From the NCBI GenBank assembly GCA_951406725.2, contig OX597829.1, forward strand, positions 8,308,001 through 8,372,000: 64,000 nucleotides of DNA. Direction: 5' to 3'. This DNA comes from Octopus vulgaris (lineage: Eukaryota). Within the stretch, counting starts at the first letter, position 1, and every line of letters begins with the position of its first letter. Below are positions 1 through 64,000 of the stretch, in pieces. Made by a program: the position numbers and the translations under genes. The notes under the pieces were generated by a model. That model saw nothing but the letters and a program-made list of their open reading frames with translations, did no database searches and was not told the DNA's origin.

Positions 1-88
1 TAAAGTGCTAGAAAGAAAGAAATATAAAACATGGGATACTAAGTTTCAGACTGACAGAAAAATAGAAACTAGAAAGTATGATTTAGTG

Positions 89-122
<34 letters not shown>

Positions 123-390
123 ACAGAATAGAAATGCCAGGTAATTGACTTTATAGTCCCAAATGATGAGGAAGTCAATATGAGAGGTATAGAGAAAAGT
201 ACCAGGAACCAGGCATTGGGTTGCAGGGACAATGGAAAGTGCAGGTAAAATGTATCCCTGATGTTATAGGTGCATTAGGAACTCAACCCATAACGATTTG
301 AGTAAATGAACAGACGAAATAGGCATGAAACCTAGTTTAGTGCGGCTCCAGAAAACAATATTAATAGCAACAACTAGGATACTTTAATAG
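1..390 (+). mobile_element. R4/Dong-like non-LTR retrotransposon, decayed restriction-like endonuclease C-terminus
   Basis: Manual translation across frameshifts: KVLE..WDTKFQTDRKIETRKYDLVVV..CQVIDFIVPND..KYQE..WKVQVKCIPDVIGALGT..LQKTILIATTRIL*. This parallels the ORF at 27420-27908. A (GTA)n run has expanded inside it. Confidence 0.75.
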
Positions 391-1824
391 TAATAATGAT
401 TTTCCAGTTTCATCAGTTAATTTTCTGAATGATAAAAAAAAAACAGCAACTTAAATTACTTTTATGATATTACTACTAAAGTTAAATAGTTGTGGTTGTA
501 GGAATTCTATCTATTATAGCTGTTATTGTTGTTCTTTTGCTGCTATTCCTCCTCCTGCTGCTGTTCGTTTTTTGTCGTAATGGTAGAAGTCGTTATTGTA
601 GTTGGTGTTGTCAATAATTTTGCTGTTATCGAGGCTGCCGTTACCATCGTTGCCGCTGTCATAATCGTCATTGTTGTCTTTCTGCCGTCCGTATTTCAAT
701 TTTTACCACACTGAAAATATTTGTTTTGACATAAAAAAACTGTCTAGTAATAATAGCAGTAGCAGTACTTTCATTAACATTAATAGTTCCTGCAATAATG
801 GTAGAAATATTTGTAGATTAAAATTTGAAGCTTTGATGTATTTAATATTGGAGACAGTGATTACGGCAGTGTTAATGTCCCCCTCCCCACAAATTTTGGG
901 CGTTGTGCCTAGAGTAGAGAGAATATTTACCTTCCCCTTTCCGTTCTGTCGAAGTCAGTATTGCTTTTCATTCTTCCAGTGTCCCCGACAAAATGTAATT
1001 GTACCAATCAAGTACTGCCGTCGGTTTAATCGACATCAAATGAAGATATATATATATAATACAAACTGAAGATACCTTTAGTTTTCTCTTCGAGATCATT
1101 GGCGCCGCGAAGAGAGAATTAATTCCTGCTTTGGGAATAACTGCTAATCCCATGCAAAGTTTCCTTGGCCTGTTTCTTGGAGAGGACACTCCAAAATAAT
1201 TTCACAATGAGCACCTAATATAGACTGAAGTAAAATTTACCAAAAGCAAGTCCATGATTTCACAAAATAGATGCTGGAGCAGAGGTGATATTGTTGTTTA
1301 TCTTCTGCCCTAGATTAACCTTAAGTGAGAAGACACATACTAGCCCTTGACTACCATATTTATTTCAGGATATCTAGAACAACATTAATTAATGTCTGCT
1401 TACCTTCTTTTTTTTTTAAGACGAAATTTGGCTGCTATTTTAAGCAAGAGGGACGACTCTATAAAAGCTTTCGTAGGTACTTGTTGATTGTTTGCTGTTT
1501 TCAAGATCTCAAAATCCAGCTTTATTAGTACAAACATCAACAGTAAAACCTTACCATCTACACTTTCATATTCCCTTTAGGAAAAACAATTTTTTTTACA
1601 CTTTAAACTATTACCCCACCATCCCCCACTCTCTCTCTCTCCCTCTCTTTCCTTCCCTTTCTCTCTCTCTCTCCCCCCTCGACCTCAACTCTTCTGGTGA
1701 AATGTAAGAATGTTTGTAAGTTTAGCAGAATCTGCTTTATCTGTGTAGTCAAATAATCCCAGTCACGCTAAGAATGTTCAGGTTTTGACATAGTAAGAAT
1801 ACGTTTGTTTATATAAAAGAACCG

Positions 1825-2960
<1,136 letters not shown>

Positions 2961-3249
2961 TCTTTCCCCTCCCCCTCTCATATAGTATGACTGAGTATCT
3001 TTGTATATGAATGACCCTGCTAATGACATCCTACACAAAATGTCTTGGCATCGTACTCATATTAAAATTGGAAAATTTTGTTACCAATTTTCTTGTCAGT
3101 ATTGTCTTTTTGTTTACACATATATATGTAAATCTCCACTATTTTTCGCTTTTGCATTGCCCCATATGTTTTGCGTTCCTTATGACCTATAAAGAAATCA
3201 TCATCCCCACCACCACTACCACCACCACCACCGCGGCCGCCGCCGCCGC

Positions 3250-3312
<63 letters not shown>

Positions 3313-3324
3313 TAAAAGCGTTAC

Positions 3325-3361
<37 letters not shown>

Positions 3362-3921
3362 GAGTGAGAGAGCAGTGCATGCCATCAAAGTGACACTGGG
3401 GTAAAATATACGAAGCCCAGTATACCCATCATGACTACCCGTCTGATAAGGGTACACCAGGCACATGCATCACAACCATATGTGCACGACATTATACTCT
3501 CATATCAATATAAACAGCACATGACCTTGCAGGTGGGGTCCAGTTAGAATTTTCTTCTGGTCGAGTAACCCATCCTTCTCAAAATGTCCCTGAATAAGGA
3601 TTGTTTAAGGATGTTGAACGAAACACCCATGTTTCCAGAGGTGAATTATTCAAACCCCAAAGAATTCCTCTCAATACATGGCTATGATGCTCCCCCACTA
3701 CTTCTGCTCCTGATCAGAGATGCACATATCGTCAGTCACTAAGGGACATGCTCAACTGGTTACGGTCAAGCAACTGACAAGTAAATCTGTGGTATTGAGC
3801 AGAATATTTGCTGTAGCCCATCTTTTATACCAAGACAAAACAACGTACAGGATAACATGATAACACTTCCAATAAGTTAAGATAAGAAGCCCAGAGAGCC
3901 ACTGCCAGGTACTGCATCAGG
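3362..3921. mobile_element. ~560 bp non-coding interspersed element inserted in an (ATT)n tract
   Basis: Complex sequence with (ATT)n directly on both sides, no ORF; family not identified. Confidence 0.55.
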
Positions 3922-4696
3922 ATTATTATTATTTACCTTTCGTATCATTGAAAGTTAAGTAAATAGACACACACACATACACACACACACATGCACACAC
4001 AGACACACAGACACACACACACACACATAAACATGCATATGTGTGCGTATGTGTTAAATTAAGAAATGGTGAAAATTCTGAAAATAATAATAATAATAAG
4101 CTTATAGCTTATTTGCGTCCACTGTGTATTAGCTATGGAAAACAGTCTACTATTGCGGCATATAAAAGTGGATTCCATTACCACGAGTTCTAATACCCAT
4201 TTTTACTATCGACGGCTTATATGCTCCAATATTCTTTAGCCAATAGACAGTGTTCTCTTATAAACTTTATGCTTATAATTATTATTTCTTGATAGACACA
4301 CACATACATATGATTTGAGAATATTTTAGGAGATACTTCACTTGTTTCTGAAAATGATATTATCAATGGCTTCTACTTAACGCACAAAGTCAGCAAGGTG
4401 GTAAGAAGGAGATTAATTGAAATCATCGACTCAAGTCGCTGAATCTAGAAGACAAATTCGAAGCGCTTTGAATTCAGAACGTAAAGTACAAGGTAACACA
4501 TTGGGTAATTTTGTCCGATGCCCTTACTAGCGTTCCAGTTTACCGCCCTTACATAAAAGAAATCACCCTCACATACACATGACGAACTATGTATATGCCT
4601 ATATATATATATAACTATGTATATAAATGTGTATATAAAAAATCCACTATCCTTATCTAGTCCCACACGCACACATATATGTATATGTATGTATAC

Positions 4697-4727
<31 letters not shown>

Positions 4728-4743
4728 CACACAAACACACACA

Positions 4744-4822
<79 letters not shown>

Positions 4823-4826
4823 GATT

Positions 4827-5021
4827 CGCCATGATAGATCGCTAGCCCCTAAATCTTTTTCTTTTTTCTCTCCCTGTTTATTTCTGTGTTCCTTTCTGTC
4901 GAGGAGCGTAGGCTCGAAACGTAAAAGACTTTCTCGCTTTCCGGGCATTATAAACTAATACAGCTGTTTGTTGTTTACACACCCGTCTTCGTCTTTTGTT
5001 TTTTTTGTTGTAAATTCTCAC
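4827..5021 (+). mobile_element. ~200 bp TA-flanked element with variant hammerhead motif (family H, copy 1)
   Basis: CTTT-CTGTCGAG-GAGCGTAGGCTC-GAAA-CG-TA-AAAG at 4892-4927; homologous to four other copies in the window. Confidence 0.8.
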
Positions 5022-5098
5022 TATATATACACACACATATATGTATACATATATACATACATATATACACATACATACATACATGCATACACTCATAT

Positions 5099-5206
<108 letters not shown>

Positions 5207-5776
5207 TGGACTAGATAGGGATATGTGGATATTTTTATTTTTATAAGCACATTTATGTATGAATTTGAACTTAAACCATATAGAAATATATCTACCAAAC
5301 TTAAGAGCTCAATTCTAAATACGCCGTTAAACTTTAATGTATTATTATGTCAACGCAATAGCCATAAGTAGAATGAATTTACATATAGATTATTTGGTTG
5401 AAACGAACGTTCAGCGAAAAATAGAAAAAAATAATAATAAAAAGGAAAGTCTTCATTGACGTTTCATAATTTCATTCCAGTTTCTACAGCTGCTTCATTA
5501 GTCTCATTTATGTTATTCTTAAAGCACCAAGTGTTTTGATTTTCAAATTTCAGTTTTATTTCCTGATGAAACAATCTGGTTATCTCATTCATATTAATTG
5601 TGTATTTTACATACATTAATGACGTTATCAACTGGAGGATGATTTTTGTATACAGCTATGGGAATAGCTATAGAACTTCGATTTTCATTATTGTAGCACA
5701 CGCCCCCTCTCTCTGAGTCTCTCTTCCTCACTCTCTGCCTGTCTGTCTGTTTATCTGTCAGTTTGTGTATGTCTGT

Positions 5777-5817
<41 letters not shown>

Positions 5818-6605
5818 CGTATGTATGCGTGTGTGTGTTACTGAAAATACGGCGTGACCTAGTTTTGTGTATAGCATATGTCAAACAATCATTAAACGAC
5901 AAACGCAATTTCATCACACACCCGTGATATATATGGGTATTATTCGTATTACCTTATGAGTTCAGCTTGTAACAAAAATAACCCATTACATACAAACACT
6001 GGTCAGTTATTTTCCTGGGATTTTAAAGAAATGCAGATATAGGAAGGTTTTTTAAATATGGCTATGGAAATGGAGGGAGGAGGGAAAAGCTGCTTGAAAA
6101 ATTGTATGGAAAACTAAGGAGTTCAAAACACAGGATATAAAGGATGGATTATTAAAATATATTACTGGAGTGGTAAAATGCCTTGTGGTTTTCGTTCCAG
6201 CTTATTATGATTTGGGTACAAAATTTCCTGTAATTTCTCCTGGATTGAAAAAATAAAATTCTGGCCTTATGACTAAATCAGAAACTGGTATTATTATAAC
6301 AGATCCTCTATATTTGTATATATTTATATTATTATATTTTTTTATCTCTTCAATTTTTGCTAGTCATTTTGTTTTACTAGTTTCTTTCTTCCCTTTATTG
6401 ATTATTTGATCAACAGACTACATTATGTGTTGTCCTCCATATGATATAGTTATAAATAAATATTTAGGTGAGGAACATCACTGCTAAACAACTTATGCAA
6501 CGAGAAATATACATTCAGCACTCCATTCCTGTTTGTGTAAACGCCTATAATTGAGTTATATGTAAATGTGCGCATACATGTATAGGTTAGTGTGTGTTTA
6601 TGTGT

Positions 6606-6637
<32 letters not shown>

Positions 6638-6810
6638 GTACATTTGTTTGTTTATATATGTATATATATATATATATATAAATCTATATCTATATCTCGC
6701 TCTTTATACTTTTTCCATTTCTCTTACTGTATCTACACACACACATTCATTCTGTGTATACATATATATGCATATATACATAATACACACGTGCATATAC
6801 ATGTACATAC

Positions 6811-6908
<98 letters not shown>

Positions 6909-7029
6909 TTATATATTCTTTTGTCACTCCTCTGTTGCACATTCTCATTACACACACACACACACACGCACATACATACACACACATGCACATACACACA
7001 CATGCACACACACGCACACATATGTATGT

Positions 7030-7237
7030 ATGCATTTGTGTGTCTGTGTTTGTCCTCCCACCATCGCTTGAAAACCGATGTTGGTGTGTTTACCTCCCCG
7101 AAACTTAGTGGCTCGGCAAAAAAAGAATAAGTACCAGGCTTAATATGAATAAGTGCTGGGATCGATTTGTTTGACTAAAGGCAGTGTTCCAGCATGGCCA
7201 CAGTCAAGTGACTGAGGCAAGTAAAAGAATAAAAGAA
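7030..7237 (+). mobile_element. SINE family A, 3' half
   Basis: ATCGCTTGA..AACCGATG..AACTTAG..CCAGCATGGCCACAGTCAA..AAAAGAAT matches the 3' half of 12663-13086. Confidence 0.8.
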
Positions 7238-7390
7238 TACTATTTATTAAAGTCGAAAAAATAATCTTCACAATTTGTTTCGCGAGACTGCGTGACTGTT
7301 TGCCGGGCAGTATTATCGCAGCTGTCTGGTTAACGGTCGAGAGAAACTGAACAACAGTTTGTGAGGAGGTTTTCGGCTTTAATAATAGTA
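7238..7390. mobile_element. MITE-like element with ~21 bp terminal inverted repeats
   Basis: TACTATTTATTAAAGTCGAAAA ... TTTTCGGCTTTAATAATAGTA. Confidence 0.55.
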
Positions 7391-7932
7391 TATTAAGATC
7401 TATGTGGTTTTTTTCACTACTTACAATTTTGCTCCAATTGATTTCAAATTTAAGATATGTATTAAGTTTTGTATACTAATTATGAAAATGAAATTCATTT
7501 TTCATGTAAATCCCTAATTAAAATGTTATTGGTCTTTAAAATTTGCAAAATTTGGGTATTTTTAGACAATCAGAAACGAGTATTTTACACATTACAGTAG
7601 CGAAGAATTCTGTTTCCATAGTAACTAAAGATGTTGCGCATGCACACAAGGAGTGTAGCCACCAAATTGAGTGTAACCAACAAGTTGAGAGTACCTGGGT
7701 AACTTTAAAGCGTGGAAACAAACACCGGTGACGAACACTTTGAACACCTGTAACATTTTTGCAAAACTTTTTCTGGAATAAATGAATTCAGATTCAGCGT
7801 CAAAAATTACATCTATATGATACATTAAAAAAATATTTTTAAAGATAATTCTACCTTTGGCATTTGGAGCTCTATTTCTTCCACCTTGTTTTGCATCGCC
7901 GGGCTACCTCTGTCTGTAACACACACACACAC

Positions 7933-7978
<46 letters not shown>

Positions 7979-8019
7979 GCACACACACACACACGCGCAC
8001 GCACACACACACACTCATA

Positions 8020-8963
8020 TAGAAAATAAAGTTATTTTATTTCACATGGGTAGAAATACAAGAAAAAGAGAAGTTGAAAATGCACTGAGAATAGTTAAAA
8101 TACATTTTATTAATATATTTAACGCTTTAACTGGTTTTACAGTTTTTACTGATTTTCAGAAAGTTCAAATAGGAAGACATGGCTTATGTCGCGGCTGTCT
8201 TGCTTCAGACTAGTGTTTGAAGTTAGACCTTGTTTTATAGGCAGTTCATGGCTCAAATTAGTATATGGTTAGGATAAGACATGATTATTAGAGGATAGTC
8301 ACATAACTGTCTTTGAAAAGTTTGTAGGTCCCCCACTACGTCATGTGTTAGAATCAAGTGATAATGTTTGGTGGAATTCCAACCACGTTTCATATCTCAA
8401 CAGCTCCTTTATAAGATCCAGTGGCTAAAGACTGACACAGTTGACTGAACATGTCTAGTGACAGTACCAAACAATCAATGCTGTGAATGTTTTCTGTCAA
8501 GTGTTTATAGAAAATGGACACGTGATTAATCTTAGAACCTTTGGTACGCGTCCCGCTACGTCCGTGCGTTAGTGACAGGCGACTGTATACTTTGAGCCTA
8601 AAATGAGGGCCGATACGGTTGAGTGAACATGTTTAGTTACAATCAAGGCATTCTAATATGCCAGGTAGGAGACGGGACAGGAGTCGTTTGCATGTAGTCC
8701 CGTGGTTAAAGTTTGGGTTGTTAGCTGTGTAGGTTCCTCATGATATGACAGAATGAGTTTTGTGTGTGAATAGATATTTGTGAATGAAATCTGTTAAAGT
8801 TTCTTAAATCTTGGTTTGTACTTGGTTTGTATGAAAGTATTTTCTTTGTTTATCTGTGCTTCATCTGTGATATTCGCTGAACATAGGTGCAGTGAGAAGA
8901 CCTGGAATTTGGGGGACTTATTTTGTTGCACATATGGCTATGTGGGCATTCAGTGACCACTCG
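8020..8963 (-). mobile_element. 5'-truncated Penelope-like element: GIY-YIG C-terminus, 3' region and decayed hammerhead
   Basis: Minus-strand fragments LNAHIAICA..KFQVF..QINKENTFIQTKYKPRF resemble the C-terminus of the ORF at 37315-37650. Minus 8124-8165 reads CTTT-CTGAAAA-TCAGTAAAAACTGT-AAAA-CCAG-TT-AAAG. Both ends lie in microsatellite. Confidence 0.6.
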
Positions 8964-8999
8964 TATGTGTGTGTGTGTATGTATATGTATGTGTGTATG

Positions 9000-9046
<47 letters not shown>

Positions 9047-9161
9047 TGGCTTGCCCGCTTAGCCAGCGGGGTGGCGTCATTTGAAGGCTAAAAACAATGC
9101 GAAGCGCTTTGTGACCAGCGATGTGTAGCAACATCTGACGGTGACGGTGACGGTGATATAG

Positions 9162-9192
<31 letters not shown>

Positions 9193-9285
9193 TATGCGAG
9201 GTGGTGCTGAAAAGGGAATCGTGATATATATTTATATATATATATATATCACGATTCCCTTTATATATATATATATATTCCCTTT

Positions 9286-9612
9286 ATAATATTAATTAGA
9301 GACAAAACCACTATTATGCAAATCAAACAAAGAAAGACTTAATCCAATACATAAAATTTTTTATATAAATTAAATATAATTAAGATTAATTAAGATATCC
9401 ACTACGATCGTAATGGATATCTTAATTAATCTTAATTATATTTAATTTATATAAAATTTTTATGTATTGGATTAAGTCTTTCTTTGTTTGATTTGCATAA
9501 TAGTGGTTTTGTCTCTAATTAATATTATATTATATTTTACTATAAAATTGGATTCAATCCTAAATCTGATTTTTCCCTGTAAATTTGGATTTATTCCCTA
9601 ATATTTATTATT
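9286..9612 (+). mobile_element. Fold-back hairpin element (~120 bp arms, ~80 bp tail), family P copy 1
   Basis: Near-perfect palindrome 9286-9529 centred on TACGATCGTA; 17 bp direct repeat TATATATTCCCTTTATA at 9272-9288 and 9612-9628. Confidence 0.85.
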
Positions 9613-9621
9613 ATATATTCC

Positions 9622-9681
<60 letters not shown>

Positions 9682-9969
9682 ACAAACACATACACACACA
9701 CGCACACACATCTGAACGTACATACACATACAAACATACACACATATACAAAGTCACAAACACACATGTATAAATGCTTACCTACCTACCTACCTTCCTG
9801 CATACATACATACATGTCCGTCATATTGTCTATTGGCGACTAAGTGTGCTTGTCTGGATTTGTGCACTTATATTCGACTCTTTCTTTTGCACTTCTCCTT
9901 TTAGCTCTATTTCTCTGTATGCATTTTTATGTGTGAGAGTGCATGCATACTTGTATCATTTTATGTGCA

Positions 9970-10002
<33 letters not shown>

Positions 10003-11249
10003 CTTCTTCTTCTTCTTCTTCTTCTTCTTCTTCTTCTTCTTCTTCTTCTTCTTCTTCTTTTTCTTTGTTTCCTTGTATTGGATGAAAACGACTTTGATTT
10101 ATTTATGATTTAAGTCTTGCAATAATAAGGAAATTTTGTTGCTCAGCGTGAGCTGCGGACAATAACAGATTTGCGGGTTGCGAAAATATTCTTTATTATG
10201 ATTTTAACCAAATTAACTAATAAAAATGTTTTATCTATTAAATATGTTCTCTTAAAATAAAAATACACTTTCAAAATTTTTGTGAATCATATACCGTTCC
10301 TTGTTCTTGCAGGAACCGCTAACAAATTATTTACTATTTTCCATTTCTTTATATTATATAGTCTTCTACTTTAGATGAATTTGATTATGTTTTTACAATT
10401 ACTCGAGATTAGAATTTATGTATACATACTTTTTCTTCTGTTTTTCTTGGCTCTATTCCAAAAATGAGTCGTTCCTCTAACTCCTTATATAAATATACCA
10501 AACGTGAGACTCTGATGCAAAAGACATCCATAGATTAACAAACAGGCTACATTATGCTAGAATTACGCACAAAAACCTATGTATTAGATATTTTTATGCA
10601 AACAAACATGTGGCGCAAGATCAGTTTTAGCTTTAGTCGTTCGCATTCTATATTCACTGCGATCTGTATAATGTACAAAATGATATTTCAATTTGATATT
10701 TCCTATGCACAATGTTTGTGTACCATGAAAAAGAACTGAATTTTGCCAACATCGAAGACCACCAATAGCTTCCTTAAATTCTTGTGCTTACGTTTCATAT
10801 TTTCCCATATAGTTTTTGTTTTTACTTTAGTTTTTGAATTAAATTACCTAAGCAATTTAAAATCAGACTATCACCAAGTTTTGGCGATTGTCTTTCGGTT
10901 GTCGTCAAACAAACTGCATCATCAGCTTCGGTTTTCTACAAACTTATAGACTGATATCAGTTACTTACTTAAGGAATTAGATATATACAGGTGTCACCCT
11001 GCGAATGGAAGCGTTATGCGCGTGAAAATCTTGCCATAATGAGGAGTTTCGTAGTGCAAAACATATTCTTATATTGTGGGGAATGTATGTACTTACGGAG
11101 GCTACCTTTTCCTGGAATTCCATAGTTCCCTGTGTAGATGTTCAATTCTGGTTTGTCTAAAATAACATCGATTACGAAATGATATTTTTTCCTGAACAAT
11201 ACGCAAGTCTGTGGCTGATAGTTTCTTACAAATTTATTTGACTCGATCC

Positions 11250-11680
11250 CACTATTTCTGGAAGGGACGTTGGGGTAGAGTTCTCAGGCTCTTCTTCCAT
11301 ACGGTCCTGTCACAAGCAACCGTCATTAGACCTTCCGGCTGGATTCTCAAGTGCGACCGACTATGGCTGGTTGGCTTGCTTGAAGAATCCATTCTGTTAT
11401 TCTTTTCTGCGACATTCAAATCCCATCTCCAATGTGGAGAAGTGACAGCTCGAACTGGAGAGATTCCTTGATTTGCGAGCTACGCACCCTGCCGAATAAG
11501 GTTATTCCAGAGATCCTTCGGAGGAACCCTATTTCGGCAGCTTGTATTCGGAATCGTACACTTTTCGTCATTACATCATATTCGTGACCAAAGGTGAAGA
11601 TAAATACAGAAACCGAATAGGAAATCTTAGCTTATTTTTTTACCAGCCTCTCTTCTTCCCCCTTTTGGTGCGCACGCATT
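11250..11680 (-). mobile_element. Decayed RTE-clade (Expander/Rex3-like) LINE 3' fragment
   Basis: Manual translation GHEYDVMTKSVRFRIQAAEIGFLRRISGITLFGRVRSSQIKESL ... HLRIQPEGLMTVACDRTVWKKSLRTLPQRPFQK*. Confidence 0.75.
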
Positions 11681-12662
11681 ACTGTGTCTGCACCTACAAT
11701 TCTAGCATCCAAATAGCTTTCTACTTTCCGTCACTCGTGACAGTTTACCTAATTTAATTTGCTAGTAACTAATGTTCTTTGGAGAAACTATATAATTTCA
11801 TAATTTTACTCTTCTTTCCTACGTAACAATATCATAGTGTCTCCATCTGTCCAAGTTTAATTCACAGCAGTGTGACTACTTATACTTTTGAAAATTCAAC
11901 ATTCAGGGAAATTGAAAGCCTTTCCAAACTGGTAACATTGCTGTAGCTGATGTCATACTTGGATATGTATATATATATTTTCTGTTAATTGAGTCAAAGG
12001 TGTCTTTCATGCGCTTCTATACTGTTCCCTTTCGCCGAATTTCACTCACAAGGTCTATTAGATCAGAGCCTAGAGGAGAAGACTCTTGTCCAATGCATTA
12101 GAGAGCTGGACGGAAAGTGAAAGCACGTACTTGCAGAATAATCTTCGCAGCCATAGCCCTGTTTGCACCCATGATTTCAAGACATGTCATAAAAAGAGGA
12201 AGGTCGGAAAGGAAAGCAGGGATCATGTAATGTATGTATCAGAGTGAACTATGCTAGAATCACCCAAGAACCATGGGGCGATATGGCATAATGATACACA
12301 GGTCAAAAGAGATAAACTGTTTACCGCTGTTAATATATATACTATGCTCGTTTTTGGTGTAAGTCATTTAAAGATTTTCCCTGGGTATCATACACATGAC
12401 ATTTGCTGGCTGCATCGTCAGTACGACTGGAAGGAGTGATACTGATGCAAGGTTCAGAAATCATTGCAATGTCGAGTCTTCTCGTTCTACGTCACAATAC
12501 CCGTGGACGTCGACTCCAACTTGAGAGCACAGTATGGCTTTCATTGGCTTGTTTGCCCAAACACGTGATATTTTAAGGAGAGACCACTCTTGTGGAGAGT
12601 TGTTGTCTCACATTTATCCAGAATATCTGAAAGTACAAGCCACATGTAAAATAAATATACAT

Positions 12663-12827
12663 GGAGTGGTTGTGTGGTAAGTAGCTTGCTAACCAACCAC
12701 ATGGTTGCGGGTTCAGTCCCACTGCGTGGCATCTTGGGCAAGTGTCTTCTGCTATAGCCTCGGGCCGACCAATGCCTTGTGAGTGGATTTGGTAGACGGA
12801 AACTGAAAGAAGTCTGTCGTATATATG

Positions 12828-12887
<60 letters not shown>

Positions 12888-13086
12888 TGTGTCGGTGTTT
12901 GTTCCCCTAGCATTGCTTGACAACCGATGCTGGTGTGTTTACGCCCCCGTAACTTAGCGGTTCGGCAAAGGAGACCGATAGAATAAGTACTGGGCTTACA
13001 AAGAATAAGTCCCGGGGTCGATTTGCTCGACTAAAGGCGGTGCTCCAGATTAGCCGCAGTCAAATGACTGAAAAAAGTAAAAGAGT
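12663..13086 (+). mobile_element. tRNA-derived SINE family A, full length
   Basis: A-box-like TGGTTGTGTGG, B-box-like GGTTCAGTCCC, CTTGGGCAAGTGTCTT core, internal (TA)n(TG)n; multicopy in the window. Confidence 0.9.
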
Positions 13087-13103
13087 ATATATGTGTGTAC
13101 ATA

Positions 13104-13526
13104 GACTCAGGAGTGGCTGTGTGGTAAGTAGCTTGCTTACTAGTCACATGGTTCCGGGTCCAGTCCCACTGCGTGGCACCTGGGGCAAGTGTCTTCTACT
13201 ATAGCTTCGGGCCGACCAAATCTTTGTGAGTGGATTTGGTAAGCGGAAACTGAAAGAAGCCCGTCGTATATAAATAAATAAATATATATATATATGTGTG
13301 TATATGTTTGCGTGTGTGTGTGTGTGTGTTTGTGTGTCTATTTTTGTCCCCACTACATCGCTTGACACCCAATGGTGATGTGTTTATGTCTCCGTAACTT
13401 AGCGGTTCGGTAAAAGAGACCGATAGAATAAGTACTAGGCTTACAAAGAATATTTCCTGGGGTTGATTTGTTCGAAGGCAGTGCTCCAGCATGGGCGCAG
13501 TCAAAGGATTGAAACGAATAAAAGAA
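13104..13526 (+). mobile_element. SINE family A, second tandem copy
   Basis: Colinear with 12663-13086. Confidence 0.9.
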
Positions 13527-13636
13527 TATACATACATACAAATATACAAATATACATACACACATACATACGTACGTACATACATACATACATGCATACA
13601 TACATACATACATACATACATACATACATACATACA

Positions 13637-13672
<36 letters not shown>

Positions 13673-13689
13673 CATATATATACATACAA

Positions 13690-14092
13690 AAATTATAATT
13701 ATAAGCATAATTGTAATTAGGGTTCAGAATATTGCTATATACCGAAATTTAGAAATAGCAGTTGTCGCTTGGTTCAATACATATTTGATTATTAGCACTC
13801 TCAAATTTACAATTGAAATACTACACTGAAGACGGAAATAAATGACTAAAAATAAAAAATTTTTACATCTCTTTAATCCAGAAACGCGTATGTAGTTGAT
13901 CAAAGCCGGGTGAATTCGTTATCTTTTTCTCTTTCACTACGTGAATTAAGAATATTGCTATCTGGGAGATATCTTATGGCAGAGTAATAGTATTTAACTG
14001 CTTTTTCTAAATTTCGGTATGTGGTGAAGCAATTTTTGCTGAACCCTAATTATAATTATGCATACAATTATAAAATTTTACCCTTTATTATT

Positions 14093-14098
<6 letters not shown>
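13690..14098 (+). mobile_element. Inverted-repeat-bounded element with internal hammerhead (family Q, copy 1)
   Basis: Imperfect inverted arms ~13690-13763 and ~13996-14075 (TAATTAGGGTTCAG / CTGAACCCTAATTA), short tail, microsatellite flanks. Confidence 0.75.
13821..13895 (+). ncRNA. Minimal type I hammerhead ribozyme motif
   Basis: Stem I CTACA/TGTAG, core CTGAAGA, stem II GGA..TCC with a long AT loop and a C.A closing mismatch, GAAA, palindromic ACGCGT, cleavage triplet GTA. Confidence 0.7.
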
Positions 14099-14132
<34 letters not shown>

Positions 14133-14134
<2 letters not shown>

Positions 14135-14690
14135 TAGTTGAATGAATTATCCTAGTATGGATAATTCGGTTAACCGATACCCGGGTAGCAAATTCACGTC
14201 AGAAAAACACGGTTGAAGCTACATGCCAAGGGCAGAGATCACGTGCTTTCGTGTGGAAATTTGTGTTTTTTTTAATAGAAATAAATGAAAGAATGGAGTT
14301 GAACGACGATTTAACATAATTCCTTTATTCGCGACATATGTTTCGAAGACTGCATATTCCTAATTTTGAAGGAAAAAGGGGTGCATTATGCCGCCTTCTC
14401 ATCAGGAAAGACTTATGTCAGCATCATGATGAACAAAAACTTTTAGATGACTGCCCACACGGGGTCCATAGCGATAAATGGATTTATCGCTATGGACTCC
14501 GTGTGGGCAGTCATCTAAAAGTTTTTGTTCATCATGATGATGACATAAGTTCCTTGTCTTTCCTGATGAGAAGGCGGCATAATGCACCCCTTATTCCTTC
14601 AAAATTAGGAATATGCAGTCTTCGAAACATATGTCGAGAATAAAGGAATTTTGTTAAATCGTCGTTCAACTCCATTCTTTCATTTATTTG
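14133..14690 (-). mobile_element. Fold-back hairpin element (~200 bp arms, ~145 bp tail on the left) within (TA)n
   Basis: Palindrome ~14278-14689 centred near 14480 (GCGATAAATGGATTTATCGC), with few mismatches and one small indel; a hammerhead motif in each arm. Confidence 0.9.
14559..14640 (+). ncRNA. Minimal hammerhead ribozyme motif (mirror copy on minus strand at ~14331-14410)
   Basis: TTTC-CTGATGA-GAAGGC..(branched loop)..GTCTTC-GAAA-CATATG-TC-GAGA, followed by AATAAA. Core intact, GUC triplet. Confidence 0.8.
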
Positions 14691-14716
14691 TATATATATA
14701 TATATATATATATATT

Positions 14717-14763
<47 letters not shown>

Positions 14764-14766
<3 letters not shown>

Positions 14767-15318
14767 TTGTTATATTTCGGAATGGTCATATTGCCAGTTT
14801 AGCCAATAAAAACACACGCACTATATATTTGGTGTTATTTTGCTTCAGTGATATTTATTTTTAATCTTATTTCGGCCAAAATTAGAACAAAAGCAACAAC
14901 AACAAAAACAAAATACAAATTACAAGAATGTATATAACCAGAAGATACAAATATTACAGGCATGCCCCCCACACACACACTAAATAAACATAGACGCACA
15001 TAGAGATATAAGCATGCGCAAATGAAGACATACAATAGAAATACAAAATGGCTGACGGTTAGTAAGGAGAGATACAAGTAAGTGAGAAGAAAACAAAGGA
15101 CCACTGATGCGGTCACAGGAGTGTGACGAAAGAACTTTGGCCGAAATAAGATTAAGATTAATGTAAAAAATAAATATCACTGAAGCAAAATAACACCAAA
15201 TATATAGTGCGTGTGTTTTTATTGGCTAAACTGGCAATATAACCATTCCGAAATATAACAATATCTGTTTCAACACACGACTTCACATTAAAAAATCTTG
15301 CACAACAAATACTTAAAC

Positions 15319-15320
<2 letters not shown>
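14764..15320 (+). mobile_element. Inverted-repeat element (~115 bp arms, ~250 bp spacer, ~55 bp tail) within (TA)n
   Basis: 14764-14880 is the reverse complement of ~15135-15264; hammerhead-like CCA-CTGATGCG-GTCAC..GTGAC-GAAA..TGG at ~15101-15139. Confidence 0.8.
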
Positions 15321-15354
<34 letters not shown>

Positions 15355-15394
15355 TTTATAATTAGGGTTCGGCAAAGATTTGCTTTACCACATA

Positions 15395-15444
<50 letters not shown>

Positions 15445-15570
15445 TATATATACACATATATATATATATATACATATATATGTATATATACATATATATG
15501 TATATATATACATATATATACATATATATAATGTATATATATATGTATATATATACATATATACATATAC

Positions 15571-15601
<31 letters not shown>

Positions 15602-16384
15602 CATATATACATATACATACATACATACACATACATATATACATACATACATACATTCATACATACATACATACATACTGACATTCATATAACTATAGAT
15701 ATCTGCGAATATAAACATAAAGAAATAACACACCCGTATCTTACGTTTCTGCAATGTTATGCAATTGTGGCGTACAACACTAAATGGTGTGACGAAAAGT
15801 ATGTCCTACAACGCCGCTACAAACTACAATATTAGGTCAATTAAAGCTGGAAAGGTCATTTGATATATGTAAATATGAAATTCAAAACAAACAGTATAAG
15901 AAAAAAGGCTGACTGAAATAGAAGCTAAGTGAGAAGAAAACAAATGTGTAGGAAATTTACGAAATTACTTAAGCACGACGAAGCAAGGAAACGAACTTAG
16001 TGCATGTATGTATTAATCTAGGTATGTTTGTGTATATTTGTAAGTGTTCCTATATATATTTACCCATACTTACACAACATATACTGTAAAAGTGAAAGCG
16101 TAATAATTCATTAGATACAATATGCCTCTCGCTTTTATGATCCTCTGTTGTCTTAGTGGATAGTGAAAACTACTTTACTTAGATACTCAAGTATTATATA
16201 CACCTTAATTTTAATCTCGACTGAAACGGAAATGCTACAAATTATCTCTGGAGTTTTGGGGTATACAAGCGCACATATATATGCTTGTATGCATTATGTG
16301 CTTCGAATATTGGTAAGATCATTAAACCCGAGTGACTGCCAGTCAAAGTCTCCTTTTTGAGGCGGTGATACATTTTTGAAGGTA

Positions 16385-16525
16385 AAATATATATACATAC
16401 ATTCATACATACATAAATACATACATACACACATGTATACGTACATACATGCTTACATACATGCATACATACTTATATACATACATACTTACATACATAC
16501 TTACATACATACATACGTACGTACG

Positions 16526-16556
<31 letters not shown>

Positions 16557-16790
16557 GTACATACATACATACACACATATATACATACATATATATATAC
16601 ACATACATACATATATACATACATACAAATATACTTACATACATACATACGTACATACATACATACATACATACATACACACATGCATACATACATACAT
16701 ACATACATACATACATACATACATACATACATACATACATACATACATACATACATACATACATACGTACATACATACATACATACATAT
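16385..16790. repeat. (TACA)n microsatellite
   Basis: Directly visible. Confidence 0.97.
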
Positions 16791-18187
16791 AAATATATGA
16801 ATTACATGTCAAAGTTGAATTCTTGGAGATATAGTTTTGAGTCTCAGAAATAATGCCACCAGCATCGCTCGCACCACCCAAATTTGCTTGTTACCTAATT
16901 CATGAAGAATTTTGTTGCCAAGGTATATTATTCAAAAAGCAAAAACATGATGATTTTCCTTTTAAATTTGTTATTTTTTACTCATTGTTTGCTTTATTTC
17001 TCTGCAAGGATAAACAGGTTTATTTTGCATTTCTATGTAACAAAAGATTTTGTTAGTGTCAAGTGACAAACGATTTATAAATGTTAGTCTTGCAGCCGAA
17101 TATTTATTTATTTGTTACAAACTAATTATACTTTCAATGATGTGCAACAACACAAACAATGTTTTAGAGTCCAGACGGTTGCTGTTAGGCAGGCAGTGCA
17201 ACATAGAAAATATGTTAAGGAGTCAAGTACTACTATGTGATATTATAGTTAGATAATAACTGAATGCAATTTAAACTGTTTCTCCTGGTTGTCTCTTACA
17301 ACAATGGCCTGTGAAGTAGCTATAATATTCTCTCACATCCACCGATCGCATTTATTTTCTCGCTTTTAAGTTTTTTTGTCAGTTTTCTAAAGCCCTACAC
17401 TATACAACTCATTTAGACCTTTCTGAAATTGCCCTGTATATCTTCTCCATCTTCGCTCACGATACTCCAGCAGGTATCAACTTCCAAATAACCACTAGCC
17501 TATAATGGACTATATGATCAAAAGTATGACCCTTCTCTCAGCTAATTCATAAAACATCCCGCAGTTTATATAACTATTCTTGCCTTCCTTGTCCGTCTTT
17601 GTTATTCGAAGATGATCAAGATGCCACATCTTAGACACTGTCTATAGATTTCAAAGAGCGCCAACGACCAGCCCAGCAACGCGAGCTACCAGACAGTCTA
17701 TTTTTTTCAGGTTGCTTAACAATCCAATGATTGTTGGAATGTAGTGAAATGACTCAGATTGTCAAGAGTATAATCTTGGTTCGATTCTACATCAAAAAGT
17801 TTTAACAAAGTGCTTGCGAAATACGATGAGGTTTAGAAGCATGCAATTAATAGATATATACGCTTTTATTTCTTTTCTGAGAAGTTGGTGTATAAACTCA
17901 TATAATTACATGTATATATTCAATTTTACATAGTAATACAGAGACAAGTTACTACAAAAATATATACAAAAGTTCCTAAGTCGAACTACTTTAGCCACTT
18001 AAGCATTTAGAATTGGTCATTCAAAAAAGGCAGTCACTAGTAGGCACATTTTTGTAATTCTTATTACTATATGAAACGTGTGTAATGGGGATTAAATAAA
18101 ACTAAGTTTTTCCAGCTTTCTGTTTTCATATATGTGTGTGTGTATGGGTGTTTGTGTGTGTGTGTTATATATATATTTGTAATTATG

Positions 18188-18533
<346 letters not shown>

Positions 18534-19109
18534 ATCGAAAAATACCTTAGGAATGAGAACTCAGGTTCGAAATTTCCCCCAAGACACCTGATGAAGGATG
18601 TCTTGGGGAAATACAAAACAAATGTAAACTGAAGTTATTTATTCCCTGTTTTTCTTCTTTACGCAAATTATTTTCACGGCTAAACAAAAATTCATTGCGT
18701 TTATTTCAAATTTTACATTTGTAAGATCTTCAAAACTTGCTTTCATTTTTCATCGTATCAAGTAGATATACAATCAGAACTAACTTTTCAAGTATTTTTC
18801 TTTATGAATCAAACTGTCCAATAACTCGTCTTTTAAAAACATAACAGAAAAAAAAATTGGCTTCCTATTCTATTTCTTGATTGATTGGCTACTACAAAAA
18901 TGTGTCTCAGGGGATTACTTAACAGAAGACATTCACATAGTTTCTTGTACACCTTGAGTAATATAAATATGAAATAAGATAAAATAAGTGAAAATAATAA
19001 AATGAAAGTTGTAAAAATAGATCGAAAAGATGTAAACACAGATTAAAAAGTTTCAAAACGGATTAAAAGAATAAAAGTTGTAAAACGTATTTTATATATA
19101 TATAAATAA

Positions 19110-19319
19110 TGCTGTCCGGCATTTGCCTTGATAGATCGCTAGACACTACACATTCTTTATTTCATCACCTTGTTCCTTCCTGTGTTTCTTTCTGTGGAAG
19201 AGCGTAGGCTCCAAACGTTAAAGACTTTTTCACTTCCCGAGCGTTAAACTAATACATCTGTTTGTTTGTCTATACAACCTGTCTTCGTCTTTCGTTTTTT
19301 GTTTTTGTGAATTTTCCCT
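19110..19319 (+). mobile_element. Family H, copy 2
   Basis: CTTT-CTGTGGAA-GAGCGTAGGCTC-CAAA-CG-TT-AAAG (GAAA mutated); same 3' end as copy 1. Confidence 0.8.
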
Positions 19320-19320
19320 A

Positions 19321-19740
19321 TCTCTATATTATAATTCTGAAATGCGAAAAGTTTGTTTGTTTGTTTGTCTGGTTTTAGCATTGAGAACGGGTTAAAGGCC
19401 ACTAGATCCCGTCGGATTGATTCCAAAATTTACAGGGATATGTAAAATGAGGTGAGGATGCGACTAAGAAATCCCTATCTTAAAAGGTGTCGTTGCTAGG
19501 GCCAAAAACGCACTTTGACAAGTCTACTCTCATTCTTTTATGTATCTGTCTTCCTCCATCACTCACTCTCTTTCTTCCCTTCCCATCACATTCTATCTAT
19601 AACGTCGTTTCACAGCGTATACCTCCCTTCACTTTCTGTTTATAACGTCGTTTCACAGCGTCCTATATCTCCCCCCTTCCCCGCCTTTGACAGCGCTTTC
19701 ACACTCTCTCTCTACGCCTGTTTGCATTCATAGAGAGAAT
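19321..19740 (+). mobile_element. Probable non-autonomous Helitron 5' part
   Basis: Begins TCTCTATATTATAA followed by (GTTT)n, like the Helitron starts at 21870 and 55779; no 3' end seen. Confidence 0.4.
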
Positions 19741-20171
19741 TATCATCGCCACAACCACTACACAATCATGAGAACAAATATTATGAATCAGATATTTATA
19801 GGGTTAATTTATATATGAGTTTGTGCGTGTGTTCTATATATAAATATGTATATATAATGTATATATATACATGTATATATCTGTATTTATGTATATTAAA
19901 CTTTTTAATACTTTTTGATAGTTATATATATATTTTTTTAATTATAAATATAAATTAATAATTTTAATTTCAAATTTAAATAATTTAAATTTTTAAATTT
20001 TATACTTTATATATTTTGTATATTATATTTTTATTTTTATGTTTTGGGTTATGTTTTTCACTGTTTGATTTGCCTATTAGTGGTTTTATCTCTAATCTAA
20101 TTCATATATATCTATCTATCTATCTATATATATATACATATATAATTTGTATACATTTGTATATATAATGT

Positions 20172-20240
<69 letters not shown>

Positions 20241-21048
20241 GTGTGTGCATTATGTGGTCGGTTGAGCTGAAAATATGCACACCTATGTTAAAAGTGCTGG
20301 CGAGTTTGCATGACAACTATTTTTTTCCTCAAATGAAAGGCTTGACCTCTAGGACAAAATTCCTCATCTTAAAAAATGTGGCTCGAGTAGACCCGAATGA
20401 AATCGGGTTATATTAACGAAAATGTGAAAAGGGTCTAAATGGGGCTGGAAGGGGATTAAAATTTACAAGAACGGGTGTTTAGGAATTCTTTGTTACATCA
20501 AGCTAAAAAAATTGCGCCAGCCTTTTAATCGTCAATGTGTGCCGTCCATGATGAAGAAGTTTTGAATGCTTGCCATGGTGAGTCAACTGTCGTGAGAAAG
20601 AATCACTTCAAAACTTGGTGTTTAGGAATATTCTTTTACATCAAGTTCAAAATTTTACGTCAGCCGTTAAACTGTCAATACGTTGCTGTCCGTCGTTAAG
20701 AAATGCCAGCCATGGTGACTCTACTATCCTCAAATTCTATCCCTTCAACCTTTGGTTTCCAATATTTTATTATTTTTATCCAGCTCGCAAGTTCGTCTGT
20801 CCTTTTTAAATGTTAGTGTTTTGGTGTCTGCCTTGAAGCAGACCTTTCCGTTGTCACTGCCTGATATTTATGATTGATCTTTCACAATATTTTATTACTC
20901 AACTTACTCAAGATCTTTTGTTGTTTATAAATGGGAGAGAGATAAATAAACATAGAGAGTAAGAGAAAGTGAGAGAAAGTCCGAGAGAAAAGAAAAGTAA
21001 GAGAGTGGGAAAGTGAGAGAGAAAGGAGAGAGAAACAAAGAGGGAGAA

Positions 21049-21320
21049 TCATCATCATCATCTAAAGTCCGTTTTCCGTGCTAGCACGGGTTGGACAGTT
21101 TGACCGGGGTCTGGGAAGCCAGGAGACTGCACCTGGCTCCAGTCTGATTTGGCAGTGTTTCTACAGCTGGATGCCCTTCCTAACGCCAACCACTCCGTGA
21201 GTGTTGTGGGGGCTCGCAGCGGCCACGATCGGTTGGTGCTTTTTACGTGCCACCGGCACAGAAGCCAGTCAAGGCGGCGCTGCCATCGTCCACGTTCCTT
21301 TGGTGCTTTTTACGTGCCGA
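21049..21320 (-). mobile_element. RTE-related short retroelement 3' part with (GAT)n tail
   Basis: Minus strand GGTTGGCGTTAGGAAGGGCATCCAGCTGTAGAAAC ... AAAACGGACTTTAGATGATGATGAT. Confidence 0.55.
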
Positions 21321-21384
21321 AAAGAAGCAACAGAAAGTAACAACCACACACTTACCCGCGCGTAGAGCGGGTCACCTAAAGCTA

Positions 21385-21427
<43 letters not shown>

Positions 21428-21429
<2 letters not shown>

Positions 21430-21848
21430 CGTAGGAATGGTTCTGTGGCAAATAGCTTGCTTACGAACCACATGGTTCCGGGTTCAGTCCCACTGCGTTA
21501 CGCCTGGGGCAAATGTCTTCTACTATAGCTTCGGACCGACCAAAGCCTTGTGAGTGGATTTGGTAGACGGAAACTGAAAGAAGCTCGTCGTATATATATA
21601 TATATATGTGTGTGCGTGTGTGTGTGTGTGTATGTTTCTATGTCTGTGTTTGTCCCCCCAACATCGCTTCATAACCGATGCTGGTGTGTTGTTTACGTCC
21701 CCGTAACTTAGCGGTTCGGCAAAGGAGACCGATAGAATAAGTACTAGGCTTACAAATAATAAATCCTGGCGTCGATTTGCTCGACTAAAGGCGGTGCTCC
21801 AGCATGACCACAGTCAAATGATCGAAACAAGTACAAGAGTAAAAGAGT
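21428..21848 (+). mobile_element. SINE family A
   Basis: Colinear with 12663-13086. Confidence 0.9.
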
Positions 21849-21869
21849 ATATATATATATATATATATA

Positions 21870-21897
21870 TCTTTATATATATAAAACTGAGAATGTG

Positions 21898-21932
<35 letters not shown>

Positions 21933-22984
21933 GTGTTTCCCTAAAACTTGAGAACTACACAACCAATTTCATTCAAATTTTACACATGCCTTACTTAGGG
22001 TCCGGGGAGTGTCATCGGCAAAAAAAATTTGAACTTTTTGCCTAGGGCAAGCCCACAGCAATATCATATCTTCTCCACTACGATTCCCTAAAACGTCAGA
22101 ACTACACAACCAATTCCATTCAAATTTTACACATGCCTTACTTAGGGTCCATGTAGTTTCATGAGCAAAAAAAATGTTCAACTTCTTGCCTAGAGCGAGC
22201 CCATAGCAATATCATATTCTCTCCACTATTTCAGTATTACGTGTTAAAAGTGAAACAAAAACTTTTCTCTACTTTATGTCAGATACTTTCACTTTAACAA
22301 TAAAAATAATAATAACAATTGAATTATATGTAGTAAGTAATAATTAAAATCAAACTAAAGTAACATGACAAAAATAAAAATAGCAATTGGTATAAAATTG
22401 CATCAATGATTTGAACTTGAATAAGTGGTTTCACATGAATGGGAATAAATTAAAAATAAAATATAAAGTATCCAATGTAGAGAAAAAAGATTTGAACTCA
22501 TGGAGGAAAGCACCTTCGAAAAATGTCTTGGTGCGACTATGAAAGGGTATCTAATCAGAGGCGGTAAATTCGCCACAATAGAAGGAAGGTTCGAGTCAAC
22601 GGAGTGTGCAAGGGAGTACTCGACTCGAACTTGCAAAGTGGAAATATTTAATTTTTACCTTTGTATCTGGGACGTAGGACGTCTCGGAAAAAATTAAAAA
22701 TGCCCACCCCCAGAAGTAGAAGTAGGCTGGATTGTAACCACACTTCTATACAAGAGGGAGGACAAGATACAATTGATCGAAATTACAAGAGACGGGCTAA
22801 CAATTCCAGTCTGTTATATATTTTGAGTATTGTTATCACTAGCGATATCAAAATATAACTTTGTATTTTGTATTTTATGTGTAGATGTATATATATAGAT
22901 GTACATGTAATATATACACTTATATATTCACATATATACATGCACTAGCACTATGACCCGGCAACGACGGGTCTTTAATGCTAG
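21870..22984 (+). mobile_element. Non-autonomous Helitron
   Basis: A|TC start, (GTCT)n near the 5' end, internal ~130-150 bp duplication (from ~21950 and ~22098), subterminal hairpin CCCGGCAACGACGGG, CTAG|T end. Confidence 0.75.
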
Positions 22985-22990
22985 TATATT

Positions 22991-23076
<86 letters not shown>

Positions 23077-23147
23077 TGTGTGTGTATGTATATATATGGA
23101 AAAAGACTCAAGGCTGAAAATGCTAAAATAATTTTATAAAAAACATT

Positions 23148-23184
23148 TCAGTACCGGTTTCAGTCATCGAGACTTCTTCAATTG
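23148..23184 (-). ncRNA. Compact hammerhead-like motif (C3U)
   Basis: Minus: TTGAAGA-AGTC TCGAT GACT-GAAA-CCGG-TA-CTG; stem I is weak. Confidence 0.55.
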
Positions 23185-23654
23185 TAGATATTGAAAACAA
23201 TTAAATTTTGGAAAAATTAAATGATGTATATATCACCTTATAATGTGCCTTCCAAAGCTTATCTCCAGGTATTGCCTAGAAAGGTCATCACACAGTAGAG
23301 CTTCTGTTATTGAGTAATAAAGAAACAAAATTTTAATACGATGGGACGGACTGAGCTGGCCTCATTACAAATCACTATAATTGCTTCAAAGCATCATTGT
23401 TAGTAAATTACTAAAGGTTACATAAGATATACTTAATATTGCATCAATATGATTCAGCAATAGTTGTATTTATGCACATCCTCGGGTGACCAGAGTATTC
23501 CTGTATCATCTGCCTTGACTCTGGTCACCAGAGGAGGCGCATGTATATAAGTATTAACGCGATATTGATAATATATCATGTAACATTCAGCAATTAACTG
23601 CTAATAACGATGTATTGAAACAATTGTGGGGATTTGTTCAGTCTACCTACTTGC

Positions 23655-23727
<73 letters not shown>

Positions 23728-23815
23728 TCCCGGGTTGATTCGGGGTTAACCACAGTAAATAAGGTATGAAGATTTCTCTTGAATGAAACAGTTCTAGTCC
23801 TGTAGAAGCTCCTTC

Positions 23816-23850
<35 letters not shown>

Positions 23851-23999
23851 ACATATATATATATATAATATATATAATTTATATATATACATACACACAC
23901 ACACATATGTATATACATACATGCGTATAATATATATAATTTATATACATATACATATGTATATAATAAATATTTGATTTATATATATATATATATATA

Positions 24000-24195
24000 C
24001 TTTATTTAAAGCAGCAGAAAATTCAACAAACCCTGTTACTCTGAGTTTCCCGTTGCAATAGGAACGGCAACGGGAAACTCAGAGTAACAGGTTTTGTTGA
24101 ATTTTCTGCTGCTTTAAATAAAGCATATTACTCTACCACTGGTATTTGAGTACTCTTTTTTTCCACCTTGTTTCACATTTATGTGTTTACTCCGG
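24000..24195 (+). mobile_element. Fold-back hairpin (~57 bp arms, ~70 bp tail) within (TA)n
   Basis: 24000-24056 pairs with 24067-24123; the right arm starts with a hammerhead 3' half GA-ACG GCAA CGG-GAAA-CTCAGAG-TA. Confidence 0.85.
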
Positions 24196-24328
24196 TATAT
24201 ATATATATATATAAATACATACATAGATATATACAATTACATATTTCTTTCTTTCTTTCTTTGTTTCTTTCCTTCTTTTCTTCTTTCTTTCTTTTTTCTT
24301 TCTTGCTTTCGTTCCCTCTTTCTTTATT

Positions 24329-24360
<32 letters not shown>

Positions 24361-25798
24361 TCATTCTTTCTTTATTTATTTATTTCATAATGAGGATGAT
24401 GATGATTATTGTCATCGTCCACCTCGTCGTCGTCATCTTTCTGCTGCTATCGAAGCTACTACTGCCTCCCACTTCCTCCAGCTCCTCCTCCTCCTCCAAA
24501 TAATCATTATCCTCATCAGCTGCAGTAAAAATCGTTACTCTCAGGTGTGAAATTACTGACTTACTACAGTGATGAGTCATTCAATGTAGCAGAAATAGCA
24601 GCTAAATTTCATTCAAATTACACCTGTCGCATTTAATGAAGAAAAGATACGTTCGATAATACAGTCCTACAAGTTTTGAAAAATTAAGAATCTATTACCA
24701 TTGCTGGAGCGCCTTAGATTTTAGGTTAGTTCAGTCCACAACCAGAGCTAGCTTTGGGTTAAAGAAAAAGGCTCGGATACCACAGAATCACATTCTTCTC
24801 ATGAATGAATTAATCTTAGGATTTCTTTTTAATTTTGTATGTAACAAGGAAATACATAGGAATCAGAACAGCACTTTAACAACGCTCAATTTTTTGTTAG
24901 ATATGGTATTTCCTGATACATCTGAAAACCTTGCTTCACATCACTGGACTGTATACGGGATACAAGTGCGGCGTAGCAAATAGTTTGGAAGCGTTTGGTG
25001 TAGAGTATAAAGATTCAGCGAGGAGTCTTCAGATTCAACGGAATGAAGAGACTCAAACCTCATCATTTCCATGATCACCTCAATTGTCAATCTATGACAA
25101 CTACCCTGACCTCCAGGCGGAGCCTTTACGTGTTGGTTTCATCTGCAAGAAATAACAAATAAATGTTCTCGAATAATATGTTATTGGCTTAAAATAAGAA
25201 ATAATACATTGGATATACGAAAAGACGGGATGGCCATGGCTGGACTTTCTTTTATCATAATTCGACTCGGTCAAGAAAAACGACAACATGAACTAAAAAG
25301 CCTCTAAGATATCGCTCAATTTGCTTCGATAAGGTAATTCATCTCTCTTAAATTTCACCACAGCGCTTCTAAAATACAAACATATATGGAAGAAGAGACT
25401 TGCCAAATGAGCCACTCAGTGGGATCGAACCTGGAATTATATGGATTGCAAAGGGAACCCTTTAACCAGGCAGCCATGTGCTAGAAAAATGTATATCTAT
25501 TTCACCAAACTCAATTTCACTTTTATCCGATACTCTTGAAAATATTTGCTCTTAGTTGTAGTTTAAGATGGCGTATTTCTCTTTGTTTTCGGTCGTTCTC
25601 TCTGTTTTCTCTTAATGACTTTCTTTCTGTTTTTCTATTTAATATGTTTTGGGTTTTACTTATTTTTTGTTTGTTTTATTTCTTCTCAAACTTGCTAATT
25701 TCTTTCTGTTTCTGTTGACTGTTATCTTAAAACAAGTTCGGACGCATACTCGACAATGTATACTTACTAAACTCCACCTAACGTAATTTATACATGCA

Positions 25799-25891
<93 letters not shown>

Positions 25892-26367
25892 CACACTGAC
25901 ACACACAGCACACGCACACACACAGCACACAAACATACGCACACATACACACATGCGTGCGCACGCGCGAGCATACAGACACATGTACATGAGTATACGC
26001 GTAAAAGCACGGTTTGTGCAGTCGTTTATGAATATATGTGTGATGTGTATGTATGTAGATACATGTATGAGCGTCTATCACTATGTGTATTTGCATATCT
26101 GCGTGTGTATGTGCGTGTATATTTGTGTATATGTGCGTATATGTGTGTATGTGTGTAGGTATGTGCATGTGTGAGTGTGTGTGCACGTCTGCGTGCGCGT
26201 CTGTGTGTGAGACTGTGCGTGCGTTATTACTTTCACTCTGTGTGGGAGAAAGAGAGTAGGTGTGACTGTGGGGGAAGGCAAAAAGGGAGAAAAAGGAGGA
26301 GGAAAGAAAGAGAAAGAGACAGGGTGAGAGAGAAAGATGGGGGAATGTATGGATATGCATGCGCGCA

Positions 26368-26421
<54 letters not shown>

Positions 26422-26763
26422 GTTTGTGTCGTGTGTTTTAAGTGAATATATTCGGTCATACCAGAGGTGAAATTGCGATAAGAAATCGAAAAAATACAAG
26501 ATAACCGGCCTCCTCCCCATGAAGAAAAAAATGTCTGTTTCATGATAAAGCAGCCGAAAGTTGTTTAAGTTATAAACTTCACAAGTTGTAAATTGTATCG
26601 CAAACATATCAATTTGTGGCGATAATAATAAGCTCCACTGTTCAACTAGCTCGAGAGAACTCCACTAGAGATTAGATTTGACAAACAGTTAACACACTGC
26701 CTGGTCTTGCTTGCTGTAGTTATTTGTTGTTGTTGTTGCTGCTGCTAATGTTGTTACAGTTAC

Positions 26764-26836
<73 letters not shown>

Positions 26837-26840
26837 ATAA

Positions 26841-26926
<86 letters not shown>

Positions 26927-26986
26927 TTGTTGTTGTGACTAGTATTTTCGTACCTGTGATAAAGATTTTAATATCACTGTTACTGA

Positions 26987-27200
26987 AGGCGGTGAGCTGG
27001 CAGATCTGTTAAAACGCCGGGCAAAATGCTTAGCGGTATTTCTTCTGTCTTTACGTTCTGAGTTCAAATTCCACCGAGGTCGACTTTTCCTTTCATCCTT
27101 TCGGGAATCCATAAATTAAGTATCAGTGAAACAATGGGGTCGGTATAAACAACTGGCCTCTCTTCCCAAATTTTAAGGTCTTGTGCCTAGAATAGAAAGG
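26987..27200 (+). mobile_element. tRNA-derived SINE family B
   Basis: GGCGGTGAGCTGGCAGA..GAGTTCAAATTCC..GAGGTCGACTTT..CCTTTCATCCTTTCGGG; other copies at 28820 and 63023. Confidence 0.85.
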
Positions 27201-27214
27201 GTTATTATTATTTT

Positions 27215-28665
27215 ATGTTTGACATTTATTTTGTATTTGTACAAGTTGACTCCAAGTCTCACCCAGAGACCTCAAGAAACAAGCTAGCAGTTCATGTTGG
27301 TGTTATGCCTAGGGTGTCATATATTTGGCCTTGTACATATTATTGTTCTAGAGAATGTTTAAGAAAACATAAGAAAAGTATGAGTTTGTTGTCATACCTG
27401 GGATTTCATAGACAGTACTTTACGTAGGATATGGGCAATTCCCATGAGCACTATCTTTTGAATTTCTACCATTTTTGGGGCTTCCTGGTATCTGAGCCAG
27501 GTAGCAATCAGCCCCTTTTGCTATCAATTCTAGGGCACCTATGACAACAGGTATTGTTTTAATCTTCAGGTTCCACATTTTGCCAATTTCTATTTCAAGG
27601 TCTTTATACTTGCTCAGTTTTTGGTATGTCTTGATAGATACATCTATGTCGATTGGGACAGTCATATGAATGAGGAAGCATGATTTCAATATAATGTCTG
27701 GCCTATTCGCGTCTATCTTTCTCTCAGTTTGAATGGTGAAGTTCCAGAGGAGTGAGATGTGGTCATTTTCAAGCACTGGAAGTAGTTTGTGTTCCCACCA
27801 GTTGTTATCATTGGGCAGGTCTAAGTTTTTGCAAATTACCCAGTGAATATATTGTGCTGCTCTATCATGCCTGTTGAAATACTCTGTAGGCACAAGAAGA
27901 CTGCACATGGAGACAACATGATCAATGGTTTCATTTTGTTTTTGACATACACAATATGTTGGGCTACTGCCGTTCTTTAATATGTTGGCCTGGTAGTTTC
28001 ATGTAGGTAGGCATAGATCTTGGGCTGCTATGATAAACCCTTCTATTTCTGATTTTAAACCTGAATACACGTATTATTGACGAGTGTGGGCTTTGTCAAC
28101 ATCGGCATTATTAAATCTCTTTAGGTATTTGCTATTGAGAGATTTTTCTTGCCATTTATCAGTCAGAATATCTAAGGCAGCAGTTTTAGCACGGGTTTTC
28201 ATGTGATTAGCTTTTTCTGCGCTTGTTTCTTGTATGCCTAATTCCGGAATTTGTTGTATTTGGTATTCATTATATATTCCTTTGCCTGTTTTGTTACTGA
28301 GTATGATGCTTTCTTGTTTTCATGTTTTGAGACAAGTTTTAACATCCAGTCCTTAGAGCTTTTCAGGTAGGTGTCTAGGCCATTCGTAGCAATCTTCATT
28401 GTTAATTCCAGTTGTAAAAAGTCCACGGCCTCCCGCTTAGGGTGGTGCATTCTATGCATTGTCAACAGTTTCCTTATTTTTCTGTCAAGATTACATATTT
28501 TAGTAATAATTGACCAGTTAATGATATTGAGACTGCAAGACACGATCGGTATGGCTAAAGCATTGATCGCTTCGATATTGTTTCTTGTAGTCAGCTCTGT
28601 CTTGAGTATTGCTCTTACTCTGCGATAACATACTCTTCTGATCCTTTCCTTCATCATCGAATATT
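27215..28665 (-). mobile_element. 5'-truncated, decayed R4/Dong-clade LINE (post-RT region, CCHC knuckle, RLE) ending in TAA repeats
   Basis: ORFs 28238-28657 (RKIRKLLTMHRMHHPK) and 27420-27908 (RHD..IHW..C, RPDII, KLSKYKDL, IPVVIGAL); CQKQNETIDHVVSMC knuckle; frameshifts present. Confidence 0.85.
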
Positions 28666-28765
28666 TGATTATTCTTCTTCTTCTTCTTCTTCTTCTTCTT
28701 CTTCTTCTTCTTCTTCTTCTTCTTCTTCTTCTTCTTCTTCTTCTTCTTCTTCTTCTTCTTCTTCT

Positions 28766-28797
<32 letters not shown>

Positions 28798-28819
28798 CTC
28801 TTCTTACTATTATTATTAT

Positions 28820-29015
28820 TGGCGAGCCGGCAGAATCGTTAGCACGCCAAGGGAAAATGCTTAGCGTCTATACGTTCTGAGTTCAAATTCCTTCGAGGTT
28901 CTGTTTGCCTTTCATTCCTTTCAGGGTGAATAGAATGAGTACCAGTCGAATATTGGCGTCTATGCAATCGACTTACCTTCTACCCGAAATTTCTGGCCTC
29001 GTGCCAATTTGAAAT
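28820..29015 (+). mobile_element. SINE family B, diverged
   Basis: Similar to 26987-27200. Confidence 0.75.
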
Positions 29016-29184
29016 TAATTTTGCCGTTGCTCATTTTATACCGTGAGTCAAACTTTCAGCAGGCCTAAACTGGCAATCGTATCCCAGTATGAAATTAATT
29101 TACGTTACTTCTACATCTAGCATCTCCAAGTACCACGATAACATATTTATTTATTCTTTTTACAAAACGATAAACGTCGCCCTT

Positions 29185-29483
29185 TTCAAGCCTAGCCAGC
29201 CTCATGGGCCCGGTTTCCAGGTTTCTGTAGCGTGTGTCTTCCCCCCAGCTGGACGGGACGCCAGTCCATCGCAGCGTTACTCAAGAAACAGGAAATGAGA
29301 GTGAGAGAAAGTTGTGGAAAAAGAGTACAACAGGGATCGCCATCAGGAGTATAACAGGGGAGTCTTGTGGAGCTTTTAGGTGTTTTTGCTCAATAAACGC
29401 ACACAAAGCCCGGTCTGGGAATCGAAACCGCGATCTTCAGACCGCGAGGCCACTGCCCTAACCACTGGGCCATTGCGCCTCCA
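29185..29483 (-). mobile_element. tRNA-derived SINE (family C type)
   Basis: Minus head GGAGGCGCAATGGCCCAGTGGTTAG..GGTTTCGATTCCC (A and B boxes); shares CTGCGATGGACTGGCGTCCCGTCCAG-like sequence with the next element. Confidence 0.8.
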
Positions 29484-29499
29484 ATAAAAATGTTCCTTA

Positions 29500-29740
29500 T
29501 CTTGCCATGCCAGGCTCATAAGGGCCGGTTTCCCGGTTTCAGTGGCGTAGAAATTCCCCCCACCTGGATGGGACGCCGGTCCGTCGCAGGATTACTCATT
29601 TTTGCCAGCTGAGTGGACTGGAGCAACGTGAAAATGAAGTGTTTTGCTCAAGAATACAATGCATCACCCGGTCCTGGAATCGAAACCACAACCTTACGAT
29701 CATGGCTTCAACACCTTAACCACTAAGCCACGCCCCTTCA
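29500..29740 (-). mobile_element. tRNA-derived SINE (family C type)
   Basis: Minus head GGCGTGGCTTAGTGGTTAAG..GGTTTCGATTCC, then TTCTTGAGCAAAACACTT..CACTCAGCTG. Confidence 0.8.
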
Positions 29741-30351
29741 CCTATTTTGATCCCCTTGTTATGGTTTCAGCCTCACTGCCAGTGCACTGGTTTCATAACT
29801 TCGGGTCGGCAAAGATTTGCGAGTGAAATTGGGTGAAAGAGAACCATTTGGATTGACTATATTAGATTTTTGTTATAGTAAACTTAAGGTATAATCAGCG
29901 CTCTCTGTAGTGGAGGCCATATTCAAGCTAATATTCTGACTATATCTCTAGTCCTATTCTAACAAATGTGCGAGAAGTCATACAAATGATCATCAACGCT
30001 GTTCTCCCCGCCCCCGTGACTAAGTAATAACTAAAGATTAGTTTGATAGAAGGATGACACACACAAACATTTAAACATAAACAGACAGATAGACAGACAG
30101 ATAGATAGATGTGTGGACAAACAGACAGATAGATAGACAGGTAGACAAACAAATTAATTGATAGACGGAAAGATTATACTGCAAATTCTTTTATGCTCTA
30201 AAACATGGTTTTAGCCAATGATGTATTGGCCTTCAAGTCGGTCCTACTTTCCAGTACAGCAAAATAGTACAATAACGGCCCATTATTAAATTAAATATTG
30301 ATTAACGTAAATTTCAGTCTTGATATTTATACATCAATTATTTACGTACAT

Positions 30352-30393
<42 letters not shown>

Positions 30394-30396
<3 letters not shown>

Positions 30397-30603
30397 CCAT
30401 GTTGATTCGTTAGCTACTGCACGCATTTTTTTTCTCTCCTTCTTTCTGTGTTTTTCTCTCTCTGTGTATCTTTCTGTTGAAGAGCGTAGGCTCGAAACGT
30501 TAAAGACTTGTTTTATTTATATTTCCTGAGCGCCATACTAATACAATTGTTCGTTTGTTTTCCACCTGCCTTCGTCTTTTGTTTATTTTCATAAAGTTTC
30601 CCG
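30394..30603 (+). mobile_element. Family H, copy 3
   Basis: TCTTT-CTGTTGAA-GAGCGTAGGCTC-GAAA-CG-TT-AAAGA at 30469-30506; (TA)n on both sides. Confidence 0.85.
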
Positions 30604-30642
<39 letters not shown>

Positions 30643-30650
<8 letters not shown>

Positions 30651-30895
30651 TATTAGAGACAAAACCACTATTTTGCAAAACAAACAAGGAAAGACTTAAT
30701 CAATACATAAAATTTTAATAAATAGACTATTTATTAAAATTTTATGTATTGATTAAGTCTTTCCTTGTTTGTTTTGCAAAATAGTGGTTTTGTCTCTAAT
30801 AATATTTTATAATATTTTACTATAAAATTGGATTTAATCCTAAATCTGATTTTTTCCCTGTAAATTTGGATTTATTCCCTAATATTTATTATTTA
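30643..30895 (+). mobile_element. Fold-back hairpin element, family P copy 2 (~83 bp arms, same tail)
   Basis: Palindrome centred near 30726 (AATAGACTATT); tail nearly identical to 9530-9612; (TA)n on both sides. Confidence 0.88.
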
Positions 30896-30954
<59 letters not shown>

Positions 30955-31183
30955 GAGTCAAGTCACATTCACCCACCTAACCGATCACACATACTTCCGT
31001 GATGCATGATAGAGTTCCATTTCAACGGAAGTCAAGCCCTCTCCATGCTGTAATGGATTGGGCTTCTAATTTTGTAAATATTTCACATGATTTTAAGAGT
31101 AGAATTCTACAAAAAACAGTACCGTGTGCATATGTGCGTATGTGTGACTATGTGTAAGTGTGAGCATGTGTGAGTATGTGTGT

Positions 31184-31228
<45 letters not shown>

Positions 31229-32158
31229 AAGAGAGAGGTAGCAATTAGCTGAACTAATCTTCAGACGATGCGTTGCGATATTTACCCCGGCTCCCTGTGT
31301 TCAGCGTTCAAAACACTTCGAGGTCAACTCTGTTTTTTATTCCTTCGTCCTTCGGAGTCGACACTAGTCCAGTGCTAGGGCTGTTCCTTCTCCCTCTAGC
31401 TGTCATATCCTGGATGATACACTGGGTCACTAGTGAGTGGGTTAAAATCATTTCTGTGTTCATGATTACGTGGGTAATTAAAGCATTACTAAAAGCTTGG
31501 TGCTTCCTGATATCAAACCATCCTGACCATAACCTCAAGTAAATACGAATTGGTATACGGAAATTGTTTAGGAGCACATTCAGTGAACTGCATCAACAAT
31601 TCAAAATATCAAAGTACACATTTAAAGTACACAATTCCGTGTAACATCCAGTCACTTACACGTCAAATATCGTATGTAGTTAAATTGCCAAAGACGAAGC
31701 TTCGAAACCGACAGAGATCCAGTTCTTACCTTTACATGAACATACACGTACATTACATATACACACAAACAAACGTTTATAGACAAACACTTACACACAA
31801 ACACGCGCTTGTGTGTAAGTGTTTGTTATGCATGTATACGTAGCTGCAGTATCCCCCCCTCTCTCTCTGTATGTATATATATGTATGTATAAAATTAAAT
31901 AAATGACAAGAGAATAAGAATTGCATAATCAACTTTAGCTTATAGACAGTTGTTTCTGCTATAATATTCAGTGCACGCAGAGCAGAGTACATTGCATATT
32001 ATAGTAAGCTAATGACGTTGATTACATAATTATTGTTAAATTCTCATTTATTTGATTTCATATTACATTCCGTACTCAACTGACGTTCTATTCTGGTGCA
32101 AATAAATATTGAGTTATAACACGCAGTTATCCGTATCGCTTTGCAGAGGGAATATTTC

Positions 32159-32206
<48 letters not shown>

Positions 32207-32211
32207 TTCTT

Positions 32212-32254
<43 letters not shown>

Positions 32255-32258
<4 letters not shown>

Positions 32259-32443
32259 GGAAAGTTTACGAAAAAAACAAAAGACGAAGACAGGAGGTGT
32301 ACAAAACAAATAGATGTATTAGTATAACGCTCAGGAATAGAAAAAGTCTTTTACGTTTCGAGCCTACGCACTTCTACAGAAAGCGACACAGAAAAAACAA
32401 GGAGAGAAAAAATGTGTGTAGTGGCTAACGATCTATCATGGCT
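32255..32443 (-). mobile_element. Family H, copy 4
   Basis: Minus CTTT-CTGTAGAA-GTGCGTAGGCTC-GAAA-CG-TA-AAAG; (TA)n on both sides. Confidence 0.85.
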
Positions 32444-32444
32444 A

Positions 32445-32491
<47 letters not shown>

Positions 32492-33094
32492 TCACTTATT
32501 CAGTTTCTTTAGTTCGTTTTGATATGTGGTTTGTGTGTGATGATTATGTGTGAGACATTTTTCAACGTATGAAACTATTAGTAGCACTTAAAGAAAGACA
32601 TGTATTGTGTCCTTTAAATTATATATAATATATTATAATATATTATATATGTGTGTGTGTGTGTATTCACGTACACACAGCCACACACACACATATATAT
32701 ACATGCATGCACATTGACTGTCACAAGCCCGTACACGCTCGCAAGCGCGAGCGCGCGCACACACACTCACACATTTATACCGGCTATTCAGGCAGCCACC
32801 CGCATAAGACCACACAAAACTCTCATATTAAGAGCCAAAGGTTAAAACTAGATTGAAGATTAAACATTTTCACTTGCGGCGTCAATGAATTTATTACTAT
32901 ATTAAACATTATTTTGATAGGAAGTTGATAAACTCTGTCTGTGGCTTGAGGCTTAGAAATTATTATCAGAATTTTTATTTTTTCTTATTTAATAATCAGT
33001 TGAGTGATATGTCAAGAGTTTCCTTTCTTGTATTGAAAAGGAAATTGGTGCATTTGAAGGAAAACGATACATAAAATTACATACGTTGCATGCA

Positions 33095-33858
33095 TGCACA
33101 CATACATACGAACTTATATACATACACACACACACATAATACATACACACATAATACATACACACATTCATCCATACATACATACATACACGCACATACA
33201 TGCATACATACACTTACATACATACACACATACACACATACATACATACATACATAGATACATACATTCACATACATACACACATACATACATACACGCA
33301 TACATACATACACATACATACATACACACATACATACACACATATATACATACACACATACATATACAGATACATACACATACAGATACATACATACACA
33401 CACATACATAAATACATACATACATACACACTTATATACATACATACACACATACATATACAGATACGTACACATACAGATACATACATACAGATACATA
33501 CATACATACATACATACATGCATACATACATAAATACATACATACATACATACATACATACATACATGCATACATACATACATACATACATGCATACATA
33601 CATACATACATACATACATACATACATACATACATACATACATACATACATACATACATACATACATACATACATACATACATACATACATACATACATA
33701 CATACATACATACATACATACATACATACATACATACATACATACATACATACATACATACATACATGCATACATACATACATACATACATACATACATA
33801 CATACATACATACATACATACATACATACATACATACATACATACATACATACATACA
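33095..33858. repeat. Long (CATA)n microsatellite
   Basis: Directly visible. Confidence 0.97.
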
Positions 33859-34861
33859 AGTACATTCTCAACTAACACAGAATTTCTCAACACAATTTTT
33901 AGTTCCCAGTTTTTCAGTTTTCTGGGATGTTTCTATGTCTGCACTTATTGGTAATTTGTCAATGTCCGAATGGAAATCATTTTGTATCACTTTTATCGCA
34001 CAAATTACAAACGATATGATGACATGTTCCATAACCATCATAATGTTTTCGATTCATAGATAGAAAAATAATCATAAAACTTCATATTGCTCTAATTTTT
34101 TTGTGTGTAGAATATATATATATATATATACACACACATACATATATAGATTTATTAGAAATCTATCAATGTTTTAACAGAAAACGGTGGTTCAGCATAA
34201 TTCTAGTGTTAGCAATTTTCAATGTTACGAAGGACACGATTCTATTCTATATATATATATAATGTATTTCGTACGCGCGCGCGTATACACACACACACAC
34301 ACACACACACTGACATCAGTTTCTTCTCTATATCACCTTATATCATTAGAGGTGTTTTCATGGTTATATATATATATATAAACCTACATGACACATGTGA
34401 GGTTTATTAAAATGTTTAAACTTGTTCTCAACGGAAATAATAATAACATAACAACCTGTCAATAATGTGGATTAAAAAATATGTCTAGCATATGAATTTA
34501 AACAAATTACAGAATATCGGTACGCTTGGAAAACCGTGAAGTCTAAGTTGCATGAGGATCGGTCAAAACCATATTCTAAAAATTCAACTTGCGGTGTTCT
34601 TAGAGGTACTCCAGTTGTCGAGAACTCAACTGTCAGTTAAACACATTTAAAATCTGATGATTACTACGAACGTATGAAAGCGCTAATTTAATTTTATGAG
34701 CATTACAAAAAATATCTTTAAATGTTAAAACACTGTAATACAAAACGTGAAAACCAGACCATGTTTTAGCTTTATTCAACTGATGTATTATTCTATACAT
34801 ATTCACACAAACGAAACTATATATATATGTATAAATATGTATATATGTATGTATATATATG

Positions 34862-34936
<75 letters not shown>

Positions 34937-35526
34937 GCATACTTTTTGTTGTTTCTGCCACTGGAATATAGATAACGGGACTTACGACATGTAAAAAGCA
35001 CACGTAGCGTACATCCTTAGAGTCTTTTAGATTCTGTAGGAACTCTTCCAATAAAAGTACACTGTATATTTCCTGTATTTATAATTAATTGTTTAGTTAT
35101 CCAATCTGTTGGTATATATATTTGGCAAAATATGGGTCACAATTGGCTATTTTGATTGTATAGTTTACTTTTCCGTAGATATATGGTGAGGTGAATTCTT
35201 CTTCAATGCAGGAAATATAAACATTATACATTACCGTCATCACTTGTAATTAAGTTTATTAATTTATAAATTTGTTTTCGTTGTTGGATATATTAGTTTT
35301 AAACCATGATTACAAACGTATCATTGTCGCATTGAATGAGTCGAAGGGTATGGGAACTTTACTCATCCAAACATACAAGGAATTCATGCAAAATAAACAT
35401 GGAAAAATAACTAATTATTTAATAAAATTAAAAGAAAGCCAGTCGTGCTTTCAATATGTTCGAAAGAAATGCCGTCTCCGGCCATATAGAATCCACCACT
35501 GGGTGAGTAGATATCATGCTCTAAAG

Positions 35527-35680
35527 CAGAGGTTCCCAAAGTGGGCGGTACTGCCCCCGCCCCTACTAGGTACAGTGGAAAAATCCTGGTGTGTGTGTGT
35601 GGTGTGGTGTGTTGAAGAAAAGTGGGGGTGATAATGGGGTGCCCAAAGGGGTGGCACCTAGAACAGTTTTGGAACCACTA
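35527..35680. mobile_element. hAT (Charlie-like) MITE
   Basis: TIRs CAGAGGTTCCCAAA / TTTTGGAACCACTA; 8 bp TSD CTCTAAAG / CTCAAAAG. Confidence 0.7.
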
Positions 35681-35823
35681 CTCAAAAGGTACCAAAAGGA
35701 CAAATAGCAATCTGTTTTTTATCATGACATTGCTGAACACCTGGTTTAACATATTTCTTTTCAAATCTATGTGTATGTATGTCTATATATATATACGCAC
35801 ATATGCATATATATGCATATATA

Positions 35824-35875
<52 letters not shown>

Positions 35876-35879
<4 letters not shown>

Positions 35880-36149
35880 ACAATAATTAAGGGTTTAGCA
35901 ACAAGTTGCTTAAGCACATACAGAAAAATTTAGAAATAGTTATATATAACTATCGGAATATTATGTTGATAAGGAAATGAATTTTATAATTCTAATCCAG
36001 AAACGCGTCCATAGTTAACCGAAGACTGTTTGATTTCATTATTTTCCTTCTTTTTTTGTCTGTGTGAGTTACAGAGAGGATTATCTATGGAGTCATATTT
36101 TGTAGCGAACAGAAATAACGGTCTTTTGGCTGCTATTTCTAAATTTTTT

Positions 36150-36153
<4 letters not shown>
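35876..36153 (+). mobile_element. Family Q-related element with decayed hammerhead
   Basis: TAATCCAGAAACGCGT shared with 13874-13889; stem I TATG/CATA, core decayed to TTGATAA; inverted AAATTTAGAAATAG / CTATTTCTAAATTT; (TA)n flanks. Confidence 0.7.
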
Positions 36154-36195
<42 letters not shown>

Positions 36196-36229
36196 CATAC
36201 ATACATACATACATACATACATACATACA

Positions 36230-36310
<81 letters not shown>

Positions 36311-36465
36311 GCATATATACATATATACATATATATGTATGTATATCTATATGTACATATACACTGACATGACAGAAGTAAATAGACAACCTTATTATCA
36401 TTAAAATTTATTTCAATCTGAAAGTATACATTCAAATTATTTATTCGTTGTTATAACGTGAATAT

Positions 36466-37010
36466 TTAATATTTGGTAGACATGCCCTTTGCATTTTTCA
36501 ATGCAAGGACCCTATTAGGCATGCTACTGTTCTGAAGTCGAATATTCTCTTGAGGAATTTCTTGCCAAGTTTCATGCAGTGATCTCAAAAGACTTGGCAT
36601 TGAAGATGCTTTCTTGTTCTTTCTATGAAGTGTCCTGTCCATTATGTCCCAGAGGTGATCAATAAGGTTCAAATCTGGTGACTGGATTGGCCATGGAAGC
36701 TTTTTAATGTCATTCTCAACCAACAAATCTTGAGTCATTTTAACCGTGTGACAAGGAACCCCATCTTCCATAAATAAAGAGTCTTCTTTAACCATTTCAC
36801 TACTGGAGAAGATTGGAAGGGGTACTTTCTGTAATAAGGACACATATTTATCTGGGTTTATGTTTCCCTCACACTCCACCAGCTCCAAATTGCTCCTCAG
36901 ACCATCACAAAATAGTTGCCGTGTTTCATTGTTGGTTTCAATCTTTCCATATCAAATTCTTGATCACAGAGTCTCCAGACTCCAGAATTTGCGTAGGTGT
37001 TATTCTAAAC
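36466..37010 (-). mobile_element. Tc1-like transposase pseudogene (DDE region)
   Basis: VWR..PTMKHGNYFVMV*GA upstream; FMEDGVPCHT, WPIQSPDLNLIDHLW, SMPNRVLAL..AKGMSTKY. Confidence 0.88.
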
Positions 37011-37109
37011 AGCATTAGTGATAAATTTAGGAAGGAGAAGGGAGAAGAAGAAGAAGAAGAAAAAGAAGAAGAAGAAGAAGAAGAAGAAGAAGAAGAAAAA
37101 AGAAAAAGA

Positions 37110-37650
37110 AAGAGAAGGAAAAATAAGAAGGAATATAGGTTGTGTGAAAGTAGTAAGGTGTTAAATGACTTAAAATTGGCACCTAGTGGATTCTAGCAGT
37201 GATTGGGACAGTTTTTTAATGAATTCTGGGGAATCTCTCGAGTGTATCATTTTTAATATTTGCGTGTGTATTTGTGTTATTCGAAGGCCGAGGTGGATAT
37301 GTCGTTTGTCGTAGACGCGTTCAGAAGGGGCTGTATTTTGCAATAAAGAGAGTTTCTTTACTAATTCGTTGGCTCTAGGATGTATTGGTAGAGGGGAAAT
37401 GTCGATGTGTTGGCTGAATGCTATTTTTCTGTTTTGAGGAATTTTTATCTGGGATCTGTGCAGGGCCATTCGTTTACGTAAACTATTTTTTGTTTGGCCT
37501 ATGTATTGCTCTTGACACCCAGAGCAGGTTAGTGCGTATATCAGGTTCTCCGAAGTACATGTGAATTTGCTTTCCACTGTGAAACGTTGTCCCTGTTTGA
37601 AGGAGAACTCTGATCCCTCAATTAGATGATCGCATATCCCACAATTGGGA
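37110..37650 (-). mobile_element. Penelope-like (Neptune-type) element 3' fragment with GIY-YIG endonuclease
   Basis: CGIC..FTCTSENLIYALTCSGCQEQYIGQTKNSLRKRMALHRSQI, then frameshifted FP.YQ..QRISKETLFIAKYSP.LN; 5' end abuts a (TA)n-rich tract. Confidence 0.88.
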
Positions 37651-37714
37651 TATATACATATATACATAAATACATGTATACATACATACATTTAAATATA
37701 CCTATATTTATATA

Positions 37715-37823
<109 letters not shown>

Positions 37824-38692
37824 GTATTTATGTATGTATGATTATCTATATATCCGTAATATAATACAATTCAGTGTAGTGTAGAAGAGCAGTGCACAGT
37901 TAACAATTCTTGCAGTTATTTTCTTTCTGTTTGTCTTACAACACATGGAAATCATTTGTTGTTGTGATTGTTCTTTGCTTTCATTATGTCTCACCTTTCA
38001 TATCTTCCCAAACCAACCACACCTACTGTACCCACCACCCTAGTTTATACTTTCTCCACCCCACCCACCACTCATCAAGACACTCCACTTGAACCCTCTT
38101 GTCACCTTGCTGATGTATTTATGTGAGATTTGATCATGTACCCCATGTTAAGATCGAACGTACAAGATAATACATATTACATTAGATAAGGAAGTAACGA
38201 CCAGCACCACCATGGCCGCCACCACTGCCACCACCACCACCACCACCACCACCACTACTACCTCCGCCGCCGCCGCCGCCGCTATCCCTACCGTCACCAC
38301 CACCACAACGTCGCCGCCGCTACCACCCCGACCACGACGACCACCATTGCCATCACCATCACCATCATCATCGTCACCATAGCTGCCCCTACCACCAACT
38401 GTCACAATCACAATCACTACGATCCAACAAGTAAGACACTGGATGGTCGCTGCTGTATTTATTGAAAATATATTTCCAGTGAAATCCCAAATGCCAGTCT
38501 CTTGTTGACTCGTAGAGGAGAGAGAGGAGAGGACATTGAAACAATTCAGTCGCACGTAGCCTTTGGAAAGGAATATTGTTAATGCCTGAAAGACATCTTG
38601 ATATCTCGCCTGAAAGATCAGCTTGACCTCGGGCTAAACAACAGCAACTGCAGCTGCAGCTGCTACTGTTGCTGTTGCCATCATCATCACCG

Positions 38693-38761
<69 letters not shown>

Positions 38762-39466
38762 TTACAAAATAAAAAAAATTTAAAAAGTATTATCATTATT
38801 AATGTTATTGTGAATAATAATGATATTAATTGAGATAATTTTGCAAATGTGCGTGATGAGTGATTTCAAGGCAAATACTGTCACGACACTTGTCCTTTGA
38901 TACGAAGTTTAAATATCTCGTGTACAGATTAGACAGTAAAAAAAGAAAAAGAGACAAAAGAATAAAAAACACTGATAAGATGAAACTGATAATGTTAATG
39001 ATGACGACAATTATTTGTTTTAGTATTGGATAATTAAAGAATATTTAAAGATTAAATACTTAGTAATTGGCAGAATGTTCTCATATGTTCCGTTTCTACA
39101 TAGAAATTTAGCAAAATAAGTTTTAAAAAATTTGGATGGATTCCATACTCAGATACACAAGAAATGTGTGAGTGTGTGTACGTGTATCTTTGTGTGCGCG
39201 CGAGTGTGCGTGTGTGTGTGTCCCTGTGTGTGTAAGAATTTTATAAATTTGGATTGAACGTGAGATAATTCTTTTTCCAAATATTGGTTCTCAAAGCACA
39301 CGACATAAAGCTATAAACAATAGGATGTTAACGTTGAGTTGAGAAACCCTCTTGGATAAAAAGATAGGCAAGGCAATCTTCGACTTTTTCAACCCAGTAT
39401 TTTAAACATGCTATTGTCAATAGCTTTATATGATGAGCTCAAGAGCCCATATTCCGACACACATGC

Positions 39467-39525
<59 letters not shown>

Positions 39526-40239
39526 AGTATACATATACATATATACATATACATCTCACTTCTCTATGGTTTCTAAGTGTTTTAACACCAAGCGCATTGA
39601 TGGGAATATATTCGCTTACTTTCATAAGTGCAGTCTACCCACGAACTAGTAAAACACATACCTTTTATACGTGTGTTCGATATTGTTTACACACAATCAC
39701 ACACACACACACACATAGTCTCTCGAAGTACATCACTTCTTCTTTCTCTTCTTTTTCTTCTTCTTCTCTCCCCCTACTTCTCCTCCTACTCCTCCTTTCC
39801 GCGCCATTTCAGTCTCTACCGTTGTCTACCTATCTTTCACCATTATTCTATCTACACTTGCCCACCACTCTTTCATAGTCACAACCATCGAAATCACGGA
39901 CATCCCCATATGACTAATTTCTACATACGCACACGATTATCATTACCACCACCACCACCACCACTGCCAACATCACACCACCACTTCCTCTTTTTACGAA
40001 CTCCACCAACATCAGGGCCGCTAACAATATTTTCAAAATAAAAAAAAAACAAAGAAAACGTCTTTACACGGTCACTCCACCTGACTTGATGTTCAAGTCA
40101 TACTCAACCATCTAAATATGGAGCGGAGGAACACGCCACAAAATAAAGTTCCCGAGTAGAAAACATGATTGTCACGGCAAAAAGGCATTTGCTCTTATTC
40201 AATGTAACCTTACATGTAATGTCCTTTTTGTTCCACCCG

Positions 40240-40595
40240 CCCCCCGCCTTAGCGATGGTATTGTTTTTCAGTCATGTTTGACCGTGGACAAGATATCTCG
40301 AGAACCGCTCAATGGATTCGGATGAAACTTTCAGAGATGTTTGGCCCCGTGATTGGCACGAACTAATTAGATTTGGGGATCGATCGAATACCGGGCAAGG
40401 AATCTGGATTATTTTTCCAGTTATTTTTTTTTTACTTAATTTTTGAGAGCGGTCGGGTTCATTTTTAGTATTCTCATTTGTGAGAGCAGTCGAGTTTATT
40501 TCAGATATTCTCATTTTAAAAATCATCTCTGGCTAATCGTTGAGAGGACGTTGGTGCTGCCTTGGGGAGGTTTGTGATCTCTGAGTGCTCTTGTT
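40240..40595 (+). mobile_element. Helentron/HINE-like non-autonomous element
   Basis: Start CCCCGCC..GGTATTGTTTT; body GATATCTC..TGGATTCGGATGAAACTTT; end GCCTTGGGGAGG..CTCTGAGTGCTCTTGTT. Recognised by recalled similarity only. Confidence 0.5.
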
Positions 40596-41660
40596 TTATT
40601 TTTATTGAGATTGCTGCATTTTCTAGGTATTCCAGTTTCCAAATCGGCTGGATGGTCACAAGGTCATAATAGTGTTTGCAGTGTTTTCATTCATATTTTG
40701 CTTCGACATAGATCACATAGTTGTTAGGAATAGCCACTGCGAAAGCAAAATCACTACGAAAGGAAAACCTGATGCTTAACTTCACTTTCAGAGCTTCGGT
40801 GGCATCTAAATTACAGACAGCTGAGACGATGTTGGTTCGTATCTTGTCATTAGCAACTGCATCGAGGCTTGACTCCCAAATAATCCAGTCTAGTTAACTG
40901 AAAATTGGCAGCACATATTTAGAACGGCTTAACATTATAGACACTGTAAAAATAACGTTTATTTCAATAGCCTGGAGTATTAATTTAGAATTATCTACAA
41001 AACTCAACATACGGTGAGCCGAGGTGAACAACACCGGATGGACTCTCTAAATTTTTGGACCGTCTTTCCTGTCACTTACTTAAATGGACGATTTAATTGT
41101 TTAGCTAGCCCTGGAAAAGCTTTGGCTTTGTGACTAAGTTAGAGGCTTTTGCAACACACGCAATACATATATAAAAGTATATATCGTAATATTTTTACTG
41201 ATGGCATTTCTGTGTCCTGTAATGCACCTCTTGGATGATTTTTGTATATTTATTATAGAATACACCTCCGTATATCAGCTGTTCTAGGTTGCTCTTACGT
41301 AAGCCGGTAGATAAGTATAATGTTAAAAAAAAAGATTTGACTACTGATATAAATAGATTTAGTATAATACTGATATAAATTCATTTTGATATACGCAAAT
41401 ACAGATGTATATGCCCACATTAATATTCACACTCAGATACATAGGGTAGGGGTGTTATTTTTGGTATGGAAAGTTAACTGCCTCACACTCACTATTACTT
41501 TCAGTTCACTTAGGAATATATGCACAAACATAATCATACACACGCAAGAATAGAAATGTATGTATATATATCTATATCTATGTCTCTCTCACTCACTCAC
41601 TCTCTCTCTCTCTCTCTCTCTCTTTCTACATATACATATATATATATATGTTTATATAAA

Positions 41661-42064
41661 TAGGAGTGGCTGTGCGGTAAGTAGCTTGCGTACCAACCAC
41701 ATATGGTTCCGGGTTGAATCCCACTGCGTGGCATCTGAGGCAGGTGTCTTCTACTACAGCCTCGGGCCGACCAAAGCCTTATGAGTGGATTTGGTAGACG
41801 GAAGCTGAAAGAAACCCGTTGTATATATATATATATACATATACATACATATATGTACGTATATGTTTGTGAGTTTATGTTTCTCTCCTCACCATCGCTT
41901 GACAACCGATGCTGGTGTGATTCCGTCACCGTAACCTAGCGGTTCGGCAAAAAATACTCATACAACAAGAACTAGGCTTACAAAGAATAATTTCAGGGGT
42001 CGATTTGTTCGAGTAAAGGTGGTGGTCCAGTATGGCCGCAGTCAAATGACTGAAACAAAAAAAG
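41661..42064 (+). mobile_element. SINE family A
   Basis: Colinear with 12663-13086. Confidence 0.88.
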
Positions 42065-42088
42065 ATGTACCTACCTACATTTATATAT

Positions 42089-42145
<57 letters not shown>

Positions 42146-42275
42146 TTATACATGTTTACATAAATATGTATACATATACACATATATTTGTAGATGGTAT
42201 ATATATATATTGACACACTTTCTGTGCCCTATCGGTATTTGCAAAGGGAAACCATCCTTCCCATCGTCGACCTGA

Positions 42276-42325
<50 letters not shown>

Positions 42326-42371
42326 TATATAATATATATTTAGGCACATGCGTGGCTGTATAATAAGAAGC

Positions 42372-43105
<734 letters not shown>

Positions 43106-43280
43106 ACAACAACCACATCTTTACGAATATTTATTTTGAACATGTATGTGTGTTCTGTGTCTGTGTTTGTTCTTCATCATCATTTGAGAACCGGTGTTGG
43201 CATATGTACGCCCACCACTACAAGTCGATGATCCAGCATGGCCACAGTCAAATGACTAAAACAAATAAAAGTGTAAAAGA

Positions 43281-43350
<70 letters not shown>

Positions 43351-43388
43351 TCTTTAGTTATTTTGTTACTTTTAATTTTCGATTTAGT

Positions 43389-43453
<65 letters not shown>

Positions 43454-44063
43454 ATCTATCTATCTATCTATCTATATACTTGTGTGTGTGTACGTATGTG
43501 CTGTTAAATATCTCAAATAAGTCAACAACATGGATGATAAACCAAAGAGCTGTTGCAGCATAGAATGACATATTGTGGATATATGCAAATTCTTAATTGG
43601 TCAAAGTAATCGGAAATCGTACTGCATTGGTTACAGGCTTACAAAGAGAAGCTGATCCTCATTGCACCTTGTCAGCATCGCAGAGTTAGGACAAGTTCAC
43701 TTGACCATTAGATTTTTTAAACATATTTAAAAAGTTACAAGACCGAGTTGATCATATGGAAGTAATTCAAATAAACCTATGGCACAGATTGATATATTCA
43801 TCTGGTTTTAGTATATTGAATTACATAAGCAATTAATTCTTAATGAAATGAAATTTGGAATTATTAATGAAACACTAGAATTAAATCTTAATTTTCATAA
43901 ATTATCCTGCATTTCCTTTTAAATTGTTCTTTGATTGGGAAATATATACAGAAATCTAGCACTCAACTTTTCACAAAATATCCCGCATCTTTCAGCATTG
44001 AATGCTTTTTTTTATTTAATTTACTAAGAATGTAAAAGTCATTGTTTTTCACTCCCTTTTCCT

Positions 44064-44090
<27 letters not shown>

Positions 44091-44095
<5 letters not shown>

Positions 44096-44390
44096 GGTTT
44101 GGAGATGATGTACAGGTATTTTCCTATGATCGTTTGCGCTTCATATTCTTATAGATGAACCACTTTTCGTACCCTTTCAAAAAACGTATTTTTCATACCC
44201 TTTCGTACTATCTTAAAAAAAAGCTCATTTTCTTCACGTTTCTGCAGTGAATCACAGATGGAAATCTTTCGGGTAAAGTTGTCCTCATTCAATTGATATG
44301 GGACCAAAATATCGAGCCTGCTGAGGAAAATGAGCTTTTGTTTTTTGAAGATAGTACGAAAGGTTACGAAAAATACGTTTTGTGAAATTG
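44091..44390 (-). mobile_element. Older inverted-repeat element with tail adjoining (TA)n
   Basis: Arms ~44176-44236 and ~44322-44387 (TTTCGTACTATCTT / AAGATAGTACGAAA; AAGCTCATTTTC / GAAAATGAGCTT). Confidence 0.65.
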
Positions 44391-44479
44391 ATACAGATGG
44401 ATTTCCTTACTCGATTCAGGTATTTTGAAAACAACTGTGATCATCCCAGTCATATAATGAGGCTTGGTGTTGACTAACT

Positions 44480-44685
44480 CCATTTTAATCTCAGGTGGCT
44501 AACCAGAGCGACGGAAAAATTTTCCGATCGAAATCTTGAAAATCACTTCTGGCACACACTCCGTAATGGCATCCTCTCCTTTCACCACGCATATGTTCCT
44601 GCAGGTTTTCAGAGCTTTCCTTGCCTTCTTTAGAATAAAAAAGCACGAGGTATCTATAATGTTAATTCTGCCTCGTCATTTTCAA
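44480..44685 (-). mobile_element. Mariner transposase N-terminal (HTH) remnant
   Basis: Manual translation HYRYLVLFYSKEGK..TCRNICVVKGEDAITE..QK*FSRFRSENFS..SG.PPEI. Confidence 0.6.
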
Positions 44686-46924
44686 GGTGATCTCAAGGTG
44701 ATGATGCGAAAGGCACAGATTGAGGTTAGCTACTTAGAATGCTTGAAATTTAGTAACGACTAAAACCGATCAGACTTTTTACCCAACCCAATACTTGCTC
44801 AATACTCTTTACTCAATATCATGATCCACATGCTTGGCTATTCTAGAAACAGCTGTAAGAGATTTGTTTGTATTCTCTGATTAAGTTAAATGTTTTTCGA
44901 GTTATGCTAAATGTTTTGCTTTCTTATTTTCTGTTTTAATCTATCTGTCTATCTATTTATTTATCTGTCTATCTATGTCTGTATTCCTCTCTCTCCCTCT
45001 CTCTATATATGCCTCTGTGTGTGTATATGTATGCATATATATATATATGATATGCCTCTGTGTGTGAGTATACACACATATGATGAATATACGTGTGTAT
45101 ATAAGGAAGCGAAATGTTCGTGCTTATAACAATTGTGACACTGGTTTACTAAAGAAAATATTCGTAGATTACTTTTCTTATTTGTTCCTCAAGTCTACAT
45201 TGATCGCAACCTTACCGACAATCCTTCGTGTGTGGTCCTTTCAGGAATTTTAATATCATTTCTTATAACTTAGTAACAGAGTTATCTTTCTCTTATTTTA
45301 TTGATAAACGAATTCTGATAGATTTATAGTGATTAAATACAGCAACTGTTAGCTTTCTCTTTATCGACTATAATAACTATTACTACACCTATATTTATTA
45401 ATTACACAGATGTAATACAATAATAATATATGTAATTTCGTACTTATATATACACGTGTTCTGAAAAATGGGTGCTTATGCGTATCCCCACTTGGCAACC
45501 TTCGCACCAACCAATCCCATATGATATAAGGATTAATGAAAACATCGTAACGCGTGAAAACATCCCTTGCTGTGTCTCTAGGTCGTCGATCGATCTGATT
45601 AATATAGCAACAAAATTTCCATTGGATCACAGTTTTCGGTCTTGAAAACCAAAGAACTCGCCTGGCTGTATGGTCTTAGATACATAAAAGACAGGATTGT
45701 CATAGCTAGCATGATTTTTAAGCACAATTCTCTCTCAAGATGGAGATAGGCATAAACACTACCAATAACAACATTAGCAATAATAATAACAACAGTAAGA
45801 GCTCCATCATTCCAAGAGTGTAATGTTCCCCCTTTCTGGAAATGTCCAAGACTTTTACCATTGGTAATTATGAAATACACAATGGAAGTATAGAATTAAC
45901 GGACAAAAAACTTATTTAGGATTTGCACCAGCTATTGTTCTTTTTGTTGTTAGTCCTGATCCAGTGTATCCTGATGCACCGTGACCATCACATTTGATTA
46001 ATCGGACATTATATCCTGGATTGCATCATCTAACATATCTTTGGTCGTTTAGATTTAACTGCTTTTTCTAAGAAGTCGAACGGCCAAATAACAGTTATCG
46101 GTGTTAACTTGTTTGACGTCAGTTTTTTAAGTATCGCAGTTGTCGCAATGCTTTAGTGACAATAAAACATTCAGCAAATTGTTGAAATTGTCACATTGAT
46201 AAAAATATTTCTGGAAAAATGAAATAAAAATATATAGTTATTAGACATCATAGAGAAAATTAATAACTATTTATTTCAAAAATATGTCACAAACTGTGAT
46301 AAAGAGGAAGTGCTAATAGCGAAGATGTTTCGCCTGATTGTCACACATTTATACTTCTGGAAGGAGTCAATTACAGCCGATTAAACTGATACACGTACTT
46401 TAGTGATACTTATCGAAATTTGGGAGAAAAAGTCATGGAAGAAATAGTAACAGAATAAGCTGCACAAAATAGTTTTTAAAAACGTCGCAGGAAAACTTTA
46501 GTAAATGGCCAATTTAATTTTGTGTTTCATTGTTTTGCTTAAGATATGTAAAACGACTTTTTTTTTTACTACAGACATGCAAATGAAATTATGTAAATTA
46601 TGTGTAAGTCATATATTATTTGTAAAATAAAAGGTTATCACTGTTATTTATTTTATTACTTTAAATATTATTTATGGTATTCAAATGAAGTCTGACATTT
46701 TACCGTGTTTTTTTTTTAGACCTAATTAGGATTATATATTTTTTTGTTTGAATATTTTCTCTTGTGACGATATTTCTCTTTCTCACTGTTTTGATCTGAG
46801 AATAATAACTGAAAGGATGTTTTTAAGTAAAATCTTTATTAACAGCATTAATGCATTAATGTCTCTTGGAAAACCTTAATTTTAAAATTACTTTAATTAC
46901 ATACATACCTACCTCTGTGTGTGT

Positions 46925-46988
<64 letters not shown>

Positions 46989-47181
46989 ATGTCTGTGAGT
47001 AATATTTCGAACTAGTGAGTATTTCAATACTGATGTATTGAGTAGAGCAGTTTGGGCTACCTAATGTCATCCGCAGTTGGGGTATATTTCCGGTGGATCC
47101 ACTTCAGGAATTCCGCAGTGTTAGTTGAGATAATAATCGATTAAAGAAACAGAAGATGGAATTGGTATAACTCTTTATTTC

Positions 47182-47269
47182 GTACGACGATCATTTCGAC
47201 CCATCCTGCGACTGTCATTAATGGGTGGGATGCTGTGCATCATATTGCAATCTGAGTCACATCAGGTAC
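47182..47269 (-). ncRNA. Hammerhead-like motif, slightly decayed
   Basis: Minus GTAC-CTGATGT-GACTCA..TGGGTC-GAAA-TGATCG-TC-GTAC, then AATAAA. Confidence 0.65.
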
Positions 47270-48680
47270 ATTCATAGATAAAGTGGCGTCTCGCTAAAGA
47301 TCTTGACTTTGGGCGGTTGCGTTATTTTCCCGCTTCAGTTAGGGAATGGGGCATTGGTACAATTGTCCTTATTTGTAAATATCCATAACAGATAATAGTA
47401 AATACTTGTAAATATAAACATATAAACTGTAAACAAGAAAGAAAGAAAAAACAAAAAAAAAATTATCAAGGAAAAGTAAATGTGAGAAGGAAAGACAGAT
47501 ATATAGATGCACATATATATGCGTGATCAGGTGTGAGCGATTAAGTGAGTGCGTTTATGTCTGTTTGTGAGTACGTGTGTTTATAATAATATCACAAATT
47601 AAAATATATTTCATTGAGTTGTTTTTCATATTTCTCGTTTGGTTGTAATGAAAAGTATTTCAAATTAGGTATGTAAATTCAGAGATTCTAAAAAATTTGA
47701 ACACGTGTTATACATACTACAGCATTTAATACATTAAAGATATAAGAAGGTATTCTAACACTAGGTTAAATTTGAAAGTGACAGAGGGGAAAAATTGGAA
47801 AAATAAAAAATAAAACAACAAAAAACCCCACAAACTATGTTTGGTAAAAAAAGAAAAGAAAAAAGAAAAGACAGAAACAGAAATACTTATTCATAAATTA
47901 AGAGGAAAGAATGACGAAATATCCGTCAGCATAAAGAGAATATAGAGAGCGGGACGTATCGAAACCTGGACTGATTGAATCGAATGCTTAGCACAACTTG
48001 AGCCCCAAACCATATCTAAAGAAGATAATTTTCTAGATGCAGTTAGGTGTAAGTTTTCTGTTTGCATTATTTGGTTGCCATGGGTAAAAATGGCATTGTG
48101 TTAAAGGCCAAAATTTTAGCTTTCATTTGCATAATCAACCGTGAAAATATACCAGAAAAAAGTATCAAATTTCACAAAATTTCAAGTAATTTTTGAATTA
48201 TTTTTGTGATTTTACATGCACGCGTAAAAGTGCAATAATTTTGTCGACTTGGCCGCGGCCAAGCTTGCTTTGGTTATCGATTTTTTTCTCCCCTTAATCC
48301 TTTCATATTTTTCTACCAATTTGTATTCTGAATTTTTTTATGCTATTTAACATGTAGTTAGAATAGATTTTTATAATTAAAACCAATTTTGATGTCTTCC
48401 TGACTCAATTGTTTGGGGGTTGAAGATAAGGCTACAGAAGGCTTCTTTCTAATCGCGGGTACACGTAGGTCTTTTGGAGTGGTCATTAGCATCGCGCAGC
48501 GATGCCATCAGCTATGGAAATGATGAGAAGGAGTGGAAGAAGAGAAAGAAGAACAAAAAGATAAAGACGAAGAAAAAATATTAAAAAATAAGAAAAAGAA
48601 AGAAGAGAACAATAAAAAGTAACTAGGCAAAGAAGACGAACAAAAGAAGAAAGGGAAAAGGAGACAATACCACCACCAAA

Positions 48681-48711
48681 ACCCGAGCGAAGCACGGGTC
48701 AAAATAGCTAG
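48681..48711 (+). mobile_element. Helitron-type 3' end (similar one at 21354-21385)
   Basis: Hairpin ACCCGAGCGAAGCACGGGT followed by CTAG|T; 5' end not located. Confidence 0.5.
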
Positions 48712-48760
48712 TCTAATCTATAAAAATACAAATCAATAATGTTTCATATATCATCAATAT

Positions 48761-49462
48761 GATGGCTGCCCCCTTGTTATCGAGTATGGCCATTGCACGA
48801 AGCTTAACTATTATTGGTACTGTGATCGAATGTGATTTTTTAGCCGAGCCAAAGATCTACAATGTCTTGTACAGAATTGGCAGCTAAAACCTTTACCGGT
48901 AATAGCCAGCTGTAGTTGTAACTGGGCTTCATGTATCTTTGCATGTCGTCTAAGTCCTCCTGCCGAATTACACTCTCTTCCACATGCCCGACAGATATGA
49001 TTAGTATGGTGTGTTACACCACCACCAGTTGCCAGGTTGTCACTCATCTGTCTCGTTTTATGACTACGAAGATGACTCATGAGTCCAGCTTTACTGAGGC
49101 AGAGTCTTGCACAGACACTGCATGTCAGCATCATAGGAAGACCCTTCCCATCTGGAAGTGTAACAGCGATGTCCTTCCTGACATTCCTCCTTACTTTCTC
49201 ATGCGCAACTCGAGATTTCTCAAAAGTAGCTGTTCCCTCGTGCACAACTTTCTCCACCTGCTACGATCAATAGCTATGCCCTCCCATGTGTCAGGAGAGA
49301 TGCAAGCATCTCTTAAGGAAGCCTTCAGCAAGTCCTTATACCTCTTTTGGTTTATGTGGAGGTCGTTCTCCTTTAGCTAACTCTCCATAATAGAGTTGTT
49401 TTGGCATCCTTGAATCCTTCATCCTGACCTGATGACCACTCCATCTGAGACTTTGCTTTAAC
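48761..49462 (-). mobile_element. RTE LINE 3' segment with C-terminal C2H2 zinc fingers
   Basis: LRWSGHQVRMKDSRMPKQLYYGEL..KRYKDLLKASL..WEGIAIDRSRWR, then three Cx2Cx12Hx3H/Q motifs. Confidence 0.9.
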
Positions 49463-51615
49463 ACTATGTGCTATACTGATGACGAAAAAATTTCTTTCTA
49501 CCATGCTTTGGAGGGCATTATAAGAAATATCCCTCGGGCAGACAAAGTCATCGTACTGGGTGACTTTAATGCTAGAGTGGGTAGGGATTTTAACACACGG
49601 ACTGTAATTGGAAAGCATGGGGTGGGGAAGTGTAATAGTAATGGCATGCTTTTGCTGCAGATGTGTGAGGAGCTGAGTCTGTGTGTTACCAATACCATGT
49701 TTCAACGAAAGAATAAGTTTAAGACCACATGGATGCACACAGCATCTAAAGAATGGCATATTCTGGATTACATCCTTGTTAGGGTGCGTGACAGACAGGA
49801 TGTGCAGTGTGTTCGTGTTCTTCGTGGAGCTGAGTGTTGGACTGACCACCGCCTAGTACGTGCAAAAGTGAAATTAGTCACAAAACATAAAATCCGAACT
49901 GCAGGGATTACCCTGCCTAAAAGACTGAATGTTGATCGTCTTAGGTGTAATAGTGTGAAGAGAACTTTACGAGAGGAAATGAATGCTGCAGATATTGGGG
50001 AGGATTGGCCGATCCTTAAAAAGTTAGTTTATGATATAGGCAAGAAAGTTCTGGGATTGATACAAAGAAAGCATCAAGTTTGGTTTAAAGAAAATGAACA
50101 TATAGATGATTTACTGGCTGATAAAAGACGTACTTTGTCATGCTATTTGTCAGCAAAGCCACAGGAAAGGGAAGTGTTGCATTGGGAACTCAAGGATGTA
50201 AAATCACGTGTGAGGCAAAGACTCTCTCAGTTGAGGGATACGTGGTGGTGTAAGAGGGCTGATGAGATACAGGTGGCGACGGATTCTAGTAACACAAAGA
50301 TGTTGTATGGTCTTTTGCGAGAAGTTTATGGACTGACGTCTTCTCTGATGACACTACTTCGATGCAGGGATGGTAAAGAACTTCTTCGTGATTCACAAGG
50401 AATTCTGCGAAGGTGGCACGAACACTTTGATGAACTTTTGAATCAGCAGTCTGTAGTTAGTGAGGATGTTTTCAATCTCATCCCTGGATTACCTGTGAAG
50501 GCAGCACTTGCAGAACCTCCAAAGCTGGAAGAAGTTGCAGTGGCTGTCTCAAGGTTAAATAATGCGAAGTCTCCGTGTATGGATGACATACATGCGGAGT
50601 TGTTACAGCATGATGGTGAGAAACTTCTGTAGAAACTTCACTCTTTGTTTGGTAAGGTATGGATTAGCGAATCTGTACCTGAGGAATGGAGAGATACAGT
50701 AATGGTGGTCTTGTATAAGGGAAAGGGCAACAGGAATGATTATGGTAATTATAGGAGAGTATCATTGCTTTCTGTCGTAGGAAAGATTTTATGCAGGATA
50801 CTTCTGGATCGTCTGCTGAAACACGTTGCAGATTGTGTTCTTCCACAAAAGTCAATCTGGCTTTCGTGTGGGACGTGGCACTGTTGATATGATCTTTTCA
50901 GCTAGACAGCTTCAGGAGAAGTGTGTGGAACAAGATCTGGATTTGTATCAAGTTTTTGTCGATCTGACAAAAGCCTTTGATACCGTTAATAGAAAATCAT
51001 TTTGGGAAGTCCTCCAGAAACTTGGGTGTCCTGAAAATTCCTTGCTTTGGTTGGGTCTTTTCATGAAGACATGAAGGGTAGGGTTAATGTTAGAGGGAAA
51101 ATGTCGGTGCCCATTTCAATACAAAATGGAGTGAAACAAGGGAATATTCTGGCACCGACCCTATTTGCCATATATTTTGCGATGGGGTTCTGTATTGCAT
51201 TCAGAAACTGCAGCATGGTGTTTACATCCATTATCGAACCTCTGTCAGCATATTTAATATCAGGCGCTTTGCTGCAAAAACAAAGGTATTTACCTCTATC
51301 ATAAGAGACCTTTGGTATGTAGATAATTGTGAGCTAGTAGCACACACAGAGATTGATATGCAACACATTTTGAATGCATTCTCTGATGCTTGCACTGCCT
51401 TAGGATTGGCAGTCAATCTCAAGAAAACTGTTGTCATGTACCAACCTGCCCCTGGTAAGCAGTATAGTGTACCAAAGATCAATGTGTATGGTAAACGGCT
51501 TGATGCAGTTGATCAGTTTGTCTACCTGGGAAGCACTATTAATAGATATAGCAATTTGGATGATGAAATTCCATTTAGAATTAGGATAGCAAGTGTTGCT
51601 TTTGGAAGGCTAGAA
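49463..51615 (+). pseudogene. RTE LINE ORF (APE endonuclease plus reverse transcriptase), disrupted, inverted relative to its 3' segment
   Basis: VLGDFNARVG, HILDYILV, TDHRLV (APE); YRRVSLLS, QSGFR, FVDLTKAFDTV, GVKQGNILAP, YVDN in place of YADD, FVYLGS (RT); stops and frameshifts. Confidence 0.93.
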
Positions 51616-51626
51616 ATGCTCCATCA

Positions 51627-51700
<74 letters not shown>

Positions 51701-51711
51701 CACATACCTAT

Positions 51712-51895
51712 GTTCTTTTACTTGTTTCAGTCATTTTGACTGTGACCATGCTGGAGCACCGCCTTTTGGTCGAAGATATCGACCCCTGGACTTATTCTTT
51801 GTAAGCTTGGTACTTATTCTATCTGCTAAATTACGGGGACGTAAACGCACCAACATCGGTTGTCAAGATCGGTGGACAAACACATAAACATACAC

Positions 51896-51936
<41 letters not shown>

Positions 51937-52700
51937 AGGGATGACCAGTAAGTGGACATCCATTATGCTAGAGGTAGACCCCATATGGTCTGACCACTAA
52001 AAAAAGATTGTTCTCAAGAAAATTAGGCAAACGCGAAAACGTAAGCGAGCAAGACAAATGAAAAGATACAAAATATAAAGATTAATCAAAATATAACCCC
52101 AAATGTAATTGGTAGAACTATATGCATGTTCAATCTCATGCAGATATCCCGTGTATAGTTCTGCAAATTATATTTTACTATGACGATCACACTGATGAAC
52201 TGCGGGCATTTACGTATATAATTATGTAAGTGTTAACAATGAGATTGGGTTTGTGATTAATCTTTATATTTTGTATCTTTTCATTTGTCTTGCTCTCTTA
52301 CGTCCTGGCGTTTGCTGAATTTTCTTGAGAACAATCTTTTCTTACTGGTGAGACCATATGGGGTCTACCTCTAGCATAATAGTTGTCCACTTAGTGGTCA
52401 TCCCACATATATGTACGTAATATAATTTTTCTGAATCTTCAGATTTTTCAATATGCTGGGCCACTAGTTTTAAATTGATATTCATCAAATTAATATTCAA
52501 TTTTTCATCCTTATATTTAAATTTATATATATATACGACGTGCTTCTTTTCAGTTTCCGTCAACCCAATGCACTCACGAGGTTTTGGTCGGCCCGAGGTT
52601 ATAGTAGAAGACACTTGCGCAAGGTGCTACGCAGTGGGAATGAAACCCAAACCATATGGTTGGGAAGCAAGCTTCATACCTCACAACGACGCCTGCACCT
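51712..52700 (-). mobile_element. SINE family A split by an insertion in its internal microsatellite
   Basis: 3' half at 51712-51895 and 5' half at 52535-52700, both on the minus strand and in the correct order. Confidence 0.8.
51935..52523 (+). mobile_element. Inverted-repeat element (~150 bp arms, ~165 bp spacer, ~120 bp tail)
   Basis: 51938-52088 pairs with 52254-52404; CTGATGA at 52192 in the spacer; TA flanks. Confidence 0.85.
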
Positions 52701-52771
52701 ACATACACACACACACACACACACGTACACACACACACACACACACACGCACACATGCAAGCGCGTATGTA

Positions 52772-52805
<34 letters not shown>

Positions 52806-52941
52806 TACACGTATTAGACACTTTCCACGCTATTGATTCTTTCTGTTTTTTCTTCTTATACCGTATGCTGCTATCCATCTATACGTGGGTGTGCGAACAT
52901 GTCTGTGTGCATATGTCTGTGTATGTACACATATATACCGA

Positions 52942-53138
<197 letters not shown>

Positions 53139-53729
53139 GTCTGTCTGTCTATTTATATACATGTATAAGTGTGTGTGTGTGTGTGTGTTGGACCCAATAC
53201 TCCTCGACTGAGTCTTAGTTATGCCGTCGTGACATACAGCGTGTCCTGTACATGTTTAGACATGATGTGGCCCATCCCTCTTTCGGCTTGACCGTAGCCA
53301 ATTTCTTCCTGGTGTAGAGTTATACAGACAGAGAACAAAAGCAAGAGAAGTTGAATTGACTAGAGTACAGGACAAGTAATTTATTTATCGACCCAACAAA
53401 TCTGTTGCAGATTTCAATTCAGAGCCTGATGAGACAGAAAGATTGTTATATTTGAAACTAAAAAAAATTTGTCAATGAGATTTATACATACATTCTTACT
53501 TACATACATACACATACATGTATGTATGCATATACTTATATGTATGTGTGTGTGTGTATATGTATATATGCGTGTGTATGTGTCTGTGTTTGTATATATG
53601 AATGTGTGTGTGTACGTATGAGTGTGTTTATAATACAAATATACATTTGCTGTATGAAGTTTGATCCAGCCTGGGCTGTCCACAACTGTCTCGAATTTCA
53701 ATCTTGTTTAGGCGCATGCAAAACCACAT

Positions 53730-53897
53730 ATATATCTATCTATGACATTTCTGTGCACGATCCCTATTGATCGTTTTTTTTTCGATCCCCTTTGATCGAA
53801 AACCTACCTCTCCTTTTTTATTCTCCCCTAAAAGAAAAGCTCTACTTTGTAATTTGTCCCTTGTGTGTTCAGCCCTGTGTGGCTAATAAAGAAACAT
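53730..53897 (+). mobile_element. Retroelement 3' end followed by (TATC)n
   Basis: Ends TTGTCCCTTGTGTGTTCAGCCCTGTGTGGCTAATAAAGAAA, similar to the family B tail at ~63212-63253. Confidence 0.5.
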
Positions 53898-53906
53898 ATC
53901 TATCTA

Positions 53907-54054
<148 letters not shown>

Positions 54055-54368
54055 CCTGTCTATCTATATACATATACACACACGTATATATGTATTTGTA
54101 TGTATATATATATATGTATATATATATATATGTTTATCAAAATGTACACAGATAGCTTTTATCGAGGGAAGAGCATAAGATATATTCATTACTATAATTA
54201 CTATTTAATTTTTGCATTTATTTTATATCCGCTAGTTCTGTTCAATATTTTCCGGAAAGTAGTTTAATGACAACACTAATGAAATGGCTTTATACCAAAT
54301 TATTTTAATCGTGATTACCAACAATTACTAATGGAACAGTACGAAATGTTATGCCCAAATAGATGTCC

Positions 54369-54450
<82 letters not shown>

Positions 54451-55778
54451 GGGGAAAGAAAAGAAGAGTGATGGAGAGGGGGAGAGAGAGAAGGAAAGAG
54501 AAAAGGAGATAGAAAGGGATATTCACATATTCATACATACAAAAATCATGGAAACATATATAAACTTATATGATTTCATACCTGACATGCACACACACGC
54601 ATGAAATGTGAGCGTGCATATATATTTGTTTCAGAGACTTTATGTGTATATACAGGCATTTGTAAATATATATATACATAGATCTGTTTATATGTGTATG
54701 TATATATACATCAAGGCAGTATTACAATTATATCTTTATGCATTTCTCAATAGTATTGTAGTATTCATCATTTTGCTATATCTATCACACAAGATGCGAT
54801 ACATCTTACAATACATCTGTATGTCTAGCCGCATATATAATGTAATTTCAAGAATACCTTCCGTAGTATTGAGAGGAAACCATCTTCATAAAAATCAATA
54901 AGAAATGATTTCCCACTTAAATACGATGGCAATGATATGAAATGAAAGTTGATTTTAATTAACAGGGAGTGGCAACTCCCATGAACTTTGCGAACTAATA
55001 ATATCGTTTTCTTGTTGTTGTTGTTGTTGTAGATTTTATTGCTGTTTAATCCCCATATCGGCCATACATTTATGTAGTTGCCTTTCTATCTACGTTGTAT
55101 ATCCATCTTTCCCCTTATTTTGTGAAAGTGGCTTTGTCTTAAAACTTCTAGGAGGATATATATATATATATAATTCTAAAATGAAATGAAATAAAATAAA
55201 GTAAAATGAATAAAACCGAATGGGATTTTTTAATTACGGTGTCTGAAACGTAAGAGTGAGTATGATGGGAGAAGTGACCTTACACATTTAAAGAGAAGTC
55301 CAACGTTTTGTATCTTTATGATACATACTTTTCTTACTCGCAATTATTTGTGTGTGATTTCCATGTCAGTCATATACTGTGAAAATGCTGTGTTGAACGT
55401 CTAGGTCAAATGATATTTTCTTTGGAATGTCTAGTCATTGAATGCTGTTCAAACAGGCAGAAGGGTCGTATCCCCAGTGCAGTATGCACTCAAGATATCT
55501 GTTAATAGATTTACTTTGAAAGGTAGAGCTGATTGCAATAGTAAACTGAACTCTAATCACGTTTGTTAAAGTCTGCTTTGCTTTTTTTTAAATAACTGAT
55601 AGAGGGCTGAAGTTATAACGCAAGGAAAGAGAGTAACTGATATACTTTGATGACAGGTGAAAAAGTCCTGTAGGTAGAAAGATGGGCTTACATTGTAGTC
55701 GCTAATATTACAGATGTGAAGTAAGTTGTAAACTACATGGATTTGGCGGCCTGTTTCTTTATTTTTCTTTTCACATAA

Positions 55779-56167
55779 TCTTATATATAAAGCTGAAGTT
55801 GTCTGTGTATGGCAGCTTTGATAGCCTTCAACTAACACTATCTCCTCCGAGACCCTGTGGTGCAAGTTGACCAAAATTGAAAGTATGATAGAAGAAGGCT
55901 TGTTCTTCATTTCGTAGAAGATAAAATTCAAATCGGACCATGTTAACACAAAAAATTATTTACATCAAAAAGGTGCTTTTTTTCTATGAAAATCCCTATT
56001 TTTTACGATACTTTGACTGCTGTGTCGCCATTTTTCGGTGTATTTCAACCAGAAAAATGTTCACTTAAAGAGAATAACAAGCTACATAATGCAAAATTTT
56101 TACTTTTCAAAAATTCCAATTCTAAAGGGTCGAAACAAACCCGAGCAACGCCGGGCGATACTGCTAG
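55779..56167 (+). mobile_element. Non-autonomous Helitron
   Basis: A|TCTTATATATAAAG start; hairpin CCCGAGCAACGCCGGG; CTAG|T end. Confidence 0.75.
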
Positions 56168-56991
56168 TTAAGTGATAAACAAAAGTAAAGAAAATCGTTC
56201 TTAGAGAAACGATGGCTAACTTTATTAATTCACAGCCGCTTAAATACATCCTGGCATCCTTTATTAGTGATTTACCAGACTTTCTGTAGTCACAAAATAT
56301 ATACAGTCTGATAGAAATGATCCGAACTCTGCGTGAAATATTAAATATTTTCTTTTCTCTTGGCATCCAAATATACACCTGTTGTAGGTTTTACCCACTA
56401 TCCATTATTTCTGATACAGACCATCCCTAATCATCAACAAAGATGAGAAGTAGATCATCAATCTATATGTTGCTTATTCAGAATGAAAAATCGGTGAAGG
56501 CAGACTCTAAATTAAAACAGAGGGTTGGTTGTCCTTCATTAAGACCTGATGCAAAGAAGAAATATGCCAAATACTATGATGAAGTTAATATAATCGGTCT
56601 ATTTTGAATTGCAACTCTAGTATATTTCTACTCAATTCAAATATTAATTTTTTAGACTATAATAGAATTAAAACCCTTAATATAGGTACTGACATTTGGT
56701 ACCCTCACATACACATGCACACATACACACACACACTGCTATATTATTTAAATGGATATCATTATATAGTGCTTATCGTTTAAAATTACTTATTTTTCTA
56801 CCTTAATTCTATGCCAAAATGTTAGATATCTTCTGGCCAGCTGAATCTGTAGTGAGATTCTAAAGATTACCAATACTTCTTGGTGTATGTAAGCTTGGTT
56901 ATTTGATATTTTGCAAGTCGGTTTGAAGACTGTTGTATAATCATATAATCATATAACTAGATATACACACGCAGACGTAACACGCACACAC

Positions 56992-57087
<96 letters not shown>

Positions 57088-57488
57088 CTTTAAATGTCAG
57101 CTTTCCTTATGAGAAATATATTATGTTGATGTCTTCCGTAGAGCCTAAACTCTTGAGCACTGCCAACTGTTGAAGCCGGTTTACAACACATCACCTTATC
57201 TTGATATATCTAACTTGGTTTCGGCATAAACTATAATGTGCTACACTACACATATCCTTATGCATACGTCAATTGTAACAAAAATACAAAATACATGAAA
57301 AGACTATATAAAACAGTGTAAAACTGAAGAATATTTATATTCTTTGATTCCCCTCACCTTCTCTCGTTTCGAAAAAATTCCCGTTTCCCTTGTCGCCCTT
57401 CCTCTCTACCAGATTTTCATCCCGCTTACACACACACGCGCGCGCGCACACACACACACGCACACGCGCACACACAAGCACATACACA

Positions 57489-57582
<94 letters not shown>

Positions 57583-57965
57583 AATGTATATGTATGTATG
57601 TATAAGTATTTTGCATTTATTTTTTTCTTGCAGCTGTGATAGTGTGTTTGTAAAATTTTTCTGAGTGCAATAGGATTAGAAAACAAATGTAAACATGCGT
57701 CTCGTGTCGTCTCCACAGATATATAAAGCTCTACCGCAGTCTGCTGCTCGTTGCCTCTGCCGCTTGCTGCTGCTGCTGCGGAGTTTTTTGTTTATTTTTT
57801 TCTTTGCCACACCGATCTTTCCGACTAATATTTACCATTATAAAGAAAAAAGAAATCCTACATCTTAGAATGAGGAGCCACAACTCTCTTTTGATTTGAA
57901 TTTTGATGTAGCTGACCACATAAAGATGAGCATTGTGAGGAGTTGTTATTGCGTATATGTGGGCC

Positions 57966-58019
<54 letters not shown>

Positions 58020-58039
58020 TATGTGCGTGTGTGCGTGTG

Positions 58040-58083
<44 letters not shown>

Positions 58084-58225
58084 CATATGCATCTATGTAT
58101 ATACATAAAAATATGTATATACATACACCCTCTTCCCCAAACACACACCTATACGTATCCGATATCGGATTCGGATCTGTTCTCATTTTTCTGTTTTATA
58201 ATGCACTTGTAGAACACTTTCCTCC

Positions 58226-58264
<39 letters not shown>

Positions 58265-58660
58265 TCACTCTCCTTCTTGGTCTCTCACCCCCCTCTCTCT
58301 CTCTGTTTCAGTATATATTATATATTTATGTTTAAAAATCCTTAATCTCTTACATTATAACTATATTGCTTCGACGTGAACGCTAGACCCAATGGCCGAT
58401 TGAACGAAACCATGGTCCTGAAATGCAATCTTTGTTTACTTCATTCATAAATAAACACGAAGCAGATTTTACCCACTTTCAACAAGGTTGCATTCAATGT
58501 TTTTGATTTTGTTCCACAAAATGAACTATATGCGTGTGTGTGTGTATTTGTGTCTTTGTATGTGTGTATATATATGTATATATGTATATATGTACTCACA
58601 CACACACACATATATATATACATATGTATATATACATATATACATATATATATATATATA

Positions 58661-58705
<45 letters not shown>

Positions 58706-58745
58706 GTATATATACATATATATATTACACATATATACGCACTCC

Positions 58746-58788
<43 letters not shown>

Positions 58789-59489
58789 CACGCACACACA
58801 CATGTATACATATATATATTCACACGGACATATGTGCGCATATGTATATAAATATATATGTATATCTACCCTTCTAACTACTTTTTTCTCTCTATGATAT
58901 ATAGACATACATACTCACATAAACACAGATACACACACACATACACGAACATACTTACACACTCACATACACAGATATGTACGTATAAACGTAGGTATAT
59001 ATGCATGCATGTATGTATTAAGGAAGAAAGAAGCATTAATTTGAAAGTTCTTCTGAAGTCTTTTATTTACATTAACTCAAACTGGTTTCTGAATTTCATG
59101 ATGTTCCTAACTGTATATTGTGGATCGTAACCAATTTTATTTGGTAGAATAAAGCAAAAACAAAACCTTCAACAGATGTAGTTTAAATTTCATCGTTTTT
59201 ATTTTCATACAAATAAAGTTTTAAAAATTTGAATAGGAAATAATCATTTTACACTTTTGGGTGAGTGTCAATTTCTAAATTATTGTTTTTGACCTGCAAA
59301 TTTTAAAATACTAATAAATGCCTTATAAGTGTTTCCAAATGTTTCTTTCATTTTCCTCGATATTTGTGCAGTTGTGGTTTATACTGTGATTAACAGAATC
59401 AAGAATGTGTTTGCTAACCATTCCTGATTTTAATTCGGTTCTAAAGCAACAAAGTAAACTACACACACTGTATGTATATATATATATAT

Positions 59490-59754
59490 TAATCAATATA
59501 GGGTAGCAAAAAATTCAATAGAAATTTTTTCGCCACCAGCGGTCTAGTGAGAAAGAGAAAATAGTCATAGACTATATATATAAATTTAACAACAATTGAG
59601 GAATGGCCTTAATAGGCCATTCGACCCACTAGAAAGAGCAGCCAAGACTCAAACCGCCAAGTAGTAGTAATTCAGAAATTAAAGGAAAGTTTAAAAACAT
59701 TTACCCTAATTCATCTTTAGACAATGCATTGTTTAAAGATGAATTAGGGTAAAT

Positions 59755-59759
<5 letters not shown>
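59490..59759 (-). mobile_element. TA-flanked element ending in a ~66 bp near-perfect hairpin
   Basis: AAACATTTACCCTAATTCATCTTTA..ATGCAT..TAAAGATGAATTAGGGTAAATGTTT at 59694-59759. Confidence 0.7.
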
Positions 59760-59829
<70 letters not shown>

Positions 59830-59949
59830 AGTATGTATGTATGTATATACACACATATATAATTACATACATACAAATACGTTAATATGTGTGCATTTTT
59901 GTATAGAAGGTTATCATAGGTGTGTGTCATTGTATCTCTGTGCATATGT

Positions 59950-60277
59950 TCAGATCCCCTTCAGCAATGACTGACCATGGGATTGCACCGAAAAAGTTAC
60001 CCTACGAGGCACAAGTCCGGGCAAGGTTGTTTATGGAAGACCAGCAGTCGCCCATTCATACCAGCCTCCCCTCTCCACGCCACCAGTGTTATCCAATGGA
60101 AAGGCCGATACAGCTTGGCACCAGTGATGTCGCAACTCATTTCTACAGCTGAGTGAGCCGGAGCAACATGAAATAAAGTGTCTTGCTCAAGAACACAACA
60201 CGCAGCCCGGTCCGGGATTCGAGCTCACAACCTCACGTTCGTAAGCTCGACGCTCTAACCACTGAGCCATGCGCCTT
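59950..60277 (-). mobile_element. tRNA-derived SINE (family C-type head, different tail)
   Basis: Minus GGCGCATGGCTCAGTGGTTAGAGC..CTCGAATCCC..TTCTTGAGCAAGACACTT..CACTCAGCTG. Confidence 0.82.
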
Positions 60278-60643
60278 AATATGTATTGTATGTATAAATG
60301 TCTGCACTTATGTACGTATATTTTGTTTAAAGTGGTTGCTTTTATTTTTTTGCAAAGAACGGTTTCCGAATAATAAACGTCATTGTACTGTCCGTCAAGT
60401 TGTAACTGAAGTACAACAATTGCGCGCTTCAGCTACACCATAGATGATTCTTGTTACCAGAGGCAAATCACTGAAGTGTTACATAGAAGAAAAGTTTCAA
60501 ATTTACATCATGTCCCTAACTTTGTTTCTTTTGCTTCCGCTTTTAGGATTCTTGTCTCATATTTTGTTTCTCTCTCCTACTTCATGGTTCTGAACGTTTT
60601 TCATTCGTTAAATACATCTGACTGGTCGTTAAGCTGTAGTATA

Positions 60644-61125
60644 ATGTATGTATGCATGTATGTATGTATGTATGTATGTATGTATGTATGTATGTATGTA
60701 TGTATGTATGTATGTATGTATGCATGTATGTATGTATGTATGTATGTATGTATGTATGTATGTATGTATGTATGTATGTATGTATGTATGTATGTATGTA
60801 TGTATGTATGTATGTGTGTGTGTATGTATGTATATATGTATGTATGTATCTATGTGTGTGTATGTATGTATGTATGCATCTATGTATGTATGTATGTGTG
60901 TATGTATGTATGTATTATGTATTTATGTATGTATGTATGTATGTATGCATGTATATATGTATGTATGTATGTATGTATTTATGTATGTATGTATGTACAC
61001 ATGCATGTATGTATGTATGTATGTATGTATGTACGTATGTACGTATGTGTGTATGCATGTGTCTGTGTATGTACACATACACACAAATACACACAGACAC
61101 ACACACAAATACACACACACACATA
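60644..61125. repeat. (TATG)n microsatellite
   Basis: Directly visible. Confidence 0.97.
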
Positions 61126-61254
61126 TAGGTTAGTTACAATATGTTTGTGACATATTTCAACAGCTAAAAGGCAAATTAACTACCTACCTAATTAACAAAC
61201 TTAAATTTTGCTTTTGCCTAAACACTACTTGGCGCTAACGTTTCATTATATTTA

Positions 61255-61426
61255 GCAGGAATGACTGAGTGATAAGTAGCTTGCTTACCAACCACATGGT
61301 TCTGGGTTCAGCCCCTTACGTGGCAGTTGGGCAAGTGTCTTCTACTATAGCCTCGGGCCGGCCAAAGCATTGTGAGTGAATTTGGTAGACGGAAACTGAA
61401 AGAAGCCTGTCGTTTATATATATATA

Positions 61427-61479
<53 letters not shown>

Positions 61480-61668
61480 GTGTTTGTGTGTTTGTGTGTA
61501 TATCCCACCATCCCTTGACAACCGTAACTTAAGGACTCGGCAAAATAGACCGATAAAATAAGTATTAGGCTTACAAAGAATAAGTCCTGGTGTTGATTTC
61601 TTCGACTAAAGGTGGTGCTCCAGCATGGCCGCAGTTAAATGACTGAAGCAAATAAAAGAATAAAGGAA
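61255..61668 (+). mobile_element. SINE family A
   Basis: Colinear with 12663-13086, with a small internal deletion. Confidence 0.88.
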
Positions 61669-61679
61669 TATATTTAGTT

Positions 61680-61845
61680 CAAAGTTTACAGAAAACAAAA
61701 GACGAAACAGGTGGCGGAACAAGAATCAGGTGTATTAGTTTGGCGCGCGGGAAAAATGGGAAAACCTTTGACGCTTCGAACCTATGCTCTTCAACGGAAA
61801 GGATTGAGAGGAAAAAAGGGAGTGAGAACCAAGCAAAAAAATATT
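61680..61845 (-). mobile_element. Family H, copy 5 (most diverged)
   Basis: Minus CCTTT-CCGTTGAA-GAGCATAGGTTC-GAAG-CG-TC-AAAGG. Confidence 0.7.
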
Positions 61846-61849
61846 CTCT

Positions 61850-62235
61850 TACGAACCCTAGATATGTTCACGTTTATCTCTGGATATTTACATTATGAAG
61901 GCTATAACCATATATTGGTTTACATAGCATTGCACCTAAAGACTTATGGACTAACATCTAAACTATCGGAAAGCTGAACTGTGAACTTTCATGATACTTT
62001 TTCTTTTTTTCCTTCTTTTCTTTATGCCTTTTCTCCAGTCTTTTATGTCACCATTTCCTTAATCTATGCCTTTCACATTTTCCGTGTTTGTCTCCGATGA
62101 CGGAATATCCCATATTTTGGGATATCCTAGAAACAGATGTAAGACTTTAAAATTTTTCCAATAATAATAACGTATAAGACTTGAGATTTTTGTCTTGTCT
62201 CAGAGTTTTTTGTCCTTTTTAACAATTATATATCC
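61850..62235 (+). mobile_element. Penelope-like 3' remnant with hammerhead motif at 62090-62145
   Basis: Decayed WIFTL*RL*PY.GL (compare the PLE C-terminal WI..L.TL.P.GLN); GTCT-CCGATGA-[ATATCCCA/TGGGATAT stem]-GAAA-CAGATG-TA-AGAC. Confidence 0.65.
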
Positions 62236-62367
62236 TCTATATCGGAAATATACAATGGTTCCACAACTCCCATCTCGGCAATGAGCTTGGATGCCTGGCA
62301 ATCCGTTACACCACTTACCCAGTGTACCTAGCAGTTTAGATCACCTGTGAACTAAACCACCATATTT

Positions 62368-62407
<40 letters not shown>

Positions 62408-62635
62408 ATACGTAAGTGCATAACACACAAACAAACACCCCCCCAACCACACAAACATACACTCTCTCTGTTTTTCTCCCTCACACACATTTCCTCTCTG
62501 TATTAGCATAAAACCGCCTGCTCGATACTTACCTTCATAAGCAGTATTCAGTTCCAGTAAACTTACATAGAAACGTTGGAGTGTATGAATATAAGTATAT
62601 ATATATATATATATATATATATGTGCGTCTGTGTA

Positions 62636-62671
<36 letters not shown>

Positions 62672-62721
62672 TGTATGTATGTATGTATGTTTGTATGTAT
62701 GTATATATATATATATATATA

Positions 62722-62762
<41 letters not shown>

Positions 62763-63022
62763 CAAGAGAATATATTCGTATATTTTTACAGCAAATGAGC
62801 ATAAGCTATCCACGTAGAGGTGGTCTATCCCACCATCGGAGGGAAAATGAGATAATTAGTGGGGAGGCATGGTGTGCCACCATCTAGCGTGAGGTATAAA
62901 GGATAGTAAAAAGATAGGGTCATGAAAATATAAAGGTCGACAGAAACTAACTTCCGTGCTAAGTGATAAACATATAGATTTTAAGAGTTAGAGATAGATA
63001 TATCGTAAGAATGGTAAGTGCC

Positions 63023-63443
63023 AGGCGGCGAGCTGGCAGAAACGTTAGCACGCCGGGCGAAATGCTGAGCGGTATTTCGTCTGGCGTTATGTTCTGAGTT
63101 CAAATTCCGCCGAGGTCGACTTTGCCTTTCATCCTTTCGGGGTCGATTAAATAAATACCAGTTACGCACCGGGGTCGATGTAATCGACTTAATCCGTTTG
63201 TCTGTCCTTGTTTGTCCCCTCTGTGTATAGCCCCTTGTGGGTAGTAAAGAAATAGGTATTTCGTCTATCTTTTACGTTCTGAGTTCAAATTCCGATGAGG
63301 TCGACTTTGCCTTTCATCCTTTCTGGGTCGATAAATTAATTACCAGTTACGCACTGGGGTCGATGTAATCGACTTAATCCGTTTGTCTGTCCTTGTTTGT
63401 CCCCTCTATGTTTAGCCCTTTGTGGGTAGTAAAGAAATAGGTA
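63023..63443 (+). mobile_element. SINE family B with tandem duplication of its 3' ~185 bp
   Basis: ~63071-63255 is repeated at ~63256-63443. Confidence 0.88.
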
Positions 63444-64000
63444 TGAAGAAGGTCATATATACTATTTCTTACTTCTTTATTTCTCATCATGTACAATATT
63501 GTAACAACTGAACAATTATTTTTAAATATATAAATACCACGATCTAAAACAATATCAGTTGTTTAGCTTGTTACTATTTTCATTCTGCTTAACATTTTCA
63601 ATGATAAACCGCCTACAGCCACTCAGTTCTTGACAATTATAACATCACTGTGTTTTCTTTTAATCGCATTTCAAGTCAGAGCTTTAAGTGGTGGGTCAAC
63701 TTGAGCACTTAATGTATGTACTTATTACTTCATTAGGTGCACTATTTCCTGAACTATATATATAAGTACACACAAACGCACACACACACAAATATATATA
63801 TATGCATGTGTAAGTATATATGCATATATATACATACATATATATATATATATACATATTAATATTAATAACATTAATGAATATGAAACTTGTAAATCCA
63901 CAAAATTTATTTTACAGTTATATACAACAAAACATAATGACCTACGCTTGTTTCCACTGCAGCGACTACTCACTGTTGCAAATGCAACCATGCAATATTT

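Follow-up and report, generated by a model that had tools for sequence, protein, structure and literature searches.

The 64-kb window, by which we mean the whole stretch of octopus DNA analysed here, holds exactly five copies of one repeat family, found with E-values of 9e-63 to 3e-33 by a scan with a profile built from 30 genomic relatives and four of the window copies. Each carries a hammerhead-like motif, and all five cores lie where the earlier note had placed them, at 4896, 19192 and 30474 on the plus strand and at 32379 and 61797 on the minus strand. It is close to certain that the five copies are 5'-truncated end repeats (pseudo-LTRs, pLTRs) of a Penelope-like element.

4826..5022, plus strand: copy 1, 5'-truncated end repeat (pLTR plus tail) of a Penelope-like element, subfamily D
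4892..4927, plus strand: copy 1 hammerhead; stem I 4892-4895/4924-4927, core from 4896, U6 at 4899, N7=C, predicted cut after 4923 (from the sequence, with the fold by analogy with the published consensus)
19110..19321, plus strand: copy 2, truncated end repeat, subfamily C
19188..19223, plus strand: copy 2 hammerhead; U6 at 19195, N7=G, predicted cut position after 19219
30394..30606, plus strand: copy 3, young truncated end repeat with (TA)n on both flanks
30470..30505, plus strand: copy 3 hammerhead; U6 at 30477, N7=U, predicted cut after 30501
32258..32444, minus strand: copy 4, truncated end repeat flanked by (TA)n, subfamily A
32348..32383, minus strand: copy 4 hammerhead; U6 at 32376, N7=A, predicted cut after 32352
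61676..61859, minus strand: copy 5, old decayed end repeat, subfamily E, 5' limit approximate
61766..61801, minus strand: copy 5 hammerhead; U6 at 61794, predicted cut position after 61770

The stem I (CUUU/AAAG) and four-pair stem II that had been ascribed to every copy do occur in all five, but the motif as a whole is intact only in copy 3, the other four being lesioned. In copy 1 the extra base is G, not A (4903), and stem II of copy 4 contains a U-U mismatch (32370). The hammerhead of copy 2 is predicted to be dead through loss of the catalytic G12 (C at 19212), as is that of copy 5 through its private U4C (61796) and A15.1G (61774) changes; the latter also has a G-U pair in stem II. Over 219 nt, copy 3 agrees at 99.1% with an intact element's pLTR, and its hammerhead has the same sequence as that of the intact elements. 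From copy 1 to copy 5, N7 is C, G, U, A and U, and H17 is A, U, U, A and C, never G, just as first reported. The U at N7 of copy 5 probably reflects CpG decay, because the majority base of its subfamily is C (16 C, 14 T and 1 A; n = 31). The nearest same-strand copy lies 11-29 kb away, and the window copies are therefore not tandem partners. A strict three-way-junction scan recovered two of the five non-A6 cores of the window and no canonical A6 core there.

Elsewhere in the window, a fragment of another GIY-YIG (Penelope-like) frame (37170-37691, minus strand) was 32% identical over 82 aa to the endonuclease region of the element described below, and a near-perfect 40-bp inverted repeat at 14430-14531 resembles a MITE hairpin, its match to a miRNA model being below threshold. 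Judging by their motifs, we take three decayed frames to resemble a restriction-like-endonuclease LINE (27420-28867, minus strand), an RTE-type LINE (49436-51804, plus strand) and a Tc1/mariner transposase (36466-36951, minus strand).

The long copies of the family have a GIY-YIG frame upstream of the hammerhead unit. A search with the GIY-YIG protein gave 150 scored matches, the query itself at 100% and the rest at 90-94% identity. In 20 stretches fetched from these matches, selected for long open frames, the unit lay downstream of the frame in all 20 and also upstream of it in 12, the tandem or partial-tandem arrangement that forms pseudo-LTRs. Between predicted cuts the element unit measures 4,478 bp, and at one locus (L124) its two repeats were 99.84% identical over 1,264 nt. 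The intact frame of 1,072 aa, whose first in-frame ATG lies ~700 nt after the predicted cut, matched RVT_1 above the cut-off (E = 4.6e-8) and GIY-YIG below it (E = 0.006) with the motif visible; a single frame thus joins a reverse transcriptase (RT) to a C-terminal GIY-YIG domain, as in endonuclease-containing Penelope-like elements. The translated frame also contains a cysteine linker, C-x4-C-x2-C. Linker and domain order suggest an element of Neptune type, a CX2-5CxxC linker before the endonuclease being described, in the part of the source available, as a Neptune trait common to Nematis (PMC8557442).

Head-to-tail 4.5-kb units with at least three hammerheads, more than 99.7% identical to L124, occur at G000:C6:117391700-117400900 (L127, L128), an array that would be the best candidate locus for a dimer in cis. 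These tandem units are coding and 4.5 kb long, not the non-coding, hammerhead-bearing tandem units of non-LTR retrozymes, and the short copies are solitary, with no head-to-tail arrays among 21 profile hits in 864 kb. At L008, L076/L077, L161 and L091:8336-8480, truncated copies lie in inverted pairs with a (TA)n spacer between them, in the layout that has been described for Penelope insertions.

Thirty sequences closely related to copy 4 had a constant 3' end, mostly followed by (TA)n, and seven of the 30 reached further upstream in common sequence. This end is fixed ~105-110 nt past the predicted cut, and recurs in contigs of four public runs with three organism labels; the family consists of 5'-truncated copies with a fixed 3' end, lying in AT-rich or microsatellite DNA. 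The 5' ends varied from ~30 to more than 650 nt upstream of the predicted cut among 78 copies, a set not gathered with a full-length query and with approximate, automatically called ends, and 35 of them fell between -81 and -120. The earlier note had proposed a ~200-bp unit-length element, which these data contradict: the 5' ends are not fixed, and the short copies are truncated ends of an autonomous 4.5-kb element. It had also seen both ends in common between copies 1, 3 and 4; the 3' end is indeed fixed, but the 5' likeness reflects the mode at -81 to -120 and not a unit. If the anole element is a guide, this mode may reflect the start of the transcript or the point at which the RT stops.

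We considered 5' ends at the cut as a possible fossil of cleavage, using 41 incidental copies found by their downstream part alone. The whole hammerhead was spanned by 35 of these; no copy started from -41 to +4, four started at +5 to +11 and two at +28 to +30, and this small, underpowered sample neither shows nor excludes cleaved templates. The public-run contigs, whose RNA origin is only guessed and which have no bearing on expression or cleavage, vary at N7; none of the variants listed was at position 6, and no pile of loose ends at the predicted cut was found among those listed.

We searched the 2.8-Gb host genome with a 24-letter core-plus-stem-II pattern in which positions 6 and 7 were left open, and obtained 23,125 exact matches compared with 0 for the reversed control, so chance is excluded. 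A6 was present in 326 of these (1.4%) and C6 or G6 in 725, the first 100 listed being 91 C and 9 G; by subtraction, 22,074 (95.5%) have U6. In an 864-kb block around the window, the 21 profile hits comprised 19 of the U6 lineage and 2 of a sister family, and the block's 17 readable cores, which were not selected on the core, had U in 15 cases, C in one, G in one and A in none. Crude scaling from this one region gives roughly 60,000 copies genome-wide. At the fetched intact elements, U rather than the A of Penelope-like hammerheads stood at position 6 in all 31 distinct family hammerheads, one of 32 rows being a duplicate locus. Together with the 95.5% of exact matches, this establishes the proposed natural A6U variant as the true state of the family and not a product of decay. 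Because U6 is found in all young intact elements, the lineage must have been transposing recently with this base.

A hidden active A6 sub-lineage was sought and rejected, 30 loci selected for A6 being scattered over six U6 subfamilies. The relatives of one A6 copy had 20 U, 6 C and 3 A (n = 29) and formed no clade on a poorly resolved tree. A6 copies within the U6 lineage are mostly recurrent mutations. Two further candidate subfamilies were also dismissed: G8A, where the mutations were private and 27 of 29 copies kept G8, and U4C, a private mutation in a group whose majority base is U4. Subfamily F2 has an excess of C and A at position 6, and in an old subfamily (L342-L371; n = 29), possibly a transitional lineage, position 6 is U in 20 copies, C in six and A in three, while each of the other core positions varies in zero to three copies.

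Position 6 is A in the sister families, where loop 2 has three bases and the outer stem I pair is swapped. The swap is compensatory, and the catalytic bases are kept. Several more distant singletons also have A6, and A6 is therefore probably the ancestral state, as judged from sequence comparison. One sister family (L173:4440-4680 and L282-L311) is young, with ~3% divergence and a similar (TA)n-flanked layout; its core is canonical, with A6, its loop 2 has three bases and the outer pair of its stem I is G-U or G-C. No autonomous partner of the A6 sister family was found near its copies. Three of 30 loci (L372:1420-1640, a locus also labelled L158; L373; L377) are chimeric, joining a sister-family upstream part to a U6-lineage downstream part. 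The junction lies in the 5' half of the hammerhead and not at the cut, which suggests template switching at the common motif.

To compare the motif with its surroundings, 318 distinct copies were grouped by their non-hammerhead sequence, giving eight subfamilies of the U6 lineage and two of the sister family, with 15 copies left ungrouped. Among the eight majority sequences of the U6 lineage, none of the 33 hammerhead positions other than 6, 7 and 17 changes, compared with 32 of 84 ungapped columns in the downstream flank (p = 4e-6, Fisher, with pattern-selected copies removed; indicative only, since majority sequences are related). Subfamilies C and D contributed four unselected copies each, and several other groups were gathered with motif-containing queries. 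N7 takes all four states among the majority sequences, as does one of the 84 flank columns, and H17 is A, U or C but never G. Between subfamilies, variation at both positions far exceeds that of their neighbours; the earlier note would have counted equal variation, together with a lack of cleavage, against its reading, and at the level on which selection acts the variation is not equal. Within them it can be stable or not: N7 is A in 71 and H17 is A in all 72 of the copies of subfamily A, and N7 flips between C and U in subfamily D. The bases C3, U4, G5, G8, A9, G12, A13, A14, A15.1 and U16.1 and a non-G at 17 are found in all eight majority sequences; among the window copies, 2 and 5 lack this set. 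The CpG bases of the motif are mutated in 19-44 of ~208 individual copies (9-21%), yet all majority sequences retain them. Loops 2 and 3 are also invariant among U6-lineage majority sequences, which fits plain sequence recognition. Two further invariant blocks (9 and 15 nt), found downstream of the predicted cut in all subfamily majority sequences, are candidate RT-binding or initiation signals.

The fold proposed for the family, a minimal type I hammerhead, was borne out, with stems I and II around the core, a G10.1-C11.1 pair and an extra base after A9. In 11 hand-picked rows, 94% of the cells were paired and two stem I pairs changed on both sides, a level of covariation that was reached by one of 500 shuffles. 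A search of Rfam gave no hammerhead among the 150 matches listed of 262 (E<=1), the listed ones being simple-repeat miRNA noise.

Structure prediction gives a less favourable picture of the U6 core. G5-U6 is predicted to pair with A15.1-C15.2 in an inactive rod that excludes the active core, the pairing probability of U6 with A15.1 being 0.61-0.98 in seven of the eight majority sequences and 0.11 in the eighth; the rod is predicted to be weak in the oldest subfamily. Fold-stability z-scores of +1.0 to -1.9 were uninformative. In the active hammerhead fold, A14 and H17 are unpaired. The dimerisation through six-base AACGUU that had been suggested therefore reduces to a 4-bp ACGU helix; the six-base palindrome occurs only where H17 is U, and the four-base ACGU is common to all subfamilies. 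All majority sequences thus have a palindromic loop III that would allow a dimer helix. The dimer is possible without being the predicted minimum, as the hammerhead dimer is predicted to be 1.3-6.7 kcal/mol less stable than two monomers. For the A6 sister families the figure is worse still (8-11 kcal/mol), and other folds compete there as well, so that in models of this kind misfolding is no peculiarity of U6.

The explanation we favour, to which we give an even chance of being right, is that the minimal type I hammerhead, with U6 in every subfamily covered, is a slow ribozyme, dependent on dimerisation and protein, in the end repeat of a Neptune-type Penelope-like element. By analogy with a studied relative, the endonuclease would nick AT-rich DNA, and reverse transcription would start inside the RNA, ~105-110 nt downstream of the cut, and run back across the uncut (or rejoined) hammerhead. 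The RT would often stop 80-120 nt further on, giving the common copies of 190-230 nt. Two hammerheads of a tandem transcript would pair through ACGU and cut after H17, and a unit RNA would be released or circularised. U6 would lower the rate of cleavage, and we propose that it is tolerated or favoured because the template must stay uncut for long enough to be copied. The cleavage of a natural A6C hammerhead suggests, by analogy, that position 6 tolerates change. Arguing against a ribozyme are, on the side of modelling and copy ends, the predicted U6 rod, the less stable predicted dimer and the lack of 5' ends at the cut, and, by analogy with other systems, the low activity of CUGA-turn mutants (PMC9901934) and the anole hammerhead mutants that still insert in vitro (PMC11167929).

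Several of these points would be explained if the motif were hammerhead-derived but non-cutting, and had become, after A6U, a landmark for the RT/endonuclease or part of an internal promoter, with N7 and H17 as the positions that the binding partner ignores. We regard this as a real, though not a probable, alternative. It fits the predicted inactive rod closed by U6, the 35 of 41 incidental copies that span the cut site, the loops that are as invariant as the core and the low activity of CUGA-turn mutants, and it is in line with a hammerhead activity that is dispensable in vitro for the anole element and with Naiad elements that proliferate without canonical hammerheads (PMC8557442). What it leaves unexplained is why all five or more master-level changes in the 36 nt fall at two catalysis-free positions, for which the chance is ~3e-4 even with seven free, and why H17 avoids G. 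Nor is the rod the thing conserved, given its weakness in the oldest subfamily.

It is rather unlikely, in our judgement, that A6U is a selected safety catch, in which a weak catalytic turn, with G5-U6 zipped on A15.1-C15.2, would keep the RNA uncut during reverse transcription and would be unlocked only by the dimer, the element's protein or Mn. Were this so, the octopus motif would be the first working natural U6 hammerhead on record, and would prove on evolutionary grounds that a slow, switchable ribozyme is selected for in Penelope elements and is no passenger. The invariance of the motif could also be an artefact of homogenisation, through template switching or gene conversion inside it, with U6 as a neutral hitch-hiker of a successful lineage; exchange there does happen, as the three chimeric loci joined at the 5' half of the hammerhead indicate, yet homogenisation should also erase the differences at N7 and H17, which are stable subfamily markers, and we consider this improbable. 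An independent ~200-bp non-autonomous unit of SINE or retrozyme kind with a small circular RNA, as the fixed 3' end, the 5'-end mode and the shortness of most copies might suggest, is very improbable and largely refuted by 5' ends that form a continuum into the RT frame, by the near-identity of copy 3 to the repeat of the intact element and by the lack of short-unit arrays in the 864-kb block.

The family bears on a wider question, being a natural experiment on whether Penelope-like hammerheads matter; it has been suggested that they may merely parasitise these elements (PMC8557442). A base counted as invariant has changed, every other catalytic base has been kept through at least eight subfamilies, and the sister families keep A6. 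If the ribozyme cuts, position 6 is relaxed in minimal dimer-type hammerheads and CUGANGA descriptors miss large families. If the motif does not cut, a dead ribozyme fold has been retained for some other role in the replication of the element.

Minimal hammerheads in Penelope pseudo-LTRs, with an extra base and a palindromic loop 3, were described by Cervera and de la Pena (2014), who gave the consensus CUGANGAH, found weak dimer cleavage with low activity in vitro and proposed cleavage as a dimer (PMC4209133). The octopus motif resembles these in its pseudo-LTR position, U-rich 5' side, stem I of 4-5 bp, extra base between 9 and 10.1, G10.1-C11.1 pair and palindromic 15.2-16.2, in having no stem III, and in its mostly solo truncated copies. 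The extra A, which had been put forward as a novelty, is already part of that consensus. Unlike the consensus, the octopus family has U at position 6 in its dominant, recently mobile lineage, and among the features published in the available text only A6U departs; the core variant reported there is U3-A8, and the three CUGU strings in supplementary file 2 of that paper are not at core positions. A CUGANGA descriptor would miss the octopus U6 family. Variants of PLE hammerheads are reportedly the subject of Lunse et al. 2017. A natural U6 hammerhead was not found in a literature search, in which that paper and the supplement of PMC9901934 are places that may list A6U; the A6U string is absent from the available part of PMC11014351, and the word ribozyme from the octopus repeat annotation (PMC13282606).

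For Neptune-clade elements, canonical hammerheads are described as universal in the accessible text of Craig et al. (2021; PMC8557442), whereas the octopus U6 family is not canonical. Like the octopus family, the hammerhead of phage Bcep176 has a natural change at core position 6, A6C, and it cleaves at <0.1 per minute in Mg and ~0.3 per minute in Mn (PMC3088659, PMC7151607); there the base is C, in a single phage example with full helices, whereas in octopus it is U, in tens of thousands of minimal dimer-type motifs. A scan of the full set of mutants gave low activity for each single change to the CUGA turn, A6U not being given separately in the text available (PMC9901934).

The closest functional comparison is PAc, a Poseidon element of the green anole (Frangieh et al. 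2024; PMC11167929), whose hammerhead cleaved only with its protein, whose insertion in vitro was not impaired by hammerhead mutants, and for which reverse transcription starts inside the RNA, with uncut RNA as the main template. PAc belongs to another clade, its frame begins inside the hammerhead and its cleavage has been shown, whereas that of the octopus hammerhead is predicted. The two elements are alike in that 3' ends are fixed at a point downstream of the hammerhead, targets are AT-rich, the template is uncut RNA (for octopus, by analogy) and read ends at the cut are lacking. Both the octopus element and its motif are of a known kind, the new part being one fixed core substitution with good evolutionary support.

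What the first reader, a model, noticed from the sequence alone, without database searches (positions are those of the whole stretch)
9272..9628. Same element, two hairpin lengths: variable centre, fixed outer boundary
Seen: 9286-9612 and 30643-30895 share arms and tail. The inverted arm stops at the same point about 80 bp before the 3' end, but the arms are ~120 versus ~83 bp. Copy 1 folds exactly on TACGATCGTA, which resembles a hammerhead stem III palindrome plus GUA (compare TGATCG-TC at ~47190). It is flanked by a 17 bp direct repeat. A tail-less related piece lies at ~20060-20100. Inference: hairpins are made de novo at each insertion, so this is not a MITE with fixed TIRs, and the ribozyme palindrome may nucleate fold-back.
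Basis: partly seen in the sequence, partly recalled or inferred. Interest (0 to 1): 0.7.

Follow-up and report, generated by a model that had tools for sequence, protein, structure and literature searches.

The report
Penelope retroelement start copied twice, head-to-head
These hairpins are back-to-back pieces of the ribozyme-bearing start of a Penelope-type jumping gene, and the way hundreds of copies vary suggests that the enzyme likely copies one RNA twice, from two fixed start points onto the two cut DNA strands, and that the two copies are then likely stitched together.

Summary
Both hairpins are short insertions of a Hydra-clade Penelope-like element (PLE) in (TA)n; long copies carry the RT and GIY-YIG frame. 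The predicted hammerhead is there, and it is not a MITE. Inverted end plus one-sided tail is a published PLE feature, and this scan met such hairpins before on other DNA. Fold-back on the ribozyme palindrome is not the rule: 1 of 87 junctions sits on it, and the tail-less arm is the longer in 32 of 87 pairs. What the copies add: 151 of 155 head-to-head pairs have exactly one tail; arms share subfamily (96 of 96) and splice state (19 spliced, 8 unspliced, 0 mixed); many short copies lack a 1.1-kb GT-AG intron and stop at the likely transcription start, so sense RNA was the template; 68 of 258 arms stop just 3' of the hammerhead cut site, which a second family does not repeat. Best model, inferred: two primings, 80 nt apart, on one RNA, joined by microhomology.

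The parts
9272..9288 (+). left copy of a 17-bp target-site duplication in a TA tract
   Evidence: sequence; picked up by the flank scan (L001)
9289..9411 (-). copy 1, inverted tail-less arm: element 5' leader from the hammerhead stem III palindrome to the first fixed end (site 1)
9403..9412 (.). junction of the two arms on the hammerhead stem III palindrome plus the GTA cut triplet
   Evidence: same motif inside the full hammerhead of longer copies
9404..9529 (+). copy 1, direct arm up to site 1
9530..9611 (+). copy 1 tail, about 80 nt between site 1 and site 2; in a long copy the ORF start codon follows about 55 nt later
   Evidence: L155
9612..9628 (+). right copy of the 17-bp target-site duplication
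30641..30725 (-). copy 2 (another subfamily), inverted tail-less arm; does not reach the hammerhead
30727..30893 (+). copy 2, direct arm plus tail, ending in (TA)n
20033..20101 (+). older solo tail-less piece ending at site 1, 82-85% alike

Best explanation
The hairpins are head-to-head pairs of 5'-leader pieces of a Hydra-clade Penelope-like retroelement, likely made when the element's protein cuts both strands of a (TA)n tract and likely primes reverse transcription from each cut end at two fixed internal sites of one RNA, after which the two cDNA ends are likely joined by microhomology. Shown: element identity, two fixed outer ends about 80 nt apart, one of each per pair, independently varying inner ends, precise intron loss, same subfamily and splice state in both arms. 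Inferred: staggered cut of about 14-17 nt (from target duplications); one cDNA starts at site 1 and the other at site 2, so only the second carries the tail; the site-2 cDNA reads through site 1 by displacing the first; each cDNA stops on its own (at the RNA 5' end, at the hammerhead, or elsewhere); end joining with microhomology or templated filler closes the gap. Short copies come largely from the spliced mRNA leader, long ones from the unspliced 3' repeat. The ribozyme palindrome is only an occasional annealing site, as in copy 1.
For: Identity: long copies hold RT and GIY-YIG frames with DKT, CxCX5C, CxxC and CxH motifs next to this end. One-tail rule: 151 of 155 distinct pairs, including 63 of 65 picked by the tail, 34 of 35 picked by the short end, 19 of 19 picked by the ribozyme; 19 of 19 pairs in an unrelated family have no second full tail. 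Independent inner ends: of 87 direct pairs the tail arm is longer in 23, the tail-less arm in 32, within 10 nt in 32; second family 4, 7 and 8 of 19. One template: same subfamily in 96 of 96 and 44 of 44 scorable pairs; splice state 19 spliced, 8 unspliced, 0 mixed (after dropping duplicate loci); L251 has the same foreign piece in both arms. Sense RNA: 26-nt exon 1, GT donor, 1116-nt intron, AG acceptor in L337; 33 exact spliced and 25 exact unspliced junctions in subfamily A. Joining: microhomology of 3 nt or more in 18 of 43 filler-free junctions against 12% in the null. Target duplications of about 14-17 nt at 6 loci read by eye from 11 flagged of 155. In vitro precedent: a Poseidon PLE cuts and extends both strands and starts at two internal sites that delimit the tail (PMC11167929).
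Against: No biochemical or RNA-end data here. Pairs within 10 nt of symmetry are in excess (32 against 13 by permutation) and arms share 13 rare variants, which fold-back or later gene conversion would also give. L048 differs between arms at two subfamily-diagnostic sites and L002 at one, ambiguously, so some pairs used two RNAs. 4 of 155 pairs break the one-tail rule. 59 of 102 junctions scored as having filler, a number inflated by imperfect references. Later one-sided deletion inside palindromes (established knowledge, recalled) could create part of the asymmetry and was not excluded. Subfamilies may have been active at different times, which weakens the 96 of 96 result.
Confidence: 0.7

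Rival explanations
1. Fold-back (self-priming): one cDNA folds on itself at a palindrome or microhomology and copies itself; the other outer end is supplied by a short second cDNA, or asymmetry arises later by central deletion.
For: Excess of symmetric junctions (32 of 87); shared rare variants and shared foreign piece in both arms; junctions on palindromes (copy 1, L003, L018, L103, L132). Self-priming was proposed for PLE head-to-head palindromes in PMC3846280.
Against: A strand primed at the tail end cannot yield a partner longer than itself, and a strand primed at site 1 holds no tail to copy; the tail-less arm is over 30 nt longer in 21 of 87 pairs and often runs exactly to exon 1. The antisense-template version does not fit 19 pairs made of spliced sense RNA. 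L048 has arms from different variants. Even the hybrid form needs two primings.
Confidence: 0.15
2. Two separate RNAs, one per subunit of an asymmetric protein dimer, each with an assigned start site; both usually come from the same source locus.
For: L048 (and perhaps L002) have discordant arms; a dimer is predicted for the Poseidon protein (PMC11167929); an earlier unchecked note on this genome reports halves from different parents.
Against: No mixed subfamily (0 of 96) or mixed splice state (0 of 27) pairs; within subfamily A 16 of 17 and 9 of 10 pairs are concordant at segregating variants; the one-tail rule needs an extra assumption.
Confidence: 0.13
3. A MITE or fold-back DNA transposon with fixed inverted ends and internal deletions.
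For: Inverted arms with a fixed outer boundary and TA flanks.
Against: One-sided tail, solo arms, precise intron loss, hammerhead, RT-GIY-YIG frame in long copies, 14-17-nt duplications.
Confidence: 0.01

Closest known systems
Hydra clade of C-terminal EN+ Penelope-like elements (PMC8557442; passages and section 15 read, supplements not read)
   Same: RT then GIY-YIG; DKT; CxCX5C linker; CxxC and CxH near the end; no CCHH; hammerhead; (TA)n targets; inverted 5'-truncated copy and one-sided tail.
   Different: Tail about 80 nt against 30-40 nt; element about 5.5 kb with a 1.1-kb intron in the repeat against under 3 kb; RWK reads KWK; Asn-rich stretch between RT and EN; most copies are leader-only hairpins.
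Poseidon of the green anole, in vitro (PMC11167929; parts 1 and 2 of 4 read)
   Same: Two internal RT start sites delimit the tail; both DNA strands cut and extended; AT-rich target; hammerhead in the repeat.
   Different: There the start sites lie inside the ORF, here about 55 and 135 nt before it; the parts read do not pair the two sites within one insertion or explain the inverted copy; no reads ended at the ribozyme cut site there, whereas here arms pile up just 3' of it.
Penelope elements of Adineta vaga and Drosophila virilis (PMC3846280, PMC2377424, PMC4209133; passages read)
   Same: Head-to-head inverted repeat with palindromic junction, optional tail, target duplications, Inr-like start, intron in the leader ending at hammerhead helix I, palindromic helix III, Asn-rich inserts.
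   Different: PMC3846280 explains the palindromes by self-priming on an antisense template and stresses intron retention; here spliced sense copies are as common as unspliced ones and asymmetry runs both ways.
L1 twin priming (recalled, no call)
   Same: Both target strands prime on one RNA; cDNAs joined by microhomology; 5' inversion.
   Different: L1 primes at the poly(A) tail plus a variable internal site and gives an inversion without duplication; here both sites are fixed and the overlap is duplicated as a hairpin.

Membership tests
Penelope-like element, EN+ | single frame with RT and C-terminal GIY-YIG linked to this terminal repeat | tested here: met
   L337, same subfamily as copy 1: frame pieces 1642-3829 between an inverted short arm and the tailed end; 36-39% to P0001; L189, L155 likewise. 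All copies seen are broken; Pfam gave no significant hit.
Penelope-like element, EN+ | inverted 5'-truncated repeat and one-sided tail | tested here: met
   151 of 155 pairs
Penelope-like element, EN+ | type I hammerhead with palindromic helix III in the repeat | tested here: met
   core invariant and 81 of 81 cells paired in 7 subfamily representatives, one compensatory pair in helix III. Rfam gave no hammerhead hit and the monomer's lowest-energy fold is not the hammerhead.
Penelope-like element, EN+ | self-cleavage of the hammerhead | not testable with these tools
   needs an RNA assay; only the pile-up of arm ends bears on it
Penelope-like element, EN+ | spliceosomal intron in the leader | tested here: met
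   GT-AG intron of 1116 nt in L337; spliced and unspliced genomic forms
Hydra clade | DKT motif, CxCX5C linker, CxxC and CxH in the EN, no CCHH | tested here: met
   SDKTR, C(T/S/N)CRDKSKC, CYLC, KCRH; no cysteine pair inside the GIY-YIG hairpin (definition)
Hydra clade | N-terminal RWK motif | tested here: inconclusive
   reads RIKWK in L155; the homolog P0001 has RWK
Hydra clade | (TA)n insertion bias | tested here: met
   813 exact short ends run into TA; flanks
Hydra clade | placement in the RT tree | not tested
   no reference Hydra proteins were fetched
Naiad clade | N-terminal EN, no canonical hammerhead | tested here: not met
   EN is C-terminal and a hammerhead is present
MITE | fixed terminal inverted repeats at both ends, no RNA step | tested here: not met
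   one-sided tail, solos, intron loss

The most novel reading that the evidence does not exclude
PLE insertion runs by obligate double priming: the two cut strands start at two fixed sites of one sense RNA, one each, which explains in one step the inverted repeat, the one-sided tail and the target duplication; priming inside the spliced mRNA leader yields strong-stop-like short hairpins, and the hammerhead (cut or folded) sets a main stopping point in vivo.
Probability: 0.5. Interest if true: 0.72.

Novelty: new member of a known kind. Interest (0 to 1): 0.5.

Why it matters
The structure is known, but how PLEs make it is named as open in PMC8557442 (section 15). This family gives a large natural test set: it argues against the published antisense self-priming idea, links the two in vitro start sites to the two arms of single insertions, and shows that spliced sense RNA is copied. 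That makes a simple two-marker assay decisive. It also warns that such hairpins can be misfiled as MITEs or microRNA precursors (copy 2 drew a sub-threshold MIR2599 match).

Tried and rejected
Rfam on window plus L038: only sub-threshold microRNA-like hits on microsatellites and hairpins among the 150 rows shown of 273; no hammerhead hit on the motif alone. Pfam on four frame pieces: nothing significant. Protein search for longer relatives: 1 hit, P0001, unnamed. Sequencing runs: no RNA holder listed; no reads were laid, so expression and RNA ends stay open. Naiad was the first guess and failed (EN position, hammerhead). A host trans-spliced leader was considered for the 26-nt 5' piece and rejected, since it lies in the element itself before a GT donor. 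A cap-derived extra G could not be told from junction microhomology. The first structure string was mis-indexed and redone. In one search five secondary arms and L150 were dropped before counting; one search supersedes it with better references. The hammerhead pile-up did not repeat in the second family (4 ends after, 7 before the cut site; ends cluster about 44-47 nt upstream instead). Earlier-findings search by sequence was empty.

Full report
Observation. Copy 1 is an inverted repeat at 9285-9528 (97.6% over 245 nt) centred on TACGATCGTA, with an 80-nt tail on the right and a 17-bp direct repeat at 9272-9288 and 9612-9628. Copy 2 has exact 85-bp arms at 30641-30811 and the same tail. A tail-less, older piece lies at 20033-20119. 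The window lies in a 2.8-Gb genome, G000; I did not establish the species. The 49-nt tail motif occurs exactly 619 times and the short end running into TA 813 times, with no match to the reversed controls.

What it is. Longer copies read CCAC-CTGATGA-helix II-GAAACGATCGTA-GTGG, a type I hammerhead with a palindromic helix III. In 7 subfamily representatives the core is invariant, all 81 cells pair, and helix III keeps its palindrome through one two-sided change. Rfam does not detect it and the monomer does not fold into it at lowest energy, as expected for motifs thought to act as dimers (PMC4209133, passages). The longest copies carry a broken frame with RT, a CxCX5C linker and a GIY-YIG domain (L189; L155; L337, copy 1's subfamily), matching the Hydra clade as described in PMC8557442 (passages). 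In L155 the tail runs on into the start codon about 55 nt later, so the hairpin sequence is the element's 5' leader, which is also repeated at its 3' end.

Splicing. Upstream of the hammerhead, copies have either a 26-nt piece or a long AT-rich region ending in TTTTAG. The 26-nt piece lies in long copies before a GT donor; in L337 the intron is 1116 nt. In subfamily A there are 33 exact spliced and 25 exact unspliced junctions genome-wide. Of 29 distinct spliced arms that reach exon 1, none runs more than about 7 nt upstream of it (compared by eye), so this is the likely transcription start. Precise intron loss shows a sense RNA template.

Population of copies. Loci came from five searches: likeness to copy 1, ribozyme region, tail (90 of 619 fetched), intron and short end (70 of 813 fetched); the two pattern samples are the first hits on contigs C1-C3. 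Of 155 distinct head-to-head pairs, 151 have one arm ending at site 1 and one at site 2; 2 have two tails and 2 none. With free choice of site, half of the partners would match. In 87 direct pairs from the two pattern samples the tail arm is longer by over 10 nt in 23, the tail-less arm in 32, and 32 are within 10 nt (13 expected by permutation); by over 30 nt the counts are 18 and 21. The arms are of one subfamily in 96 of 96 and 44 of 44 scorable pairs, against 59% and 73% mixing at random; within subfamily A 16 of 17 and 9 of 10 agree, the exceptions being L048 and, ambiguously, L002. Splice state agrees in all 27 distinct pairs where both arms cross the junction (19 and 8; one search lists 21 and 11 rows with duplicates). 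Arms differ at 76 private positions and share 13 rare ones in 7194 compared (107 rows including a few duplicate or spurious pairings), so they are not being homogenised strongly. Microhomology of 3 nt or more is seen in 18 of 43 filler-free junctions against 12% in the null; 59 of 102 scored as having filler, partly through imperfect references. Six loci show 14-17-nt target duplications by eye among 11 flagged of 155; pure TA flanks hide the rest.

Where arms stop. Of 258 arms, about 35 stop within 15 nt of the start of exon 1, 26 run on into the intron, and 68 stop in the 20 nt after the hammerhead cut site against 9 in the 20 nt before it. The next 20 nt are more AT-rich yet stop fewer arms (14% against 38% of those arriving). 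Most ends lie 4-11 nt after the cut site and only 2 on it, which fits stalling at helix I as well as cleavage with trimming. Only L103 of the 87 pairs is centred on the helix III palindrome.

Replication. A second, unrelated hammerhead family (window 24000-24197; 5137 exact tail matches) shows the same plan in 30 loci: 19 pairs, none with two full tails, tail-less arm longer in 7, tail arm in 4, symmetric in 8; it shows no pile-up after its ribozyme.

Mechanism. One self-copying strand cannot make a partner longer than itself or add a tail it does not hold, so two priming events are needed (inference). Concordance of subfamily, splice state and a foreign piece (L251) points to one RNA in most cases. 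I therefore favour: staggered cut of (TA)n, priming at site 1 from one strand and at site 2 from the other, displacement read-through, independent stops, and microhomology joining. In copy 1 two cDNA ends would anneal over 8-10 bp of palindrome. This agrees with in vitro cutting and extension of both strands from two start sites (PMC11167929) and resembles L1 twin priming (recalled). It is not shown biochemically, and a hybrid fold-back route or later deletion is not excluded.

Known and new. Inverted copy, tail, TA bias, leader intron and hammerhead are published PLE traits. PMC3846280 (passages) reads the palindromes as self-priming on an antisense template; the spliced pairs here speak against that. 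Six paper searches listed no paper stating a one-tail-per-pair rule or twin priming for PLEs; 'twin priming' had no occurrence in the PLE papers listed. Older reviews in subscription journals and all supplements were not seen and may hold this. An octopus repeat annotation (PMC13282606, passages) does not mention Hydra elements or hairpins. Earlier notes of this scan describe like hairpins as ordinary PLE ends.

Verdict. A new family of a known kind; the feature itself is ordinary for PLEs, but the copy statistics bear on an open mechanism. Interest 0.5.

Noticed in passing
window 24000-24197: A second, unrelated hammerhead-bearing family with the same hairpin plus 78-nt tail in (TA)n; 5137 exact tail matches; arm ends cluster at a short palindrome about 45 nt before its ribozyme cut site.
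   Followed up: partly
window about 14270-14690: A third family: imperfect hairpin with arms of about 200 bp ending in TA.
   Followed up: no
window 30455-30605: A hammerhead-like element of another family directly before the TA tract that holds copy 2.
   Followed up: no
window 9212-9265: A small inverted repeat with a TA centre just left of copy 1; its end supplies the non-TA letters of the target duplication.
   Followed up: no
L251:800-1580: Both arms carry the same foreign piece of about 147 bp joined at the element's splice acceptor, as if a host exon was spliced in before copying.
   Followed up: partly
L155:5000-9600: One insertion built from several frame pieces in both orientations, a sign of repeated template jumps; it preserves the tail-to-start-codon junction, where the RNA can fold a long stem across site 2 (z -2.1).
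   Followed up: partly
L337:2900-3200, L338, L189: Asn-rich stretch between RT and endonuclease, like the inserts described in rotifer Penelope elements.
   Followed up: no
L047, L055, L045, L010: Three-piece junctions with an extra partial copy of the leader between the arms.
   Followed up: no
window 47165-47230, minus strand: Degenerate hammerhead-like stretch, not of this family.
   Followed up: partly

Follow-up and report, generated by a model that had tools for sequence, protein, structure and literature searches.

The palindrome described here, which lies in 64,000 nucleotides of Octopus vulgaris DNA (the window; contig OX597829.1, positions 8,308,001 to 8,372,000), is a single insertion of two 5′-truncated end pieces (pLTRs) of a Hydra-clade Penelope-like element (PLE), placed head to head in a (TA)n microsatellite. 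The original prediction of a head-to-head retro-insertion is upheld, but it missed that such palindromes are routinely produced by a Penelope-like family of the Hydra clade; the focal locus is an ordinary remnant of a dead transposon. Inverted pLTRs, one-sided tails and hammerhead pairs on opposite strands are already in print, in the sections consulted of PMC8557442 and PMC4209133. What is noteworthy is found at the level of the family, namely a 148-nt tail, a strict rule for the pairing of inverted arms, and (TA)n targeting without a linker zinc finger. How PLEs generate inverted repeats, tails and a microsatellite bias is an open question in the consulted parts of PMC8557442 and PMC3846280, and the octopus family bears on the origin of all three.

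Anatomy of the palindrome and its hammerhead motifs

The inverted repeat occupies positions 14275–14478 and 14483–14693 of the window, and its arms, which differ in alignment by six substitutions and one 7-bp gap, are separated by a 4-nt loop, TGGA, at the head-to-head junction (14479–14482). The folding check that had been suggested was run, and the hairpin has a predicted minimum free energy of −341/−335 kcal/mol, in agreement with the palindrome as first described. The left arm (14278–14478, − strand) is a pLTR fragment that begins at a hot spot of 5′ breaks about 207 nt before the pLTR end, and the right arm (14483–14690, + strand) shares this starting point and extends as far as the pLTR end; relative to a unit derived from L031, a near-full copy of the family, identity is 94% for the left arm with its tail and 97.6% for the right arm. 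Only the left arm runs on, as had been claimed, into a tail of 145 bp (14133–14277, − strand) that is element sequence from directly downstream of the pLTR end and upstream of the ORF, and that matches the 148-nt tail of L031. (TA)n adjoins the palindrome at both outer ends (14098–14132 and 14691–14764), and both arms begin with ATTTATC, one T beyond the family-typical ATTATC. The insertion had been called young; it is fairly recent, but with arms about 2.9% apart, against a family mean near 2.4%, it is not especially young for its kind.

A palindrome could also be created by an assembly error or a chimeric read that doubled one arm. The exact focal centre was not seen spanned among the contigs listed from five independent public runs, whose contigs are short. 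We nevertheless consider an artefact extremely improbable, because the arms differ from each other at the positions counted above, with a tail on only one of them, and because contigs from the independent runs carry many head-to-head joints of the family, several of them at 14484.

Each arm carries an outward-pointing core of CTGATGA, a 6-bp stem II and GAAACATATGTC, located at 14563 (+) and 14405 (−) and followed by AATAAA, exactly as originally laid out; a script scan found no further such cores in the window. AATAAA is situated within stem I/loop 1; a role for it as poly(A) signal was considered, and A-tails were absent from genomic ends. In both focal motifs, stem II consists of 6 bp plus a 42-nt structured extension, and this long insert is probably why Rfam, at gathering thresholds, gave zero matches in the 64-kb window. 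The right type I hammerhead (14548–14650, +), delineated by motif scan and constrained folding, has CUGAUGA at 14563–14569, GAAA at 14624–14627, a bipartite stem I (distal 8 bp, proximal 4 bp) and a 2-bp stem III inside the palindrome ACAUAUGU, with a predicted cut after C14635. A full type I fold is possible at −22.3 kcal/mol when constrained, 3.3 above the free minimum. The left motif (14318–14413, −) retains its core and stem II, but it lacks the 7 nt that supply distal stem I with its 5′ strand (the 7-bp loss near 14412) and has an A>C change at 14331 in proximal stem I; as a result it forms no stem I, and its constrained fold reaches −14.5 kcal/mol. The claim of two intact ribozymes therefore holds for the core words of both arms and fails for the folded structure of the left, such that the right hammerhead is predicted to be intact and the left to be inactive.

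Across the family, the core and proximal stem I are kept in 96 of 112 arms. A check for covariation turned up two pairing variants, one in which A-U replaces G-U through a change on one side (16 arms) and one that breaks a terminal pair (40 arms), and two-sided changes were found in none. As the two focal cores are on opposite strands, a transcript would contain a single sense core and no tandem dimer in cis. Since upstream promoter boxes are missing from the focal copy, the hairpin is expected from read-through RNA only, and such RNA would form a duplex of about 205 bp that would bury the one hammerhead predicted to be intact. The suggested competition between cleavage and duplex formation may thus apply to read-through RNA, and it would concern the + strand alone rather than transcripts from either strand. 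With its promoter boxes lost and no ORF, the focal copy is likely inert.

Other repeats were observed in the window. Two small MITE-like elements with long terminal inverted repeats (13690–14090 and 14760–15268), each within (TA)n, flank the palindrome, and the arms of the second (14760–14869 and 15159–15268) are 95% complementary. Tandem SINE-like repeats of about 445 bp that are 85–87% alike lie at 12663–13533, and an inverted repeat of 251 bp and 90% identity (42462–42712/42866–43112) surrounds trinucleotide runs. An ORF fragment at 37173–37691 (−), which combines a CxxCxxC linker and LIY..YIG with a pattern of the CCHH type, is presumably a PLE endonuclease of the Naiad/Neptune type. There are also LINE-like ORF remnants at 49436–51801 (+) and 27423–28867 (−), presumably one of an AP endonuclease/RT type and one with a CCHC knuckle that is split by a long trinucleotide run.

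The octopus family and its placement in the Hydra clade

In the 2.8-Gb genome, 453 sites match a 29-mer of the right arm exactly and none matches its reversed control, and a similarity search returned at least 54 matches from the 40 scored among 2106 candidates. The near-full copy at L031 consists, in order, of (TA)n, an inverted tail plus pLTR, a tail, a frameshifted ORF, a 3′ UTR, a pLTR and (TA)n. Its single ORF, broken by frameshifts, encodes a reverse transcriptase (RT) with, at the C-terminus, a GIY-YIG endonuclease (EN), and the motifs RIRWLAFF, SDKTGN, FDISSFYPS, YRDD and SIY..YIG occur in that order, followed by CxxC and CxH. The RWK motif is thus present as RIRWLAFF, with L for K, and DKG is changed to DKT. 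The EN is without CCHH, and the sequences SIYQCKISSGTGxFFYIG, FCGVCNSE and RCMHWQKH are found in L042, L038 and L035. The best homolog is P0001 (E=8e-32); Pfam searches with four frameshifted ORF pieces gave no RT match and only a sub-threshold GIY-YIG match (E=0.074).

The Hydra clade is defined by RWK, DKT, the absence of CCHH, CxxC/CxH, CxCX5C, a hammerhead and (TA)n, according to the consulted sections of PMC8557442. On the basis of its motifs, and of a by-eye match to the alignment published there, we assign the octopus family to this clade. The CxCX5C linker is absent from the 70 aa before SIY in all nine in-frame copies, and in L031 (L031:3540–3960) the linker is a stretch of about 140 aa that is Asn-rich and Cys-free throughout. 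P0001 does carry CxCX5C, and we read its absence from the octopus copies as a putative secondary loss. The family is distinct from Hydra-1_Obim, as it has another hammerhead and another length. In L031 the sequence that follows the tail (L031:1635–1690) ends in ...CATATACAG just ahead of the ATG, and it is possible that CATATACAG is the 3′ splice site of a 5′-UTR intron, as in Penelope. Our literature search, which covered neither Repbase, subscription journals nor most of the supplement of PMC8557442, found no description of the octopus family or of its pairing rule, and nothing in print on the 148-nt tail or on elements that target (TA)n while lacking the linker finger.

Fixed ends, inverted pairs and the origin of the second arm

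To define the family, we retrieved every locus behind the first 100 entries in a position-ordered list of 29-mer matches, which gave 85 loci; L062 and L086 yielded no alignment and were left out, and 84 insertions were counted. Since an exact 29-mer was demanded in one arm, pairs and long arms ending at the pLTR are favoured in this sample, in which at least 51 of 84 insertions are head-to-head inverted pairs; for the sample this is a floor, as some copies scored as unpaired have short inverted remnants or exceed the fetched stretch. Both hammerhead cores are kept in 18 of the 51 pairs, and both arms begin at the hot spot, as in the focal copy, in six, so the focal layout is routine in this genome. 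A palindrome of a divergent subfamily (~82%) was noted at L067:1309–1810, with a perfect centre and arms that are identical in the hammerhead region; it, too, joins one tailed and one tail-less arm with the usual ends.

Two outer ends are fixed in the family: E, the pLTR end, at which the focal right arm stops, and T, the tail end 148 nt beyond E, at which the focal tail stops. Unpaired copies (33) end at E 17 times and at T 15 times. Among the pairs, 49 of 51 combine E with T, the other two combine E with an arm that ends within the tail, and E/E or T/T pairs do not occur. Two independent insertions into one (TA)n tract, homogenised later by gene conversion, would be conceivable in that (TA)n is a strong target and conversion might yield shared alleles. 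However, (TA)n is absent between the arms, and neither the E+T pairing nor the head-to-head polarity would be expected, which makes this explanation highly improbable.

At subfamily-diagnostic sites, paired arms agree at 195 of 199 positions, compared with 51% between loci, and come from a common source lineage; the comparison covers 46 overlapping pairs, 31 from the position-ordered sample and 15 from a similarity-ranked set. Shared alleles of this kind would also result if the end of a cDNA (or of an antisense RNA) folded back, primed its own copying and generated a mirror arm, a mechanism proposed in print for Adineta PLEs on the evidence of palindromes at inverted junctions, as reported in the part of PMC3846280 consulted. 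This was one of the options originally offered, and it draws further support from a recurring −207/−198 junction with a 2-nt AT overlap, which resembles a mini hairpin, and from the focal arms, which share their start base and extra T. Yet fold-back alone is insufficient, since in 28 of the 51 pairs, again in a sample that favours long E arms, the tail-less arm extends beyond the tailed arm in the 5′ direction (the T arm reaches further in nine, and 14 are level), and in none of these 28 does one arm contain the other. The recurring junction is also found in both polarities, the tailed arm being short in L065, L090, L019 and L121 and long in L078, L129 and L030. Finally, fold-back does not account for the constant stop of the tail-less arm at the pLTR end, which is where unpaired copies stop as well. 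We therefore regard it as unlikely. An asymmetric central deletion after fold-back could imitate some of the unequal pairs.

At their other ends, arms break preferentially in a narrow region. Of 135 5′ ends, 32 fall within the 17-nt window −211 to −195, a density of 1.9 per nt as opposed to 0.45 downstream and 0.05 upstream; the hot spot held on a recheck of raw sequence, in which a few arms had their break at −215 to −225. Long copies read TGACGTCA...TATAAC...CTCA|TT across this site, and we take TGACGTCA, TATAAC and CTCATT to resemble a CRE, a TATA box and an initiator (Inr). Together with the break positions, this likeness to promoter consensus sequences leads us to predict that the hot spot at about −207 is the RNA 5′ start. 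An AGTCA at +27, presumably DPE-like and one base off consensus, was not relied on, and an additional G of the kind that a cap would leave was not consistently seen in 45 breaks at the hot spot. The ribozyme cut site was considered as an alternative 5′ boundary of insertions and rejected, with two of the 135 ends in −62 to −48 in a sample that needs one arm to cover the region.

It is also conceivable that the palindrome moves as a unit of its own, in the manner of a MITE or a retrozyme, and is copied whole by means of its two ribozymes. The pairs in which both arms begin at the hot spot (6/51) or both cores are kept (18/51), and the one junction sequence common to several pairs, count in favour of such a unit. 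Against it, junctions differ across nearly all pairs, the focal junction occurs once in 45 breaks, the left ribozyme is broken, and breaks do not cluster at the cut site. Moreover, the recurring junction is found on different subfamily backgrounds, with L065, L090 and L078 carrying different alleles, and for this reason we find whole-unit copying very unlikely.

In our judgement, the insertion probably arose when one template was reverse-transcribed twice, in separate target-primed events, which corresponds to the inverted second priming raised in the original prediction and fits the E+T composition of 49 of 51 pairs. We infer that the GIY-YIG endonuclease would cut (TA)n on both strands, that priming would take place at T from one target end and at E from the second, each through a short AT match, and that the template for both would be the same RNA or RNAs from the same donor. 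Both cDNAs might then be extended up to the 5′ end of the RNA, the predicted CRE/TATA/Inr start near −207, after which their ends would be joined and filled in. The pairing of E with T to the exclusion of like ends, combined with allele concordance between arms, speaks for two primings on a single template rather than for fold-back. Six tailed arms stop within 10 nt of E (p=0.023, uncorrected). As a counterpoint, the two focal arms have their first base in common, as well as an extra T, a geometry with which fold-back is compatible at this locus. Allele sharing could also arise if only one subfamily was active in any one period or if conversion between the arms followed, and large overlaps between arms would need strand displacement or two RNAs. 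Given the strict rule of one tail per palindrome and the wide spacing of the two starts (148 nt), the two-priming model lends itself readily to an in vitro test.

Target preference and comparison with known systems

A TA-rich flank is found at 113 of 132 outer (3′) ends of the family, compared with 5.9% of window positions. The octopus family thus shows the (TA)n insertion bias with the CxCX5C linker finger missing, and this may point to primer-template AT pairing or to the EN core as the targeting device. We extend the two-priming model to a proposal that we consider evenly poised between right and wrong. In it, the family would be a natural record of twin priming, in which all inverted insertions employ both fixed RT starts of a single RNA, each target end taking one of them, with run-off at the pLTR transcription start; and strict (TA)n targeting in the absence of the linker zinc finger would mean that targets are chosen by AT pairing of primer and template or by the EN core. 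The missing finger offers a natural test of the proposal that the finger directs (TA)n targeting.

Twin priming is familiar from L1, for which two target ends prime on one RNA to create an inverted junction. The arms of twin-primed L1 insertions mostly derive from adjacent, non-overlapping RNA, and the internal primer site is variable. In contrast, both sites are fixed in the octopus family, and arms often overlap by 100–200 nt or more. We also considered, and rejected, the non-LTR retrozymes, which are tandem head-to-tail units with type I hammerheads in the consulted part of 10.64898/2026.07.22.740005, as the octopus units are head-to-head and are the ends of an ORF-bearing element.

The nearest relatives are other Hydra-clade PLEs. 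In the consulted sections of PMC8557442, these share with the octopus family an RW-type motif, DKT, a divergent RT4, a C-terminal GIY-YIG without CCHH, CxxC/CxH, a canonical hammerhead near the 3′ end and (TA)n targets; the octopus family differs in its length (about 3.4–3.5 kb versus <3 kb) and in having the Asn-rich, Cys-free stretch of about 140 aa in place of CxCX5C. The hammerhead of the octopus family differs from that of Hydra-1_Obim (PMC8557442) and has a 42-nt stem II extension. Head-to-head end copies with a single-sided tail follow the textbook layout of EN+ PLEs, an inverted 5′-truncated pLTR plus a one-sided tail (PMC8557442, Fig. 2), and a 5′-truncated inverted copy is listed for Penelope-13_HM, also of the Hydra clade (PMC8557442). 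The octopus tail is longer, at 148 nt compared with 30–40 for PLE tails (PMC8557442), and the focal locus departs from the layout in having no ORF between its arms and a target site duplication that is unreadable in (TA)n. Adineta Pen2a resembles the octopus family in its TATA/Inr-like pLTR motifs and in an Asn-rich insert between RT and EN (PMC3846280, in part).

PLE hammerheads are of a dimer type with a short palindromic helix III and cleave weakly in vitro, and dual hammerheads on opposite strands, about 100–700 bp apart, were reported for Schistosoma in 2014 (both from the consulted part of PMC4209133). The focal locus is similar in its type I core, short palindromic helix III and opposite-strand pair; the Schistosoma motifs are minimal, whereas the focal motif combines a 2-bp helix III with a bipartite stem I (PMC4209133). 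A biochemical parallel to the proposed priming is found in the anole Poseidon element PAc, of which the consulted sections of PMC11167929 report that in vitro both strands are cut and extended at AT-rich targets, that RT is initiated internally, at two sites that bound the tail, and that ribozyme cleavage is not required for insertion. PAc belongs to another clade and has a short tail, and its two starts are not tied there to the arms of inverted insertions (PMC11167929); as in our proposal for the octopus family, however, it has two starts at the bounds of the tail, together with cutting and extension on both strands (PMC11167929).
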